This document shows positions 1 to 64,000 of a stretch of DNA of 64,000 bases, one piece after another (position 1 is the stretch's first letter; each line of letters begins with the position of its first letter). Source of the stretch: an uncultured delta proteobacterium (GTDB lineage: Bacteria > Desulfobacterota > Desulfobaccia > Desulfobaccales > 0-14-0-80-60-11); contig CAWETI010000002.1 in the NCBI GenBank assembly GCA_963812015.1, forward strand, positions 736,001-800,000, read 5' to 3'. The notes below the pieces were generated by a model, which did no database searches, was not told the DNA's origin, and saw nothing but the letters and a program-made list of their open reading frames with translations. The position numbers and the translations under genes were made by a program.

Positions 1-73
1 CGACTTCCAGAATTGTCTGCCCTGCCTCGAAATTCAGTGTCTCGCCGTTGATCGTCAGATTCGACGGAGGCAT
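1..73 (-). CDS. N-terminus of a 2Fe-2S ferredoxin-domain protein (NuoG/FdhA/hydrogenase-like), runs off the window
   Basis: Minus strand from ATG at 73 reads MPPSNLTINGETLNFEAGQTILEV, typical Fer2_4 start; SD-like GGAGG upstream. Confidence 0.7.
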   Translation of the reverse strand, partial: MPPSNLTINGETLNFEAGQTILEV

Positions 74-412
74 AGTTCCCGTGCCCTCCATTTTGGGTTC
101 GGCTTTGGAGCATATCGGCTGAAGCTCTTAGCGTTCAGCCCGCCCAGGCGGCCTGGCGCGCTCATTCCAAGAGTCCAGCACACCTGTGAAAATTATCTCA
201 ATGTACCAGGTGTATTGTCAGAAAATCAAGCAGGAAATGCCCGTCTGCTTAAATATGTGCCGGGGCAACCGGATCATTCCGGACTGGGGGAATAATTCGG
301 TGATTTAACCATGATTTTCTCATTTTCCCGGGCCATTGATTGGATAAGCGGTGGTAGACCGATGGATCAACCCGCCGGGGGCATGGCAAAAACGGGGCAT
401 TAAAGGCCAGAG

Positions 413-3400
413 TTAGCCGGCCTCCTGGAGGGCACGTGGCGGGGTGGGGAGATCGGTTGCTCCGGCAGGTTCGGCCAGCACCACCCGATCTCGGCCCGTC
501 TGCTTGGCGCGGTAGAGGGCGACATCGGCAGCGTTGATGATTTGCCGATCGGTATCGCCGTGGTTCGGATACACGGCCACCCCCAAGGAGAGCGTGGTGG
601 GTTTCAGACCCGGTTGCAGCAGATACATTTTTTTGACGGCTTGACGCAAGGTTTCGGCCCGCTCCAGAGCAATCTCCACGGTGGTTCCGGGCATAATTAC
701 TAAGAATTCTTCGCCGCCATAGCGGCAGGCGATGTCCTCCCCCCGGATATGGCTTCGCACCAGATTTCCCAGGGCGCTCAGCAGTGCATCCCCCGCAGTG
801 TGGCCAAAGGTGTCGTTGTATTCTTTAAAATGGTCCAGATCCATCATGATTACCCCCAGAGGGGCCCCAAGCCGCTTGACCCGGATCAGCTCCCGTTCCA
901 TGGTCTCCTCCAGGTAGCGGCGGTTGAACAATCCGGTGAGAGGGTCGCGAATTGCCTGGCTGCGCAGGCTCTCCCGGAGTCTCAAGTTCGCCAGGGCCAG
1001 GGCCATATCTTCGGCCACCGTCAGGGCCAACTGTTCTTTGGCCAACCCCAGGCCGGCTATCTGTTCTGTGGTCGGGGGGGGCAACTGGATATGTAATATG
1101 CCCAGGGTCTCCCCTTGGGCGATGAGGGGCACGCACAGATAGCCGCCGGGTATAGCCTGGGTAACGTGGCGGCAGAGCAGACCCTCTTGGGGATTTATCG
1201 CCCGGTGCAGCCGGCCGCGCCGCACCGACCAGCATTCATCCGGAGCAATAACCGAAGCCGCAGGTGGGACCTCGCCCCAACGGGCCACCGCCTCAAAGAG
1301 GTTCCGGGAGTTATTGAGCATGTACAGGGCCCCGGCGTCATCCGGGAAAAAACTGGGCATGAAAAGGCCGATAGTCTTGTAGGCCTCTTCCGAGACCTGG
1401 CAGGCTTGCAGCATATCCGCCATTTCATTGGACAGGCTCATGGTGCGATTGCGCTCCTCCACCTGGGCCACCATCTCCTGGAGACTCCGGTTGGTCTCCT
1501 GGAGGGCTATCTCCATCTGCTTGCGCTCGGTGACCTCATGCTGCAACTGCTGATTGACGGTGGCCAGATCATCCAGGGCCTTTTTGATCTCACTCAGGTC
1601 CCGGGCGACGCACATACTGCCGATCGCCTTATGGTTGCGGTCGTATAAGAGACTGATGGACAGGGCGAACAGGGCAATTCCCCCATCCTTTTTCTTTAAA
1701 TGGATCTCGTATCCCCGGACCGAGCCGTCCCGGCGTAATTGGGCCAAAATTCCTTGAAGTTCATTATTGTCGGCATACAGCTCAAAGGAAGATTTTCCTT
1801 CAATTTCACCGAAAGAATAGCCGAAGGCCTGCTCGGCAGCCTTATTCCATTGGATGATCCTGCCACGCTGGTCCACGATGCCGATGGGGTCGGCGGAGTT
1901 TTCTATGATATTTTCCAGGTATTCTTTGGCCTGCCGGACCTCATTTTCGGCCCGCTTGCGCTCGGTGATGTCCCGGACAAACACGAGCTCCCGGATCTGG
2001 TCCCCGTGGAGAATCTTGGCCGCAGTGCACTCCACATCGACCAAAGCCCCATCTCTTTTGCGATAACGAAGGTCCGATGACAGGGGTAGACCGTCTGACC
2101 CTTCCCAGGCGCATTCCTCCTGGGGCCCCAGAGAATCCGAGGATCGGACCTGGTCGATGTCCAGGCCGACAAGTTCTTCCGGACCGTAGCCCAGCCATTG
2201 GGCCATAAAGGGATTGGCATCGAGAATCCGGCGGGTTTCCGGGTCATAGACAAACACCGCCTCGGGGGCCGCGGCAAAAATGGCCCGGAAACGGGCCTCG
2301 GAGGCCAGGATGCGATTGGCCCCTTCCCGGATGGACAGATTGGTGCCAGCAGAGACCAAGGTTAAAAACACCAGGAAGAAAGCCGTGGTAATGCCCATGA
2401 AGCGGTAGTGCACTATGGGGTTGAATGGCTCCAAATTCACCAGGGCCCAGCCCGGGGCGATGACCGCATCGAGATTTTGCCGGGTGACTACATAACCCTT
2501 CCCGGCAAATTCCACTCGGGCTCCGTCAACGAGGGGCTGGGAAAAGATGGGGGTGAAGCGGTCGATCCCGTATTGGGCCTTGAAGTCGCCCGGGTCGGTG
2601 ACCACTACCGGCCACAGGCTTTGATAATCCAGGTCGGAACGGCTCGCCACAAACACGATGCCCTGGGGATCGATGAGAAAGGCCGGGTCATATCCCCGCA
2701 GGTCTTGTTGAAAACGATTCAGGCTCACTTTATAAACCGCCACTCCGAGGATCTTCCCCGTCGGGGCCTGGACCGGGTGGGCGGCATAAAACCCCCGCTT
2801 TTTCGAGGTGACCCCCAGGGCTAAATAGCACCCCACCTTGCCCGCCATGGCTTTCTGGAAGTAGGGCCGGAAGGCGTAGTTTTGTCCCACGAAGCTATCC
2901 GGGTCGCCCCGGTTGGAGGAGGCGATAGTGGTGCCGGAGGTATCCAGGAGGTAGGCCACCGAGGCCCCGAAGCTCTGTTTATACCGGTCCAGCACCGAGT
3001 TGGCCTGGGCCAGGGTCTGGGGGGACCTCGACTCCAGGGCCGGGGCGATCCAGGGAGACCCGCATATGGCCTTGACCACTTCCTCGGCTTCCTGGACTTC
3101 GAAAGCCAGGCGTTGAATGGCGAATTGATTGTCGGCTAGGCTGTCTTTCCGCACTTGCTGCCAGGCCAGGTTGCCCAGAAATTGGGTGAGGAGCCAGCCG
3201 GCGACCATGATGGCTGCCAGGGCGGCGCCCACGCCATACAGGTAGCGGGCTCGGTACCGGTGGCAGTGTTCATAGGTTGCGGGCCAGGAGACTTGAAAAT
3301 AGCCCGCGGTCATGGCGGCGATCCACACCGCCAGCAGGCCCCGCACCAGTTGGATCGGCAGGCCCGTAAGGTTCGAAAACGTCTCATAATTTACCGCCGC

Positions 3401-3952
3401 GGCCGGGAAGAACCCGGCCCGGGGCACTATCAGCCCGGTGGCCAGACCGTAGAGGATGAAACCGATGGCGCCGGCCAGCAGCCAGGGGCGGCCCCGGGGG
3501 TCGGCCGATTTTCCTTCCACATATAACACCCACCCCGCCCATAAACTCCCCACCAGTCCCAGGGCATAGCGGCTGGTGGCGTTTAAGCCGCTCCAGCCAT
3601 CGAGGGCCCCCAGGCCGGCGCCCAGGGCCAAAACGATTAAAAGCCAGCGCCCCGGTCCCCGGCCCCGCCTTTGGATCAGGCCGAGACGGCCGAATTCCAC
3701 CAGGCAGAGGAAAGATACGGTCATGACGGCCCAGCGGCAGGCGGCAAACCATACCCCATCCCCCCAGGACATGGCCAGGAGGTCCAGCCATTCGTTGAAC
3801 CCATGGGTGAGACCGAAGAGGGCCAGCCAGCCCCAGGGCAGCCGCTGGTTGACCTCTTGGGAAAGGATGTAGGAAACCACCCCCAGACCGATAAAGGCCA
3901 GGCCGTAAAAGAAGAAGATGTAATCCATCTGTCCCTGGAAAAAGGTGCTCAT
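413..3952 (-). CDS. Membrane-bound sensor diguanylate cyclase (multi-TM N-terminus, Cache, 2x PAS, GAF, GGDEF)
   Basis: RYGGEEF and DLDHFK motifs, Cache motif FVGQNYAFRPYF, two PAS/PAC ends (FVRDITERK, VARDLSEIK); start moved to MSTFF (SD GAGGAG). Confidence 0.9.
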   Translation of the reverse strand: MSTFFQGQMDYIFFFYGLAFIGLGVVSYILSQEVNQRLPWGWLALFGLTHGFNEWLDLLAMSWGDGVWFAACRWAVMTVSFLCLVEFGRLGLIQRRGRGPGRWLLIVLALGAGLGALDGWSGLNATSRYALGLVGSLWAGWVLYVEGKSADPRGRPWLLAGAIGFILYGLATGLIVPRAGFFPAAAVNYETFSNLTGLPIQLVRGLLAVWIAAMTAGYFQVSWPATYEHCHRYRARYLYGVGAALAAIMVAGWLLTQFLGNLAWQQVRKDSLADNQFAIQRLAFEVQEAEEVVKAICGSPWIAPALESRSPQTLAQANSVLDRYKQSFGASVAYLLDTSGTTIASSNRGDPDSFVGQNYAFRPYFQKAMAGKVGCYLALGVTSKKRGFYAAHPVQAPTGKILGVAVYKVSLNRFQQDLRGYDPAFLIDPQGIVFVASRSDLDYQSLWPVVVTDPGDFKAQYGIDRFTPIFSQPLVDGARVEFAGKGYVVTRQNLDAVIAPGWALVNLEPFNPIVHYRFMGITTAFFLVFLTLVSAGTNLSIREGANRILASEARFRAIFAAAPEAVFVYDPETRRILDANPFMAQWLGYGPEELVGLDIDQVRSSDSLGPQEECAWEGSDGLPLSSDLRYRKRDGALVDVECTAAKILHGDQIRELVFVRDITERKRAENEVRQAKEYLENIIENSADPIGIVDQRGRIIQWNKAAEQAFGYSFGEIEGKSSFELYADNNELQGILAQLRRDGSVRGYEIHLKKKDGGIALFALSISLLYDRNHKAIGSMCVARDLSEIKKALDDLATVNQQLQHEVTERKQMEIALQETNRSLQEMVAQVEERNRTMSLSNEMADMLQACQVSEEAYKTIGLFMPSFFPDDAGALYMLNNSRNLFEAVARWGEVPPAASVIAPDECWSVRRGRLHRAINPQEGLLCRHVTQAIPGGYLCVPLIAQGETLGILHIQLPPPTTEQIAGLGLAKEQLALTVAEDMALALANLRLRESLRSQAIRDPLTGLFNRRYLEETMERELIRVKRLGAPLGVIMMDLDHFKEYNDTFGHTAGDALLSALGNLVRSHIRGEDIACRYGGEEFLVIMPGTTVEIALERAETLRQAVKKMYLLQPGLKPTTLSLGVAVYPNHGDTDRQIINAADVALYRAKQTGRDRVVLAEPAGATDLPTPPRALQEAG

Positions 3953-4622
3953 GGGTCCGGCTTGCTCCTCAGGCACGGGAAGGTGCGACGTCTGCGGTCT
4001 CGATGCGGGCCATCCCGCCTGCCGCACTCGGGCGCCGGCCACTGAGACGGCCTTCCCGCGATCTTGTGGCACATCTTACCTGGTTATCCATCCGGGGTAA
4101 ATCCGGACATCTACTGAAAACCGGTGACCAAACTCCTGAATCTTACCGGTGAGCCTCACCATCACCCGGGGGGAGGAACCCGCCCGGATCACCCAGGTCT
4201 CAGGTTAACTTGCCAGATATTCTCTATTTCGGTCCATCCTTAATGATTTGGTTATTCGGTATAAAATGCAGAGTAGTTAAATCTGAGGTGGATAAGGGTT
4301 TGGAAGTGGGGACGGAGTAGGACAAGGCGATTCGCCCGGGTAAGAGAGGGCCCTCGCGGAAACTTTTTTGACATCGGCCTCATCATGGGGTGCGGTGAAG
4401 AGGGGCCGCACCTTTGGCCCCATCATCTTTGCAAAGGCGGGGTGTCATGCTTCATTACTACTATTATGGCAAATTAAGCGGCCAATGGTGCGCCGCTCTC
4501 TATACATTTAAAGGGGTGGGGTGGATTTGCCAGGCGTAGCCCGCAGCAGGATTATGATTCGTGACCTAAGCCCCCTCTGGCCCCCAGACCTCCCAGGGAA
4601 AAAGGGCGTGAGGGGATGGTCA

Positions 4623-5699
4623 CTAAAATTGATACATACAGGAAAAGAGCGGGGTGATCGCGGTGGTGGCGTTCTTGCCGATGAGGTCAAAGTTCACCGA
4701 CATGGCGAAGCCTAACTTTTCCGTGACCATGTACTCGATGCCCGGATTTACGGAGAGCAAAGCCCCCGGCGGCAGGTTGGCCTGATGGCCGAACAGCCGC
4801 CCGCCGTCCCAATAGCTGGTGAGTTCCAGGAGGGCGATCCACTTATCGGTGATAAGATATTCCGCCGCCAGGTTCACCGTGACGAAGTCCCGGGGATAGT
4901 TGCGCACCTGGGTGGAGGCCGGGTCGCTCTCCGCCAGGTTGCCGTTTTCATCATTAAACAAACGGGCACGGTCCTCCCTGGTGCTGTAAGCGGTCTGCAT
5001 GGTGTACCAGAGATTGGCATAGAGGATAAAGGGCTTGAGACACTTGGACGTATTCAGGCCGGTGGTGAAGGCGTAGGCCCCCCCTCCCAGGATATCCGTA
5101 TCCAACCGCCCGGGATTGAGGTGGTTGAAGTGGCCGGTGGGGAACCCGGTGGCGAAGAGCGCGGTAACCGTGGGGTTCTTGGGTCCCTCTTCCAGCAGCT
5201 GGTATTTCATGGTCAGGTTGACGTCGCCAAGTCCCCCGAAACTGGCGGAGCGCTCCCCGTTCGGCCCCGGTTCTTTGACGCTGTTGGCCCAGTTGTTGAC
5301 GTAGGGGACCACCACGAAAACCTCCATATTTTTTATCAGACCATAGGTAAATTTCCAATCCATGCCGAAGTTCTTGAAATCGCCGCCGGCCGACACCCGG
5401 CGCCAGCTCTGGGTGAGGTTATTCGTGACGAAACCCAGGCCAAAGGTGGGTTGAACGGCAAATTTTCCCTTGTCCAGGGGGATAGCGGTATCAGTGATGA
5501 TAGGCCCAAAAGTGGGAGGGCATTCATCTTCCTTGGCTTCCTCTTTGCTTGCCGGTTTTCCCTCCTCCTTGGCGGCGGTTGCTACCGAGGCTTTTTCCTG
5601 TTCATCCCCGGCGAGAAGATCATTAGCCCAACCCGGCACCATCCACAGGGCCATCCAAAGACACAGTAATCCGAAGACGCTTCTCAGGTTCATAACCAT
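4623..5699 (-). CDS. Outer-membrane beta-barrel 'transporter' (MetA-pathway/phenol degradation-like family)
   Basis: Signal peptide, GLGDVNLTMKYQL and FPTG...LGGG motifs, C-terminal YQF. Confidence 0.7.
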   Translation of the reverse strand: MVMNLRSVFGLLCLWMALWMVPGWANDLLAGDEQEKASVATAAKEEGKPASKEEAKEDECPPTFGPIITDTAIPLDKGKFAVQPTFGLGFVTNNLTQSWRRVSAGGDFKNFGMDWKFTYGLIKNMEVFVVVPYVNNWANSVKEPGPNGERSASFGGLGDVNLTMKYQLLEEGPKNPTVTALFATGFPTGHFNHLNPGRLDTDILGGGAYAFTTGLNTSKCLKPFILYANLWYTMQTAYSTREDRARLFNDENGNLAESDPASTQVRNYPRDFVTVNLAAEYLITDKWIALLELTSYWDGGRLFGHQANLPPGALLSVNPGIEYMVTEKLGFAMSVNFDLIGKNATTAITPLFSCMYQF

Positions 5700-5875
5700 T
5701 TTCCTTGCTTTTCAGTCAGGGTTGAGTTCTGGGGGTGCATGTCCGTAAAGAAGCAGGTTGATTTCCACACACCCTTTTCTGGTGCTTCCCGGGGCCTTGC
5801 CGGGCCCTGCAATCGGCCACCTGCCTGCAAGCGGGAGGCCTCTCCCCCGCCCAAAGCCTTTGCCGGCGGGGAACG

Positions 5876-5925
5876 AAAAAAGCCACGAACCCCCAGCGCC
5901 TTTCGACGCCAAAGCCTTCGTGGCT
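5876..5925 (-). terminator. Intrinsic terminator inside the 5' leader of the beta-barrel gene (attenuator candidate)
   Basis: Minus strand AGCCACGAA...GGCGTC-GAAA-GGCGCT...TTCGTGGCT followed by a T run, about 180 nt upstream of the start codon. Confidence 0.7.
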
Positions 5926-5982
5926 TGCCATTCCATGTGATGAGTATACGGCGATCTGGGCTTCATACCCCGACTTATTACA

Positions 5983-6011
5983 ACCCTATGGCAAGAAAAG
6001 GATTTTGTCAA
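5983..6011 (-). promoter_or_regulatory. sigma70-type promoter TTGACA-N17-TAGGGT
   Basis: Perfect -35 at 6011-6006, 17-nt spacer, -10-like hexamer at 5988-5983. Confidence 0.55.
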
Positions 6012-6142
6012 CATGAGTTATCCGACAAATTGCCGAAAAAATTTTCTGATGCCTTAAAAAAACCCCCCGCCGCCTTCCCGGTCCAGGAACCTCACGCTTG
6101 ATGGCTAAGGCCCATGGATGCCGGGTCCCTGCATGGTGATGG

Positions 6143-6400
6143 CTAGCCGCTGAGTCGCACCGGGGGGTGCAGGGGCTGCAAAACCTTTTGATCCGTTTGG
6201 GCCACCAAAAGTTTGATGTCCCCACAACCATGGGTATACAGGTAGTGCCAGGCGTCATCCACTTCCAAAAATCCTTGCCGGGAGCCCACCAGTTCCACCC
6301 GGTCGGCGGGGAATCCCAGTGCCTTGCAGTGGTCGGCAAGATCGAAGCCCTCCGGCAGCTCCGTACCGCCCGCCAGATAAACGATCAATCCGCTCTTCAT
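6143..6400 (-). CDS. Small hypothetical protein downstream of cbiK (85 aa)
   Basis: Strong SD GAGGAGG before ATG; co-oriented directly after cbiK. Confidence 0.7.
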   Translation of the reverse strand: MKSGLIVYLAGGTELPEGFDLADHCKALGFPADRVELVGSRQGFLEVDDAWHYLYTHGCGDIKLLVAQTDQKVLQPLHPPVRLSG

Positions 6401-6461
6401 ACCAGCCTCCTCAATGTCCTGCGGTAAAGGTTATTACTCCGTGAGCATCGAGGCCCTGTTT

Positions 6462-7334
6462 CTATAAGCTCTCCAGGACCCGGGCCAGATGGTCTAGGTA
6501 GATGTTTACTATCTCTTTCTGGTCTCCCAGCCCCCGGCGAATTCCTTCGACCTGATAGTGTCCCATCTTCAGCAGCTCGGATTTCCAACTATCCGGGCCA
6601 CTTCCCAAAATATCATTTTGCACGTGATCGCCGGCCACCAGGAGAAATGGCATAAGAACCACAGAGGTGGCGCCGGACCGTTTAACTTCCTCCAGCACCT
6701 CCTCCTTCCCGGGCTTTTGAAATTCCACCAGGCCGAAGAATACCTTTCCATCGGGATAACGGGAGCGCAATAGCTTGGCGAAGGAGGCATAGGTTGCCTG
6801 CGCTTTAGGGTCAGGACTGCCATGCCCCACCAGCACCACGGCGGTTTTCTTCAAGTCCGGGGGAAATTCCTTGGACAGGACTTCGAGAACTCTCATCTCG
6901 TCAGCATTACTGCTGAGCAAAGGTTTGCCCACGGCGACAGTCAGCCCGGGAACTTCCCGGCTTTGTTTTACCACCCCTTCCCATTCTTTGCCCGGGGCCA
7001 GATGAAATGATTGAATGGCAATCTTGGTATAACCTTCGTTTTTCAGGTCCTGAAGTACTTCAGGCAGGCTTTTCAGTTCTTTGTGCTGCTCTTCCTTCAC
7101 CTTGTGGCGTACCTTCTTGGAGGTAAAGGCCCAACGGATTTCATAGCCGGGAAAACGCTCTTTGACCTGGTTGTCGATCTTGTCATAAGTGGGAAAGGCG
7201 TTGGTGGTGGTGCCAAAGGCCGCCAACACGATGGCGGGTTTTGCCGTGGACGCGGCGCGCAGCGCCCCGGGAGCACTGATCATTGCGAGGCAAAGTGCTG
7301 CAATGAACCACCCAAACTTGATCCGCTTAACCAT
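6462..7334 (-). CDS. cbiK: Sirohydrochlorin cobaltochelatase with signal peptide (periplasmic CbiK type)
   Basis: AAFGT, RWAFTS, VGHGS, VEF and VAGDHV motifs; N-terminal signal peptide; SD AAGGAG. Confidence 0.9.
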   Translation of the reverse strand: MVKRIKFGWFIAALCLAMISAPGALRAASTAKPAIVLAAFGTTTNAFPTYDKIDNQVKERFPGYEIRWAFTSKKVRHKVKEEQHKELKSLPEVLQDLKNEGYTKIAIQSFHLAPGKEWEGVVKQSREVPGLTVAVGKPLLSSNADEMRVLEVLSKEFPPDLKKTAVVLVGHGSPDPKAQATYASFAKLLRSRYPDGKVFFGLVEFQKPGKEEVLEEVKRSGATSVVLMPFLLVAGDHVQNDILGSGPDSWKSELLKMGHYQVEGIRRGLGDQKEIVNIYLDHLARVLESL

Positions 7335-7470
7335 GTCGCTCTCCTTTATTGCGGGTTTTTTTGCACAAAAAAAAATCCTTAAGTCACAAAGACTTAAGGA
7401 TTGCACCCAGCTTCTTTATCCTTAGACGCGGCTTCTCGCCCGCTAGACCTCGTAGGGGCTCAAGCCTTCT

Positions 7471-7635
7471 CCCGGGCAGGTCTTCTGACTTCCGGATCCT
7501 CCTACTTCCTGCGCCTTCCCATCTCGCTTCGGTGAGACAGTGGCCTTGCAGGTTTCGTCCCCGGTTACAGCGGCGGGACCGTGCCGGTTTTGCACCGGCT
7601 TCCCTATTATACCCTATATGGGCACCAGAAAATTA
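7471..7635 (-). ncRNA. Cobalamin (AdoCbl) riboswitch
   Basis: Minus strand GGTGC...AATAGGGAAGCCGGTGCAAAACCGGCACGGTCCCGCCGCTGTAA...GCCACTG...GGGAAGGC...AAGTCAGAAGACCTGCC (B12 box), upstream of cbiK. Confidence 0.95.
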
Positions 7636-7986
7636 TGAAGCACAATATATATGTCCTCATGCCGGATGTCAAGGGAAAAAATCCCAGGCTCCCCAACCTC
7701 ACCATGACATATTCTCATCAATAATTAAGGCGCCCCCAATCCGGAATCAATCAGAGCGTACTCCTTTAAGACGGGGCCGTTAAAGCTCTGATTTGATTTA
7801 CTCACAACCTCCGCGGCTGAAGATTTTTCCCTTCCAGGCCTTTGGTTATTTTAAAGGGGTTAAGTAAAATTCTCTAATTGCCGAAAAGGGTTTTAGATTC
7901 CTTGGGAAAACCGGCAGCGCCGTAATCCCCCGCACACTTTTATGATCGACAAGGAACTCGACCATGGTCGTGCAGCTCTCCAAACG

Positions 7987-8982
7987 ATGATGAACACCGC
8001 AGAGTCCAACATCAGGGTCTTGGTGGTGGAGGATAACCCCGCCGATTTCCGACTGATCCAGGAGATGCTGGGAACTCCCAGCCCGGTGCGGTTCCAGATG
8101 GACAATGTGCCCCGGCTGGAAGAAGCCCTGGGGCGCCTGGAGGTAACCCGTTACGATGTAACGCTTCTGGAGCTCAACCTGCCGGACCAGCACGGGTTGG
8201 ATACCTTTTTAAAGCTGTCGGCGCGCTTTCCCGAGGCGGCTATTATCGTGCTCACCGGCATGGCGGATGAAGACTTGGGGCTCAAAACGGTGCAAAAAGG
8301 GGCCCAGGATTTTCTGGTCAAGAGTTGCGTCGACGGCGATCTCCTCAGCAAATCCATCAGATTCGCCATCGAACGGCATCACTCCCGGATGGAACTGGTC
8401 AGGGGCGCCTTGATTGATGACCTCACCGGCCTGTATAACCGGCGCGGGTTTTTCTCCCTGGCCGAACAGCAGATGAAATTGGCCAGACGCAGCCGAAAAG
8501 AGTTCCTCCTGATATCCGGAGATCTGGATGGGATGAAATGGATTAACGATACGTTCGGCCATCCGGCCGGAGACCAGGCGTTGATTGATACCGCCATGAT
8601 CCTCCAGGGAATCTTTCGCCAGTCGGACATCGTGGCCCGGATCGGAGGAGACGAATTTGTCATCCTGATGAACGATGCGGCCCATACAGAGATTGACACC
8701 CTCATGGGGCGCTGCGCCGGGCAATTCGAAAAGTATAATCAACTTCACCCCGACAAGCCCTATGCTTTGTCTTTGAGTCTGGGGGCGGTGGCCTTCGATC
8801 CCCAAAACCCCGGCTCAGTGGAAGAATTACTCTGGCAGGCGGATATTAAATTATACGAAATGAAACGGGGAAAAAATAACCTTCCGGCCGCAGGCAGTCA
8901 GGGGAAAATGGCGTATGGATTCAGCCTGCCTCAGAATTCTTCTCAGCCAAGACCACTCTTGCCGATCTCAGGTTTAAGATAA
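7987..8982 (+). CDS. Receiver-domain diguanylate cyclase (REC-GGDEF)
   Basis: VLVVEDN receiver start, RIGGDEF active site, RQSD I-site; start uncertain (7942/7987/7990). Confidence 0.9.
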   Translation: MMNTAESNIRVLVVEDNPADFRLIQEMLGTPSPVRFQMDNVPRLEEALGRLEVTRYDVTLLELNLPDQHGLDTFLKLSARFPEAAIIVLTGMADEDLGLKTVQKGAQDFLVKSCVDGDLLSKSIRFAIERHHSRMELVRGALIDDLTGLYNRRGFFSLAEQQMKLARRSRKEFLLISGDLDGMKWINDTFGHPAGDQALIDTAMILQGIFRQSDIVARIGGDEFVILMNDAAHTEIDTLMGRCAGQFEKYNQLHPDKPYALSLSLGAVAFDPQNPGSVEELLWQADIKLYEMKRGKNNLPAAGSQGKMAYGFSLPQNSSQPRPLLPISGLR

Positions 8983-9031
8983 TTTCATTTAATAATGAGA
9001 ACCTAGTTCAAAATCTCGAATACTTCTTAAA

Positions 9032-9106
9032 TGTCATTCTGATTGAGCTAAGCGAAGAATCTATTCATTTCAAATCCATAGACCCTTCGCTGCGCTCAGG
9101 GTGACA
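9032..9106. repeat. REP-like palindromic element (TGTCATTCTG...CGAAGAATCT...CTTCGCTGCGCTCAGGGTGACA)
   Basis: Terminal inverted arms; partial related copy at 36842-36893. Confidence 0.7.
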
Positions 9107-9146
9107 GAAAAATAGGTTTTGAAAGAGGTTGTAGTGAGCGGTTAGA

Positions 9147-9220
9147 TGGCTGGGGGACTAGGATTCGAACCTAGATCAGCGGCGCCAAAGGCCGCTGTCC
9201 TGCCATTGGACGATCCCCCA
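9147..9220 (-). tRNA. tRNA-Gln (TTG)
   Basis: TGGGGGATCGTCCAATGGCAGGAC...GCGGC-CTTTGGC-GCCGC...GGTTCGAATCC...CCCCCAGCCA, 74 nt with encoded CCA. Confidence 0.97.
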
Positions 9221-9406
9221 GTATGGGCTGGCGCAAAATGCTCGGGTCCGCAACCTCGGCCGCGGACCACTTTCCAAGAAATTATAATAATTATCCCCTC
9301 GGCCACGCAAGTATTTTGTCCGGTGCAGCCCCTCCATCGCCCCCATCTCTTGCCGATGCGCCAGTTTTCCTCCCTGGAGGCGGGAAATCCTCACGCCATA
9401 AATGGC

Positions 9407-9455
9407 TTTACGTTTTCGTTAATTTTTTTTATACTAATATGTGAATACTTTCACA
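9407..9455 (+). promoter_or_regulatory. Promoter TTTACG-N17-TATACT with palindromic operator TGTGAA-TACT-TTCACA (Rex-like, also CRP/FNR-family spacing)
   Basis: Perfect palindrome at 9440-9455 just downstream of the -10 box, upstream of cooC. Confidence 0.65.
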
Positions 9456-9473
9456 GTGAGGGGGACGCGAATC

Positions 9474-10223
9474 GTGAGCTTTATCATCGCCATGGCCGGC
9501 AAAGGCGGCACCGGCAAGACCACCGTGGCTGGCATGCTGTTGCGCTACCTATTGGAACACGGCAAAAAACCGGTGCTGGCGGTGGACGCCGACGCCAACA
9601 GTAATCTCAACGAAGTCCTGGGGCTCGAAGTGGAGAGCAGCGTCGGCGCGGCCCGGGAAGAGATGAAAAAAAGCGGCGGCATGGTGGATATGACCAAAGA
9701 CCAGCTCATCGAAATGCGCATCAACCAGTGCCTGGTAGAGGCCGACGGCTTCGACCTGATCGCCATGGGCCAGCCGGAAGGCCCCGGCTGTTACTGCGCC
9801 GCCAACCACCTGGTGGCCCGTTTCATGGAGGTCCTGGGGAAAAATTATCCCTACATCCTGATGGACAACGAAGCGGGCATGGAGCACATGAGCCGGCTTA
9901 CCACCAATAAGGTGGACCTCTTGGTCCTGGTGAGCGACCCCTCCTGGCGGGGCATCCAGGCGGCCCGGCGCCTCAAGGATCTGGCCCAGGCCCTGAAAGT
10001 CGTGGTGGGCCGTCCCGTGCTCATCGTCAACCGGGTGAGCAAAGGGTGCAGCCCCAGAACTACCGAGGAAATCGCTACCCAAGGCCTCGAACTGGCCGGT
10101 TTGATCCCCGAAGATCCTCAGCTGGCGGAGTTCGATAGCGAGGGCCGTCCGACATTCTCCCTGCCGGCTGATTCACCAGCATTAAAAGGTGCTTACGCCA
10201 TTTTCGACCGGTTGTTTACTTAA
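9474..10223 (+). CDS. cooC: CODH/ACS nickel-insertion ATPase (CooC/AcsF)
   Basis: GKGGTGKTT, DADANSNL, GCYC, DNEAGMEH; GTG start with SD GAGGGG. Confidence 0.95.
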   Translation: MSFIIAMAGKGGTGKTTVAGMLLRYLLEHGKKPVLAVDADANSNLNEVLGLEVESSVGAAREEMKKSGGMVDMTKDQLIEMRINQCLVEADGFDLIAMGQPEGPGCYCAANHLVARFMEVLGKNYPYILMDNEAGMEHMSRLTTNKVDLLVLVSDPSWRGIQAARRLKDLAQALKVVVGRPVLIVNRVSKGCSPRTTEEIATQGLELAGLIPEDPQLAEFDSEGRPTFSLPADSPALKGAYAIFDRLFT

Positions 10224-10369
10224 GTTCATAACCAACTATCCCCCCGGGCGTGATTTTTTGCTTGACAGGTTGCCCAATAAATTATTATTTTCACAATGTT
10301 TATACCTCCGCATTTCAAGACTAAAGTTAACATGCCGGCAATTCCGGAAAAATTAAGGAGGGAACTACC

Positions 10370-11317
10370 TTGGCGTTTGAAATTCCCCAACAGAAGTATT
10401 CTGGCGCGATTAAAACGGTAACTATCGGCAAAGGCGATAAAGCCATCACTCTGGGAGGAGAGACCTCCTACCCCTTCTATCTGTTTGAGGGGGCAATGCC
10501 CAACAAACCCCGGATTGCCATGGAAGTATGGGACAAGGATCCGGGCGCGGATTGGGCCGCCCCGGCGTACGCGGCCATCAAAGATGTGGCTAAGGACCCC
10601 GTGGCCTGGGCCCAGAAGTGCGTCAAGGAATTTGGCGCCGAAGCCATCGGCCTGATCCTGGTGAGCACCGATCCCAACGGCGACAACGCCTCGGCGGAAG
10701 CGGCCGCGGCCACGGCCAAGAAGGTACTGGCCGCCATCGATGTGCCGTTGATCGTCTACGGCACCGCCAACGTGGAGAAGGACGCGGAAGTGCTGCCCGC
10801 CGTAGCCGAGGCCTGCGCCGACAAGAGCATTACCCTCGGCCCGGTGCAGGATAAGAACTACAAGAAGATCGGCGCCGCGGCCCTGGCTTACAACCACTCG
10901 GTGTCGGCCAACTCGCCCATCGACGTCAACCTGGCCAAACAGTTGAACATTCTCCTGGGCCAGTTGGGCGTTAAAGACAGCCAGATCCTGGTGGATCCCA
11001 CCACCGGCGGCCTGGGCTACGGTATGGAATATTCCTATTCCGTCATCGAGCGTGACCGCATGGCCGCCCTCACCCAGGAAGATGACAAGCTGCAGTCCCC
11101 CATCCTCAACTACGTCGGTCAAGAAGTGTGGAAAGTGAAGGAGTGCAGGCAGACCAACGAAGAGGCGCCGCAACTGGGCGACCAGACCAAGCGGGGCATC
11201 CTGATGGAAGCCATCACCGCGGTGGACCTGCTCTTGGCCGGGAGCGATCTGCTCATCATGCGCCATCCGGAATCGGTGAAAATGGTAAAAAAAGTTATCC
11301 AGGAACTGGCCGGCTAA
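10370..11317 (+). CDS. acsD: Corrinoid Fe-S protein small subunit (delta)
   Basis: DVNLAKQLN, DPTTGGLGYGMEYSYS, MRHP motifs; TTG start with SD AGGAGG. Confidence 0.95.
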   Translation: MAFEIPQQKYSGAIKTVTIGKGDKAITLGGETSYPFYLFEGAMPNKPRIAMEVWDKDPGADWAAPAYAAIKDVAKDPVAWAQKCVKEFGAEAIGLILVSTDPNGDNASAEAAAATAKKVLAAIDVPLIVYGTANVEKDAEVLPAVAEACADKSITLGPVQDKNYKKIGAAALAYNHSVSANSPIDVNLAKQLNILLGQLGVKDSQILVDPTTGGLGYGMEYSYSVIERDRMAALTQEDDKLQSPILNYVGQEVWKVKECRQTNEEAPQLGDQTKRGILMEAITAVDLLLAGSDLLIMRHPESVKMVKKVIQELAG

Positions 11318-11472
11318 GGCGACGCTGCACCTGGATCAAATTATTCTTGTTTTCTCAGAGCTCAGCCCCTTAAGCCAATCGCGGTACCTGTCCAACTTCC
11401 GGGTATGGGGCTCTGTTGCCAAGGGGGGCCATGAAGGTCATCCCTAAAAGTAAGAAACTGGAGGAAAAATTA

Positions 11473-13488
11473 ATGGCAGAGTTAGAGTTAGGAAAACTAT
11501 CCATCGACCCCGCGACCCAAGAGATGCTGAAGAAGGCCCAGGCGGACGGTATTGAAACCATTTGGGATCGGGCCGCGGCCATGAAGCCCTGCCCCATCGG
11601 GGCTGAGGGCGCCTGCTGCCGCATCTGCGCCCAGGGTCCCTGCCGGGTGCCCCCGCCCAAGAAGAAGGAAGGCGAGACCACCGCGGAGAAGAAGCAGCGC
11701 ATGGGCCTGTGCGGCGCCACCGCCGAGACCATCGTGGCCCGGAACTTCGCCCGCATGGTCTGCGCCGGGTCCGCCTCCCACAACGACCATTCCCGGGGCG
11801 TAGCCAAACTGTTCAAGGAAGTGGCCTTGGGCAAGGCCCAGGGCTACCAGCTCAAAGACGTAGCCAAGCTGCGCCGGATCGCCAAGGATTGGGACGTGGC
11901 CACCACCGAGGGCGAGGGCGATGATGCCAAGCCCCGCACCAAGGAAGCCATCGCCCTGGAAATGGCCGATAAGATTTTGTTGGAGTTCGGCCAGCAGGAC
12001 GGCGAACTCACCAACATCAAGCGGGCCCCCAAGAAACGCCAGGAACTGTGGCGGAAATACGGCATCGTGCCCCGGGGCTGCGACATCGAGATCGTGGAAC
12101 TGATGCACCGCACCCACATGGGCGTGGACCAGGACTACCACAACCTCATCAAGCAGTGCAGCCGCACCGCCCTCTCCGATGGGTGGGGCGGTTCCATGAT
12201 CTCCACCGACCTCCAGGACGTCATCTTCGGCTGTCCGGTGCCGGTGGCCGGCGAAATCAACCTGGGCGTCCTCAAAGAGGACCATGTCAATATCATCATC
12301 CACGGCCATGAGCCGGTACTGCCGGAGATGATCTACGTGGCCTCCCAGGAGCCGGAGCTGCTCCAGTACGCCCAGAACAAGGGCGCCAAGGGCATCCAGC
12401 TGGCCGGCATGTGCTGCTCCGCCAACGAGATCCTCATGCGCCACGGCATTCCCATTGCCGGCAACTACCTCCAGCAGGAGCTGGCCATCATCACCGGGGC
12501 GGTGGACGCCATGGTGGTGGACGTGCAGTGCATCATGGAATCCCTGGCCAACGTGGCCAAGTGCTACCACACCAAGCTGATCACCACCGACCCCCGGGCC
12601 CGGATGACCGGGGAAACCATGCACATCCCCTTTGACGATCATCATGCCCTGGACATCGCCCGCCAGGTGGTCCGGGAAGCCATCGACAACTTCCCCAACC
12701 GCAAGGCCCCGGTAATGATCCCGGCGGCCCACACCCCCACGGTGGTGGGCTTCAGCTACGAGACCATCCAGTATCTGCTGGGCGGCTCCATCCGGGGCTC
12801 CTACTACACCCTGAACGACAACGTCATCAACGGCCGGATTCGGGGCGTGGCCGGCGTGGTGGGCTGCAACAACTGCCGCACCACCCATGACAGCTCCCAT
12901 CTGACCCTCATCAAGGAACTGATTAAGAATGACGTCATCGTGCTGTCCACCGGCTGCTCCGCCATGGCCGCCGGCAAGTACGGCCTGCTGACGCCGGAGG
13001 CCGCTAAGTTCTGCGGCCCGGGTCTGGCTGAGATCTGCGAGACCGTGGGCATCCCGCCGGTGCTGCACATGGGGTCCTGCGTGGACAACTCCCGCATCCT
13101 GATGGCGGCCACCGCCTGCGTCAAGGCCGGCGGCCTGGGCACCGACATCAGCGATCTGCCCGCCGCGGGCGCGGCGCCGGAGTGGATGTCTGAAAAGGCC
13201 ATCGCCATCGGCCAGTACTTCGTGGCCTCGGGGGTGTACACCCTCTTCGGCGTCACCTGGCCCACCACCGGCTCCGAGATCTTGACCGACTACCTGTTCA
13301 AGGGCATCGAAGAAGAGCTGGGCGGCAAGTGGGACTTCGAAGCCGATCCGGAACTGATGGCCAAGAAGATGATCGCCCACATCGACCTCAAGCGTAAAGC
13401 CCTGGGCATCGACAAGGCCCGGGAGCGGGTCCTCTACGACATGGATATGCGCCGGGAAATGGCAGAGGCCGCCGCCGCCGAGCATTAA
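11473..13488 (+). CDS. cooS: Anaerobic Ni-CO dehydrogenase catalytic subunit (CooS/AcsA)
   Basis: CCRICAQGPC, HGHEP, GMCCS, GCN, TGC, HMGSCVDN, MSEKA cluster ligands. Confidence 0.97.
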   Translation: MAELELGKLSIDPATQEMLKKAQADGIETIWDRAAAMKPCPIGAEGACCRICAQGPCRVPPPKKKEGETTAEKKQRMGLCGATAETIVARNFARMVCAGSASHNDHSRGVAKLFKEVALGKAQGYQLKDVAKLRRIAKDWDVATTEGEGDDAKPRTKEAIALEMADKILLEFGQQDGELTNIKRAPKKRQELWRKYGIVPRGCDIEIVELMHRTHMGVDQDYHNLIKQCSRTALSDGWGGSMISTDLQDVIFGCPVPVAGEINLGVLKEDHVNIIIHGHEPVLPEMIYVASQEPELLQYAQNKGAKGIQLAGMCCSANEILMRHGIPIAGNYLQQELAIITGAVDAMVVDVQCIMESLANVAKCYHTKLITTDPRARMTGETMHIPFDDHHALDIARQVVREAIDNFPNRKAPVMIPAAHTPTVVGFSYETIQYLLGGSIRGSYYTLNDNVINGRIRGVAGVVGCNNCRTTHDSSHLTLIKELIKNDVIVLSTGCSAMAAGKYGLLTPEAAKFCGPGLAEICETVGIPPVLHMGSCVDNSRILMAATACVKAGGLGTDISDLPAAGAAPEWMSEKAIAIGQYFVASGVYTLFGVTWPTTGSEILTDYLFKGIEEELGGKWDFEADPELMAKKMIAHIDLKRKALGIDKARERVLYDMDMRREMAEAAAAEH

Positions 13489-13497
13489 GAATCAACG

Positions 13498-13528
13498 GGA
13501 CTGCCCTGCCACGAAGGCAGGGCGGTCC
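13498..13528 (+). other. Intergenic stem-loop between cooS and acsB
   Basis: GGACTGCCCTGCC-ACGAA-GGCAGGGCGGTCC. Confidence 0.6.
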
Positions 13529-13572
13529 ATCGCAGTTAATTTCCTTTACGAAAAAGGAAGGAGGAAGATACA

Positions 13573-15804
13573 GTGTCGAAAATCATCATTTCCGCAGCTA
13601 TCCGCGGGGCTCACAAGATCGTTGACAAGTGCGCGGCCAAGTTGGACGAGGCCATTCAAAAATATGGTGAAAAGCAGGAAATCGGCTTCCCCAATACCGC
13701 ATATTATCTCCCCATCATCTACTCCCTGATGGGCACCAAGATCGAGAAGCTCAAAGACGCCGTCCCCGTCATGGCGCGCTGCAAAGCCTTGCTGCCGCCG
13801 GTCCCGGCCGAGCACAACTACCTGCCCTATCTTGGACCCGGCCTGGACGCCGGTCTGGCCACTCTGTTCGCCGAGGAAATCTCTGAGGCCATCCGCTACG
13901 TGGAAGACCCCAATTTCTACGTGGGCGGGGAAGAAGTTTTCAGCAAAGGTGACAAGAATATCTGGCTGGGCGCCGCGGAAGACACCATCTTCCGGAAACG
14001 CGGCGTCGAGTTCGTCGACGGTTCCGCCCCGGGGTTCGCCGCCATCGTCGGCGCTGCCCCCTCGGTGCAGGAAGCCGTGGACCTGGTAACGGAATATCAG
14101 AAGAAGAACCTCTACATCTTCTGTGCCGCTAAGTCCATCGACGGCAAGACCTCGGTGCCCGAGCAGCTCCTGGAAGGCGGCGTGCAGATCGGCTGGCCTA
14201 CCCGGATCGTGCCCTTCAGCCCGGATATCGCCGGGGCGGTCTTCGCCCTGGGCTTCGCCAACCGGGCTGCCATGGCCTTCGGCGGTGTGAAGCCCGGCGC
14301 CGCCCTGAAGATGCTCTTGTACAACAAGGACCGCATCTTCGCGTTCGTTAATGCAGTATCCGAGATCTCCGACGAATGGTACGCCAACGCCGCGGGTTGT
14401 ATCAACTGGGGCTTCCCCACCATCACCAACCAGAACATCCCCCAGGTGCTGCCCACCGGTATCTGCACCTATGAACACGTAGTCAGCAACGTGCCCATGG
14501 CGGAGTTGGGCCAGAAGTCCATCGAAGTCCGGGGCCTCAAGGTCCAGGTCACCGAGATCGACATCCCGGTGAACTTCGGCGCTGCCTTCGAAGGTGAGCG
14601 GGTCCGGAAAGACGACCTCTACGCCGAGTGCGGCGGTGGCAAGACCCAGGCGGTGGAGCTGGTAACCAGCAAACGCATGGACGAAGTGGAGGATGGCAAG
14701 GTGGAAGTCTTCGGTCCGGATCTCCCCGACCTGCCCCAGGACAAAATCCCCATGCGCCTGCCCCTGGCGGTGGTGGTGGAAGTGGCCGGCCGGGCCTTCC
14801 AGCCCGACTTCGAGCCCATCCTGGAGCGGCAGATTCACCACCTGGTGAACTACGCCCAGGGCGTCATGCACATCGGGCAGCGGGACATCGCCTGGTACCG
14901 CATCGGCAAGGCCGCGGTGGAAAAGGGCTTCAGCCTGAAACACATCGGCACCATTCTGCACGCCAAATACCACCAGGACTTCGGCGCGATCTTCGATAAA
15001 TGCCAGATTAAGATCTATACCGAGAAAGACAAGGTGGACGAAATCACCAAGCTGGCCCGGAAGGTTTACCATGAGCGTGACGCCCGGGTGGAAAACATGC
15101 GGGACGAAACCACCGAGACCTACTACTCCTGCACCCTGTGCCAGTCCTTCGCCCCCAACCATGTCTGCGTGGTCAGCCCGGAGCGTACCGGCCTGTGCGG
15201 CGCCTACAACTGGATGGACTGCAAAGCCTCAAATGAAATCAACCCCACCGGCCCCAACCAGCCCATCCAGAAAGGTCAAGTCCTGGATGAGAAGTATGGC
15301 ATGTGGCAGGGAGTCAACGATTTCGTGTTCAAGGCCTCCCGCCAAAAGGTGGAAAAATACAACTTCTACAGCCTAGTCTATGACCCCATGACCACCTGCG
15401 GCTGCTGCGAGGCCATCTCCGCAGTACTGCCCATGTGTAACGGTATCATGACGGTCAACCGGGACTACACCGGTGAAACCCCCTGCGGGATGAAGTTCAC
15501 CACTCTGGCCGGCGTCATCGGCGGCGGCCAAGTCACCCCGGGCTTTGTGGGCCACAGCAAGTACAACGTTTGCCAGCGGAAATTCATCAAAGGCGACGGC
15601 GGACTGAAGCGGGTGGTCTGGATGCCCAAAATCCTGAAAGACGAACTCCGGGAACAGCTCCTGAAGCGGGGCGAGGAAGAAGGGATGCCCGATCTGCTCG
15701 ATCGCATTGCCGATGAGACGGTGGGCGTCACCGAAGACGAAATCCTGGCCTTCCTGACGGAAAAGAAACACCCGGCTCTGGAAATGGACCCCATTATCGG
15801 TTAA
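13573..15804 (+). CDS. acsB: Acetyl-CoA synthase (bacterial-type, with N-terminal domain)
   Basis: FPNTAYYLP, CTLCQSFAPNHVC, GLCGA, PMTTCGCCE A-cluster motifs. Confidence 0.97.
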   Translation: MSKIIISAAIRGAHKIVDKCAAKLDEAIQKYGEKQEIGFPNTAYYLPIIYSLMGTKIEKLKDAVPVMARCKALLPPVPAEHNYLPYLGPGLDAGLATLFAEEISEAIRYVEDPNFYVGGEEVFSKGDKNIWLGAAEDTIFRKRGVEFVDGSAPGFAAIVGAAPSVQEAVDLVTEYQKKNLYIFCAAKSIDGKTSVPEQLLEGGVQIGWPTRIVPFSPDIAGAVFALGFANRAAMAFGGVKPGAALKMLLYNKDRIFAFVNAVSEISDEWYANAAGCINWGFPTITNQNIPQVLPTGICTYEHVVSNVPMAELGQKSIEVRGLKVQVTEIDIPVNFGAAFEGERVRKDDLYAECGGGKTQAVELVTSKRMDEVEDGKVEVFGPDLPDLPQDKIPMRLPLAVVVEVAGRAFQPDFEPILERQIHHLVNYAQGVMHIGQRDIAWYRIGKAAVEKGFSLKHIGTILHAKYHQDFGAIFDKCQIKIYTEKDKVDEITKLARKVYHERDARVENMRDETTETYYSCTLCQSFAPNHVCVVSPERTGLCGAYNWMDCKASNEINPTGPNQPIQKGQVLDEKYGMWQGVNDFVFKASRQKVEKYNFYSLVYDPMTTCGCCEAISAVLPMCNGIMTVNRDYTGETPCGMKFTTLAGVIGGGQVTPGFVGHSKYNVCQRKFIKGDGGLKRVVWMPKILKDELREQLLKRGEEEGMPDLLDRIADETVGVTEDEILAFLTEKKHPALEMDPIIG

Positions 15805-15812
15805 CCTCTACG

Positions 15813-15843
15813 GGGCCTGGAGGTGCGCCCCTCCAGGCCCTTG
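15813..15843 (+). terminator. Stem-loop / possible weak terminator after acsB
   Basis: GGGCCTGGAGG...CCTCCAGGCCC followed by TTGCTTGATTT. Confidence 0.5.
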
Positions 15844-15929
15844 CTTGATTTCAGGTCCCGGCGGTACGGGACATGCCAGCCCGGTAAAGACCCCCGTGGG
15901 CCACCCAGCCATGGATAAGGAGAGAGACA

Positions 15930-17270
15930 ATGGCATTAACTGGAATTGAAATCTTTAAAATGCTCCCCAAGACCAACTGTAAGGAATGCGGCTTTCCCAC
16001 CTGTCTGGCCTTTGCCATGGCCCTGGCCAGCGGTAAGGCCGAGTTGGATAAATGTCCTTACGTGTCCGATGAGGCCAAGGAAAAACTTGCCGCAGCCTCG
16101 GCCCCGCCCATCCGCCCCGTCAAACTGGCGATGAAGGAAGGGGTCAAGACCATCGGTGGTGAGACCGTGATGTTCCGGCACGAGAAGACCTTCTTCAACC
16201 CCACCATCATCGCCGGTCTGGTGACCACCGCTGCACCCGATGCCGAGGTAGACGCCAAGCTGGCTCAGTTCATGAAGTTGCAGTACGACCGGGTGGGTCT
16301 CCTGCTCCGGCCGGAAATGATGGTTGTACATGATGCTAACGGCGACGCCGGGAAGTTTGCCGCCCTGGCTAAGAAAGTCATGGACAAGACCGACGCCGCG
16401 ATCCTGCTGTGCTCCGATAAAGCTGATGTCCTAAAGGCCGGGGCCGAGGCCGCTAAGGACCGGAAGCCGATGCTGGGCGTCGCCACGCCTGAGAATGCCG
16501 ATGCCATCGGCGCTGTGGCCAAAGAAACGGGGCTGGCCCTGGTGGCCAAAGCCGACGGCTATGACGCCCTGGCGGCCCTCACTACCAAGCTCACCGGCAT
16601 GGGCCTGAAAGACCTGGTGATCGATGCCGGAGCCCGGGCCCTGAAACAGGCCCTCCAGGATCAGATCGTCATCCGCCGGGCTCCCCTGACGGCTCAGTTC
16701 AAGCCTTTCGGCTTCCCCACCATCACCGTCCCGGCCCAAATGACCGATGATCCCATGATGGAAAAGCTCTACGCTGCGGTCTTCATTGCCAAGTACGGCG
16801 GCATCGTGGTGGTCAACGACCTGTCCGCCGACGGGATCTTCCCGCTGCTGCTGGAGCGCCTCAATATCTTCACCGACCCGCAGAAGCCCATGATCATCAC
16901 CCCGGGCATCTACGAGATCGGGACTCCGGGCCCGGATTCCCCCGTGGCCATCACCACCAACTTCGCCCTCACCTACTTTATCGTGTCCGGCGAAATCGAG
17001 GCCAGCAAGGTTTCCACCTGGCTGCTCATCCAAGACACCGAGGGCCTGTCGGTGATGACCGCCTGGGCCGCCGGGAAATTCTCCGGCGACTCGGTGGCGA
17101 TGTTCGTGAAGAAGTGCGGGATTGCCGACAAGGTTAAGACCCGTACGCTCCTCATTCCAGGCTATGCCGCGGGTATCAGCGGTGATCTGGAAGAGGAACT
17201 GCCCGATTGGAAAGTTCTCATCGGGCCCCGGGAAGCCTCCCATATCCCGGCCTTGCTGAAAACCCTGTAG
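15930..17270 (+). CDS. acsC: Corrinoid Fe-S protein large subunit (gamma)
   Basis: LPKTNCKECGFPTCLAFA...KCP 4Fe-4S motif, TTNFALTYF, SVMTAWAAGKF, GPREAS. Confidence 0.97.
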   Translation: MALTGIEIFKMLPKTNCKECGFPTCLAFAMALASGKAELDKCPYVSDEAKEKLAAASAPPIRPVKLAMKEGVKTIGGETVMFRHEKTFFNPTIIAGLVTTAAPDAEVDAKLAQFMKLQYDRVGLLLRPEMMVVHDANGDAGKFAALAKKVMDKTDAAILLCSDKADVLKAGAEAAKDRKPMLGVATPENADAIGAVAKETGLALVAKADGYDALAALTTKLTGMGLKDLVIDAGARALKQALQDQIVIRRAPLTAQFKPFGFPTITVPAQMTDDPMMEKLYAAVFIAKYGGIVVVNDLSADGIFPLLLERLNIFTDPQKPMIITPGIYEIGTPGPDSPVAITTNFALTYFIVSGEIEASKVSTWLLIQDTEGLSVMTAWAAGKFSGDSVAMFVKKCGIADKVKTRTLLIPGYAAGISGDLEEELPDWKVLIGPREASHIPALLKTL

Positions 17271-17359
17271 TTCGCGTAGGAGCTCCTCAGATATCCGGGA
17301 AGAAAGCCCCAAGGGGCTTTCTTCCCCACCGACAGTACCGTCAAGAAGGGGGTCACCTG

Positions 17360-18250
17360 ATGAGTAAATTTTACCGAATCGGCGAAAACCTGAACGTGGT
17401 GACCAAAGTATATGGTCAAGCGATGAAGGAGCGCAATCCCAAACCACTCCAGGAGGTGGCCCTGAAAGAGGCCGAGGCCGGGGTGGATTTTATTGACGTC
17501 AATATCGGCCCGGCCCGCAAGGGCGGCGAAGAACTGATGGAATGGATCGTCAAGACCATCCAGGCAGTGGTGCCCAATGTGCCCCTGGCCCTGGACACCT
17601 CCAACATCGCCGCCATGGAAGCCGGTCTTAAGGCCCATAAAGGCCGTGCCCTGATCAACTCCATCATGGCCCGGCCCGAGCGCATGGACGGCATGATGCC
17701 CCTGGTGAAGAAATACGATGCCGACATGATCGGGCTGATGTGGGGCCCCGAGGGCATGCCCCGGGACGAGCACGAGCGCGGCATGCTCACCGCCGAAATC
17801 CTGGCCAAGGCGGCGGAATACGATATCGAGAACGAACGCATCTGGTTCGATCCCATCATCGCGCCGCTGAACATCCAGCAGAACCAGCTCATCGCCACCC
17901 TGGAATACATGCAGATGCTCCAGGATATCGCGCCCGGGTCCAAGTCCACCTGCGGCCTGTCCAACTCCAGCAATGGCGTGCCCGATGAGCTCCGGCCCAT
18001 CATCAACCGGACCTACGTCATCATGCTGCAGCGGTACGGCATGGTGTCCGCCATCGTCGACGCCTTCGACGATGAACTGGCCAATGTGGTCAATGGCAAA
18101 ATGCCCGAAGCCGTGAAAATCGTCCATGACATCATGGACGGCAAATCCGTGGACATCCCATCCATGTCCAAAACCTTGCAGAACTACGCCAAGACCGCCC
18201 GGGTCATCATGGGCCAGGTCTTGTTCTCCGATTCCTGGCTGGAAATCTAA
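17360..18250 (+). CDS. acsE: Methyltetrahydrofolate:corrinoid Fe-S protein methyltransferase
   Basis: IGENLN, DVNIG, LDT, LINS, FDP, GLSN pterin-binding TIM barrel motifs; last gene of the acs cluster. Confidence 0.93.
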   Translation: MSKFYRIGENLNVVTKVYGQAMKERNPKPLQEVALKEAEAGVDFIDVNIGPARKGGEELMEWIVKTIQAVVPNVPLALDTSNIAAMEAGLKAHKGRALINSIMARPERMDGMMPLVKKYDADMIGLMWGPEGMPRDEHERGMLTAEILAKAAEYDIENERIWFDPIIAPLNIQQNQLIATLEYMQMLQDIAPGSKSTCGLSNSSNGVPDELRPIINRTYVIMLQRYGMVSAIVDAFDDELANVVNGKMPEAVKIVHDIMDGKSVDIPSMSKTLQNYAKTARVIMGQVLFSDSWLEI

Positions 18251-18279
18251 GGACGCAGCATTCCCATCGCAGCAAACGT

Positions 18280-18312
18280 GTAGGGGCGGGTTTTAACACC
18301 CGCCCCTTTTTT
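18280..18312 (+). repeat. GTAG-type REP-like hairpin serving as acsE terminator
   Basis: GTAGGGGCGGG-TTTTAACA-CCCGCCCCT followed by T run. Confidence 0.65.
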
Positions 18313-18318
18313 GGTTTC

Positions 18319-18386
18319 TGGGGAGAGGGCCAGGGGCCGACGGCCCCTGCCCACTCCCCAGGCCCCTCCCCCAACCCCCATAAGGG
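18319..18386 (+). repeat. G/C-rich palindromic repeat, copy 1
   Basis: GGGGAGAGGGCCAGGGGC...GCCCCTGCCCACTCCCC...CCCCTCCCCCAACCCC matches the first half of the polB insert read on the minus strand. Confidence 0.7.
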
Positions 18387-18442
18387 AAGGCGGGGTAAGC
18401 CCCAGTAACCGGTGGCCCGCTTTTTCCCCTTATCCCGATGTC

Positions 18443-20758
18443 TCAACAATGCTCTCTCAGGGCCAGCATGACCTCCTCCACGGCCCGCTCCAGCAAGTCC
18501 AGGTAGAGAGTCGTGTCATAGCCGTCCAACGCCTCCAGAAACGGCGCGGCTGCAACCCGGCACTCCTTGGGACCCTTTTTGCCCTCCCGGTGCACATAAC
18601 GCACCTTCTCCCCCGGCTGGATGTGGATGCCGGCGCCCTCCAATTGCCGGGTCGCCAGGGAGGTGGGAGTGTCCACCCGGTATTCTTCCACCTTTTGGGA
18701 CAACACCCGGGTAATGACCAGTTCCTGGGGGTTGATCCCCCCCTGCCGGAGACGTTGCCGGAAGCCTTCAGCCATAGCTTCCATCTCCGGCTTCAGGGCC
18801 GCCAGCTCCCCGGGCGTGGCCGCCTCGGCCATTTTTGCGAGCATGGCCTCCTGGGCCCGGCGCACAAAGGGCGGCGTGTCCCGCCGCCGGCACATGAGCC
18901 CGCGCACCTTAAGCGACCCGTCCCCGAAGACCCCGAAGTAGCGCGTCGCCACGGGCCGCTGAGGATCCTGTTTGGACGCCATAAAAAAAATCCAGCGGTA
19001 CACTCCCTCCAAGGCCAGCTTTACCCCCGTGACCCGGGAGACCTCCCGGCACAAGCCCTCCAGATCACCGGCTGTAAACCCTCGCTTCTGCACCCAGAGA
19101 CAGTCCGTGAGGCCGTGAAGCACCCTGAACCCCGCGGCCTCAAAGGTCTCCTTGGCGGCCAGCAGCTTGTCCCGGCCATAGGCGGTCACCGCTTCGTGGG
19201 CCTCAATGCGCCCGAACCGGGCGTTCTTGTATCCCAAATAGCCGAAGCAGGTAACCAACATCCACTTCAAGGCATTCTGCCGCTCTTTATAAAGCGCTGA
19301 TTCTTCTGGTGAAAGTTCCTTTACCCGAGTCTTTAAATCCTCTCTGAGTTTTAATATGGGCCTGAGCGTCCGGGGCACCAACCCCTCCCGCCGCCCACAG
19401 AGCCGGTAGCCAGCTTCGGGAACGAGGGTTGAGGGGAGGACCGGGGGATCAACGATCCCCCGCCCTCCCCTCAAACTCCCCTCCCACCCCCCTGTAAGGG
19501 GTTGGGGAAGGGGGTTTGGGGGAGTCTTTCGTAAGGGAAGAGGCTGTTCGCCCCTTGCCCTCTCCCCCAAACAGCAGCTACAATTCACCGTCTCCGGCGA
19601 GATATTATGAATCGTCATGATGGTGGGGTACATGGAGGCGAAGTCCACTTCCGCCACCTGGGTGTGGAGGCCCGGCGGCGGCATGAAGGTGAGGCCCCCC
19701 TTGTCGATGGTCAGCAGTTCCCTCGCGGTTTTGAAGTGTTCGGGTTCGGCTTTGCGCCAGGGGATGAGGATGCCGTCTGCGGTCGCCCGGGCCAGTTGCA
19801 TGGAGGTAATCAGCGTCCCGGGGCTGGACCGGGCCGCCTGTTGCAGGGGCATCTGGCCGATCCTGGCGATCTGGATGAGGCCCATAAGTCCCGATTCCCG
19901 GTAGTAGAAGGAGTTACGTCGGTCCAGGTGCCAGCGGCCGTAAAAGGGGGCGGAGGAGCCCTGGTAGACGATGCGGCCGTAAGAAAAATAGCTGCGGCCG
20001 CCGCTAAACCGCCGGGGGGGCGTATGCGCCTCCCGGTCCAGGGGCAGGTTTTCGTCATACTCCCGGCTCCAGCGCCAGACGGTGGGGATGATCTCTTCGT
20101 CGCCCCAGTCGCTCAACACCAGGTCAGGGTCCGTCTGTTTCAGCCAGCGTGCCAGTCCCCGCACCAGGGCTGGTTTATCCGGAGCCTCCAGCTCCAGGGT
20201 GCGGCCCTCCCAACCCACCGCCAGGCCGTTTCCCGCCCCGAGAGATATGAGAGGGTCCCGGGTGAGGGAAAGCGTCAGGGTGGCCAGGGGCGGCACGGAA
20301 AACTCCACCGCGAAGGCGTCCTCCCGGAGGCCAAGACGGAGCAAGCGCCCGTCTTCGGCCTCCACCTCATACCAGGCGCAGGGCCAGTAGCCGCGGGTAT
20401 AAAGATAGGTGGCCGCGATGTCCAGATCGCAGTTGTAACAAGCCACCTCTGCCGGAAGCGCCCCCAGCCACCGCCTCACCCGGGGCAGAAAGGCGTAGGC
20501 CTTCACCTCCAGGGCCACCACCGGGATCTCCCGGCCGGTCCATAAATCCTGGGCGCGGGACGGATAGGCCCGGCGCAGCCACCCCTTCTGGCCCAGGGCT
20601 CGGGCCAGGGACCGGACCCGCGCCTGGGGCCCGCCCAGATAGAGACGGTAAGGGAAATCATCCTCCAGGCGCAACCGCTCCCCCGTCGCGGTGATGAACC
20701 ACAAAACCATGCGGTCACCCAAGGGATAAAGATCAAACAGCCAGCCGGTGGTTTTCAT
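18443..20758 (-). CDS. Family B DNA polymerase, PolB2-like
   Basis: DFASMYP (motif A), QNALKWMLVTCFGYLG (motif B variant), HGLTDCL (motif C variant), KVRGL...RRD; degenerate exonuclease region. Confidence 0.9.
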   Translation of the reverse strand: MKTTGWLFDLYPLGDRMVLWFITATGERLRLEDDFPYRLYLGGPQARVRSLARALGQKGWLRRAYPSRAQDLWTGREIPVVALEVKAYAFLPRVRRWLGALPAEVACYNCDLDIAATYLYTRGYWPCAWYEVEAEDGRLLRLGLREDAFAVEFSVPPLATLTLSLTRDPLISLGAGNGLAVGWEGRTLELEAPDKPALVRGLARWLKQTDPDLVLSDWGDEEIIPTVWRWSREYDENLPLDREAHTPPRRFSGGRSYFSYGRIVYQGSSAPFYGRWHLDRRNSFYYRESGLMGLIQIARIGQMPLQQAARSSPGTLITSMQLARATADGILIPWRKAEPEHFKTARELLTIDKGGLTFMPPPGLHTQVAEVDFASMYPTIMTIHNISPETVNCSCCLGERARGEQPLPLRKTPPNPLPQPLTGGWEGSLRGGRGIVDPPVLPSTLVPEAGYRLCGRREGLVPRTLRPILKLREDLKTRVKELSPEESALYKERQNALKWMLVTCFGYLGYKNARFGRIEAHEAVTAYGRDKLLAAKETFEAAGFRVLHGLTDCLWVQKRGFTAGDLEGLCREVSRVTGVKLALEGVYRWIFFMASKQDPQRPVATRYFGVFGDGSLKVRGLMCRRRDTPPFVRRAQEAMLAKMAEAATPGELAALKPEMEAMAEGFRQRLRQGGINPQELVITRVLSQKVEEYRVDTPTSLATRQLEGAGIHIQPGEKVRYVHREGKKGPKECRVAAAPFLEALDGYDTTLYLDLLERAVEEVMLALREHC
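19429..19571. repeat. G/C-rich palindromic repeat inserted in frame in polB
   Basis: Two hairpins plus a central palindrome; reverse complement of 19429-19497 is nearly identical to intergenic 21173-21240. Confidence 0.85.
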
Positions 20759-20777
20759 AGATGTTAGGGAAGATGAT

Positions 20778-20823
20778 TTTGGGGTGAGGGCAGGGACCCT
20801 CGGTCCCTGGCCCTCACCCCAAA
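20778..20823. repeat. G/C-rich palindromic repeat hairpin between the small partner gene and polB
   Basis: TTTGGGGTGAGGGC-AGGGACC-CTC-GGTCCCT-G-GCCCTCACCCCAAA; contains the stop codon of the upstream gene. Confidence 0.75.
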
Positions 20824-21086
20824 TTTTCTTCTTCCGCCTTCAGGCGGCGCAGGCGCTCTTGGAGGGCGCTTATCATTTTCTGGTGCTCCAGGAGCATGGA
20901 CAGGAGCATGGACTCCAGGGGCCAGGGTTGGGAGGCGTACACCCCCGCCTGGAGGTGCAGGCGGGCCGACTCAAAGAGCCGGTCCAGGTGGGCCTGGTCC
21001 TCCCGGCGCAGGGCCCGGCGGAATTTCTGCCAGCGCTGCCGCTCTTCTTCCCAAACCTGGCTGTAAGGTAAAACCGTCCGTCCCAT
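20814..21086 (-). CDS. Small helical PolB2-associated protein (arCOG07300/PPB2-like)
   Basis: MGRT...W..FRRALRREDQ..LDRLF..AR.H...P.ESMLLSMLLE pattern, located between iRadA and polB. Confidence 0.75.
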   Translation of the reverse strand: MGRTVLPYSQVWEEERQRWQKFRRALRREDQAHLDRLFESARLHLQAGVYASQPWPLESMLLSMLLEHQKMISALQERLRRLKAEEENLG

Positions 21087-21172
21087 AATTACCAGTTGTC
21101 AGATGTAGAGTGGCCATACCACCCTACGGCTTCAAAGGAGCATAGGCTGGAAGCCTGTGCCACCAAAAACCT

Positions 21173-21240
21173 TTACAGGGGGCTGGGAGGGGAGTTTGAG
21201 GGGAGGGCGGGGGACTCGCGTCCCCCGGTCCTCCCCTCAA
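21173..21240 (+). repeat. G/C-rich palindromic repeat, intergenic copy
   Basis: TTACAGGGGGCTGGGAGGGGAGTTTGAGGGGAGGGCGGGGGA...TCCCCCGGTCCTCCCCTCAA. Confidence 0.8.
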
Positions 21241-21262
21241 TTTTCCACCCCTCTCCTTCCCT

Positions 21263-21457
21263 TCACCCCGCCATCAGCATGATCAAGGCGCTTACCACGA
21301 TCAGGGTCAGGGTTCCCAGAAATTTCAAAATTTCCAGGAGATAGGTCATGGCGTCTGCCGGTAAGGCCAGGGCTTGGCTCAATTGCTTCAGCTTAACAAG
21401 AGCCGTAAATTTTAGCCCGGGATGCAGGTATTGGTACTCGGGTAAGAATACGTCCAC
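21263..21457 (-). CDS. Putative small protein (64 aa) with C-terminal transmembrane helix inside the lexA cassette
   Basis: GTG 1 nt after the iRadA stop, SD AGGAG 9 nt upstream; C-terminus LLEILKFLGTLTLIVVSALIMLMAG; alternative ATG at 21349. Confidence 0.5.
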   Translation of the reverse strand: MDVFLPEYQYLHPGLKFTALVKLKQLSQALALPADAMTYLLEILKFLGTLTLIVVSALIMLMAG

Positions 21458-21458
21458 T

Positions 21459-22103
21459 TTACAGGTCTCCTTTTTGAGGCCGGGCGGGGCTGGGTTGGCG
21501 ACGCTCCTGCCATAACGTGTCTCGAGGCGGCGCCGCATCCGTCGTCCCTAACCGGCGGGGCGCCTCGCTCCGGTCTTTCCGACTTTCCACTTCCACCAAG
21601 TAATCAATCACCGGGGCCAGCAGCCGGCCGAAGTGTTGGTTGGTGGCGGCCCGGGGCAGGAAGGGTTGCACCAGCAGCAGGGCGGACTGGATCTTGATCC
21701 GGGTCAGGTGGTGCACCAGGTCCTGAAAGAGGCGGCGGCGTTCGCTCAAGGGCACCTGTTCGTCGTAGAACAGGCTCACCGGCCCCAGGACCAGCACCAG
21801 GCTGCCGGGTGCAAGAATCGTCGGGAAGGTCTCCTCCAGGAGGCGCACCAGTTGGTGGGAGGTGAAGGCCCGGGCCACCCGTACCCGGGAGAGGGCTTCC
21901 TGGGGCGAAAGATTGTGGTGGACCGCCTCCCGGACCAGCCGGTACGGGTCAAAGCGGTTGGCCGCGTCCACCACCAGAACCGGCGCCCCCCGGGTTACCC
22001 CCCAGACCGCGGCGGCCGCGGCCACCGCCCGGAGGTGTTCCCCCCAAAGCAATACCCCCCGGCCCGGTTTCAGGGGTGCCAGATAGCGGCTTAAAGCCTT
22101 CAT
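21459..22103 (-). CDS. Inactivated RecA/RadA-fold protein (iRadA, ImuA-analogous)
   Basis: VLVVDAANRFDPY and RVRVARAFTSHQL RadA-like motifs; no Walker A GKT; overlaps lexA stop (ATGA). Confidence 0.8.
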   Translation of the reverse strand: MKALSRYLAPLKPGRGVLLWGEHLRAVAAAAAVWGVTRGAPVLVVDAANRFDPYRLVREAVHHNLSPQEALSRVRVARAFTSHQLVRLLEETFPTILAPGSLVLVLGPVSLFYDEQVPLSERRRLFQDLVHHLTRIKIQSALLLVQPFLPRAATNQHFGRLLAPVIDYLVEVESRKDRSEAPRRLGTTDAAPPRDTLWQERRQPSPARPQKGDL

Positions 22104-22723
22104 CCGCGTCTTTTGCCCTCCAGGTTGCGGTACACGCCCACCACCTTGCCCAGGATCCGCACGTCGGCGGCCTCTGCCGGAGAGAAGCGCAGGGGGGTGA
22201 AATCCGGGTTGTCGCCCTTGAGGACCAGGCCTCCGGCCTCCTCGTACACCCGTTTCAGGGTAGCCTCATCGTCGATGAGCGCCACCGCGATCTCCCCCCG
22301 AGCCACCCGGGCCTGCACCCGGACCATCACCAGGTCGTCGGGCAGGATCACCGGGGCCATACTCTCCCCGGTGACCCTCAGGAGAAAGACCTCCTCCCCC
22401 CGGACCCAGGAGCGGGGCAGGGGCAGGGTCTCTTCGACGTTTTCGCTGGCCAGCAGGGGTTGACCCGCGGCAATGCGGCCCAGCACCGGCACTTCCACCA
22501 CCGGCCCAGGGCTGCGGGAGGTCAGGGACAGGCCCCGGGAGAGCCCCGGTTCCCGATGGAGGAAGCCTTTGCGCTTCAAGGCCGCCAGATGGTCCACCGC
22601 GGCCCGGGGTTGGATACCGAAGGCGGCGGCCACTTCCCGCACCGTGGGGGGATAGCCCTGGCGCTCGCAAAACTCCTCCACAAAGGCCAAGATTGCCTGT
22701 TGTCGGTCGGTTAATGGCTTCAT
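22100..22723 (-). CDS. lexA: SOS repressor LexA
   Basis: LTDRQ...GYPPTVRE HTH, Ala-Gly cleavage site (IAAGQP), catalytic Ser (GESM) and Lys (ATLKR). Confidence 0.95.
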   Translation of the reverse strand: MKPLTDRQQAILAFVEEFCERQGYPPTVREVAAAFGIQPRAAVDHLAALKRKGFLHREPGLSRGLSLTSRSPGPVVEVPVLGRIAAGQPLLASENVEETLPLPRSWVRGEEVFLLRVTGESMAPVILPDDLVMVRVQARVARGEIAVALIDDEATLKRVYEEAGGLVLKGDNPDFTPLRFSPAEAADVRILGKVVGVYRNLEGKRRG

Positions 22724-22729
22724 GGCCTT

Positions 22730-22758
22730 AAACTACTATACAAAAGAATACGTGTCAA
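22730..22758 (-). promoter_or_regulatory. lexA promoter TTGACA-N17-TAGTTT, +1 predicted at the ATG (leaderless)
   Basis: -35 at 22758-22753, -10 at 22735-22730, 6 nt to ATG, no well-spaced SD. Confidence 0.55.
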
Positions 22759-22859
22759 GAGAATAGTTAAGAGCAGCCAACGATTTGTTTCCCGGCGCTT
22801 TCCTCCCCCGGTTGTGCCGAGGTTGTTTTATGGTCAGGGTCTTGATATGTTGAATTATT

Positions 22860-24023
22860 ATGGAACAGCAGCCAGCAAGCGCCGTGTCCCGCCGGGCCCG
22901 GGAAATCACCCCGTTTTTGGTGATGGACATCCTGGAGCGGGCCAAGGAATTGGAACGTCAGGGGGAGCACGTCATCCACCTGGAGATCGGGGAGCCGGAC
23001 TATGACACGCCCCAGGTGGTCAAGGACGCGGCCTACCGGGCCATGGCCGCGGGGGAAACCCAGTACACCCATTCCCAGGGGCTCCTGGAACTGCGGGAGG
23101 CCCTGTGCCAGCATTATTGGGACAAGTACCGGGTTTGGGTCAAGCCGGAGCAATTCATCGTCACGTCGGGGACCTCCCCGGCCATGATCCTCATCTTCGG
23201 AGCCCTCCTGGACCCCGGCGACGAGGTGCTGCTTCCCGACCTTCATTACGCCTGCTACCCCAACATCCTCAGGCTGGTGGACGCGGTGCCCCGCTACGTG
23301 CCGGTGCAGGAGGCAGACGGCTTTCAGTTGAACCCGGAGGAGTTGGGGCCATATCTCACGCCCCGGACCAAAGCGGTGCTCGTCAACTCTCCCGGCAACC
23401 CCACCGGCACCCTGATGAGCGCGGCGGGCCTGGCCCGCCTGGCGGAGCTGGGCCCCTACGTCATTTCCGATGAGATCTACCACGGCCTGGTTTACGAAGG
23501 CCAGGAGCACTCCATCCTGGAGTTCACCGACCGGGCCTTTGTCATCAACGGCTTCTCCAAGGTCTACGCCATGACCGGCTGGCGCCTGGGGTACCTCATA
23601 GCGCCGCCGGACTTCATCCGGCCGCTCCAGAAGTTGATGCAGAATTTTTTCATCTCTGCCAACCCTTTTGTCCAGCGGGCCGGCATCGCCGCCCTGACCC
23701 TGGCCGGCCCCGAGATCGAGGCCATGCGGGCCACCTATGACGCCCGGCGCCGGTTTTTGCTGGCTGGCCTCGCCCGATTAGGGTTCCGGATTCCCGTTCC
23801 TCCCACCGGGGCCTTCTATGTCTTCGTCAACGCCCGCCACCTCTCGTCCGATTCCTACGCCCTGGCCTTCGACATCCTGGAAAAAGCCAAAGTCGGGGTG
23901 GCCCCGGGCATCGACTTCGGCCCCGGGGGCGAAGGCTTTCTCCGCTTCTCCTACGCCAACTCTCTGGAGAACCTGGCGGAGGCCCTGCGCCGTTTGGAGA
24001 CCTATCTGGCCCGGCGCGCTTAG
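22860..24023 (+). CDS. PLP-dependent class I/II aminotransferase
   Basis: GEPD, NSPGNPTG, SDEIY, GFSKVYAMTGWRLG. Confidence 0.93.
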   Translation: MEQQPASAVSRRAREITPFLVMDILERAKELERQGEHVIHLEIGEPDYDTPQVVKDAAYRAMAAGETQYTHSQGLLELREALCQHYWDKYRVWVKPEQFIVTSGTSPAMILIFGALLDPGDEVLLPDLHYACYPNILRLVDAVPRYVPVQEADGFQLNPEELGPYLTPRTKAVLVNSPGNPTGTLMSAAGLARLAELGPYVISDEIYHGLVYEGQEHSILEFTDRAFVINGFSKVYAMTGWRLGYLIAPPDFIRPLQKLMQNFFISANPFVQRAGIAALTLAGPEIEAMRATYDARRRFLLAGLARLGFRIPVPPTGAFYVFVNARHLSSDSYALAFDILEKAKVGVAPGIDFGPGGEGFLRFSYANSLENLAEALRRLETYLARRA

Positions 24024-24037
24024 ACGGGGGTATTTCC

Positions 24038-24508
24038 ATGGCCCAAGAGCAACTTCCCCGTGACGAAGCCATTGATTTTCTGACCCAGGAAACGGTTGGA
24101 CATCTGGCAACCTGTGATCCTGCCGGCCATCCATACATTACTCCCCTCAACTATGTGTATCATCAGGGGAAAATCTATTTTCACTGCGCACCTGAAGGCC
24201 GTAAGTTAGATAACCTGGCCGCCAATACCCGGGTATGCTTCGAGGTGAGCCGCATCGACAAGACGATATTCGGTCCTGTGGCTTGCGCCTGCTCGACGCG
24301 TTATACTTCGGTCTTGGTGTTCGGTACGGCTGGCGTGGTGGAGGATATAGCCCGAAAAATCGAGATACTCAATGCCCTTACGGAGAAGTTTGCTGCCGGG
24401 CGGCCCTTTCACCCTCTTAATGCCAAGGCAGCCGCACGCTGCACCGTCGTCGAAATCGCGGTGGCATCGATACACGGCAAACGCAACGTCGATCCCAAGG
24501 CAGACTGA
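24038..24508 (+). CDS. Pyridoxamine 5'-phosphate oxidase-like / NimA-family flavin-binding protein
   Basis: PYITPLNY, IYFHCAPEGRK, VCFEV, YTSVLVFG. Confidence 0.85.
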   Translation: MAQEQLPRDEAIDFLTQETVGHLATCDPAGHPYITPLNYVYHQGKIYFHCAPEGRKLDNLAANTRVCFEVSRIDKTIFGPVACACSTRYTSVLVFGTAGVVEDIARKIEILNALTEKFAAGRPFHPLNAKAAARCTVVEIAVASIHGKRNVDPKAD

Positions 24509-24833
24509 AATCTATCTTGATAGCATCACCCTCGGTTTTCTGCCGATGGTTTTTTTAATATATTAATAACTTCCCCTCCGCGGCGTAGTCAGCGCCACCG
24601 TTGCCTTACCGCCGTCTGCCCCCCTCTCCTTTTGCCAACCCCCGGTTTTCCCAGGTCGGAATGGCCCGGATCATTTTGTCAATTTGACAAGGAAAAACCC
24701 GGTGGACCGGCCTTTCTCTCAATTTAAGATTGAGGGGGGAAGAGCTCTGAGGAGCGCCTGGGGAGAAACGGCGTATCAAATAATAGTTTTAATAAATTCA
24801 ATGAGTTATTGTCGCGGAGGCAAGTTGTGGTCT

Positions 24834-24848
24834 TGGCAAGCTTTATGC
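24834..24848 (+). promoter_or_regulatory. Putative sigma54 promoter (-24/-12)
   Basis: TGGCAAGCTTTATGC with GG-N10-GC spacing, preceded by an AT-rich tract. Confidence 0.5.
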
Positions 24849-24904
24849 ATTTTAAAGGGGCAGGTCGCCAGAGGCGACCCATTAAACCGGTAGGAGAAAA
24901 ATCC

Positions 24905-25228
24905 ATGAAGAAGATCATCAGCACGTTAACCGCCATGACCTTTGCTTTGGGTCTGGCGGCGGCAGCCCAGGCTCAGGTGGCAAAAACCCCGGAAAAGCCC
25001 GCGGTGCAAAACACCCAGGCGGCCCCGTCCACGGTAGTCCCCAAGGAAGCCGCCAAACCCGGCGACCCGGCGGCAAAGGATGCGGTCAAACCTGGAAACC
25101 CGGACAACACCAAATCTCAGGGCAAAAAAGAGTCGGCAAAGAAGGCAACCCAGAAGGTAGCCAAGCAGGGCAAAGCCGAGAAGAAAACCGGCGCCCCCAT
25201 GGTAACGCCCCAAGAGGGCACGAAGTAA
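24905..25228 (+). CDS. Small secreted Lys/Ala/Pro-rich low-complexity protein
   Basis: Signal peptide MKKIISTLTAMTFALGLAAAAQA, basic disordered mature part; SD AGGAG. Confidence 0.75.
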   Translation: MKKIISTLTAMTFALGLAAAAQAQVAKTPEKPAVQNTQAAPSTVVPKEAAKPGDPAAKDAVKPGNPDNTKSQGKKESAKKATQKVAKQGKAEKKTGAPMVTPQEGTK

Positions 25229-25299
25229 TTCCGGGCCAGTCACCTTAACGGCAAGCCGGGCTTAGCCAAGTCCCCGCCCTAAAGGGACCGGGGCATCTG

Positions 25300-25336
25300 G
25301 CCGGGAAGGGCTAATCCACCCTTCCCGGCTTTTTTT
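25300..25336 (+). terminator. Intrinsic terminator
   Basis: GCCGGGAAGGG...CCCTTCCCGGC followed by T7. Confidence 0.8.
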
Positions 25337-25374
25337 GTCAACGGCGCGACCATCCGCACGTACTTTCCCCCGCC

Positions 25375-25890
25375 TCACAGCTTCTTGAACCGTTGTTGGC
25401 GCTGGCGTTGGCTTTTGGGCAAGCGTCGGGCCGGGCCTTTCTTGCGGGTGCCCCGGCCGGCAGGGTCCGCCTCGGCGTCAGGCTCCGTGGTCCCGTCGGG
25501 GGCGTGCAGATAGGACAATTCGAATTGACCGGCGTTGATCCAGGTAGCCTTCACCTGCTCGGCGCATCCCTGGATCTCCCGATCCGAGGTGACCACCAGG
25601 GCGCCTTCCCGCTCCTGGTTCAGCAACCGCTTAATGACCTCGTCGGCCCGCTCACCCCGGCGGGAATACACGATCAGGATGCCCTGATACCGGTCCCGGC
25701 TTTCTTTAAGATCACCTCGCTGCCAGCCGTCAAATACCACAGTAATGCGGTGATGGGACCGGCTGCGATACTGGGCCAGCAGTTCTAACAAGGCTTCCCG
25801 GCCGGCTTGCAGATCCATGGCGTCCAGGAGCTGCAACTGGGGAGATTGCCTAATCAAATTGTAGCCATCAACAATGAGGTGCATAGTCAT
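25375..25890 (-). CDS. NYN-domain ribonuclease (YacP/Rae1-like)
   Basis: IVDGYNL, VVFDG, ADEVI, VVTSDRE. Confidence 0.88.
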   Translation of the reverse strand: MTMHLIVDGYNLIRQSPQLQLLDAMDLQAGREALLELLAQYRSRSHHRITVVFDGWQRGDLKESRDRYQGILIVYSRRGERADEVIKRLLNQEREGALVVTSDREIQGCAEQVKATWINAGQFELSYLHAPDGTTEPDAEADPAGRGTRKKGPARRLPKSQRQRQQRFKKL

Positions 25891-26007
25891 ATAATACTAA
25901 AAAAAAATAATAAAGTACGTTAACGCAAAAATATAATTGTCAATTCAAACTATTCTTGCTATAGTATGTTCCGGTTACGTCATGTTACCACAGAGGGGGA
26001 GGATGAA

Positions 26008-26655
26008 ATGAATATGCGTAACTTACTACACGTGATGCTCGCGTTGGTGCTGGGGGCGGCGCTGGCGGGGTGCGGCGGGGGCCAGGGGAAGCCCGATACC
26101 GCACTTACTCTGGATACGCCGTTGCCTGATTATGAACAACAGCAAACCGCTTTAACACCGGAACAGCAGTATATTGCGCAACTGTTGCAGCAAAAAGGTT
26201 ATAACCGCGATCCTGATAAACCCATGGTCATCGTGGTTCACAAACTCAGCCGCAAACTCACCTGCTACCGGGGTCTGACCCCGCTCAAGACCTATCCCGT
26301 GGTCTTGGGAAACGACCCGTATAACGATAAATTGTGCCAGGGTGATGCTTGCACCCCGGAAGGGGTCTACCGGGTCCGGGCCAAATACCCGCATCCCAGA
26401 TGGGACTGTTTTATTTGGCTGGATTATCCCAATACCGATAACTGGCTCAAGTTTGCCCGGGCCAAAAAAGCGGGGCGCGTCCCTCCGGAAGCGGACATCG
26501 GAGGCCAGGTCGGCATCCACGGGACTGAAGACCCTTACCGGAACATTTCCGGGGAAAATTGGACCAAGGGCTGCATCTCTTTGCTCAATAAAGACCTGGA
26601 CGAGATCTATCCCCTGGTGAATGATAAAACCCTGGTGGTCATCACCCGGCAATAA
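26008..26655 (+). CDS. L,D-transpeptidase lipoprotein (YkuD family)
   Basis: Lipobox LAGC, TPEG, IGIHG-like VGIHGT and WTKGCI catalytic His/Cys. Confidence 0.88.
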   Translation: MNMRNLLHVMLALVLGAALAGCGGGQGKPDTALTLDTPLPDYEQQQTALTPEQQYIAQLLQQKGYNRDPDKPMVIVVHKLSRKLTCYRGLTPLKTYPVVLGNDPYNDKLCQGDACTPEGVYRVRAKYPHPRWDCFIWLDYPNTDNWLKFARAKKAGRVPPEADIGGQVGIHGTEDPYRNISGENWTKGCISLLNKDLDEIYPLVNDKTLVVITRQ

Positions 26656-26710
26656 CTTCAAGGTTCAGGCCGTAACCGGCTCCGGGGTGATTGGCCGGGG
26701 TACGGAGTGC

Positions 26711-26740
26711 AAAAGGGGCAGACCGGCGTCTGCCCTTTTT
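26711..26740. terminator. Bidirectional terminator between convergent genes
   Basis: AAAAGGGGCAGAC-CGGC-GTCTGCCCTTTTT. Confidence 0.7.
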
Positions 26741-27001
26741 CGCGTCCACAGGCTGGCACTGCAGGGTCTGCCCCAGTTGGGTTCCGCCGTGCCGGGCCGG
26801 TATCCGGCCTTCCCAGGTCCGCCCCCCAGGGCGAGGCGACTTTGCCCCTGCCAAGCCGCAGGAGCGGGGTTTCCCCGCCTCAAGACCCGCCGGCGCCTGG
26901 AAATTGCCCATCCCCTGACAAGCAGAAGAGGGGCGGTGCACTCCCCGCCCCTCCTCGAAACCCTGGCGCCGCGCCTTCCCCCCAGGGGGGCCGGCACCGG
27001 G

Positions 27002-28492
27002 TTATTTGGGAATCTCCACCGTCTGGTAGAGGGTGCGGCCGGCGCGTTTGATCAAGAACCGGGCGACGGACTCTTTCTTCACCTTGGCAATGGTCTCCCG
27101 ATATTCTTTGACCGTGCTGACCGCCACGCCATCCACTTCCAGGATCAGGTCTCCCGCCCTGAGACCGGCATCAGCCGCGGGGCTGCCCGGCGCCACCTGG
27201 ATCACCACCACCCCCTTGTTATCCCGGAGGCGGAACTGGCTGGCGAGATTCGGGTTCAGATTCTGCACCTCCAACCCCAGAGGCGCCTTATCGGCCTCTT
27301 GCTTTTCGCCGGCCTGGGCCTGCCGCTCATCGGTGAGTTCCACGATGGTCAGGGACAGGGTCTTTTCCTTGCCTTGACGCAAGACTTTGATGGTGCTCTT
27401 GGTCCCCGGCGGCGTCTCCGCCACCTGTCGGGGCAATTCATTCATCTCATGGATGGGGTGGTCGTTGTATTCAATGATAATATCGCCCCGTTGGATGCCG
27501 GCCTTTTCGGCCGGCGTGCCGGGATTGACTTCGGCCACCAGAGCGCCTTTCGGTTCAGACATGCCGAAGGTCTTGGCCAACTCCGGGGTGACATTCTGGA
27601 CCTGCACCCCGATCATGCCCCGGACCACCTTGCCCTTTTCCCTTAGCTGGGGAATGATGGACTGAGCAATATTGCTGGGGGTGGCAAAGCCGATGCCCTG
27701 CCCGCTGGCCAAAATCGCGGTGTTGATGCCGATCACCTCTCCCTTGAGGTTGAGAAGGGGGCCGCCGCTGTTGCCCGGGTTGATGGAGGCGTCGGTTTGG
27801 AGGAAGTTGTCATAGGGCCCAGCGCCGATGACCCGACCCTTGGCGCTGATTATCCCCTGGGTGACGGTGTGCCCCAGGCCAAAGGGGTTGCCCACGGCCA
27901 GGACCCAGTCTCCCACCTGAATGGCCTCGGAATCCCCCAACTTCAGAAACGGCAGGTCTTTGGGCGGATCGACGATCTGGATCAGGGCCAGGTCGGTTTT
28001 GGGATCCCGGCCTTTGACGGTGGCCTGGTATTCCTTGCCGCCAACCAGGATAACCTTGATCTTTTCCGCGCCTTCCACTACGTGGTTATTGGTCACCACA
28101 TAGCCTGTGGGATCGATGATGAAGCCGGAACCGAGACTGCGAGCTTTATAGCTCTTGGGCATTTCCCCGAAATACTTGTCAAAAAAATCCCGGAAATCTC
28201 GGGACGGGCCCTCGGGACCGAAAGGCATTTTTTGGTCAGGACCCGGCGCCGGCATCTGGCGGCCCTCACCGAAAAATTCCCGCATCTGATTTTTTACCAG
28301 TTTTTCCGTGCTGATATTGACCACCGCGCCCGAGACCTCCTTGGCCAGCTTGGCAAAGGTATCCGGGGCCAAATAGGCGGGGGCCTGGCCCTGGGCTTGG
28401 GCCCAGGACGGCTGCGGGGTCGGGCCCAAGGGCCCCAGGCCCAGCAAGGCCCCAACCATGATAAGGCTAATTATGGGGCTGCGCTTTTTCAT
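27002..28492 (-). CDS. DegP/DegQ (HtrA, Do family) serine protease with two PDZ domains
   Basis: SLGSGF, TNNHV, TDLA, INPGNSGG triad; start MKKRS overlapping the upstream gene. Confidence 0.93.
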   Translation of the reverse strand: MKKRSPIISLIMVGALLGLGPLGPTPQPSWAQAQGQAPAYLAPDTFAKLAKEVSGAVVNISTEKLVKNQMREFFGEGRQMPAPGPDQKMPFGPEGPSRDFRDFFDKYFGEMPKSYKARSLGSGFIIDPTGYVVTNNHVVEGAEKIKVILVGGKEYQATVKGRDPKTDLALIQIVDPPKDLPFLKLGDSEAIQVGDWVLAVGNPFGLGHTVTQGIISAKGRVIGAGPYDNFLQTDASINPGNSGGPLLNLKGEVIGINTAILASGQGIGFATPSNIAQSIIPQLREKGKVVRGMIGVQVQNVTPELAKTFGMSEPKGALVAEVNPGTPAEKAGIQRGDIIIEYNDHPIHEMNELPRQVAETPPGTKSTIKVLRQGKEKTLSLTIVELTDERQAQAGEKQEADKAPLGLEVQNLNPNLASQFRLRDNKGVVVIQVAPGSPAADAGLRAGDLILEVDGVAVSTVKEYRETIAKVKKESVARFLIKRAGRTLYQTVEIPK

Positions 28493-29876
28493 CCTTCTTC
28501 TCCTCTTTATCCTGGCTGGGTGATGCTCCCGGCAGGGACTGCATGGCAGACTTCTTCCCCACGACAACCAGGAGATATTTATCCGGGTGGAGATATAGAT
28601 CGGCCACTTTCTGGATATCCGCAGGGGTCAAGTGCTCGATGAGATCCGGATAGCGCCAGGGGTAATCCAGTCCCAGGCCATAAACTTCCACATATCCCAA
28701 GAGCCAGGCGCGCTTGGACATGGAGTCCATCTTCCGGGGAAAGCTGCCGATCAGATAAGACTTGGCGTCGTTAAGTTCCTCCGGCGTCACCGGTTGGGTC
28801 CGGATGCGCCGCAGTTGTTCCACTACCTGGGTGATGGCCTCCCCGGCCGTGGCGTTTTTAGTCTCCAGGGACACCGCGAAGGGGCCGGGGGCCAACCCCG
28901 GAGAAAAGCCGCTGGAAACGTTATAAACCAGGCCCCGGCTCTCCCGGATTTCGTCCATGAGCCGGGACGCGAAGCCCCCGCCCCCCAAGATGTAATTCAT
29001 CACCTGCACGGCATAAAAATCCGGATTGTTCCGGGCGATCCCCAGATGGCCCAGGATGATGTTGGCCTGGCTGATGTCTTTATCGATCACTACTTCTCTG
29101 CGTTTTTCCAGGGGAGGAATAGCAGGCAAGGCGGGGGCCGGGATGGGGGCCGCGGCCCAGGCCCCGAAGGTTTTGGCAACCCACTGGTTCGCTTCGTCCT
29201 GAGTTAAGTCGCCCACCAGGCTTAAAATCGCATTGTTGGGCCGGTAGTACTTCCGATGAAACTCCACCAAGTCCTTGGGGGTAATGGCCGACAGTCCCGG
29301 GACCGTGCCCAGGACCGGATGGCCATAGGGAAAGGCCCCATACAGGTCCTTGAGGAAGACTCGCGACGCCACCACCCCGGGCTCATCTTCTTCGCTAAGG
29401 AGCGACGCTTTGGCCTGGCTCACTTTCCGCTGTACTTCCGCCGCAGGGAAAGTGGGGTTCATCAAGATATCCTTGAACAGGTCCAGGGCCGGGCCCAGGT
29501 CCTTTTTCAGCACCGTCAGGCTGATCGTGGCGAAATCATCGCCCCCCGCCGCCCCCAGCTGCGCCCCCAAAAAATCCAGTTCTTCCGCAATCTTGGCCGA
29601 AGAGCGGGTTTTGGTGCCGTTGCGCAGCAGGGAGGCCGTCAGGTTGCCCATCCCTTCCTTGCCCGGGGGGTCTTCCAGGGTTCCGGCCTTGATAATGAGT
29701 TCCAGGGTCACCAGGGGCAGTTCGGCCTGCCGGGAAAAGAGCCATACCAGGTTGTTGGGCAGTTGCTGCCGGGTTCCCAGCACCTGGGACGCCGGCGCCG
29801 CTAAAGCTGCACCGCTCCACAGCAAAACTCCAATGACCATCCAGGTAAAGCGTTTAAGCACTTTTTTCTCCATCAT
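28467..29876 (-). CDS. M16 family peptidase, non-catalytic subunit
   Basis: M16 fold, ILGGGGFASRL, lacks HxxEH. Confidence 0.88.
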   Translation of the reverse strand: MMEKKVLKRFTWMVIGVLLWSGAALAAPASQVLGTRQQLPNNLVWLFSRQAELPLVTLELIIKAGTLEDPPGKEGMGNLTASLLRNGTKTRSSAKIAEELDFLGAQLGAAGGDDFATISLTVLKKDLGPALDLFKDILMNPTFPAAEVQRKVSQAKASLLSEEDEPGVVASRVFLKDLYGAFPYGHPVLGTVPGLSAITPKDLVEFHRKYYRPNNAILSLVGDLTQDEANQWVAKTFGAWAAAPIPAPALPAIPPLEKRREVVIDKDISQANIILGHLGIARNNPDFYAVQVMNYILGGGGFASRLMDEIRESRGLVYNVSSGFSPGLAPGPFAVSLETKNATAGEAITQVVEQLRRIRTQPVTPEELNDAKSYLIGSFPRKMDSMSKRAWLLGYVEVYGLGLDYPWRYPDLIEHLTPADIQKVADLYLHPDKYLLVVVGKKSAMQSLPGASPSQDKEEKKDEKAQPHN

Positions 29877-29918
29877 GATCGCGCCTGCAAGATTACAGCC
29901 GTCAGCTATCGGGCTGGA

Positions 29919-31373
29919 TTAACGAATCTCGCCTCCCGGTCGAAACTGCCCGGTCGGGGCTTTGCCGTTCTTGAGGGGCACCAAGATCCCCACGGCCAGG
30001 TTATTGGCCACCAGGTATTTTCTGGCCACTTCCCGGATCTGGGCGCTGGTGACCTGCTGAATCTTGGGAATGAATTCTTTGAGCAGGGTCCAGCGGGCCA
30101 CGGTCTCGGTCCGCCCCAGCAGCATGCCCCGGTAGAAGATGGAATCCATGGCCATATAAAAGGAGGCCGCCACCTGATTTTTGACCTTTTGCAGCTCCTT
30201 GTCGCCCACCGGGTCGGTTTGCAGCCGCTTGATCTCAGCCTCCAGGGCCGCCTGTAGCTGAGCGATGGTCTTCTTCGGCATGGGTTGGCCGTAAAGCGAA
30301 AACACGTAAGGGTCGGTGGTGTCAAAACTATAGTCCGCCCCGGCTTCCAGGGCCAGCTTCTGCTGGTACACCAGGTTATGATACAGCCGGGAACTGCGGC
30401 CCTGGGAGAGGATCCGGGACAGCAACTCCAGGGGATAGGCGTCAGGGCTCTCCCAGTTAGGCGCGTGATAGTTCATGAGGATGGCAGGGAACTGGGCCTC
30501 CCGGGACACCTCCACCCGGCACGGCCCGTGATGTTCGGGCTCCTGGGCGGTAACCTTGGGAGGCTCCGGCCCCGCCGGCAACTTCCCGAAGGTCGCTTCA
30601 ATCTGGGTAAGGGCTTCCTTGGGGTCGATATCGCCCACCACCACCAGGGTGCAGTTGTTGGGGAGATAGTAACGGTGGTAATAGGCGCGGTAATCGTCCA
30701 GGGAGATGCTTTCGATGTCATGGAGCCAGCCGATCACCGGCCACTGGTACGGGTGGGCTTCAAAGGTGGCGGCCATGGCGACTTCCTGCATGAAGCTCCC
30801 CGGGTCGTCTTCGGTGCGCATGCGCCGTTCCTCGATTACCACCTTCTTTTCAGTTTCGAAGGCCTTTTCGTCGACATTGACGCCCCGCATGCGGTCCGCT
30901 TCCATCTCCAGCCAGTGGCGCAACTGGTCTTTGGGGCCGGTTTCGAAGAAGGCGGTATAATTCCTGGAGGTAAAGGCATTATCCGTGCCTCCCACCTTCT
31001 GCACATCCCGGGAGAAAACCTTGGGCGCAAACTTGGCCGTGCCTTTGAACATCATGTGCTCGCACAGGTGGGAGATGCCGGTCTTGCCCAGAGATTCATT
31101 GCGGGAGCCCACTTTGTACCAAAGCTGGAGGGAAACGATGGGGGCCCGGCTTTCCTGCAAGAGCAGCACCTTGAGGCCATTGGCCAGTTTGTGCTCCACC
31201 ACCTTATCAAAGAGGTTGCCATTCTCCGCCGCTCTGAGGGGGATGGCGCTTAGCCATAGCCAGGTCACGGCTACCAGCGCCGCTAACAGCCAGATCCGCC
31301 GCCGGCCGGGAGCCCAGCCGGACCCGGAACGGCCGGCGCCGCCTAATTTCAGATGGTGCGAGGCAAAAGTCAT
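29919..31373 (-). CDS. M16 family zinc peptidase, catalytic subunit
   Basis: HLCEHMMFKG (HxxEH), NAFT, VIEERRMR. Confidence 0.92.
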   Translation of the reverse strand: MTFASHHLKLGGAGRSGSGWAPGRRRIWLLAALVAVTWLWLSAIPLRAAENGNLFDKVVEHKLANGLKVLLLQESRAPIVSLQLWYKVGSRNESLGKTGISHLCEHMMFKGTAKFAPKVFSRDVQKVGGTDNAFTSRNYTAFFETGPKDQLRHWLEMEADRMRGVNVDEKAFETEKKVVIEERRMRTEDDPGSFMQEVAMAATFEAHPYQWPVIGWLHDIESISLDDYRAYYHRYYLPNNCTLVVVGDIDPKEALTQIEATFGKLPAGPEPPKVTAQEPEHHGPCRVEVSREAQFPAILMNYHAPNWESPDAYPLELLSRILSQGRSSRLYHNLVYQQKLALEAGADYSFDTTDPYVFSLYGQPMPKKTIAQLQAALEAEIKRLQTDPVGDKELQKVKNQVAASFYMAMDSIFYRGMLLGRTETVARWTLLKEFIPKIQQVTSAQIREVARKYLVANNLAVGILVPLKNGKAPTGQFRPGGEIR

Positions 31374-31490
31374 AGGATTCCTAACTTCGCAATAGGTTGG
31401 GTTCAGGAAGGATCAGGTGCACAATCCTTAACCGGTCACGAGTTTAACGTAAAGTCTCCCTTGACCGATTTCAAGGGAGCCAGGAAAAGT

Positions 31491-31997
31491 TTATTCCGGT
31501 CCCGTCGTTTGCCTCCCGGTCGTCCGGGATATGGCTGAGGCTTCGAAGTTGGGCCTCCAGACCGCAAGAGTAATCAGCGCCGCCAGGCTGGCGCCGGACA
31601 TATCCAGGAGGACATCCCCAATGCACCCGGTCCGGGAGCTGCAAAAACTTTGGTGCCCCTCGTCCGTCGAGGCAAATAACAGACAAAACCCCAACGACCA
31701 GAGGAACGCCACCCCCGGCCGGTAATCCGCATGCCCGCGAAAAGCCCGGAACCAGAGAAAGTACATGCCGCCGTAAACCAGAACGTGGCCGGTTTTCCGC
31801 AGATAGAAATTGATCGCATCAATCCGGGCCGGTTTCAGGGCCACGACCCAGGACAGCAGCCATTGCAGCAAATGCCCGGTATTATCGCTCGAACCGAGAT
31901 CTCCCGACATGCCTATGACCGCCAGGCTCCAAAGAATGGGGGGAACCCAATAATACAGCAAGAGGGGCTTCCGCCAAATAGGTATGGTCATGCCCAA
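31491..31997 (-). CDS. VanZ family membrane protein
   Basis: RKTGH...Y, DEGHQSF..SRTG..DVLLD. Confidence 0.85.
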   Translation of the reverse strand: MGMTIPIWRKPLLLYYWVPPILWSLAVIGMSGDLGSSDNTGHLLQWLLSWVVALKPARIDAINFYLRKTGHVLVYGGMYFLWFRAFRGHADYRPGVAFLWSLGFCLLFASTDEGHQSFCSSRTGCIGDVLLDMSGASLAALITLAVWRPNFEASAISRTTGRQTTGPE

Positions 31998-32247
31998 AAG
32001 CTCACTCCCTTCATCCCGGTGGGGATCGCCCTGAAGCCTGATGCGCTGCCTTTAAACATAATTAGACTCACCTTCGCTAGGTTTTATTAAGGCAGTGAGG
32101 CAAAAATTTCCCGCCGGAGAGGCAAGAGATTGGAAATTCTCCAGATAAATTCCTCAAGCAAGTTCTCGGTCATGAAGCCCCGTCAGTTTTCCGGCCCACG
32201 GTTCTGGCCTGGTCAGGGGGTCTCGTCATGTTGCCGCCCCCATGCCG

Positions 32248-33408
32248 TTATCCCAGGATCGCCTCGACAAAGGCCTCGGCGTCAAAAGGCCGCAGGTCTT
32301 CCATGGCCTCCCCCACCCCGATGTATTTGAGGGGTATCCCGGTCTCGTGGACCACCGCCAGGGCCACGCCGCCCTTGGCGGTGCCGTCCATCTTGGTGAG
32401 GATCAGCCCCGTCACCCCCACGGCCTCATGAAATAGCCGGGCCTGGTTCAGGGCGTTTTGTCCCGTGGTGGCGTCCAGGATGAGGAGCACCTCATGGGGC
32501 GCCCCGGGTATTTTTTTGGCCGCGGTGCGGTGAATCTTTTTCAACTCCTCCATCAGGTTGACCTTGGTGTGGAGCCGCCCCGCGGTGTCCACGTACACCG
32601 TATCAACGTCCCGGGCCAGGGCCGCGGCCAGGCCGTCGAAGACCACTGCGGCCGGGTCGGCCCCGGTCTTTTGTTTGACCACCGCCGCGCCGACGCGCTC
32701 CCCCCAAATCTCCAACTGCTCCACCGCCGCGGCCCGGAAGGTGTCCCCGGCCACCAACAGGGTCGTCAATCCCTGGGTCCGGTCCCGGTGGGCCAGCTTG
32801 GCGAGGGTGGTGGTTTTGCCCACGCCGTTGACCCCCACCAGCAGCACCACTCGGGGACGGGGGCTCAGCGCCTGGGGGGCGGGGCCAGTCAGCAGGGCGA
32901 CCATCTCCGCCTTGAGCGCGGCCTTGAGCCTTTCTACGTCCCCCAACTCCCGGCGTTTCAATTTTTCCTGCAGGGCCTGGATCAGAAAGAGGCTGGTTTC
33001 CACCCCCAGATCGGCCGTAATCAACAATTCCTCGAGGTCTTCCAGGAGTTCGGCATCAACGACTTTCCGCCCCTTGAAGACCCGCTCCAAACCTCCGCTC
33101 AAGGCCTCCCGGGTCCGCTGTAAGCGTTCCCGCAGACGCCGAAACCGCTTCCGGCGAACCACTTCGCTCACTTCCCCGGGGAGCTCCAGATCCTCAGCCT
33201 CTTGCAACCCTTCCCCGGCGGCCTCCGCCGGGGAAGAATCCGGGGCCGAGGCCAGGGGAACCACTTCCTCCCCGGCAGTTTCTCCGACCTCGGCAGCAGA
33301 AACCTCCCCGGATGCCGTTTCCAGGTCGGCCTCTGGCGGGGAAAGAGACTCTGCCTCCTCCCCCTTTTCCTGTTCCTTGCCCTTGCGGCGAAACCAGCGG
33401 CGCATCAC
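32248..33408 (-). CDS. ftsY: SRP receptor FtsY
   Basis: Acidic N-terminus, GVNGVGKTTT, DTFRAAA, DTAGR, TKMDGTAKGG. Confidence 0.96.
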   Translation of the reverse strand: MMRRWFRRKGKEQEKGEEAESLSPPEADLETASGEVSAAEVGETAGEEVVPLASAPDSSPAEAAGEGLQEAEDLELPGEVSEVVRRKRFRRLRERLQRTREALSGGLERVFKGRKVVDAELLEDLEELLITADLGVETSLFLIQALQEKLKRRELGDVERLKAALKAEMVALLTGPAPQALSPRPRVVLLVGVNGVGKTTTLAKLAHRDRTQGLTTLLVAGDTFRAAAVEQLEIWGERVGAAVVKQKTGADPAAVVFDGLAAALARDVDTVYVDTAGRLHTKVNLMEELKKIHRTAAKKIPGAPHEVLLILDATTGQNALNQARLFHEAVGVTGLILTKMDGTAKGGVALAVVHETGIPLKYIGVGEAMEDLRPFDAEAFVEAILG

Positions 33409-35477
33409 TATGACGTCGTAATTTTAGAGAAATCGGCCATGAGGAGGAAGGTCCGGCTGATACGGACCAGCAGGGCCAGACGGTTACGGCGCAAATCGGC
33501 ATCCTCAGCCATTACCATGACCTTATCGAAAAAGGCGTCCACCGGACCTCTAAGGCCGGCCAAGGCCCGGCACACCCCGGGATAATCCCGCTGCTCCAGG
33601 GTCCGGGATACCTCCAACTCCATCAATGCCGTTGCCTCGAACAACAAATTTTCCTCGGGATATTCGAAGAGCAAGGGAGTCACTTCGGCAGCCTCGGTCC
33701 CCTGAGCGATATTGATGACCCTTTTAAAGGCCGTTGCCAGGGCCGGAAATTCCGGGCTCTGGCGGACCGCGGCCAGGGCCCTCACCTTGTCCGCCGCGTC
33801 CACCACGTCTCGGCAGCCCGCAGCCAGGACCGCGGTGATGGTCTCGTGATCAAAGCCTTCCACCAGGAGAAGATGATGGAACCGGGTCTGGAAGAAATCC
33901 AGCACCTCCAGGGCCGTTTCCTCCCTGGTCCGGCTGATCTTGCCCTGTAAAAGCTCGAGGGCGGCCGCCACGGTGGCCACCAAATCCAGGTGCAGGCCCT
34001 GGCTGCGCAAGATGCGGATGACGGCCAGGGCATGGCGTCTCAGACCGTAGGGGTCGGCGGTGCCCGTGGGGCTCAGGCCCACCCCGAAGCAGCCGCAGAT
34101 GGTGTCCAGACGGTCCGCCAGACCCACCAGGGCGCCCACCCGGTCCGGGGGCAGTTCATCATCGGCATGCCGGGGAAAGTAGTGGGTGAAGAGGGCCTCA
34201 GCCACCTCGGCGGGCTCGCCGGAGAGTTTGGCGTACTGGCGGCCCATCACCCCCTGGAGGCTGGGGAATTCCCCCACCATTTCGGTGACGATGTCGGCCT
34301 TGCACAACGTGGCGGCACGTTTAACCTGTTCCGTAAGTTCCGGGGCCAGTTGCCCGGCCAGCCGCGCCGCCAGTTCCCGGAAGCGCTCCATCTTCTCGTA
34401 GGAAGTGCCCAACAGGGAGTGAAACATCACGCCCTTCAAGGCCTCCACCCGATTTTCCAGGGGGGTCTTGGCATCCTCCTTATAAAAAAACATGGCGTCG
34501 CTGAGCCGGGCGCGGATCACCCGCTCATGGCCCTTACGGACCACATCCGGGTTCCGGGTCAGGGTGTTGTTCACCGCAATGAAATGGGGCAGCAGGCGGC
34601 CGTCGGCGCCTCTTAAGGAGAAGTACCGCTGATGCTCCCGCATGGAGGTGATGAGCACCTCGTCGGGGAGGGCCAGAAATCTGTCTTCGAAGTTCCCCAC
34701 CACCACTGAAGGATATTCCACCAGGAAGGTGTTCTCTTCCAGCAGCCCTGGGTTGGGCACCACTTCACCATGCACTCCGGCCGCGGCCCGGGCTAACTCC
34801 TGCTCCAGCAAGGCCCGGCGCGCGGCCGGGTCCACGATGACCCTGGCCGTCTTGAGGGTCGCCACATAGGCCTGGGCGTCCTTAACCTCAACGGCCCCGG
34901 GGGCCAGAAAGCGGTGGCCCCGGGTGGTCCCGCCGCTCACCACATCGCCCACCGCGAAGGTGATCACCGCCCCCCCGTAACGGGCCAAAATCCAGTGGAT
35001 GGGCCGGGCAAAGGTGATGGTCTCTGAACCCCAGCGCATGGATTTGGGGAAGCTCAATCCCAGGATAAACCCCGGCAGCAACTCCGGCAGGCGCTCGGTG
35101 GTGGGCCGCCCGGTGGTGGACTTGCTCACCGCCAGATAGACGCCCCGGGGGGTGTCCACTTCGATGAGGTCCGAGACCGCCACGCCTTGCTTCTTGGCAA
35201 AACCCAGGGCCGCGGGGGTGGGCTGGCCAGCCGCATCAAAGGCCACGGCTTTGGGGGGGCCAAGTTCCTCAGTTTTCGTATTAGCCTGAGCCGCCGCCAG
35301 GTCACGAGCCACCAGGGCCAGGCGACGGGGAGTCCCCCAGGTATCAATATCCCCCACCGCAATCAGTTCTTGCTTCATCAGCTCCCGGAACGAAGCAGCC
35401 ATCTCCTCCAGTGCCTTCGGGATAAAACGGGCCGGAATCTCTTCAGTGCCAATCTCCAATAACAATTCTTTCGCCAT
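33408..35477 (-). CDS. glyS: Glycine--tRNA ligase beta subunit
   Basis: LLLEIGTEEIP, TPRRL, PKSMRWG, DPYGLRR, NRLALL. Confidence 0.97.
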   Translation of the reverse strand: MAKELLLEIGTEEIPARFIPKALEEMAASFRELMKQELIAVGDIDTWGTPRRLALVARDLAAAQANTKTEELGPPKAVAFDAAGQPTPAALGFAKKQGVAVSDLIEVDTPRGVYLAVSKSTTGRPTTERLPELLPGFILGLSFPKSMRWGSETITFARPIHWILARYGGAVITFAVGDVVSGGTTRGHRFLAPGAVEVKDAQAYVATLKTARVIVDPAARRALLEQELARAAAGVHGEVVPNPGLLEENTFLVEYPSVVVGNFEDRFLALPDEVLITSMREHQRYFSLRGADGRLLPHFIAVNNTLTRNPDVVRKGHERVIRARLSDAMFFYKEDAKTPLENRVEALKGVMFHSLLGTSYEKMERFRELAARLAGQLAPELTEQVKRAATLCKADIVTEMVGEFPSLQGVMGRQYAKLSGEPAEVAEALFTHYFPRHADDELPPDRVGALVGLADRLDTICGCFGVGLSPTGTADPYGLRRHALAVIRILRSQGLHLDLVATVAAALELLQGKISRTREETALEVLDFFQTRFHHLLLVEGFDHETITAVLAAGCRDVVDAADKVRALAAVRQSPEFPALATAFKRVINIAQGTEAAEVTPLLFEYPEENLLFEATALMELEVSRTLEQRDYPGVCRALAGLRGPVDAFFDKVMVMAEDADLRRNRLALLVRISRTFLLMADFSKITTS

Positions 35478-35507
35478 GGTGATCCTCGTGTGACTGCAGC
35501 GATAAAG

Positions 35508-36377
35508 TTACTTTTTCAGCAAGGGAAAGCCCATCTCTTCCCGTTGTTTCAGGTAGCCTTCGGCGCACAGGCGGGCCAGTTGTCGCACCCGGCCGATGAG
35601 GCTGCTGCGCTCCGCCACGCTGATGGCCCCCCGGGCATTCAGGAGGTTAAAGGTATGGGAGCATTTCAGGCAGTAATCGTAAGCCGGGAGCACCAGTTTC
35701 AGGCCGATGATGCGCAAGGCTTCCGCCTCATACATGTCGAAGAGGCGGAAGAGCATGTCCACGTCGGCCTGCTCGAAATTATAGATGGAGTGCTCCACTT
35801 CGCCCCGGTGGTGCACGTCCCCGTATGTCACGCCCTTGGTCCATTCCAGGTCATAGACGCTCTCCACCCCCTGGATATACATGGCGATGCGCTCCGGACC
35901 ATAGGTCAATTCCACGCTCACCGGGGCAAGGTCGATGGAGCCGGCCTGCTGAAAATAGGTGAACTGGGTGATTTCCATGCCGTCCAGCCAGACCTCCCAG
36001 CCCAGGCCCCAGGCCCCCAGGGTGGGGGATTCCCAGTCGTCTTCCACGAAGCGGATATCATGGTCCAGGGGATCGAGCCCCAGGGTTCTCAAGCTGTCGA
36101 GATAGAGTTCCTGGACATTTTTGGGAGAGGGCTTGAGGATCACCTGGTATTGGTAATAGTGCTGCAGGCGGTTGGGGTTCTCGCCGTAGCGCCCGTCGGT
36201 GGGCCGCCGGGAAGGCTCCACATAGGCCACGTTCCAGGGTTCCGGCCCCAGGACCCGGAGCAGGGTGGCGGGGTTGAAAGTGCCAGCCCCCACCTCGATG
36301 TCGTAAGGTTGTTGGATGACGCAGCCCCGCTCAGCCCAGAAGCGCTGCAGGGTCATCAACAGTTCCTGAAAAGTCAT
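35508..36377 (-). CDS. glyQ: Glycine--tRNA ligase alpha subunit
   Basis: [33 protein letters not shown]. Confidence 0.98.
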
Positions 36378-36646
36378 CCCGCCTCTCCTTTAAGAAAAAT
36401 ATCTGATTATATTAACCGGTTAGGTGCCACGTTGTCAAGGTCCGCCCCGGCCTCTCCCGCCGCCGCCGCTACTTTTCCGGCCCCTCCCATCGGGTTTTCC
36501 ACACCTTCAGTCGGCTGAGCCGGTTAATACGCAAGGTGGCCAGGGTGCGAACTAAAGGGGACACCGGGCAGCTCTTTTTACGATGGGACCTTTTTCCTCT
36601 CTTGACGCCGCTTTGATCCCAGGTTATATGAATCCTATCACCCTAC

Positions 36647-36721
<75 letters not shown>

Positions 36722-36730
36722 GTAATTTCA

Positions 36731-36763
36731 GGGGGTTACGGTTGAGGCCGTAGCCCCTTTTTC
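36731..36763 (+). terminator. Terminator after tRNA-Val
   Basis: GGGGTTACGG-TTGAGG-CCGTAGCCCC followed by T5. Confidence 0.75.
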
Positions 36764-37158
36764 TTGTCTGTGGCCATTTTGCTCCCATCTTCTCCAAAAA
36801 TCGCAGGTTTCGGCCCACAGGCTAGCTCCTGGTGTACTGGGGAGGATCTATTATTCACATTAGTTGAGATCCTACGTGGCGCTCAGGATGACAAAAGAGC
36901 CAGTTTTTCAACAGTCTGATAGAGAAGATGCAGGGGCGGAAAGGTGCGAGCCGATATGATAAGGAAGCACCTTATGGGGCGGAGAGAGGAGCAGGGATTT
37001 AGACCAAACCCATGACGGGCGGGAAAAGTTTTCTGACCGAATCTATCAGAACGGCATCAATTGATAACCGCAATAAAGGGCAGGAGAAAGTAAGTTTTGC
37101 GGGGAATACTAATCTTGAAATCGTCTTTTGCTCGGAGGCGCGGCGATGCTACCGGGTT

Positions 37159-38046
37159 TTACCGAAACCACGCCGGCAAAAACGCCGGTTCGGGGTAGGG
37201 GAGGGCCAGTTGGCTCAGGGACTCTTCGGTGTCCTGGCCCAGGAGGAGGCTCAGGAGAGAGAAGCCTTCCTTCTTGGGATAGACGGCTTCCACCTTGCCC
37301 TTGATGCCTCCCAGGCGCCCGGCCTTCTCGATGGCGTCGGGGAGGTTGCCGAACTCATCCACCAGGCCAATCTGCTTAGCTTCCTCGCCGGAATAGACCC
37401 GGCCTTCCGCCAGGGTTTTCAGCTTGGCCAGGGGAATCTTGCGGTTGCGGGCCACGTCGCTTAAGAACTGCTGGTAGATGTTGTCGAGCAGACCCTGGAG
37501 ATAGGCCTTGTCTTCGGGGCTCATGGGACGGAAGGGCGAGCCTGCGTCTTTGTAGCGCCCGGCCTTCAGGTTGAAGAAATCCAGCCCGAGCTTCTTGGTC
37601 AGGCCCTCCACGTTGGTGAACTGCATGATCACGCCGATACTGCCGGTGGCGGTGCCCCGGTTGGCCATGATGAGGTTGGCCCCGGAGGCGATGTAGTAGC
37701 CCCCGGAGGCGGCCACGGTCCCCAGGGAAGCCACGATCTTTTTCTTGGCGCGGACCTTCTCCACCTCCCGAAGGATCTCCTGGGCGGGCCCCACGGCGCC
37801 GCCCGGAGAGTTGATTCGGAGCACGATGGCCTTGATACTGCTATCGTCCCGGTAGCGGTCCAGTTGCTTGATGGTGGTTCGGGAGTCGGTGAGCAAGCCC
37901 TTGATCTCCACCACCCCCACCTGCTCCCGGGAGGTAAACAAACTGCCTTTCCCCAGGAGGGCCAGGACCACCCCGGAGAGCCCCAGAAAGAAGAGGACCA
38001 CCAGGGTGGTGATGAGGCAACCGGTCCACAGAGTCCGAGTTTGCAT
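37159..38046 (-). CDS. sppA: Signal peptide peptidase SppA (S49)
   Basis: RINSPGG, AASGGYY, GSIGV, GRYKD. Confidence 0.93.
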   Translation of the reverse strand: MQTRTLWTGCLITTLVVLFFLGLSGVVLALLGKGSLFTSREQVGVVEIKGLLTDSRTTIKQLDRYRDDSSIKAIVLRINSPGGAVGPAQEILREVEKVRAKKKIVASLGTVAASGGYYIASGANLIMANRGTATGSIGVIMQFTNVEGLTKKLGLDFFNLKAGRYKDAGSPFRPMSPEDKAYLQGLLDNIYQQFLSDVARNRKIPLAKLKTLAEGRVYSGEEAKQIGLVDEFGNLPDAIEKAGRLGGIKGKVEAVYPKKEGFSLLSLLLGQDTEESLSQLALPYPEPAFLPAWFR

Positions 38047-38052
38047 GGCGCC

Positions 38053-39867
38053 TTAGTTGTTGTCCTTGCCCTGTTTTTCTTCCAGGGTCTCCCGGAGGAT
38101 ATCCCCCAGGTTGGAGGTGGCTTCGGTGCGGGAATGGAGATAATCCCGGTAATGGGATTGCTCCTCGTCAGTCTCCAGTTTCCGAATGCTCAAGCCGATG
38201 CGGCGTTCCGTGGGCGAGGCGTGGATCACCTTGGCCCGGATCAGGTCCCCCACCTTGAGTTCCGCCATCTTCTGCTTATCACGGCTCTGCTCGGAAATGT
38301 GGATGAGGCCCTCAATGCCTTCCTCCACCTCCACGAAGAGGCCGAAATCGGTGATGTTGGTGATGGGGCCGGAGATTATGGAGCCCATGGGGAAACGCTG
38401 GTCGATGCTCTGCCACGGGTTGTCGGCCAGGTCCTTAATGCTCAGGGAGAAGCGCTCGTTGTCTTTATCGATATAGAGGACCTTGGCCTGGATCACCTGG
38501 CCCTTCTTGAAGATCTCGGAAGGGTGCTTGAAGCGTTTGGTCCAGGAGATGTCGGAGATGTGCACCAGGCCGTCGATGCCTTCGTCGATGCCGATGAAGA
38601 TGCCGAAGTCGGTGATATTCTTGATTTTGCCTTCGATCACCGAACCAACCGGGTATTTTTCCCCGATGACTTCCCAGGGATTGGGCTCCACCTGTTTCAG
38701 GCTCAAAGAGATGCGTTTCCGCTGGGGCTCCACTTCGAGGACGGTGGCTTCCACCACGTCGCCCACGCTCAGCACCTGGGAGGGATGGCGCACCTTCCGG
38801 GTCCAGGACATCTCGGAGATGTGGATGAGCCCTTCCACGCCCGGCTCCAGTTCCACGAAGGCCCCGTAGTCGGTGAGGCTGACCACTTTGCCGCTAACCC
38901 GGCTGCCCAGGGGGAATCTCTCCTCCACCACGCTCCAGGGGTCCGCGATGAGCTGCTTCAGACCCAGGGAGATGCGTTCTTTTTCCGGATCGAAGCTCAG
39001 GACCTTGACCGTAATGGTGTCCCCGACCTTGAAGAGGTCCGCCGGGTGGCGCACCCGGCCGTAGGAGAGGTCGGTGATGTGGAGCAGCCCGTCCAGGCCG
39101 CCCAGATCGACGAAGATCCCGTAATCGGTGATATTTTTGACCACCCCTTCCACGATTTTGCCCTCTTCCAGAGAGGACAGGAGGGTGGTTTTGGCTTCAT
39201 TTTTCTCTTTTTCCAGGAGCACACGCCGGGAAAGGACGACGTTGCGCCGTTTGCGGTTGAATTTCAACACCTTGAATAAATAGCGCTGGCCGATGAGATG
39301 GTCGGTATGCCGCATGGGCGCCAGGTCAACCTGGGAACCGGGCAGGAAGGCGATGATACCTCCCAGGTCCACGGAGAGGCCCCCCTTGACCTTGGCCACG
39401 ATGGTGCCCTCTACTTCCCCATCGTTGTTGTACGCCGAACTGACTTCTTCCCACACCTTGATCTTTGAGGCCTTGTTTTTGGAGAGCATGAGGGCGCCTT
39501 CTTCATCCTCCCGGCTCTCCATCAGGGCTTCGACTTCCTCACCCACCTGGGCGGTGACTTCTCCCTCGGGGGTGGTGAATTCGTGGATGGGGATCTGGCC
39601 TTCGGATTTGTAGCCGATGTCCACCATGACATAATCCTTGGTGATGGACACGATGTGGCCCTTGACGACTTCCCCTTCCTGGACCCGCCTCAAGCTCTCT
39701 TCATAGAGGTCGCTCATGGACTCCATATCCGGCATCTCGGCCATGGGTTCCTCCTGGGATTCCGGAGCTGGCGCCGAAGTCGCGACCTCTTCCTGCTGGG
39801 GCCGGTCTTCTGCAACTTCCTCCGGCCGAGTGTGGTTGGTCAGTTCATTTTTTTCCATACCGTCCAT
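38053..39867 (-). CDS. rpsA: 30S ribosomal protein S1 (own SD, but in frame with upstream cmk)
   Basis: Six S1 repeats (VDIGYKSEG, ITDYGIFVDLGG, DYGAFVE, DFGIFI, DFGLFV); SD GGGGG before ATG 39867. Confidence 0.95.
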   Translation of the reverse strand: MDGMEKNELTNHTRPEEVAEDRPQQEEVATSAPAPESQEEPMAEMPDMESMSDLYEESLRRVQEGEVVKGHIVSITKDYVMVDIGYKSEGQIPIHEFTTPEGEVTAQVGEEVEALMESREDEEGALMLSKNKASKIKVWEEVSSAYNNDGEVEGTIVAKVKGGLSVDLGGIIAFLPGSQVDLAPMRHTDHLIGQRYLFKVLKFNRKRRNVVLSRRVLLEKEKNEAKTTLLSSLEEGKIVEGVVKNITDYGIFVDLGGLDGLLHITDLSYGRVRHPADLFKVGDTITVKVLSFDPEKERISLGLKQLIADPWSVVEERFPLGSRVSGKVVSLTDYGAFVELEPGVEGLIHISEMSWTRKVRHPSQVLSVGDVVEATVLEVEPQRKRISLSLKQVEPNPWEVIGEKYPVGSVIEGKIKNITDFGIFIGIDEGIDGLVHISDISWTKRFKHPSEIFKKGQVIQAKVLYIDKDNERFSLSIKDLADNPWQSIDQRFPMGSIISGPITNITDFGLFVEVEEGIEGLIHISEQSRDKQKMAELKVGDLIRAKVIHASPTERRIGLSIRKLETDEEQSHYRDYLHSRTEATSNLGDILRETLEEKQGKDNN

Positions 39868-40584
39868 GTTAGCCCCCTTTGACAAGTTTACTGGGTTTAT
39901 TTTCCAACCTGCCGGGCCAATGCTCCTGATCCCGGCCAGGCACTGCTGCACTACTGCTTCGATGCTCAAATCCGTGGTATCGATGACCCTGGCGTCCTCC
40001 GGGACGCGCAGCGGCGCTTCGGCCCGGGTTTCGTCCCGCAGGTCCCGGGCAGCGATGTCCGCCATGGTGTTGGTCAAAGATGGCGGCTCGCCCTCCCCCC
40101 GCCATTCCCGGCGCCGGCGTTCCGCCCGGGTGGCCAGGGCCGCAGAGAGATAAAATTTATGGGTGGCCCCGGGAAAGACCACAGTGCCCTGGTCCCGACC
40201 TTCGGCCACCACGCCGCCGTTTTTGGCCAGATGGCGCAGCCGGCTTTTGACCCACTGGCGCACCGCGGGGAGTGCCGCCACCCGGGAAGAGTCCTGGGTC
40301 ACCGCCGGGGACCTGAGGGCCTCGGTGACTTCGACGCCGTCGATCAGCAGGTGGAAGCCCCGAGAATCGGCCGTCACCTCCGGGCCAAAATCCGCCAGGA
40401 AATCCTCCAGGGTCTCGGGCCGGCCCAGGTCCAAACCCAGCTGCAGGGCCTGGTAGGCCACGGCCCGGTAGAGGGCGCCGCTGTCCAAGTAGAGGTAACC
40501 CAGGGATTGGGCCAAAAGGCGGCCCACCGTGCTCTTGCCGGCCCCGGCCGGACCGTCGATGGTGATGATTCCCCGGGGGCCCAC
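39868..40584 (-). CDS. cmk: Cytidylate kinase (no stop codon before rpsA)
   Basis: ITIDGPAGAGKST, LDSGALYR, EGRDQGT, RDLRD..R..APL. Confidence 0.92.
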
Positions 40585-41700
40585 TCAGTTGCCCGACCCC
40601 AGCACCTTTTCTAAAGCCTCGAGGAACCGCCGATTTTCCTCAGGCAGTCCCATATTGACGCGGATATAGTCGGGAAAACCGTAGGCATCCATGGCCCGGA
40701 TAATGACCCCCTGATGCAACATCGCCTGGTAGACTTCCTGACCTGGCCGGGGGACCCGGATGAGGACGAAATTGGTCTGGCTGGGCACCACGGTCAGGCC
40801 GAGGCGCGCCAGTTCCCGGAAGAGCAGGTCTTTGCCGGCGAGCACCACCTCCCGGGTTCGGGCCAGAAAGCCGGCGTCTTGCAAGGCCGCCCGGGCGGCC
40901 ACCTGGGCCAGACGGTTGACGTTGAACGGCATCCGGAGGCGGTTGAGGTAGTCCATCAGTTCGCTGGGGCCGAAGCCGTAGCCGATGCGGAGGCCCGCCA
41001 GCCCGTAGGCCTTGGAAAAGGTGCGCAGCCCCACCAGGGGCCGGTCTTCGGCCAGGTAGTCCAGGCAGGACGGCACTCGGGGGTCGTCGGCAAAATCGAT
41101 GTAGGCCTCATCCAGAACCACGGTGAGGTTGGCGGGGATGGCGGCCAGAAACTCCTCCCACTCCTCCTTGAAAAAGGCGGTGCCGGTGGGATTGTTGGGG
41201 TTGTTCAGGATGATCAGCCGGGTTTGGGGCGTGACCGCCTGGGCCACGGCCGTCAGGTCCACCCGCAGGTCCCGTAAGGGCACCGGCCGGAACATCCCGC
41301 CCACGGCTTGAGTCAGGAGGTCGTACATCAAGAAGGTGTGGGTGGTGCTCAGCACCTCGCCCCCCGGCGGCACCAGGGCCCGGACCAGCAGGTCCAGGAC
41401 TTCATCGGAGCCGTTCCCCAGGATTAGCTGCTGGGGGGCCAGACCGAGATGGCGGGCCAGGTCGTCCTTGAGGTAATAGGCGTGGCTGTCAGGATAGCGA
41501 TGCAAGGTCCCGAGGCTGTCCCGGATGGCGGCCAGGGCCAAGGGAGAAGGACCCAGGGGATTTTCATTGGAGGCCAGCTTGATGGCATCGGTGAGTCCCA
41601 GTTCTCTTTCCAGCTCTTCCAGAGGTTTGCCGGCCTGATAAGGCGTCAGTTGGGTGAGGTGAGGCGCAATGAGAGAGGTGAAGGGGACGCTGGCTGCCAT
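40585..41700 (-). CDS. hisC: Histidinol-phosphate aminotransferase
   Basis: KLASNENP, GNGSDE, NPNNPTG, DEAY, RTFSKAYGLAGLRIG. Confidence 0.93.
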   Translation of the reverse strand: MAASVPFTSLIAPHLTQLTPYQAGKPLEELERELGLTDAIKLASNENPLGPSPLALAAIRDSLGTLHRYPDSHAYYLKDDLARHLGLAPQQLILGNGSDEVLDLLVRALVPPGGEVLSTTHTFLMYDLLTQAVGGMFRPVPLRDLRVDLTAVAQAVTPQTRLIILNNPNNPTGTAFFKEEWEEFLAAIPANLTVVLDEAYIDFADDPRVPSCLDYLAEDRPLVGLRTFSKAYGLAGLRIGYGFGPSELMDYLNRLRMPFNVNRLAQVAARAALQDAGFLARTREVVLAGKDLLFRELARLGLTVVPSQTNFVLIRVPRPGQEVYQAMLHQGVIIRAMDAYGFPDYIRVNMGLPEENRRFLEALEKVLGSGN

Positions 41701-42216
41701 ATAAAGTGATTACCAAGTGTTTCCGGAGCCCAGGGAGGCTTGGGTAAAGGGGAAAAGAGAAAAGAGGACTGCTGCAGCAGGTGCTAGGTTGATGGAAAAC
41801 TCAGACCAGATTCCCTTGCCGAGACTGCCCGGGTCTCGGGCGGGTATGCTCCTTTACCCTGTTATCTCTTTAATTCAAACCGGTTACTCTTGGACCAAAC
41901 TCCTTTGTCAACGTGAGGGTATCAGACTTATGAATTAACGTTACTTTTTTAACCCAAGTTGCTAAAAAAATCAAGCAATTTCGGCAAGGACGGCAAAGAA
42001 GGGTCCAAATTTGCCCCCTGGCGAAAATATCCCGAAGAATTTCACCCGGCTGGGGCCCGCCAGGGTCCTCCTGACCTTGATGAAATCGTTCCCATCGGCT
42101 TTCCTTCCAGGTAAACCCAAGCCCGGCTGGTTTTTCCCCCTGCGGGTCCTTCAGGCGTTGACCTCAGACGCCATAATTGTTAGGGTAGCTAAAGGCCGAC
42201 CCAGGCGGGAGTGACC

Positions 42217-42849
42217 ATGCTGAAAGCGAATCTCTATGTGGACCGAATCGACCTCGCCCCTTACCTGACCCCGGAGGAATGCCGGGGGCTGGGGGGGCCC
42301 GATTGCGCCCAGGTGGCGGCCCGGCTCAAGGATGGCAGCTTGAAGCCCGAAGACTGCCTGACTCTCACCCCCGCCAAACGCCAGGCCCTGGCGGTGGCGG
42401 TGCGGGCCCTGGAAGTCCTGCCGGTGGTGCAGTCCCTGGAACTGCCCCGGCCGGTGCCGCCGGACCTGTTCGAAATCAACGAGCCCGGGCCCGACTCGCC
42501 GGTTTTGGTCACCGGCAACAGCGAATTCACCCTGGCGGTGGTCACCGGGCTCCTGGCCCTCACGGTCAGCCCTTTTTACCTGCTGCTGGTGGACACCCGA
42601 GGGGATACGGTGGACATGTCCATGATCTACCGCAGCTTCACCCCTCAGCGCCTGGACCAGGGCCTGGAGGCCCACCGCCTGGCCGAGAAGGTCAGGCGTC
42701 GGCAGCTCATCATCCCCGGGGTGGTCGGTCCCCTGAAAGAGGAACTGGCCAGCTACACCGGCTGGGACATCCGGGTGGGGCCCATCTGCGTGGCGGAGTT
42801 GCCCCTGTTCCTGGGGGAGGCTGACTGGCAGCCCCCGGCAGGCTCCTGA
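42217..42849 (+). CDS. Stand-alone AcsC/CdhE-like protein (degenerate Fe-S motif plus corrinoid Rossmann domain)
   Basis: PGPDSPVLVTGN, LLLVDTRG, LIIPG, TGWDIRVGPI parallel the AcsC C-terminus in this window; alternative GTG start 42211. Confidence 0.75.
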   Translation: MLKANLYVDRIDLAPYLTPEECRGLGGPDCAQVAARLKDGSLKPEDCLTLTPAKRQALAVAVRALEVLPVVQSLELPRPVPPDLFEINEPGPDSPVLVTGNSEFTLAVVTGLLALTVSPFYLLLVDTRGDTVDMSMIYRSFTPQRLDQGLEAHRLAEKVRRRQLIIPGVVGPLKEELASYTGWDIRVGPICVAELPLFLGEADWQPPAGS

Positions 42850-42939
42850 CGGGGCCCGGGAATATTTTGGGTCCGCCGTTGCCCCGATTCGCCGGAAGAC
42901 TTACTATGAAACATAATTGGTTGTGCAGAGAGGCGGTAG

Positions 42940-43293
42940 ATGAAGACTATCCTGGTGGTGGATGACGATGAGGCGATCCGGACGCTTTTGCAGGAAGAGC
43001 TGGAGGACGAAGGCTATAAGATCCTGATCGCCACTGATGCCCGGGATGCCTTGAAAATAGTGGAAGCCGAACCCCTGGACCTGGTCATTTTAGACATTCG
43101 CATGCCCGGCATGGACGGCCTGGAGGCCCTGCCCCGCATCCTGGGCCTCAAGGAAGGCCTGCCGGTGATTCTGAATACCGCCTACAGCCAGTACCAGGAA
43201 AGCTTCATGAGTTGGGCGGCGGACGCCTACGTGGTGAAGTCTTCGGACCTCACCGAACTTAAAGCGAAAGTCAAAGAGCTCATCAATAAATAA
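42940..43293 (+). CDS. Single-domain response regulator
   Basis: ILVVDDD, ILDIRMP, NTAY, VVKS. Confidence 0.92.
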   Translation: MKTILVVDDDEAIRTLLQEELEDEGYKILIATDARDALKIVEAEPLDLVILDIRMPGMDGLEALPRILGLKEGLPVILNTAYSQYQESFMSWAADAYVVKSSDLTELKAKVKELINK

Positions 43294-44507
43294 TGGACAC
43301 GTTGAAAAAACTCACCACCATCATCATGGCCGGGGGCAAGGGCGAACGCCTCTTTCCCCTGACCCGGGACAAGGCCAAGCCGGTGATCACCTTCGGGAGC
43401 CTTTACCGGATCATCGATTTCACCCTGTCCAACTGCCTCAATTCGGGGGTCCGCCGCATCTACGTCCTCACCCAGTACGGCAGTTTTTCCCTGGACCAGC
43501 ACCTGCGCCAGGCCTGGGACATTATGCACCCCGACCTGGGGGAGTTCATCTTCTCCATGCCGCCCCAGCAGATCATGACGAACCGCTGGTACCGGGGCAC
43601 GGCCGACTCCATCTTCCAGAATCTCAACCTCCTGGAGGCCGAGCGTCCCCGGCATGTCTTGATCCTGTCCGGCGACCACGTCTACAAGATGAATTACCGG
43701 GAGATGCTGGACTTTCACCTGAGCCGGGGGGCGGACCTCACCGTGGCCGCAGTCATGGTGCCCCGGGTGGAGGGCAGCTCCTTCGGCATTCTCAAGGTAA
43801 ACGAAGCCGGCGAGGTGGAGAATTTCCTGGAAAAACCCCAGGACCCGCCGGGATTGCCCGACAACCCCGATTTCTCCCTGGTGTCCATGGGGGTCTACAT
43901 CTTCAACGCCGAGACCCTGGTGGGGGAGGTCATCAAGGACGCCAAGCACAAGACCAGCAGGCACGATTTCGGCGGGGACATCATCCCCCAGATGGTGGGG
44001 AGCAAAAAGGTCTATGCCTACAACTTCCAGGACCCGGCCACCGGTGCGCCCCGCTACTGGCGGGATATCGGTCTCTTGGACGCCTACTACAAAGCCCACC
44101 AGGACCTTTTGGGGGCCAGCCCCGTGTTTGAGCTGTTCGACCCCGACTGGCCGGTGCGGGGCCGCCCCCAACTCTATCCCCCCAGCAAGTACATCAGCTC
44201 CGGGTCGCCGGTGATCGTGGACGACTCCCTCATCGCCTCGGGCTGTATCATCGAGGGGACCGTGTCGGGCTCGATTCTCTCCCCCGGGGTCAGGGTGGGG
44301 CCGGACGCAGTGGTGGAAGACTCGGTCCTGTGGGATGGGGTGGTCATCGGCCCCCGGGCCAAGGTGAGGAAGGCGATTATCGAAGACAAGGTGCGGGTGC
44401 CGTCCGGCTTTTCCATCGGCTACGACCGCCAATGGGACGCGGCCCGCTTCCACCTCACCGAAAACGGCGTGGTGGTGGTGCCCAACAACGCCGTCCTGGA
44501 AGGCTGA
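43293..44507 (+). CDS. glgC: Glucose-1-phosphate adenylyltransferase
   Basis: MAGGKGERLFPLT..AKP, WYRGTAD, SGDHVYKM, FLEKP, SMGVYIF, DFGGD. Confidence 0.95.
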   Translation: MDTLKKLTTIIMAGGKGERLFPLTRDKAKPVITFGSLYRIIDFTLSNCLNSGVRRIYVLTQYGSFSLDQHLRQAWDIMHPDLGEFIFSMPPQQIMTNRWYRGTADSIFQNLNLLEAERPRHVLILSGDHVYKMNYREMLDFHLSRGADLTVAAVMVPRVEGSSFGILKVNEAGEVENFLEKPQDPPGLPDNPDFSLVSMGVYIFNAETLVGEVIKDAKHKTSRHDFGGDIIPQMVGSKKVYAYNFQDPATGAPRYWRDIGLLDAYYKAHQDLLGASPVFELFDPDWPVRGRPQLYPPSKYISSGSPVIVDDSLIASGCIIEGTVSGSILSPGVRVGPDAVVEDSVLWDGVVIGPRAKVRKAIIEDKVRVPSGFSIGYDRQWDAARFHLTENGVVVVPNNAVLEG

Positions 44508-44597
44508 GCCACCGTCTAAGTCCCAGCCAATTCCTTGATTTTTCTCTCTTTGCGTGCTTGAATTGTATAAAGTTTAAAATTCTCTCAGGGACGAGTC

Positions 44598-45155
44598 ATG
44601 GATGAAGACCTGATCTCGGTTATTGACGCTGCACTCCAACTGCGAAAGCGGAAGCAGACGATTTTCAAAATCCTTAAGCGTCTTGGAATCGAAACTCAAA
44701 AACGTCGGAGCGGCAAAAGGGGCCAGCTTGTGGCGTATATTACTCAGGACGAATTCCGACTCTTGAGCCATGAGTTGCCCTCCTCTGGTGACGAAGGTGA
44801 TACCGAGCGAAACCAAGGAAACCCCGCCACGGAAGCTACTTATGCAGAACAAGGAGTGTTCTATTTAGTTCAGCTTGAGCCCGATCATGATCCTATGCGG
44901 ATCAAGGTTGGATTTGCGTTGAGAATTTCTGAACGGCTTCGGACCTTGCGATGCTCAGCGCCTTTCACGAATGTCATAAAAACATGGCCTTGTAAGATGC
45001 TCTGGGAAAAGACCGCCATAGAGTGCGTGACCGATGGCTGTGAGCGGTTGCACACCGAAGTATTTCGTACCGACTCGATAGATACGGTTATTGGTAAATG
45101 CGATAAATTCTTCGGTTTGATGCCAAGGCTATCGGGTGAAAATGTGGATTCATAA
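44598..45155 (+). CDS. Hypothetical protein with possible GIY-YIG-like (T5orf172/MUG113) domain
   Basis: GVFYLV...IKVGF...ERLRTL...TEVF pattern; lower GC than flanks. Confidence 0.55.
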   Translation: MDEDLISVIDAALQLRKRKQTIFKILKRLGIETQKRRSGKRGQLVAYITQDEFRLLSHELPSSGDEGDTERNQGNPATEATYAEQGVFYLVQLEPDHDPMRIKVGFALRISERLRTLRCSAPFTNVIKTWPCKMLWEKTAIECVTDGCERLHTEVFRTDSIDTVIGKCDKFFGLMPRLSGENVDS

Positions 45156-45271
45156 GCTATCAGCCGAATTTTTCCCCTCGTCCCCGATCTGAGCTTTGGA
45201 AAGCCCTTTTACCCGCCAAGTTAAACTTGGCAACGAGATGACAGTAACGCCATTATGGAGGCATAGTGCGC

Positions 45272-45925
45272 ATGAGTTCCATGGCCGCAGCCGCCAAAGG
45301 CTCCCTGACCCCCACCCGACTCTACCTGGTGCGCCACGGCCAGGTGGCCGAGGGCCATACCGACCGGTATCACGGCAACAACGATATCGGCCTGTCGCCC
45401 CTGGGAGTGCGGCAACTGGAAGAGTTGGCGGCGCAACTCCAAACCGTGGCCCTGGCGGGGGTCTATGCCTCAAACCTCAGCCGGGCCTGGACGGGGGCGG
45501 AAATCATCAGCCGGGGGCGTCAGGTGGCGGCCCAGGTCATCCCGGAGTTCCGGGAGATCCACTTCGGGGTCTGGGAAGGGTTGAGCTTCACGGAAATCGC
45601 CGCACGCTACCCCGCCGAACTCCAGGCCCGCTTCCGGGACCTGCCCAACTTCCGCATCCCGGAGGGTGAAAGCCTCATGGACGTCAGGGCCCGGGCCTTG
45701 CCCCGGCTCAATGACCTGATCCAGACCCACCACGGCCAGGCCTTCATCATCGTGGCCCACGCCGGGGTCAACCGGGTCATCCTCAGCGAGGCCCTGGGCC
45801 TGCCCCCGGACAACCTCTTCCGCCTGGACCAGAACTACGGCTGCCTCAACGTCATCGACTACTTTCCCGACATGGCCGTGGTGCGCCTGATCAACGGCGG
45901 CGTCAACGGTGTGACTGTCGGATAG
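45272..45925 (+). CDS. Histidine phosphatase (CobC/phosphoglycerate mutase family)
   Basis: LVRHG, REIHFGVWEG, PEGES, VAHAG; SD GGAGG. Confidence 0.88.
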   Translation: MSSMAAAAKGSLTPTRLYLVRHGQVAEGHTDRYHGNNDIGLSPLGVRQLEELAAQLQTVALAGVYASNLSRAWTGAEIISRGRQVAAQVIPEFREIHFGVWEGLSFTEIAARYPAELQARFRDLPNFRIPEGESLMDVRARALPRLNDLIQTHHGQAFIIVAHAGVNRVILSEALGLPPDNLFRLDQNYGCLNVIDYFPDMAVVRLINGGVNGVTVG

Positions 45926-45961
45926 CGGGTCTTGGCCGCGTTATCCCCGGTCGGGGAATCC

Positions 45962-46783
45962 TCAATCCATCTGGAAAAATTTGGTTGAACTGCGGATAAT
46001 TGCGGTCAACACGCGGACCCCCTCCGACGACAGGACGGATTGCAGCACCCGGTAACTCAACTTGAGCAGGGCCAGGTCATCCGTCTGCAGGTAGGTCACG
46101 GCCCGGGCATCCACCTCGTAGGCCTGAAGAAAAGCCGGCTCCAACAGCAAGGTGCGGAATCGGTCGAGATCGTAGGCCAGGGTGGCAAAGAGGTCTTGCG
46201 CCTGCGCGTTGACCGCGCCAGATTCCTCCAGCCCGGCTTTGAGGAGGATTTCCAGCCATTCCCGGCGCCCCTGGTCATACTCGACAAATCCCTGATTGGC
46301 CTGCCAGGACTCCACCGTCCATTCGGTATCAGCAAGGAACCCCCGGCAATAATCAAGTTTGCGGCAAAAGTAATAGTCTTCGACGCCCCGGGGCGTGAGC
46401 CGGCTGCCCATGGTGATGGGAAAGAGGCGGCAGGCCGCCGGCCGATGGGCGTAAACCGTGCAGCCGCCGGCGCCCAGGAAGGGACAGCCGCCCGCCGCAG
46501 TGCGGTGAGGGTCGATGAAGACCAGGGGGAGATGGGACTCCTGGTCAATTTCCTGCCGGGTATAGCGCTGGAGCAATTTCCCGGACGTGATCCCCAGACA
46601 CTCTTTCAGACGCAGGAGGTCATACGGGCTCAAAATGATGGTGGGGGTGCGGCAACACTGGTTGAAGCAGGGCAAATCGGCATGGCACTGGAAGGTAAAG
46701 CGGCTGTCCAGGGCAAGGCCGTCCTGGTCTGATGGCACTAATGGCATATAGAGCGACACCGTTTCCGATCTATCGGGAGCCAT
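45962..46783 (-). CDS. YkgJ/FliB-like CxxCxxCC cysteine-cluster protein
   Basis: FQC...CFNQCC, CPFL...CTVY..RP..CRLFP; start uncertain. Confidence 0.85.
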   Translation of the reverse strand: MAPDRSETVSLYMPLVPSDQDGLALDSRFTFQCHADLPCFNQCCRTPTIILSPYDLLRLKECLGITSGKLLQRYTRQEIDQESHLPLVFIDPHRTAAGGCPFLGAGGCTVYAHRPAACRLFPITMGSRLTPRGVEDYYFCRKLDYCRGFLADTEWTVESWQANQGFVEYDQGRREWLEILLKAGLEESGAVNAQAQDLFATLAYDLDRFRTLLLEPAFLQAYEVDARAVTYLQTDDLALLKLSYRVLQSVLSSEGVRVLTAIIRSSTKFFQMD

Positions 46784-47215
46784 GGCGTATGATGCCTCCG
46801 GCGGGGGATTTTCAGGAACCTGCCTGATAGTTTGTCAACAACCCGGGGAAATAGCAAGGGGTCCGTTCGGGGGCTCTTCGGCACGGACTCGAACTGAGTG
46901 TAAAGAAGAAATTGCCTTGAGATGCCGTCAGGTGGAAAAGAACACCTCTTTATGGACACCATCTTACGGCCCAAGACCCTAGGCCGAGGCAGGGTGCGGG
47001 CGCGATATGCTGACCGCGACCGGAGGGGGTCCGCAGGTGAACCAATTCCCCATATTGGGTTTAGGCTATGTGTACCAGCCTATGTTCAGGACCTGTGGCA
47101 TATCCCCCAAAACACATCAAGCCCGCACCCCATGGCAGGGTGGTGCCCTGTCAGGGCGACCCAGACAGGGATGGGGATTGCAGGCGAACATTTCTGGCGG
47201 ATCGTCTGATATGGG

Positions 47216-47267
47216 GATCATAGCTGCAACTTTTCCGGGTGAGGGGATAATTGCCTGGTTTGGCAAG
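47216..47267 (+). repeat. Dispersed repeat family A, copy
   Basis: GATCATAGCTGCAACTTTTCCGGG(TG)AGGGGATAATTGCCTGGTTTGGCAAG identical to 50241-50290 apart from a 2-nt indel. Confidence 0.85.
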
Positions 47268-47733
47268 GTATATGGCATTTAGCGTAGCTTTTCTTGATTG
47301 GTCGAGAGGGTCCTTAAGCTTTGAGGGGAATGAGATTCTCCCACGCTGCTCGACTCTGGCAGCTAGTAAAGTGCAGGAGGTCTCAGACTACAAACCGATG
47401 GGGTATTTGGCCACTGGCAGTTCGATAGACTCTGGGAAAAGATTGCTGCTTGACAAAAAATTGTGCTAACATAATCGGCTGGCTGCGCTTAAGAGGTAGT
47501 TATGCGAGATCTTAGCATTATTTTACCCCGCTTAAATAGGGGGTTTCCCTTCTATTCCCCGCTGTGCCGCACGCTGTCAGAGTGGTTGCCTGGAGGTCCA
47601 CCTTTGGGTCCGATGGGAAAATGGCAGCGGCTGACAGCCAGGGCGCTCTATCAACTATATCGATATAACTGGCCCGGGCGAGGAGACGTTTTGCACGCTC
47701 GGGCCAGGGTCCGAGGACCTGAGGCCGAGGGAA

Positions 47734-49398
47734 ATGGCCCTAAACCCGAGTAACCGCAAGAATGTCCCGGAAGCCCTTAGAATCGCCCTTAACCTGGCGA
47801 TGACCATCTTTGGTCTGGGCTTACTCTTTGCCCTTTTGGTGTGGCATTCTGGTCTATCGAGCCTCGACCTCTATGTCAACTCTTTCTACGTTCTCTATGT
47901 CAGGAATGAGCCGGTGGTATTTCTGCTGCTGTTCCTGGCTTTGTGGCTGGTGCGACCATATCTCTTGGGGGATGGGGTGCTGGCTGACTGGCCATCTCCC
48001 CTCAGCAGCGAAAGGCTGGCCAAAATTCCCTGGTTGTGGGTCATTGTCCCGGCGGCGGTACTCGTCGCCTGGCAGGGAGGCTCCCTGGTGTTGCACTGCT
48101 TTCCCTTGAGCAATGACGAATACCTGCCCCGTTTTCAGGCGCAAATCTTTGCGGCCGGCAAGATCAAGGCCTTTCTGCCCCCCGAGTTGAGAGAGTTCGG
48201 CAAGGCCCTGACGCCGATTTACGCAACTTTTGATCCCCAGGAAGGCACCTGGGTCAGCTCCTACCTGCCTATCTATGCCGGCCTACGGGCCGGGTTCCTG
48301 GCACTGGGAGTTGAGTCCTTGACCAGTCCAGCCCTGGCGGGGTTAAGCTTGGCGCTTATTGCTGGCGTGGCCCGCAGGCTCTGGCCCCAAGAGCCCCTGG
48401 CCCCCTTGGTAGCGGTCGTTCTCCTGGCCTCCTCCACCCAGTTTCTTATCACCTCCATGACCTCTTACGCCTATCCGGCGCATCTCTGCTTCAACCTGGC
48501 CTGGCTTTATTTCTATTGTCGCGGCGATGGGCTGGGAAATCTGGTGACTCCCTGGATCGGTTTTTTTGCCCTGGGTCTCCACAACCCATTTCCCCATGCC
48601 TTGTTTGTCACGCCATTCCTCCTGACCCTGGTTTTGCGGAGGAATTGGGGGCTCACCCTCTACTTCGGTTTGGTCTATGGCGCGGGTTGTATCCTGTGGT
48701 ATCTCTGGTGGACCCGCTTGGTTGTCCTTAACTTTTCCGACCTGAGCGCTATCCAGGTTCCCGGCCTTTATCAGTTGATAATCCAGCCCATGAATCTCTC
48801 CATGCTCTTTGCCTGGCAATCACTTGCCCTTACCGTCCTGACCTTCTTGTCTTTCATTTATTGGAAGGATCTTATGCCGTTTTTGAAGACTCTGGCCTTA
48901 GGCTGTCTGCTTACCCTCGGTTTTTTCTTTTTCGTTCCTGATCAGGTGTTGGGTTGGGGATATCGTTTCTTTTATGGGGTCCTGGGGAATCTTGTCTTGT
49001 TGGCAGTGGCCGGCTGGTTTTATCTCAAGGAAAGCCTGGGATTCAGAAAAGCCTGGGGGTTCTTCTTGCTCGGCACGGCTCTGGCGGTGCTGGTCCAGTT
49101 CCCCCTCCGGTGCCTGCAAGTGGAAAGCTTTATTAGGCCTTTTGCCAGATCGGCGCAATTTATTCAATCCCAGCCTTACTCCTTCGCCATCATTGATCAC
49201 ACGCAGGTGTGGTTTTCTCAGTTGCTGGTGCGTAATGACCCTTTTCTGCGCAATCATCCGAAGATCCTGTTCGCTCACTATTTAAACGAGGATCAATTGG
49301 CCAATTTAAGAACGCTGGGAACAGTCCATACCGTTAAGCCCGAAGAACTGGCCCACTTTGGCCTTCACCCCATCAAGCCTCGCCATGACTCCCCTTAA
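47734..49398 (+). CDS. Multi-pass membrane protein, probable GT-C glycosyltransferase (ArnT/PMT-like)
   Basis: SNDEY acidic motif in the first large loop followed by many TM helices and a GYRF motif. Confidence 0.65.
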   Translation: MALNPSNRKNVPEALRIALNLAMTIFGLGLLFALLVWHSGLSSLDLYVNSFYVLYVRNEPVVFLLLFLALWLVRPYLLGDGVLADWPSPLSSERLAKIPWLWVIVPAAVLVAWQGGSLVLHCFPLSNDEYLPRFQAQIFAAGKIKAFLPPELREFGKALTPIYATFDPQEGTWVSSYLPIYAGLRAGFLALGVESLTSPALAGLSLALIAGVARRLWPQEPLAPLVAVVLLASSTQFLITSMTSYAYPAHLCFNLAWLYFYCRGDGLGNLVTPWIGFFALGLHNPFPHALFVTPFLLTLVLRRNWGLTLYFGLVYGAGCILWYLWWTRLVVLNFSDLSAIQVPGLYQLIIQPMNLSMLFAWQSLALTVLTFLSFIYWKDLMPFLKTLALGCLLTLGFFFFVPDQVLGWGYRFFYGVLGNLVLLAVAGWFYLKESLGFRKAWGFFLLGTALAVLVQFPLRCLQVESFIRPFARSAQFIQSQPYSFAIIDHTQVWFSQLLVRNDPFLRNHPKILFAHYLNEDQLANLRTLGTVHTVKPEELAHFGLHPIKPRHDSP

Positions 49399-49597
49399 GG
49401 CATTACTTGACTGAACAAGGATGAGTTTCAATAGATCCTGGAAGGTCTATCAACTAGAAAATCGACTAACCAAACCGGATATAAAAATCAAAGGGAATAT
49501 CCTGGCGAGTGCAAAATGAAGAGAAAACGCCTCCAGAAGGAAGTTTATTTACCTAACGGAGGCCCTCAAATTGATAACGACCGTAAATCATCATGTA

Positions 49598-49897
49598 TTA
49601 TTCGAGCAATTCAAATTCTTCGACGATATAACAATCATTCTTTCCAGGTTTTTCTTGGCGAACTCGCACCGCCGCCTGCCGTTCTTCTAAGGAATCGAGC
49701 TCTTGCTGATTGAAGCCCCCAGGAGCCGACCATTCGTAAATCCCATATTTGATTGCCGTGTCACTGAACACTTTAAAATAAATGCTCTTGTATTCTTTAA
49801 ATGCGAGGTCGAGATATTGTACATCCTGGGGCCCACCAAGGCAAAAGACGTTGATGGATTCGATGATGCCGATAAGGGAATCAATTGTCCATTTCAT
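49598..49897 (-). CDS. Hypothetical protein or gene fragment (99 aa)
   Basis: AT-rich ORF starting 30 nt downstream of a repeat B copy; no recognisable motif. Confidence 0.35.
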   Translation of the reverse strand: MKWTIDSLIGIIESINVFCLGGPQDVQYLDLAFKEYKSIYFKVFSDTAIKYGIYEWSAPGGFNQQELDSLEERQAAVRVRQEKPGKNDCYIVEEFELLE

Positions 49898-49926
49898 ATG
49901 AAGCGGGAACTATAAAACAAAGGATC

Positions 49927-50080
49927 AACCGAGATTATGCGGCTACCTTAGCCACTGCAGTAAAATATGGTTTTGAGGATACCTCTTCCCGGGTATAAAC
50001 CCGGAAAATTTCCTCTTTCCTATCCAAATTGTCTTTTTGAAGGCATGATAGCATAAATTTCGCTGAAAAGTAATTTGCCC
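49927..50080 (-). repeat. Dispersed repeat family B, copy 1
   Basis: Reverse complement aligns with 56365-56520 and ends in GCCGCATAATCTCGGTT. Confidence 0.85.
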
Positions 50081-50234
50081 GAAAATTTTAAGTATACCTA
50101 ACCCTTAGAAACCCAGATACTTCTTCAAGCCTGGCTCGGTAACCTCGAAGCGCTGGCAACTCTCCCAAGCGACTCTCGGGAAGTGTAAGTTCTGCTATTA
50201 AAGCGCTCATCAAGAGGGTCTGGAAGTATTTCAC

Positions 50235-50290
50235 TATCCAGATCATAGCTGCAACTTTTCCGGGAGGGGATAATTGCCTGGTTTGGCAAG
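50235..50290 (+). repeat. Dispersed repeat family A, copy
   Basis: Near-identical to 47216-47267. Confidence 0.85.
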
Positions 50291-50524
50291 ATAGTTGGCA
50301 GAATCGTTTTATAGCCGAGCTCCTTCACTGCCCGGCGGTGGCGGGTGCATAGCGCTTCGGCCTTTCCCCTGGGCCACCATTATCAGGCGGTGCACTTCGC
50401 CTGCAAAAACTTTCCCAGGTCGCGCCGGTTTATTAAATCTTTAGGGTTAACTAGAAAAGGGCCGGCGATGCAGAGGTCTAAAAAGATATTAGGCGTCAAA
50501 ACAATTTTCCAAGGGAGAGTAATC

Positions 50525-50983
50525 ATGACAGGCAAATTCAATCTCAGGTTCAGAGCGCTCTGGATAATTTTGGGAGCGTTGTTCCTGCTGACATCTCTGC
50601 ATCTGGCCCAAGCCAAAGAAGGGCCCTGGGAGCGCATGAAGGAAAAGATAAAAATAACAAAGGAATTACATGACTTGAAGCTTACGCCAGATAAAGAAGC
50701 GGCATTGCTGGCCGTGGACCAAAAGTATGCCAAGGAGCGCAAAGATCTCGTGGCCGCCTTGAAAAAATATCGTGAAGATTTAACAACCGCCTTAGGTGAG
50801 GCCAACCCGGATGAGGCGAAGATTAAAGACCTGGTAAAGGCTAGCAACGCTGCTCAGGATAAACTTTTAATCTCTTTAAAAATGGAACGGGACGAGGCTA
50901 TGGCCCTGATGACCCCAATTCAGCAAGGGCAGCTTATTATGGTCATGGGTAATTGGTTCCAGGAAATGATTAAAAAGTCATAA
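50525..50983 (+). CDS. Periplasmic Spy/CpxP/heavy-metal-sensor-like helical protein
   Basis: Signal peptide, LKLTPDK and LMTPIQQ (LTxxQ-like) motifs, NPDEAKI. Confidence 0.7.
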   Translation: MTGKFNLRFRALWIILGALFLLTSLHLAQAKEGPWERMKEKIKITKELHDLKLTPDKEAALLAVDQKYAKERKDLVAALKKYREDLTTALGEANPDEAKIKDLVKASNAAQDKLLISLKMERDEAMALMTPIQQGQLIMVMGNWFQEMIKKS

Positions 50984-51239
50984 GACGCAAAAAAAGCCAA
51001 AAATAGCATCGTTATCGGGAAGGCTCAGCCTATTGGTTAAAAGTTCTGGATGCGGAGGGGTGCATCAAGGATGTTGGGGAAAAGGGAACCCTTGGTCTTG
51101 CTGTCTTGATGAGGTAGGCTTCCAGGGCCCAAACCAGGGGCAGTGACCAGCATAATAAACGGGACCCGCCATTAAATCAAATCTTGCGGGGAACCTGGCT
51201 CTCACTCCGGTTCCGATCTTTTACACAAGGAAGGATTTA

Positions 51240-51308
51240 ATGATGCCAAAATTAATTTATGTCGTACTGGCCGTGCTGAGCTATGTCATGCTCATTCTGC
51301 TGAGATGA
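51240..51308 (+). CDS. Putative 22-aa hydrophobic peptide MMPKLIYVVLAVLSYVMLILLR
   Basis: SD AAGGAAGG upstream; single TM-like stretch. Confidence 0.4.
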   Translation: MMPKLIYVVLAVLSYVMLILLR

Positions 51309-51500
51309 TGGGGGTAGTGTAAAATCGATTGCATGAATTTCTGAGGGTATAAGGAAAGACATATTTCCCATAGACTGGCGGTTGGCCAAAGCATACTATG
51401 GGTATACGCGGACGGCTTCCTTGACGTCAGGATCTCTGATAACTCCTTAAAAGCCAGGTGTACAGGGAAAGTGCAGCACCATGAAGGATCATAACGCTTC

Positions 51501-52466
51501 GTGAAGGTGTTCGGCATGTGGGGACGCAAAGGCCTGATCGTTGCGGGGTTTTTTGGTCTGCTTCTCGTGGGAGCTATCACGCTGGCTTTTTGGGCGTACG
51601 CACGCGATCCGCTCTTGTCCCTCCCCCCGCCAGAACACGGGTTGAAGGCAGAGCGGACGACTCTTTCTGCGCCCGATCACCGTCATTTTGAGCGCATCAC
51701 GCTGCACGGGAACACGCTTGGCAATATCGCCTTCACCCTCAGCCTGCCCGATCCGCTTCCCCCCCAAAAAATACCGGTCGTTCTGGTGATGGGCGGCCTT
51801 GTCACGGGTGAAGACAGCATCCGCTATATAAAGGACGCCGGAGATAACGCCATCGTTGGCTACGCCTGGCCGATACCGGTTCGCCTTCACGGAATTAGCG
51901 CCTTTATGCTGCAAGCGCCTGGTCTCTACCACAACGTTATGGCGATACCAGGACAGGTGGCCTCAGCCCTACATTGGCTGATTGAACAACCTTGGGCCGA
52001 TGCGGGACGTATTAGTCTGCTTGGCTTTTCCCAGGGAGCCTTGGCCGTCCCTTCCGTGCAGGACATCGCCGTGAATAATGGAACCCGCGTCGGCTGGACT
52101 ATCATCGCCTATGGCGGTGCGCCTCTCGGTGCGCTCCTCGCCGCTAACCCGCACATGAAACCGACCTGGCTGCGCGTAGCCATGGCACCTTTGGTGGATC
52201 TTGTGTTTCATTCCCTGGAACCCACCGTCCATCTTCCACGTCTATCCGGCAAATTTCTGGTGCTTGAAGGGCGGGACGACAATCTGATCCCCGAAGCGGC
52301 TCGCAACCTCTTGCGGGAGGCAGTACCGGAGCCGAAAACCGTCGTCACTTTTGAGGGCAATCACATGGGCGTAGGGCCGGACAAGATGGCTCTGCTCCAG
52401 AAAATTATTGAAACCAGCAAAAAGTGGCTGATCGAAAACGGCGCCATCAACCACGGCCCTGATTAA
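51501..52466 (+). CDS. Alpha/beta-hydrolase-fold protein with N-terminal membrane anchor
   Basis: GFSQG nucleophile elbow, GRDD acid, GNHM His. Confidence 0.75.
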   Translation: MKVFGMWGRKGLIVAGFFGLLLVGAITLAFWAYARDPLLSLPPPEHGLKAERTTLSAPDHRHFERITLHGNTLGNIAFTLSLPDPLPPQKIPVVLVMGGLVTGEDSIRYIKDAGDNAIVGYAWPIPVRLHGISAFMLQAPGLYHNVMAIPGQVASALHWLIEQPWADAGRISLLGFSQGALAVPSVQDIAVNNGTRVGWTIIAYGGAPLGALLAANPHMKPTWLRVAMAPLVDLVFHSLEPTVHLPRLSGKFLVLEGRDDNLIPEAARNLLREAVPEPKTVVTFEGNHMGVGPDKMALLQKIIETSKKWLIENGAINHGPD

Positions 52467-52560
52467 GCCCCACTTTCCCCCTCCCTCGGGGATGCAAAGC
52501 GGGTCTCCTCCCAGTGCTCAATCACATAGCTATCTCAAAGTGTTGCTAACTGCTATAAAA

Positions 52561-52770
52561 GGAAACTTATCAACTTCCGGAAAATTCAAACTATCCTGAT
52601 CATATCTTCACTTTTTGGCATGCAGAATCTCTTTAGTTCACCCCCAGTGTCCTGGCTTCCTCTTCCCGCCGGCAGCTGACATCATCCTCCCCACAAATGC
52701 CCTTGGAAGATATGCAGATCATATCCGTAGTTTTTGCCGGATAGTTGATAAGTGAAGGTTTTGGCGAGTT
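52561..52770. repeat. Repeat family A: inverted partial copy (52561-52609) and long copy (52651-52770)
   Basis: CCTCCCCACAAATGCC...AAGATAT.CAGATCATAT...GATAAGTGA..GTTTTGGC shared with 55967-56060 and 63938-64000. Confidence 0.75.
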
Positions 52771-52867
52771 ATAGAAACTTTCGTATCATAGATTTTCGCT
52801 TTCCCTTTGGCAAACCATCTTTGGCTTGACTTGACCCCCATCCTAACTTAAAACTTGGTACAACTAC

Positions 52868-53110
52868 TGGGCGCAGGTCAATACCGTGACGCACGCCTTC
52901 CATGAAACTGCCACCAGGGCGGGCCTGAAGTGCCGGCTGCATGATCTGAGGCATACCTACGCCTCACATAAGGCCATGGCCGGCGTTGACCTCTATACGC
53001 TCAAGGAGCTGCTCGGGCACAAGGACATAAAGGCCACGCAGATATATGCTCACCTGTCGGCCAAGCATCTCAAAAAGGCCGCCGGCGAGGGCGTGGCGGG
53101 AGGGGATTGA
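52868..53110 (+). pseudogene. C-terminal fragment of a tyrosine recombinase/integrase
   Basis: LHDLRHTYAS, LLGH, TQIYAH catalytic motifs; in-frame stop at 52844-52846 so the N-terminal part is missing. Confidence 0.88.
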
Positions 53111-53138
53111 TGGAAAAATTAGTGGGAGGAAAAAAGCC

Positions 53139-53960
53139 ATGATTAATTTTCAGCCGGTTGATGTTTGTGGAAAAACCATAGACCACGTTTGGTTTCAACT
53201 TCTCAAGCAAGTTTTAATTTATGGACGCCCTTATAAGAAAGACGAAGGCTCTTTTGCTGGTGAGGAAATGCTTGAACTTGACAGGGTGAGCGGAACAATT
53301 TTTGAGCCTCTGCAATATAATGTGTCTGGAATTCGTAAGCCTCTGGCTGTAACTGTTCCTGGTGGGGTTGATGCCCCCACTACGGATGAGTACATTGAGA
53401 AGTATTTTGTGGAATATTTGATGGACTCAAACCTGCCCCAAACTGAGCATTATCGTTATTCAACCTTTATTACCGGAGGCCGTTATACTCTGCCCAAATT
53501 GGATTTTTTTATTCCAGACCGGCCTTCTTGGTATTCATTGGATGAGGTTATTGTGAGAGTGCCTAATCAAATTCAATGGTGCATTGACCACTATAAGACC
53601 AAGGGATTTCACAACAATCATTGCCTCATTCAGCTGGGCTATCCAGAATCAAACCTGGCCTATGATAAGCCGTTTGAAGATGAAACTGAACGTGGAACCA
53701 GCCCATGTTTGCGTCTTATCGACACCAAGATAGTGAAGGATTCAGACGGAGAGTTTTACCTTTGTTTTTATGTAACTTTCCGGTCTTGGAATTTGTGGGG
53801 TGGATGGCCAACCAATATTGGCGGTTTAGCCCTTCTCATGGAGTATATGGCCCACGAACTTGCAGTTAATCCTGGGCCATTGAGTTTCAATTCCAAAGCC
53901 ATGAACATTTATAAATTTCAACTCACTTCTTTAATGAATCGGGTGGGAACTGTGGAGTAG
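53139..53960 (+). CDS. Divergent thymidylate synthase (ThyA-fold) protein
   Basis: SPCLRLID catalytic Cys, FRSWNLWGGWPTN, SKAMNIY; SD GGGAGG; AT-rich. Confidence 0.8.
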   Translation: MINFQPVDVCGKTIDHVWFQLLKQVLIYGRPYKKDEGSFAGEEMLELDRVSGTIFEPLQYNVSGIRKPLAVTVPGGVDAPTTDEYIEKYFVEYLMDSNLPQTEHYRYSTFITGGRYTLPKLDFFIPDRPSWYSLDEVIVRVPNQIQWCIDHYKTKGFHNNHCLIQLGYPESNLAYDKPFEDETERGTSPCLRLIDTKIVKDSDGEFYLCFYVTFRSWNLWGGWPTNIGGLALLMEYMAHELAVNPGPLSFNSKAMNIYKFQLTSLMNRVGTVE

Positions 53961-53992
53961 GGAGGGACAATAAACCGGCTTTTGCGCCCAAA

Positions 53993-54325
53993 ATGCGCCC
54001 AGGCAGCCTGAAGACCCCGCAGCAAGAAGTCTACTACCGGAAAGCTGCGAGGCTCTATAAGCACGGGGTCACAATTCCGCTGATTCTGGTGGGCGGCATC
54101 CGCTCCTATGGGGTGGCAAAGAAGTTAGTCCGGGATGGAAAGGCTGACTACATTTCCATGAGCCGCCCCCTCATTTGCGAGCCAGGGCTCGTCAAGCGCT
54201 GGCGGGAGGGTGACCGCCGCAAAGCGGAATGTGTTTCAGACAATGCATGCTTTGCACCTGCATTGGACGGTAGGGGCATTTACTGCGTGACGATGGCCAA
54301 GAAGCCGAGCAGGACCAGCCAATAG
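53993..54325 (+). pseudogene. C-terminal fragment of NADH:flavin oxidoreductase (Old Yellow Enzyme family)
   Basis: PLILVGGIRS, ADYISMSRPLICEP, CVSDNAC; only about 100 aa. Confidence 0.85.
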
Positions 54326-54332
54326 TGGGGCA

Positions 54333-54367
54333 TTGACAGCGGTGGCAGAAGCTGCCGCATAATCTCG
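54333..54367 (+). repeat. Dispersed repeat family B, truncated copy 2
   Basis: TTGACAGCGGTGGCAGAAGCTGCCGCATAATCTCG. Confidence 0.7.
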
Positions 54368-54393
54368 CATATCACTATCGAGGATATCATACC

Positions 54394-55020
54394 ATGGACC
54401 AAAACGATGGATTCATCCTGGAGGTTTTCTCCGATTACGTCTGACCCTGGTGCTACTTCATCACCGGGCGTGTTGAAAGGCTAAAGGAAGAGCACGAGAT
54501 AGAGATCAGGTGGATTGCCTTCCCCCTTCATCCGGAAACACCGGAAGAGGGCTTGAGCCTCGAGGAGCTTTTCAAGGGACGGGGAATAGATCTCCCTTCG
54601 TCCATGGAGCATCTGAAGAAAGTCGCTGCCGAGTTGGGACTTCCCTGGGGTATGCGCACGAGAACCTACAATAGCCGCCGGGCGCAAGAACTCGGGAAAT
54701 GGGCTGAGGCATTGGGCAAAGGGGTTGAGTTTCACATGGCTGTATTTCAGGCATACTTCGCTGATGGAAGGAACATCGCCGATATTTCGGTCTTGAAAGA
54801 GATCGCCGGGGCAATTGGCCTTGATGGCCGAATGGCGGAACAGGCCTTGACTGAGAGGACTTTCAAGGAAGCAGTAGACCGTGACTGGGATTATTCCCGC
54901 ACCTGCGGCATTACAGCAGTTCCAACTTTCATGGTTGATGGGCGGAAAGTGGTCGGCGCCCAGCCTTACCAGGCTCTTGAAGACCTTGTAAGAGCCGCGG
55001 GGGGGAATATGCGGAAATGA
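54394..55020 (+). CDS. DsbA/FrnE-like oxidoreductase with in-frame UGA (UPWC, probable selenocysteine)
   Basis: ATG 54394 reads MDQNDGFILEVFSDYV-TGA-PWCYF...WIAFPLHPETP in frame with ORF 54553..55020 (GITAVPTF, GAQPY). Confidence 0.88.
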
Positions 55021-55242
55021 TGGGCGCAGTATAGTATCTCGGGTTCTCTCCGACAAGCTTCACTTGGATGTGGTCTTTAGCCATGTGCCCTTCGATGATG
55101 CTAAACATATTGTAGATAAGCTGAGGTTAGCTGCAATCCATACACAACCCGGTTTCGGCGCAGGAGATGGCCGCCTCTTGCCACCTCCGGCTCAGATAAC
55201 CTGGCTCACAAAAGAGGAAAACTTCTTAGAGAGATAGTCATC

Positions 55243-55788
55243 ATGAACGAGCTCCCTTTATCTAAGGCATACTGCTTCATTGAGCCAGGTCCGGTCGTGC
55301 TGGTGACGACCGCGAATGAGGAACGCGCTAACATCATGACGATGAGCTGGCACATGGTGATGGATTTTACCCCATTGATCGGCTGCATCATTGGCCCCTG
55401 GGATTACAGCTTCACGGCGTTGAGTACAACTAGAGAATGCGTGATCGCAATTCCTACGGTTGATCTTGCATCCAAGGTGGTCGAAATCGGCAACTGTTCG
55501 GGTGATGAGATCGATAAGTTTAATGCCTTTGGCCTGACCCCGATGCCAGCCCAAAAGGTCAAGCCGCCGCTCGTGGCCGAGTGTCTCGTCAATCTCGAAT
55601 GCCAGGTAGCAGATACCAGCATGGTTGATAAGTACAATCTCTTCATCCTGGAAGTGGTCAAGGCCTGGACCGATCCAGAGCGCGAGGAACGCCGGACGAT
55701 CCACCACAATGGGGATGGTACCTTCGTTGTCGATGGCAGGACCATCAATCTAAAGGAGAAGATGGTAAAATGGCAGGTTCACCTCTAA
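55243..55788 (+). CDS. Flavin reductase family protein (FMN-binding split barrel)
   Basis: PGPVVLVTT, NIMTMSW, GNCSG..DKF, ECLVNLEC. Confidence 0.88.
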   Translation: MNELPLSKAYCFIEPGPVVLVTTANEERANIMTMSWHMVMDFTPLIGCIIGPWDYSFTALSTTRECVIAIPTVDLASKVVEIGNCSGDEIDKFNAFGLTPMPAQKVKPPLVAECLVNLECQVADTSMVDKYNLFILEVVKAWTDPEREERRTIHHNGDGTFVVDGRTINLKEKMVKWQVHL

Positions 55789-55966
55789 CCAAGCAGGCTA
55801 TCGAGGACCAGATTCCGGATCATGGGACGTGCGATGTTGCTGCTATGACTATGAACTTATTACCGAACAAATAAACACTTAATCTCCAAAGCATATCGAC
55901 TCTTTTCGACCTGATGGCTCCATAGCTTTCCCGCCCATAATCGACCCTCTTTCAAACGTGAGCACT

Positions 55967-56060
55967 TGAAATCTTCCTCCCCACAAATGCCAGGACAAGA
56001 TATTCAGATCATATATGTAATTTTTGACTGCCTGATGATAAGTGAGAGGTTTGGCAAGTT
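55967..56060 (+). repeat. Dispersed repeat family A, long copy
   Basis: Aligns with 52677-52770. Confidence 0.8.
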
Positions 56061-56081
56061 ATTCACCATATCATAGTTGAT

Positions 56082-56158
56082 AAAACCCGGATGGGTTGAG
56101 AGGCTGACGTCCGGAACTGTGAGGGCGTTGGGGTGAGATTCCCCCACGCTACTTGACT
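56082..56158 (+). mobile_element. Degenerate group II intron 3' end (domains V-VI)
   Basis: CCGGATG...ACGTCCGG-AACTGTGAGGGCGTTGGGGTGAGATTCCCCCACGCTACTTGACT matches DV/DVI architecture; no RT ORF nearby. Confidence 0.75.
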
Positions 56159-56364
56159 CGAAAATTCCTACAGTTGGAATTACTGATAAGTCGGCTGATA
56201 AAGACTGAGGTCAGAGTCTCTTATCATTATTCTGCAGTGGCATGTCCATGTGACCTCTGCCTTTCGCCTGGCTCACCGCTACAGGGCGGTGCTTGCCTGG
56301 GGTCCTTAGGCTTATCAGCCAGATGGCATCTGGTCGCCGAGGGATTTTTATGCCCGAACTCTGT

Positions 56365-56520
56365 GGAAAATTGACTTTTCGCTTAAATTTGCGCTATCAT
56401 GCCCTCTACGAGAAAATTTGGCTTCGAGAAGAGGACCGTTTGGGGGATTTTCCCCGGGCCAAGAGGCCCTAAAAACCATTTTTAGACTGCGGTGACCCAG
56501 ATTGCCGCATAATCTCGGTT
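56365..56520 (+). repeat. Dispersed repeat family B, copy 3 (contains TTGACT-N18-TATCAT)
   Basis: Aligns with reverse complement of 49927-50080; ends 3 nt before the autotransporter ATG. Confidence 0.85.
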
Positions 56521-56523
56521 AAT

Positions 56524-59500
56524 ATGCCTGCGATGTCCTGGAAAGGTGTTCAGTCCTGTAAGATTGGGCGTATTATTTTTAGAGCTGTCACTTATCTGTT
56601 GATAATCACTCTCGGTGTCAGCTATTCATCTGCCCACGCCCAAACCCTGACTCCGGCTCTGGTTTTCTCCACCTATCTGGGAGGAACGGCTGGCTCCAAT
56701 CCGCTTACTTTCGCCCAAAACGTCGCTTGCGACGCACTGGGGAATATCTACGTGACCGGCGCCACCCAGGCCACGAACCTTCCCGTCCTGAACGCCTACC
56801 AACCGACCCCGGCGGCAGGCAGCACGGAGTCGGCGTTCGTGGCGAAGTACAATTCGGCCGGCCAGCTGCTTTGGTGCACCTACCTGGGTGGCAATAATCA
56901 AAGCATGGGCATTGGGGTGGCGGCCATGCCGGACGGCGGCGTGGCGGTCGTCGGCCTTACCACTTCGAATGCGTCGTTCCCCATCACTTCGAACGCTTTT
57001 CAGTCGAAGAACAACGGACAGTCGGATTACTTCGTGACCGTATTTAATGCGCAGGGCAAACTCGAATACTCGACGTACCTGGGTGGGAGCGGCGTGGAGG
57101 GCGCGGTGGGGGCAACAGGTTTTACCGACGATAGCAACCCCGGCAACTGTATTGCGGTGGATGCAAGCGGTCGGATCTATGTTGGCGGCATAACCACTTC
57201 CGGTGGCGGCAGCGGACAGACTAAATTCCCGCTGACGTCCAATGCCTATCAGAAAAATCTTGCCGGCTCGACCAACGCCTCCCTGAGCATCATCGACCCT
57301 AACCAGAGCGGCGGCGCCTCGTTGGTTTACTCCAGCTTTCTGGGCGGGGACCACGATAGCCAAGGGCACAGCGTCGCGGTGGACCCCTCCGGCCAGTACA
57401 TTGCCGTGGGCGGCTTTACCACCTCTTTGAACTTCCCCACCACCAGCAACGCCTACCGGAGTACTGCCCCGCCTGGTGGCTTTGGCCCCAATTCAAGCAA
57501 CGGCTTTATCACCGAATTCCAATCAACCCAGCCCGGTTCCCCGTCCTCCACATACAGCATGCGCTACTCCACCTACCTGGGGGCAAACTCGAGCACCGCC
57601 CGAGATGACGTCTACGGCATGACCATGACGCCATCGGGGCTCATCGTGGCCACGGGCCGGACGCAGTCGGCGGGCTTTCCCATGACCACGGGAGGCCCCA
57701 CCATCTTCAATTCCGCCCCCTATCTCCAGGAGGGAGTGTCTGGAGATGAGCCCTACGTCGTGAAGATCAACCCTGCCTTGAATGGCACCGCCTCCCTCGT
57801 CTACTCCACCTTCCTGGGAGGCGGATGTAAAAGCGGCAAGTGGGGCAGTTGGTCCACCAGCGTGGCCGTCGATGCCCGGGGCGCGGTCTATGTAGCCGGG
57901 GAGACCGGGCCCAACACCCAAGGCGCCCCATATGTGCCTTCCAACCTGACGGCGCCCCAGAAGTTTCCTTTCACCCCCAACGCCTTCCAAAAGGCGCCCC
58001 AGGGGAGCGAAGACGCCTTGCTCATGCAAATCAACCCAAGCGGCGACTCCCTGGGCTACTCTACCTACCTCGGCGGGACACTCAGTGACCGCACCTACGG
58101 ACTGGCCGTCGATCCCGACGGCAACGTCGTCATGACAGGTCTCACCTTTTCCAGCGATTTTCCGTTACAAAATGCGGCGCAAAACTATCCGGGCAACAAC
58201 GGGTATCAAAACGCCTTTGTGACCGAATTCTCGCCGTTATACACTCCTAATAATTTGATAACAGACTACGGCGCCACCTATACGGTGACCGGAGACATCA
58301 CCTATGATAATGACTATATTGGCCAGAACAGCACCGGCGCGCTGATCCAGGGGGATTTCACCAACACGGTGAACAATAATCTTGAATTAGGCCAAAACGC
58401 CGGGGCCAGCGGCAGCTATAACTTGAGCGGCGGCAGCCTGTCGGTGGCCGGAAATGAGTACGTCGGCTACTCCGGCACCGGCGCCTTCACCCAAACCGGC
58501 GGTACTCACACGGTGACCGGCATCCTGATGCTGGGGGCCAATGCCGGCAGCAGCGGCACCTACTCGCTGAGCGGCGGCAGCCTCACGGTGGGAGACTATG
58601 AAGCCGTGGGCTTCTGCGGCACCGGCTCCTTCACCCAGAGCGGCGGCACCCATACGGTGACCGCCCTGTATCTGGGCACCGAAGCCGGGGCCAGCGGTTC
58701 CTATACCCTGAGCGACTCCGGTAGCGGCAGCCTTCTCTCGGTGACCGGAAATGAGTTTATCGGCTACTCCGGCGCCGGCACCTTCACCCAGACGGGCGGC
58801 AGCAATACCGTGGGCAGTAACTTCTTTGTCGGCACCCAGGGCGGCACCGGCTCCTATAGCCTGAGCGGCGGCAGCCTCACGGTATCCGGCGACCTCTACC
58901 TGGGTAACAGCGCCGGGGCCAGCGGCAGCTATAACCTCAGCGGCGGCAGCCTATCGGTGGGAGGCAATGAATATGTCGGCAACTCCGGCACCGGCACCTT
59001 CACCCAGACCGGAGGCAGCCATACGGTGACCGGCACTTTGTCCATCGCTGATCAGTCAGGTAGCAGCGGCACCTACAACCTCCAGGGGGGCAGCTTGACC
59101 GCCCCAACCTTCCAGGTGAACTCGAGCGGCATCTTCAATTATAGCGGCGGCACCTTTACGGGTCGATTAGTCAATTACGGCACGGTAAACTTTAACGCCG
59201 ACTTCACCGCCAGCGACGGGCTGGCTAACTACTCTGCCACTCCTCTCAGCATCAACGCCGGCCGCACCGTCACCTTGAACGGCTCGGGACTGGACAACGA
59301 AGCGACCCTGGTAGTAAACGGCACCCTGGCAGGCATTGGCCCCCTGGTCAACAACACCACCGGTACGCTGAGCGGTACTGGCACCATCCAGGGGAACCTC
59401 ACCAACCAGGGTACGCTCTCACCCGGGAACTCCCCCGGCACCTTGACCATCAATGGCAACTACACCCAGACCGCCGCCGGCACCCTGTTGGAGCAGATCG

Positions 59501-60975
59501 CCTCGGCCAGCAGCTACAGCAAGCTGGCGGTCAGCGGCACCGCCAGCCTGGCCGGTGCCGTGGCTCCGGTGTTGTTGGGTGGCTATCGCCCGAAAGCCTT
59601 CACGGTGTTCCCCGATATTATCACCACCACTGGCGGACTGACAGGAACATTCAGCAGCGTGACTCAGCCTGCGGGCCCCACCTTGATCTGGCAACCCTAC
59701 TATGACAACTCCAGCTTCGGCCTGACGGTCCAGCGGGATTATGCCAACCAGTGGTTGGGGCTCAATTCGAACCAGCAGCAGGTTGGCCTTATGCTCAATA
59801 GCGTGGCAGCCACCACTACCGGCGACTTGGGCGCCGTCCTGACCGCCATCGATGCCCTGCCGGCCAATTCTGACGTGCAAAATGCCTACAAGCAGATTTC
59901 CCCGGAGAAGGCCGGGGCCCTGGCTAACTTGGGTTTTGTCGCCGCCACCTTCCAGATGCGCAATCTGGCCACCCGGACCACTAACCTCCGGTTGGTTCAG
60001 GGGGAGAGCGGTGGGGGCGGCGGTCTCGCCTCCGGGGGCCTTAGTTGCAACTACTCCAAGCTGGATGGTGTGATGCTGGCTTATAACGGCGCCTCCCTCT
60101 CCAATCTCTTCAGCGCCCGCAAGGAGTTGCAGGCCCCGGAGGGCCACTGGGGGCTCTATATGGACGGAGGAGCTGCCTTCGGCAGCCAGACCTCTTCGCT
60201 CAATCAGACGGGTTATAATTTTACCCTGGGCGGCTTTACTGCCGGAGCCGATTACCGGCTGCGGGACAATCTCCTGGTGGGCCTGGCCACGGGCTACAGT
60301 AACACCAGTGCCGGTTTCTACGGCTCCGGGGGCAGTGTTAACACGAATACCATACCCTTTAACGCCTATGCGGCCTATTTCCCCGGATCCCTCTATGCCT
60401 ATGGTTCCCTGGGCTATGCCCTCAACCTCTTTGACCTGAAACGGGGCATAAGTTTTGGCGATATTTCCCGCACCGCCTCAAGTTCCTCTACCGGGAACCA
60501 GTTCAACCTCTATGGCGAGACAGGGTATGACGTCAGAATGAGCCGGTTTATCCTGACCCCTTCCGCCACCTTAGCTTATTCCGCCCTGTGGCTGGGTGGA
60601 TTTACGGAACAGGACGCCGGGTCCCTCAATTTGAAGATAGCCTCCCAGACCGCGGATTCTCTGCAAACCGGCATAGGTGGCCGGCTGACTGTCCCTCTCC
60701 AGGCGGGCTCGGTTAAGGTCGTGCCCCAGGGCTATGCCTTCTATCAGCACGAGTTCGCCAACGGCAGCCGGAACCTGAACGCCAGCCTGAGCCAGGGGAG
60801 CAGCACCTTCAATTTCCAGACCGACGCGACCAAGCGGAACTATGCCTTGGTGGGAGCCAGCATCACTGCAGGGCTCAGGAAAAACCTCTACGCCCAGGTC
60901 AACTTCAACGCCGAAGTGGGCCGCACCGGCTCCACCGGCCAAGCCATCAACGCCGGCTTACGCTGGGAATTTTAG
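56524..60975 (+). CDS. Autotransporter with SBBP-type beta-propeller repeats and Gly/Ser/Thr-rich passenger repeats
   Basis: Signal region, repeated YSTYLGG / AVD..G.IYV.G.T units, GSYNLSGGSL...GTFTQTGG repeats, SPGNSPGTL, barrel ending LRWEF. Confidence 0.88.
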   Translation: MPAMSWKGVQSCKIGRIIFRAVTYLLIITLGVSYSSAHAQTLTPALVFSTYLGGTAGSNPLTFAQNVACDALGNIYVTGATQATNLPVLNAYQPTPAAGSTESAFVAKYNSAGQLLWCTYLGGNNQSMGIGVAAMPDGGVAVVGLTTSNASFPITSNAFQSKNNGQSDYFVTVFNAQGKLEYSTYLGGSGVEGAVGATGFTDDSNPGNCIAVDASGRIYVGGITTSGGGSGQTKFPLTSNAYQKNLAGSTNASLSIIDPNQSGGASLVYSSFLGGDHDSQGHSVAVDPSGQYIAVGGFTTSLNFPTTSNAYRSTAPPGGFGPNSSNGFITEFQSTQPGSPSSTYSMRYSTYLGANSSTARDDVYGMTMTPSGLIVATGRTQSAGFPMTTGGPTIFNSAPYLQEGVSGDEPYVVKINPALNGTASLVYSTFLGGGCKSGKWGSWSTSVAVDARGAVYVAGETGPNTQGAPYVPSNLTAPQKFPFTPNAFQKAPQGSEDALLMQINPSGDSLGYSTYLGGTLSDRTYGLAVDPDGNVVMTGLTFSSDFPLQNAAQNYPGNNGYQNAFVTEFSPLYTPNNLITDYGATYTVTGDITYDNDYIGQNSTGALIQGDFTNTVNNNLELGQNAGASGSYNLSGGSLSVAGNEYVGYSGTGAFTQTGGTHTVTGILMLGANAGSSGTYSLSGGSLTVGDYEAVGFCGTGSFTQSGGTHTVTALYLGTEAGASGSYTLSDSGSGSLLSVTGNEFIGYSGAGTFTQTGGSNTVGSNFFVGTQGGTGSYSLSGGSLTVSGDLYLGNSAGASGSYNLSGGSLSVGGNEYVGNSGTGTFTQTGGSHTVTGTLSIADQSGSSGTYNLQGGSLTAPTFQVNSSGIFNYSGGTFTGRLVNYGTVNFNADFTASDGLANYSATPLSINAGRTVTLNGSGLDNEATLVVNGTLAGIGPLVNNTTGTLSGTGTIQGNLTNQGTLSPGNSPGTLTINGNYTQTAAGTLLEQIASASSYSKLAVSGTASLAGAVAPVLLGGYRPKAFTVFPDIITTTGGLTGTFSSVTQPAGPTLIWQPYYDNSSFGLTVQRDYANQWLGLNSNQQQVGLMLNSVAATTTGDLGAVLTAIDALPANSDVQNAYKQISPEKAGALANLGFVAATFQMRNLATRTTNLRLVQGESGGGGGLASGGLSCNYSKLDGVMLAYNGASLSNLFSARKELQAPEGHWGLYMDGGAAFGSQTSSLNQTGYNFTLGGFTAGADYRLRDNLLVGLATGYSNTSAGFYGSGGSVNTNTIPFNAYAAYFPGSLYAYGSLGYALNLFDLKRGISFGDISRTASSSSTGNQFNLYGETGYDVRMSRFILTPSATLAYSALWLGGFTEQDAGSLNLKIASQTADSLQTGIGGRLTVPLQAGSVKVVPQGYAFYQHEFANGSRNLNASLSQGSSTFNFQTDATKRNYALVGASITAGLRKNLYAQVNFNAEVGRTGSTGQAINAGLRWEF

Positions 60976-61011
60976 GTCCGGGATAGCGTCGCAAGATAAA
61001 TTGGCTGACTA

Positions 61012-61043
61012 AAGGCCCTTTGGCTCCGGCCAAGGGGCCTTTT
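61012..61043 (+). terminator. Terminator after the autotransporter
   Basis: AAAGGCCCTTTGGC-TCCG-GCCAAGGGGCCTTT followed by T. Confidence 0.75.
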
Positions 61044-61092
61044 GCCTGAGATAGTCCCAATTGTTAAACTCCGCTGTGTAGGTACAACTTCC

Positions 61093-61266
61093 ATGATCAA
61101 GCTCCTCCGTACTCAAAGCAGCTTACGATTGCTCATTTGTCTACTGTTGGCGGGAGCAACCTTGTTGCCTTATATCCAAGTCAAGGACCATGGCTTCAAC
61201 ACTTTTGATGACGACGTGTACGTCACTGAGAATCCCATGGTCCGGGCCGGGCTTATCTGGTATTAA
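61093..61266 (+). pseudogene. N-terminal fragment of a TMTC-like/TPR membrane glycosyltransferase
   Basis: TM helix then HGFNTFDDDVYVTENPMVRAGL, stops after 57 aa. Confidence 0.7.
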
Positions 61267-61503
61267 TACATTCACATCCCCACCATAACCAGAATGTCTC
61301 CATTTAACCTCCCAGAGTCAATACCTGTATATCTCCATCATCCATTTCCGATTAAGATGGCTTCAACCCGATTTTTGGCCGGGGATAAGCCAAAGGGGCA
61401 GGCTCACCCAACGGGACGAGGACGAAAAATCACGGTCTAAGGGCGGAGTATCGTGAAATAGAATAGCAAGTCACTGCTATGGTCCGACACTTATCACGGC
61501 TCC

Positions 61504-61573
61504 AAAAACTTCCTATATCCGGAACATATCCGCAATTTTTCCGGGCGAGGGGATAATTGTCGTAGCTGGCAAG
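61504..61573 (+). repeat. Dispersed repeat family A, copy
   Basis: AAAAACTTCCTATATCCGGAACATATCCGCAATTTTTCCGGGCGAGGGGATAATTG...TGGCAAG. Confidence 0.75.
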
Positions 61574-61677
61574 TAACTCGCTATAAGCTGGAAATAAAAA
61601 AGGCAGGGCCATGGTGACCTGCCCCCATTTCGATCCACTACTCTAAATAATTCGTGGATCAGTTTTTGGGGGGCAGG

Positions 61678-62535
61678 TCACTTTTTGATCACCAACACCG
61701 GACAGGTAGCCTGACCGATGACTCGCTCCGTTACCGAGCCCATGAGAAGTTTTTTTACCCCGGTTCGGCCGTGGCTGCCCATGATGATTATATTCACCTT
61801 ATATCGAAGGGCCTCTTGGACGATGGCGTCATCGGGTTGCATTCCCTGGGGCACCAGACCCTGGACTGGCATCCCCTGCTGGTTGGCGGCGCTTAAGAGC
61901 CGATGCATGATTTCTTTGGCCTGAACTATTTCTCCCTCCCCCCGAGCTACGGAAATAGCATACAGTTCAGCCTGCGTTTCCCGGGCAAGCGCCAGCGCCT
62001 CCCCCCAGGCCGCATCACTGAAAGGGGAGCCGTCGCTGGCCACCAGGAGGGTTCGAAAGGCCATCGTGGCGTTTTGGGGCACCACCAGGACATTAAAGGG
62101 GCTGTAGCCAATGACCTGGGCGGTGGTGCTGCCCATAAACAGCTGGGACAGGCCCGCGTGGCCGAAGCGTCCCATGACGATCAGGTCCGGCTGGATGACC
62201 TCGGCCTCTTCCAGAATGGTGGCATGGGGCCAGCGGCCATAGCGCACCCGAGTCTCTACTGAGACCCCGGCCTTGGCCGAGGCAGCTTTAATCGTCTCCA
62301 GGTAGGAAGAGACTTCTCTCGCCAGCATGGCCCTGGCATCGGGCGCCACGGCCTCAACCTCCGCTCTAACCCTCAGGACATTGACCACGTAAACCTTTTG
62401 CCCGCAGACTTGGGCCAGGGCCAGAGTGGCCTTGATCGCCCCCTGGCTACGCGGGGAGCCATCGGTGCAGAGCAGGAGTTTCTGCCAGCTCGAGGGGCAA
62501 ATAAACGGCTGGGAAGGCCGAGAAAGGTTCACCAT
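61678..62535 (-). CDS. Tandem-domain universal stress protein
   Basis: Two USP domains: TDGS...VMGRFG...MGSTT and SDGS...MGSHGRTG...MGSVT. Confidence 0.92.
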   Translation of the reverse strand: MVNLSRPSQPFICPSSWQKLLLCTDGSPRSQGAIKATLALAQVCGQKVYVVNVLRVRAEVEAVAPDARAMLAREVSSYLETIKAASAKAGVSVETRVRYGRWPHATILEEAEVIQPDLIVMGRFGHAGLSQLFMGSTTAQVIGYSPFNVLVVPQNATMAFRTLLVASDGSPFSDAAWGEALALARETQAELYAISVARGEGEIVQAKEIMHRLLSAANQQGMPVQGLVPQGMQPDDAIVQEALRYKVNIIIMGSHGRTGVKKLLMGSVTERVIGQATCPVLVIKK

Positions 62536-62602
62536 ACTCTATTTTCCTCCATACAAAATACAAAAAAGGCAAAGATCAGGCCCCAAAACAATCCAGGTCT
62601 CA

Positions 62603-63568
62603 TTAAAAATGGTCGAATGGTATCCCCAACAGAAGCCTAACATGGTCCTCCACGCAATCTTCCAGCACCTCTAAGTTGTACCCACCTTCCAGCACTGTGA
62701 TAAGCCGACCTGAGGCTGTCTCCTGTGCCAAGTCCAAGATCAACTGCGCCATGTCCCGGTATCCCTGCCTTGTCACCCTCATTTCGGATAGTGGATCTTT
62801 CTCATGGGCGTCAAACCCCGCAGAGATAAAGACGAGCTGGGGCGCAAACTGCCGCAGCCGGGGCAGTGCCTCGCTCCTCAGGACCTCCAGGTACCCGGAA
62901 TCGCCACTCCGGATCGGAAGAGGTAGGTTCAGGGTAAAACCCTTACCCGCACCTTTGCCCTCTTCTTGGCGGTAGCCGGTGCCCGGGTAGCAATACCGCG
63001 GGTCTCCGTGCAGCGACACGAAAAACACCCGGGGGTCTTCCTCGAACAAGTGCTGGGTGCCGTTGCCGTGATGGACATCCCAATCGATGATGGCCACCCG
63101 CTTCAGACCGTATTTCTCCAGGGCGTATACCGCACCGATGGCCACGTTATTGAAGAAGCAGAACCCCATGGCCCGATTCCTTTCGGCATGGTGCCCTGGG
63201 GGCCTCACGGCACAGAAGGCGTTGTCCACCTGGCCGCCCATCACCGCGTCCACGGCCAACATCACTCCACCAACGGCCAGCAAGGCAGTCTCATACGAGT
63301 CTTTGCTGATGCCGCAGTCCTGCTCCATAAAGATTTGTTTGCCCTGTTCACAGGCCTCTTTAAACTGCTGGATATAGACTCGGTCGTGGAGCCGTTCCAC
63401 CCAGTCCAGCGGGGCGTAGTCGGGTCTGAGGCGTACCAATAGCTCAAGCACGTCGTCCATATCCAGATCGCTCTGGATTGCCTTCAGCCGGGCGAGACGT
63501 TCCGGATGCCCTGAGCCTGGATCATGCAATAGGTAGCGCAGGGCAAAAACGTAGCCAGTACGACGCAT
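62603..63568 (-). CDS. Histone deacetylase family protein (class II/AcuC-like)
   Basis: HPE..RL, RPPGHHA, GFCFFNN, DWDVHHGNGTQ, SAGFDAH, LEGGY; SD AGGAG. Confidence 0.93.
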   Translation of the reverse strand: MRRTGYVFALRYLLHDPGSGHPERLARLKAIQSDLDMDDVLELLVRLRPDYAPLDWVERLHDRVYIQQFKEACEQGKQIFMEQDCGISKDSYETALLAVGGVMLAVDAVMGGQVDNAFCAVRPPGHHAERNRAMGFCFFNNVAIGAVYALEKYGLKRVAIIDWDVHHGNGTQHLFEEDPRVFFVSLHGDPRYCYPGTGYRQEEGKGAGKGFTLNLPLPIRSGDSGYLEVLRSEALPRLRQFAPQLVFISAGFDAHEKDPLSEMRVTRQGYRDMAQLILDLAQETASGRLITVLEGGYNLEVLEDCVEDHVRLLLGIPFDHF

Positions 63569-63867
63569 AGCTATCTCCTGGTTTCCTTGCGTGTCAATAA
63601 TTAAGGCCCGTTTCAGCATAACCCGAAGAGCCAGGTCAGGCAAACCATAGGTATGGCCGAGGATTCTGCAATATTATTCTATCTCTCGCAGCACGAGTGG
63701 GAGCCAAGTCAAGCCAGAGATCGTGGCGTAGTCGTGGCATCACAATGGTAGGATGACCATCACCTCGGCTGGGCTATCGACAGTAGCATACTTCAAGACT
63801 ATTCATGGTTTCGGGTGAGCTGAAGGCTCATGAATGACTGCTATGGCTGAGAACCTATCAAGACCCT

Positions 63868-64000
63868 AAAAACTTCCCATATCCAGAGCATATCAACACC
63901 TTTTACCCTGAGGGATTTCTGCCATTCTCGCCGGTAACCTGGCATTCCCCCAGCACCGACATCTGAAATAATCCTCTCCACAAAGGCCCCCGGAAGATAT
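63868..64000 (+). repeat. Repeat family A: short copy followed by a long copy cut by the window edge
   Basis: AAAAACTTCCCATATCCAGAGCATATC resembles 61504; 63938-64000 aligns with 52651-52712. Confidence 0.7.

Follow-up and report, generated by a model that had tools for sequence, protein, structure and literature searches.

Does a bacterial locus in which lexA precedes a family B DNA polymerase encode a damage-induced mutagenic replication system, and what is a dispersed hairpin repeat doing inside the polymerase gene? In the window, the 64,000-nt stretch of Desulfobaccales DNA analysed here, lexA, iRadA, TM64, PPB2 and polB2 form five minus-strand ORFs of one orientation between 18443 and 22723, as the first-pass annotation had it. 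We regard it as probable (at roughly 0.8) that this locus is a bacterial PolB2 operon, likely a LexA-repressed and damage-induced mutasome, and that the in-frame repeat in polB2 is likely a tolerated passenger. The cassette type is already known: lexA followed by iRadA-PPB2-PolB2 is the textbook bacterial PolB2 operon, which Makarova 2014 described and for which Timinskas 2025 modelled a mutasome; the additions made here (operator palindrome, TM64 gene and in-frame hairpin repeat in polB2) are modest. The features of the locus are as follows.

22751–22766, minus: weaker second copy of the operator palindrome, overlapping the -35 box
22753–22758 and 22730–22735, minus: lexA promoter, -35 box TTGACA and predicted -10 box
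22736–22751, minus: candidate LexA operator, GTATTC-TTTT-GTATAG (consensus CTATAC-N4-GTATAG)
22100–22723, minus: lexA, 207 aa, cleavage site and Ser/Lys dyad intact
21459–22103, minus: iRadA, 214 aa, RadA/Rad51 ATPase fold lacking both Walker A and the N-terminal domain
21263–21457, minus: TM64, 64 aa, predicted amphipathic helix (17–30) and hydrophobic C-terminal helix (34–63)
21167–21246, no strand: partial dispersed hairpin repeat (family 0), intergenic
20814–21086, minus: PPB2 (arCOG07300 type), 90 aa, helical, N-terminal MGRT
20763–20830, no strand: hairpin of the same family 0, intergenic, PPB2/polB2
18443–20758, minus: polB2, 771 aa, polymerase of family B; single motif-C Asp, DK motif (352–353), no exonuclease active site
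19429–19571, minus: three-hairpin dispersed repeat, 143 nt, in frame in polB2 (residues about 397–444, net +45 aa)
18278–18390, no strand: GTAG-type REP and a family-0 hairpin, in the gap that separates polB2 from a convergent methyltransferase gene

The polymerase and its partners

The iRadA-PPB2-PolB2 order is present here on a single strand with TM64 interspersed, an arrangement compatible with the published operon definition (PMC11791011). Among relatives, the order lexA-iRadA-PPB2-polB2 was found at 24 of 35 loci, the remaining ones being mostly contig ends, and in a wider set of 80 polB2 loci PPB2 lies near 56, iRadA near 50 and lexA near 25. That comparative genomics had already recorded this association, as the earlier note stated, is correct: in its available part, PMC4104785 reports lexA in the same operon for bacteria, e.g. 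Leptospirillum, and a PolB2-iRadA-PPB2x3 mutasome has been modelled and compared with Pol V (PMC11791011).

By its sequence scores, the polymerase is PolB2-like and not Pol II. Whether it groups with canonical Pol II, a check proposed in the first-pass annotation, is answered in the negative by blastp scores of 275–325 bits to seven haloarchaeal PolB2 sequences vs 37 bits to E. coli Pol II; NCBIfam gives 401 bits to the PolB2 model vs 46 bits to Pol II, both under the cut-off. Scores to PolB3 and PolB1, from a program other than blastp, were 141 and 106 bits, the predicted fold is nearest to archaeal PolB3 (5mdn, TM 0.70), and our polymerase tree was a quick one that included no PolB1 or PolB3 rows. 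An E. coli-type Pol II was rejected, as neither YGDTD nor an active exonuclease nor a single-subunit arrangement was found. The altered motifs picked out from the letters alone are all in place (DFASMYP at 372, KWMLVTCFGYLG at 498 and HGLTDCL at 548); the first Asp of DxD is replaced, the D(K/R) motif is present as IDKGG, and D352, D372, H548 and D552 are invariant across 61 sequences. The proofreading domain had been called eroded, which is true of its catalytic residues (ExoI DxE is missing in the alignment to 5mdn, LATLTLSL vs LRVLAFDIEV) but not of the domain, whose fold is predicted with high confidence. Mean pLDDT of the predicted model is 89.3, falling below 50 only at residues 399–440. 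Judging by dN/dS, which is 0.13–0.21 (10 pairs) vs 0.11–0.19 for PolA (8 pairs), the PolB2 core is under purifying selection.

The partner proteins were also read correctly at first pass. The RadA-fold protein without Walker A scores 25.6 bits against Pfam Rad51 (cut-off 22), matches archaeal RadA structures over residues 40–149 and, like 20 orthologues, has no GxxxxGKT; it thus fits the published iRadA type, a RadA fold whose N-terminal domain and ATPase site are missing. The 90-aa helical protein is PPB2, whose MGRT start recurs in the Haloferax partner gene. Inspection by eye revealed no clamp-binding motif at either end of PolB2 or iRadA.

The small membrane-protein gene needed revision on two counts. 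Its start is not at 21538 but at GTG 21457, which is backed by an SD-like AAGGAG and by homologues of 62–64 aa, a length that rules out the 91-aa version; nor is TM64 a member of the published cassette. It is lineage-specific and accompanies lexA even where the polymerase genes are elsewhere. Searches returned no family and no look-alike, and the ESM Atlas no usable match. TM64 belongs to the lexA unit as an accessory gene, with a division brake or membrane stress factor as the most likely, if weakly favoured, role; its size, predicted helices and position are consistent with a SidA/YneA-type protein, and it is possibly an SOS division inhibitor. The SOS-induced membrane proteins SidA, DidA, YneA and DivS, which inhibit division and are presented in the available part of PMC6051672, are likewise small with one hydrophobic helix, TM64 lying behind lexA, although with no family or look-alike match this resemblance is by analogy only.

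Probable LexA control and the host background

LexA, the only one found in this genome, scores 192 bits against TIGR00498 (cut-off 111). As had been claimed, it appears intact and cleavable, retaining A86-G87, S121 and K157, whose roles we take to be those of the E. coli residues. An ATGA overlap (22100–22103) joins lexA to iRadA. The lexA ATG lies 6 nt downstream of the predicted -10, a spacing kept in 21 loci, so that the mRNA is likely leaderless; the sigma-70 scan did not list this promoter, the -10 box matching at 3 of 6 positions here.

The candidate operator occupies the -35/-10 spacer of the lexA promoter. It was found with no more than 2 mismatches at all 21 Desulfobaccales lexA loci, which are the defining set, and at 15 of 21 further loci outside that set, with records from Syntrophales, Planctomycetota, Nitrospirae, Bacteroidota and Kryptonia among them, and it also precedes polB2-linked lexA genes of other phyla; the 6 of these 21 from which it is missing are from Acidobacteria, Chloroflexota, one Nitrospirota record and locus L075. 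A perfect copy precedes the lexA-less iRadA-PPB2-polB2 operon of a relative (G002). The background, in 3111 upstream regions, is 5 sites at 1 mismatch and 56 at 2 or fewer, the gene calls being those of a crude custom caller (3111 genes, 73% coding). The palindrome was not found upstream of recA, dinB, uvrA (22 loci; best site with 3 mismatches) or polA (21 loci), and therefore the regulon appears to extend little beyond the cassette and is not a broad SOS one. The genome scan also placed sites ahead of recD2 and a DUF72 gene, which raised the idea of a wider regulon; this was rejected, as none of the 4 orthologues that could be read has the DUF72 site. With the LexA family score, cleavage site and dyad and the candidate operator at its own promoter, the sequence suggests that LexA likely controls the cassette. 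Such control becomes directly testable, given a candidate operator that accompanies the cassette in different phyla.

Polymerase scores, published gene order and motifs and the candidate operator together support the original reading of an alternative LexA-controlled PolB2 cassette. The genome encodes one lexA, one recA, one DinB and one DnaE; DnaE is also single in 24 of 25 relatives, and dnaE2 is absent from this genome and from 24 of the 25. With no dnaE2 found, Desulfobaccales offer a clean setting in which the role of main inducible mutator would fall to PolB2. Portions of lexA, iRadA, PPB2 and polB2 are covered by contigs from RNA runs at about 10% divergence; these contigs come from relatives and possibly from DNA, and were not counted as expression.

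We consider it unlikely that the cassette, while damage-induced, serves non-mutagenic repair or fork restart, by gap filling and iRadA single-strand protection, in place of translesion mutagenesis. Repair or replication-regulation roles were proposed earlier in the available part of PMC4104785, a DUF72 gene lies near 8 of the 80 wider polB2 loci, and a separate DinB is present.

Hairpin repeats in and around polB2

The in-frame repeat in polB2 and the operator at 22736–22751 had both been missed at first pass. The 143-nt element has 33 near-full copies in the genome, and its insert in PolB2, predicted to be disordered, lies between the invariant C393/C395/C396 and C454. It resembles RPEs: a palindromic element present in many copies, it sits in frame within a conserved gene whose orthologues include empty sites. 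The polB2 element lacks a GTAG tag, and a search for a partner gene found none, whereas other inserts are GTAG REPs, which flank RAYT-like genes; as a candidate partner, a DUF559 nuclease was sought in this genome and none was found. Rfam gave no family above threshold and only sub-threshold hairpin matches. Among the matches listed for two DNA and two RNA runs, a weak check restricted to contigs, no joint skipped 19429–19571. Our repeat library misses old diverged copies. The four hairpin repeats that lie in the operon, over a span of 3 kb, could cut or stop a transcript. The convergent methyltransferase gene beyond polB2 belongs to an acetyl-CoA synthase cluster.

Across Desulfobaccales polB2 orthologues, two loops hold different repeat families while the core is conserved, and the PrmC linker is likewise repeat-tagged in 13 of 19 genomes of one family. 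Since prmC is tagged like polB2, this RPE-like loop tagging is not repair-specific; as a general rule, repair-targeted insertion is ruled out by the prmC, polA, uvrA and acsB controls. In the tree, one origin suffices for the first polB2 insert (weak support). Probably the palm surface loop beside the four-Cys cluster opened once in this order and its content was later swapped among repeat families, as also happened in the second polB2 loop and the PrmC linker. Repeat-tagged genes give spurious homology matches, several genomes having matched only through the polB2 insert.

We give little credence to the view that these repeats are more than passengers, i.e. that damage induction and the operon favour their insertion or that the inserts tune the enzyme. 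Two polB2 loops hold different families, but the inserts share no peptide, their dN/dS is 0.7 and 2.1 in two pairs, and a single origin would suffice for the first site. A RAYT-like gene with flanking REPs lies directly upstream of PPB2 at 6 loci in 4 genomes of one genus, placing a REP transposase within the operon, and in G025, G027 and G030 it is the sole representative of its type or the best one; these three share neighbouring cargo, however, so that we rejected independent insertions in favour of probably one ancestral event, and RAYT adjoins just 1 of the 80 wider polB2 loci. IS200/IS605-family genes do occur upstream of polB2 at 2 of 7 haloarchaeal loci, yet the surroundings of the present operon are only slightly enriched in repeats (48 of 545 genome windows are equally dense). 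Intragenic REPs are known in repair genes including dnaE2, according to the available part of PMC3733652, but here the non-repair prmC linker is tagged equally often, 4 of 6 tagged genes in this genome are not repair genes, and tagging is not so frequent in the repair genes polA (2 of 25; 8 aa) and uvrA (18 full-length sequences of constant span).

That the operon is decaying, with repeats piling up in a dispensable, nonfunctional polB2, is hardly credible: four repeats in 3 kb and broken frames at L029, L035 and L048–L050 might suggest it, but every measured insert keeps frame, PolB2 is found at E < 1e-40 in 32 of 41 genomes, the breaks at L029 and L035 hit lexA, iRadA and PPB2 alike, which suggests sequencing errors, and a core dN/dS equal to that of PolA largely refutes it.

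Proposed action and known systems

In the mutasome reading, LexA dimers would bind the palindrome between -35 and -10 and block a single transcript; RecA filaments at damage would set off LexA self-cleavage, and PolB2 would then join iRadA and the PPB2 trimer, as in the published model. The complex might extend mismatched or lesion-paired primer ends without proofreading, like Sulfolobus Dpo2, probably after insertion opposite the lesion by the single DinB. Repression, co-transcription, complex formation and mutagenesis are what we infer for the cassette. To date the bacterial PolB2 mutasome exists as a computational prediction: our literature search, in line with the earlier note, found no assay of any bacterial PolB2, and error-prone activity would be extrapolated from Dpo2.

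A more speculative idea, with the odds well against it, is a three-in-one SOS unit in Desulfobaccales that would combine the PolB2 mutasome, TM64 as a new small-membrane division brake and a place where hairpin repeats both land and are launched; in one genus a REP transposase would come under LexA control as well. If true, DNA damage would switch on both point mutagenesis and repeat mobilization, surface loops of the mutator polymerase itself would be rewritten again and again by the repeats, and both RAYT/REP elements and the earlier finding of REPs within repair genes would gain a host-side context. Limited word searches of the literature returned no matching report for RAYT under LexA or for a CTATAC-N4-GTATAG operator.

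The E. coli SOS box is CTGT-N8-ACAG. The Myxococcus xanthus box CTRHAMRYBYGTTCAGS, as given in the available part of PMC9705874, shares the 6-4-6 architecture, and the left half CTATAC fits CTRHAM. The site described here differs in its sequence, the symmetric CTATAC-N4-GTATAG, and in its absence before recA. Rickettsia palindromic elements, in the available part of PMC10969869, are also palindromic repeats of ~150 nt in frame in conserved genes, and repeats in error-prone polymerase genes have been seen before (PMC3733652, available part). Here, by contrast, the hosts are free-living Desulfobaccales, and unrelated repeat families swap in the same loops across an order; through such order-wide, in-frame tagging of polymerase and PrmC loops, proteins of a free-living lineage grow by repeats as those of Rickettsia do.

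The closest system is the published PolB2 (G2) mutasome operon, with which the locus shares gene order, the MGRT arm, the DK motif, the single motif-C Asp, the dead exonuclease, an iRadA without Walker A and lexA in front; it differs in the extra 64-aa membrane-protein gene, the in-frame PolB2 repeat, the candidate operator and the lack of a visible clamp motif. The main text of PMC11791011 contains none of the terms membrane, zinc, cysteine, transposase or SOS box. Sulfolobus Dpo2, in the available part of PMC7390963 the only member found with genetic proof of damage-induced mutagenesis, belongs to the same polymerase group, a likeness by description and not by sequence, but is archaeal and under Orc1-type regulation, not LexA. 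With lexA-imuA-imuB-dnaE2 and Pol V the locus shares the logic of a LexA-linked cassette that pairs a RecA/Rad51-fold partner with an error-prone polymerase, whereas here the catalytic subunit is of the B family and is accompanied by PPB2.

PolB2 operon identity and distribution

The cassette occupies the minus strand between a Wood–Ljungdahl acetyl-CoA synthase cluster and an aminotransferase gene.

Features of the cassette (window positions)
18443–20758, minus, polB2
19429–19571, dispersed element within polB2
20814–21086, minus, PPB2
21263–21457, minus, TM64, small gene with GTG start at 21457, 64 aa, conserved frame
21459–22103, minus, iRadA, Rad51/RadA match, no Walker A
22100–22723, minus, lexA, TIGR00498 match
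22736–22751, candidate operator, consensus CTATAC-N4-GTATAG
22751–22766, weaker operator copy

The first-pass annotation had described five co-oriented genes, a lexA coupled to a RadA-fold gene without Walker A, and a family B polymerase with altered motifs and eroded proofreading, and this description held: all five genes lie on one strand, lexA and iRadA share an ATGA overlap, iRadA matches Rad51/RadA but lacks Walker A, the quoted motifs are found in PolB2 and its ExoI residues are lost in the alignment. The small transmembrane gene is also present, with its conserved 64-aa frame now read from the GTG at 21457. LexA scores above the curated TIGR00498 cut-off and is the only one found by tblastn in the 3.96-Mb genome (G000). 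Checked against Pol II, the polymerase proved PolB2-like, with 275–325 bits against seven haloarchaeal PolB2 proteins versus 37 bits against Escherichia coli Pol II. Its predicted model (mean pLDDT 89.3) is nearest to archaeal PolB3 structures, and dN/dS indicates purifying selection on the polB2 core, as on PolA.

The main-text parts of PMC11791011 covered here define a bacterial PolB2 operon by the order iRadA–PPB2–PolB2 with lexA enriched nearby, an MGRT arm, a DK motif and replacement of the first Asp of DxD, and model its products as a heteropentamer; lexA within the operon had already been noted (PMC4104785, in part). The window cassette has all of these sequence features and is confirmed, at the sequence level, as an intact member of this known mutasome operon. 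The new details are the operator, TM64 and the tagging by in-frame repeats across the order. Literature searches found no assay of a bacterial PolB2, and the accessible part of PMC12926913 cites only archaeal experiments.

PolB2 was detected at E < 1e-40 in 32 of the 41 genomes searched (three more gave only weak matches, of the strength that the repeat insert gives), and the four-gene order is kept in 24 of 35 fetched loci. Neighbours of 80 wider polB2 loci include PPB2 (56), iRadA (50) and lexA (25). recA, DinB and DnaE are each present once in G000, and 24 of 25 relatives likewise show a single DnaE. About 20 kb ahead of the window, G000 also encodes a second family A polymerase homologue (L204, C2:715388–716929), whose 718-aa frame includes an exonuclease-like (3'-5') motif. 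Genome G036 has three polB2 operons in one assembly (L048, L049, L050) with every frame broken, likely through strain mixture or read errors. In L040 (G022), iRadA reads via a repeat-derived linker into PPB2, which makes an iRadA–PPB2 fusion; some of the fusions reported for this operon may have arisen through repeats. The PPB2 C-termini RLLPLLPE and QLLPLLPE (L027, L038) and the DUF72 C-terminus QMSLW (L067) resemble the consensus of beta-clamp binding motifs. The covered main-text parts of PMC11791011 do not mention a clamp motif on PPB2.

Probable LexA control and TM64

Upstream of lexA, 21 Desulfobaccales loci (the operator-defining set, three of them from one genome) share TTGACA and a 17-nt spacer bearing the palindrome; the ATG follows 12–13 nt past the spacer, which suggests a leaderless lexA transcript. 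Outside this set, the operator occurs with up to two mismatches in 15 of 21 further loci (up to one in 11), including Syntrophales, Planctomycetota, Nitrospirae, Bacteroidota and Kryptonia records; it is absent (more than two mismatches) from three Acidobacteria, one Chloroflexota and one Nitrospirota record and from L075. The background among 3111 upstream regions is five matches at one mismatch and 56 at up to two. In genome G002, a perfect operator precedes an iRadA–PPB2–polB2 operon without lexA, which lies on a separate contig behind its own operator copy. The operator was not found before recA, dinB, uvrA (22 loci) or polA (21 loci), and the site before the DUF72 gene is conserved in none of four orthologues. 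LexA control, as initially proposed, is therefore well supported by operator conservation, but the regulon looks small. The palindrome is similar to the Myxococcus xanthus SOS box, as given in the part of PMC9705874 covered.

Further operator matches lie before recD2 (G000:C2:463528), in tandem near an integrase (G000:C3:996447 and 996472), without a clear gene behind (perfect, G000:C3:722654) and before cooS (perfect, G035:C41:35380). Acidobacterial polB2-linked lexA promoters (L083, L087, L088) share a direct repeat of another kind, with two or three TTTTCG units, over the -35/-10 spacer.

The most likely mechanism, to which we assign a probability of about 0.8 and whose functional steps we infer throughout, is that LexA would repress the cassette through the palindrome, RecA would trigger its induction, and PolB2–iRadA–PPB2 would then extend damaged or mismatched primer ends.

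TM64 has 96 homologues, mostly of 62–64 aa and without a Pfam label, and is present at 13 of the 35 loci, each of them from family f1 of the Desulfobaccales. Its predicted model combines an amphipathic helix with a hydrophobic C-terminal helix, and dN/dS is 0.29–0.58 (nine pairs). In G002, TM64 stays behind lexA, with iRadA, PPB2 and polB2 located elsewhere, so that, judging by gene order, it is part of the lexA unit and not of the polymerase complex. In several bacteria, small membrane proteins provide a division checkpoint during the SOS response (PMC6051672, in part); by analogy TM64 could be another, which we consider somewhat less likely than not.

In-frame repeats and mobile elements

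The element within polB2 has 33 near-full copies across G000 and a predicted fold of three hairpins (dG -55.1, z -6.2); across 15 copies, 14 of the 51 pairs show compensatory changes, and Rfam gave no family at threshold. It adds 45 residues between the invariant C393/C395/C396 and C454, possibly a metal site, and forms the sole low-confidence segment of the PolB2 model. In one sequencing run, perhaps that of the source sample, contigs connect the element with polB2 sequence on either side; a second run contains a strain with 84 other letters in its place.

This loop (site 1) has 4 aa when empty. Among 16 f1 genomes, 14 have it filled with 16–89 aa, and in 13 of these the insert matches repeat families of G000; in all six loci of family f2 it is empty. 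One origin is enough for these inserts (quick tree, support 28), hence the picture of a site that probably opened once and whose content turned over afterwards. Other repeat types occupy a second loop, which follows motif C, in 8/19 f1 and 4/6 f2 loci. Beyond the Desulfobaccales clade both loops are essentially constant, except for a 20-aa insert in L136; third-loop inserts occur in five Syntrophales-like loci.

Among 545 repeat loci in G000, only six of ∼ 3100 called genes have an internal in-frame repeat: polB2 and the following five.

Other G000 genes with in-frame repeats
C2:553348–554781, murF
C2:1237595–1240819, PHP-UvrD helicase
C3:1362052–1364754, ABC permease
C3:1564030–1565406, lpxB
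C3:2176077–2177105, prmC, linker repeat (L060; relatives L207–L231)

In 13 of 19 f1 genomes, but in none of six f2 genomes, the PrmC inter-domain linker contains in-frame insertions derived from repeats. Among relatives, acsB has no repeat inserts (0/17), polA has inserts of 8 aa in 2/25, and uvrA keeps the same span across its 18 full-length matches. murF and the helicase gene lie 5–7 kb from RAYT-like genes. Other dispersed repeat families in the window are at 9032–9119, 36839–36917, 52812–52880 and 61639–61681, the last two bordering a stretch of lower GC content that contains a fragment of an integrase (52886–53110).

A RAYT-like transposase gene with flanking GTAG REPs (NF047646, 64 bits against a cut-off of 80, and interrupted by a REP) lies just before PPB2 in one genus of f2, in G025, G027 and G036, with a truncated one in G030; the operons of G035 and G038 lack it, and it adjoins 1/80 wider polB2 loci. 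In 19 of 28 genomes, Y1 transposase genes occur at scattered places. IS200/IS605-family genes lie upstream of haloarchaeal polB2 in 2/7 loci; the L270/L274 pair comprises a TnpB between PPB2 and polB2 on Haloferax volcanii pHV4 and an IS200/IS605 transposase before polB2 on Halobacterium pNRC200. On this survey, damage-linked repeat mobilisation is possible but unsupported. L308 (G027:C1:2417000–2423760) has ∼ 5 kb of co-oriented cargo within the operon: judged by motifs, a four-helix-bundle-type gene behind lexA, two DUF488-like genes, a dual-OB-like gene, a gene for a 498-aa protein without a label, an antitoxin-like small gene and the RAYT. The same position holds a toxin–antitoxin-like pair in G035 and an HNH-like gene in G036.

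REPs have been described in dnaE2 and other repair genes (PMC3733652, in part). The distribution of inserts in the Desulfobaccales is, from the sequences compared, one of loop-specific tagging, likewise seen in the Rickettsia palindromic elements as described in the part of PMC10969869 covered.
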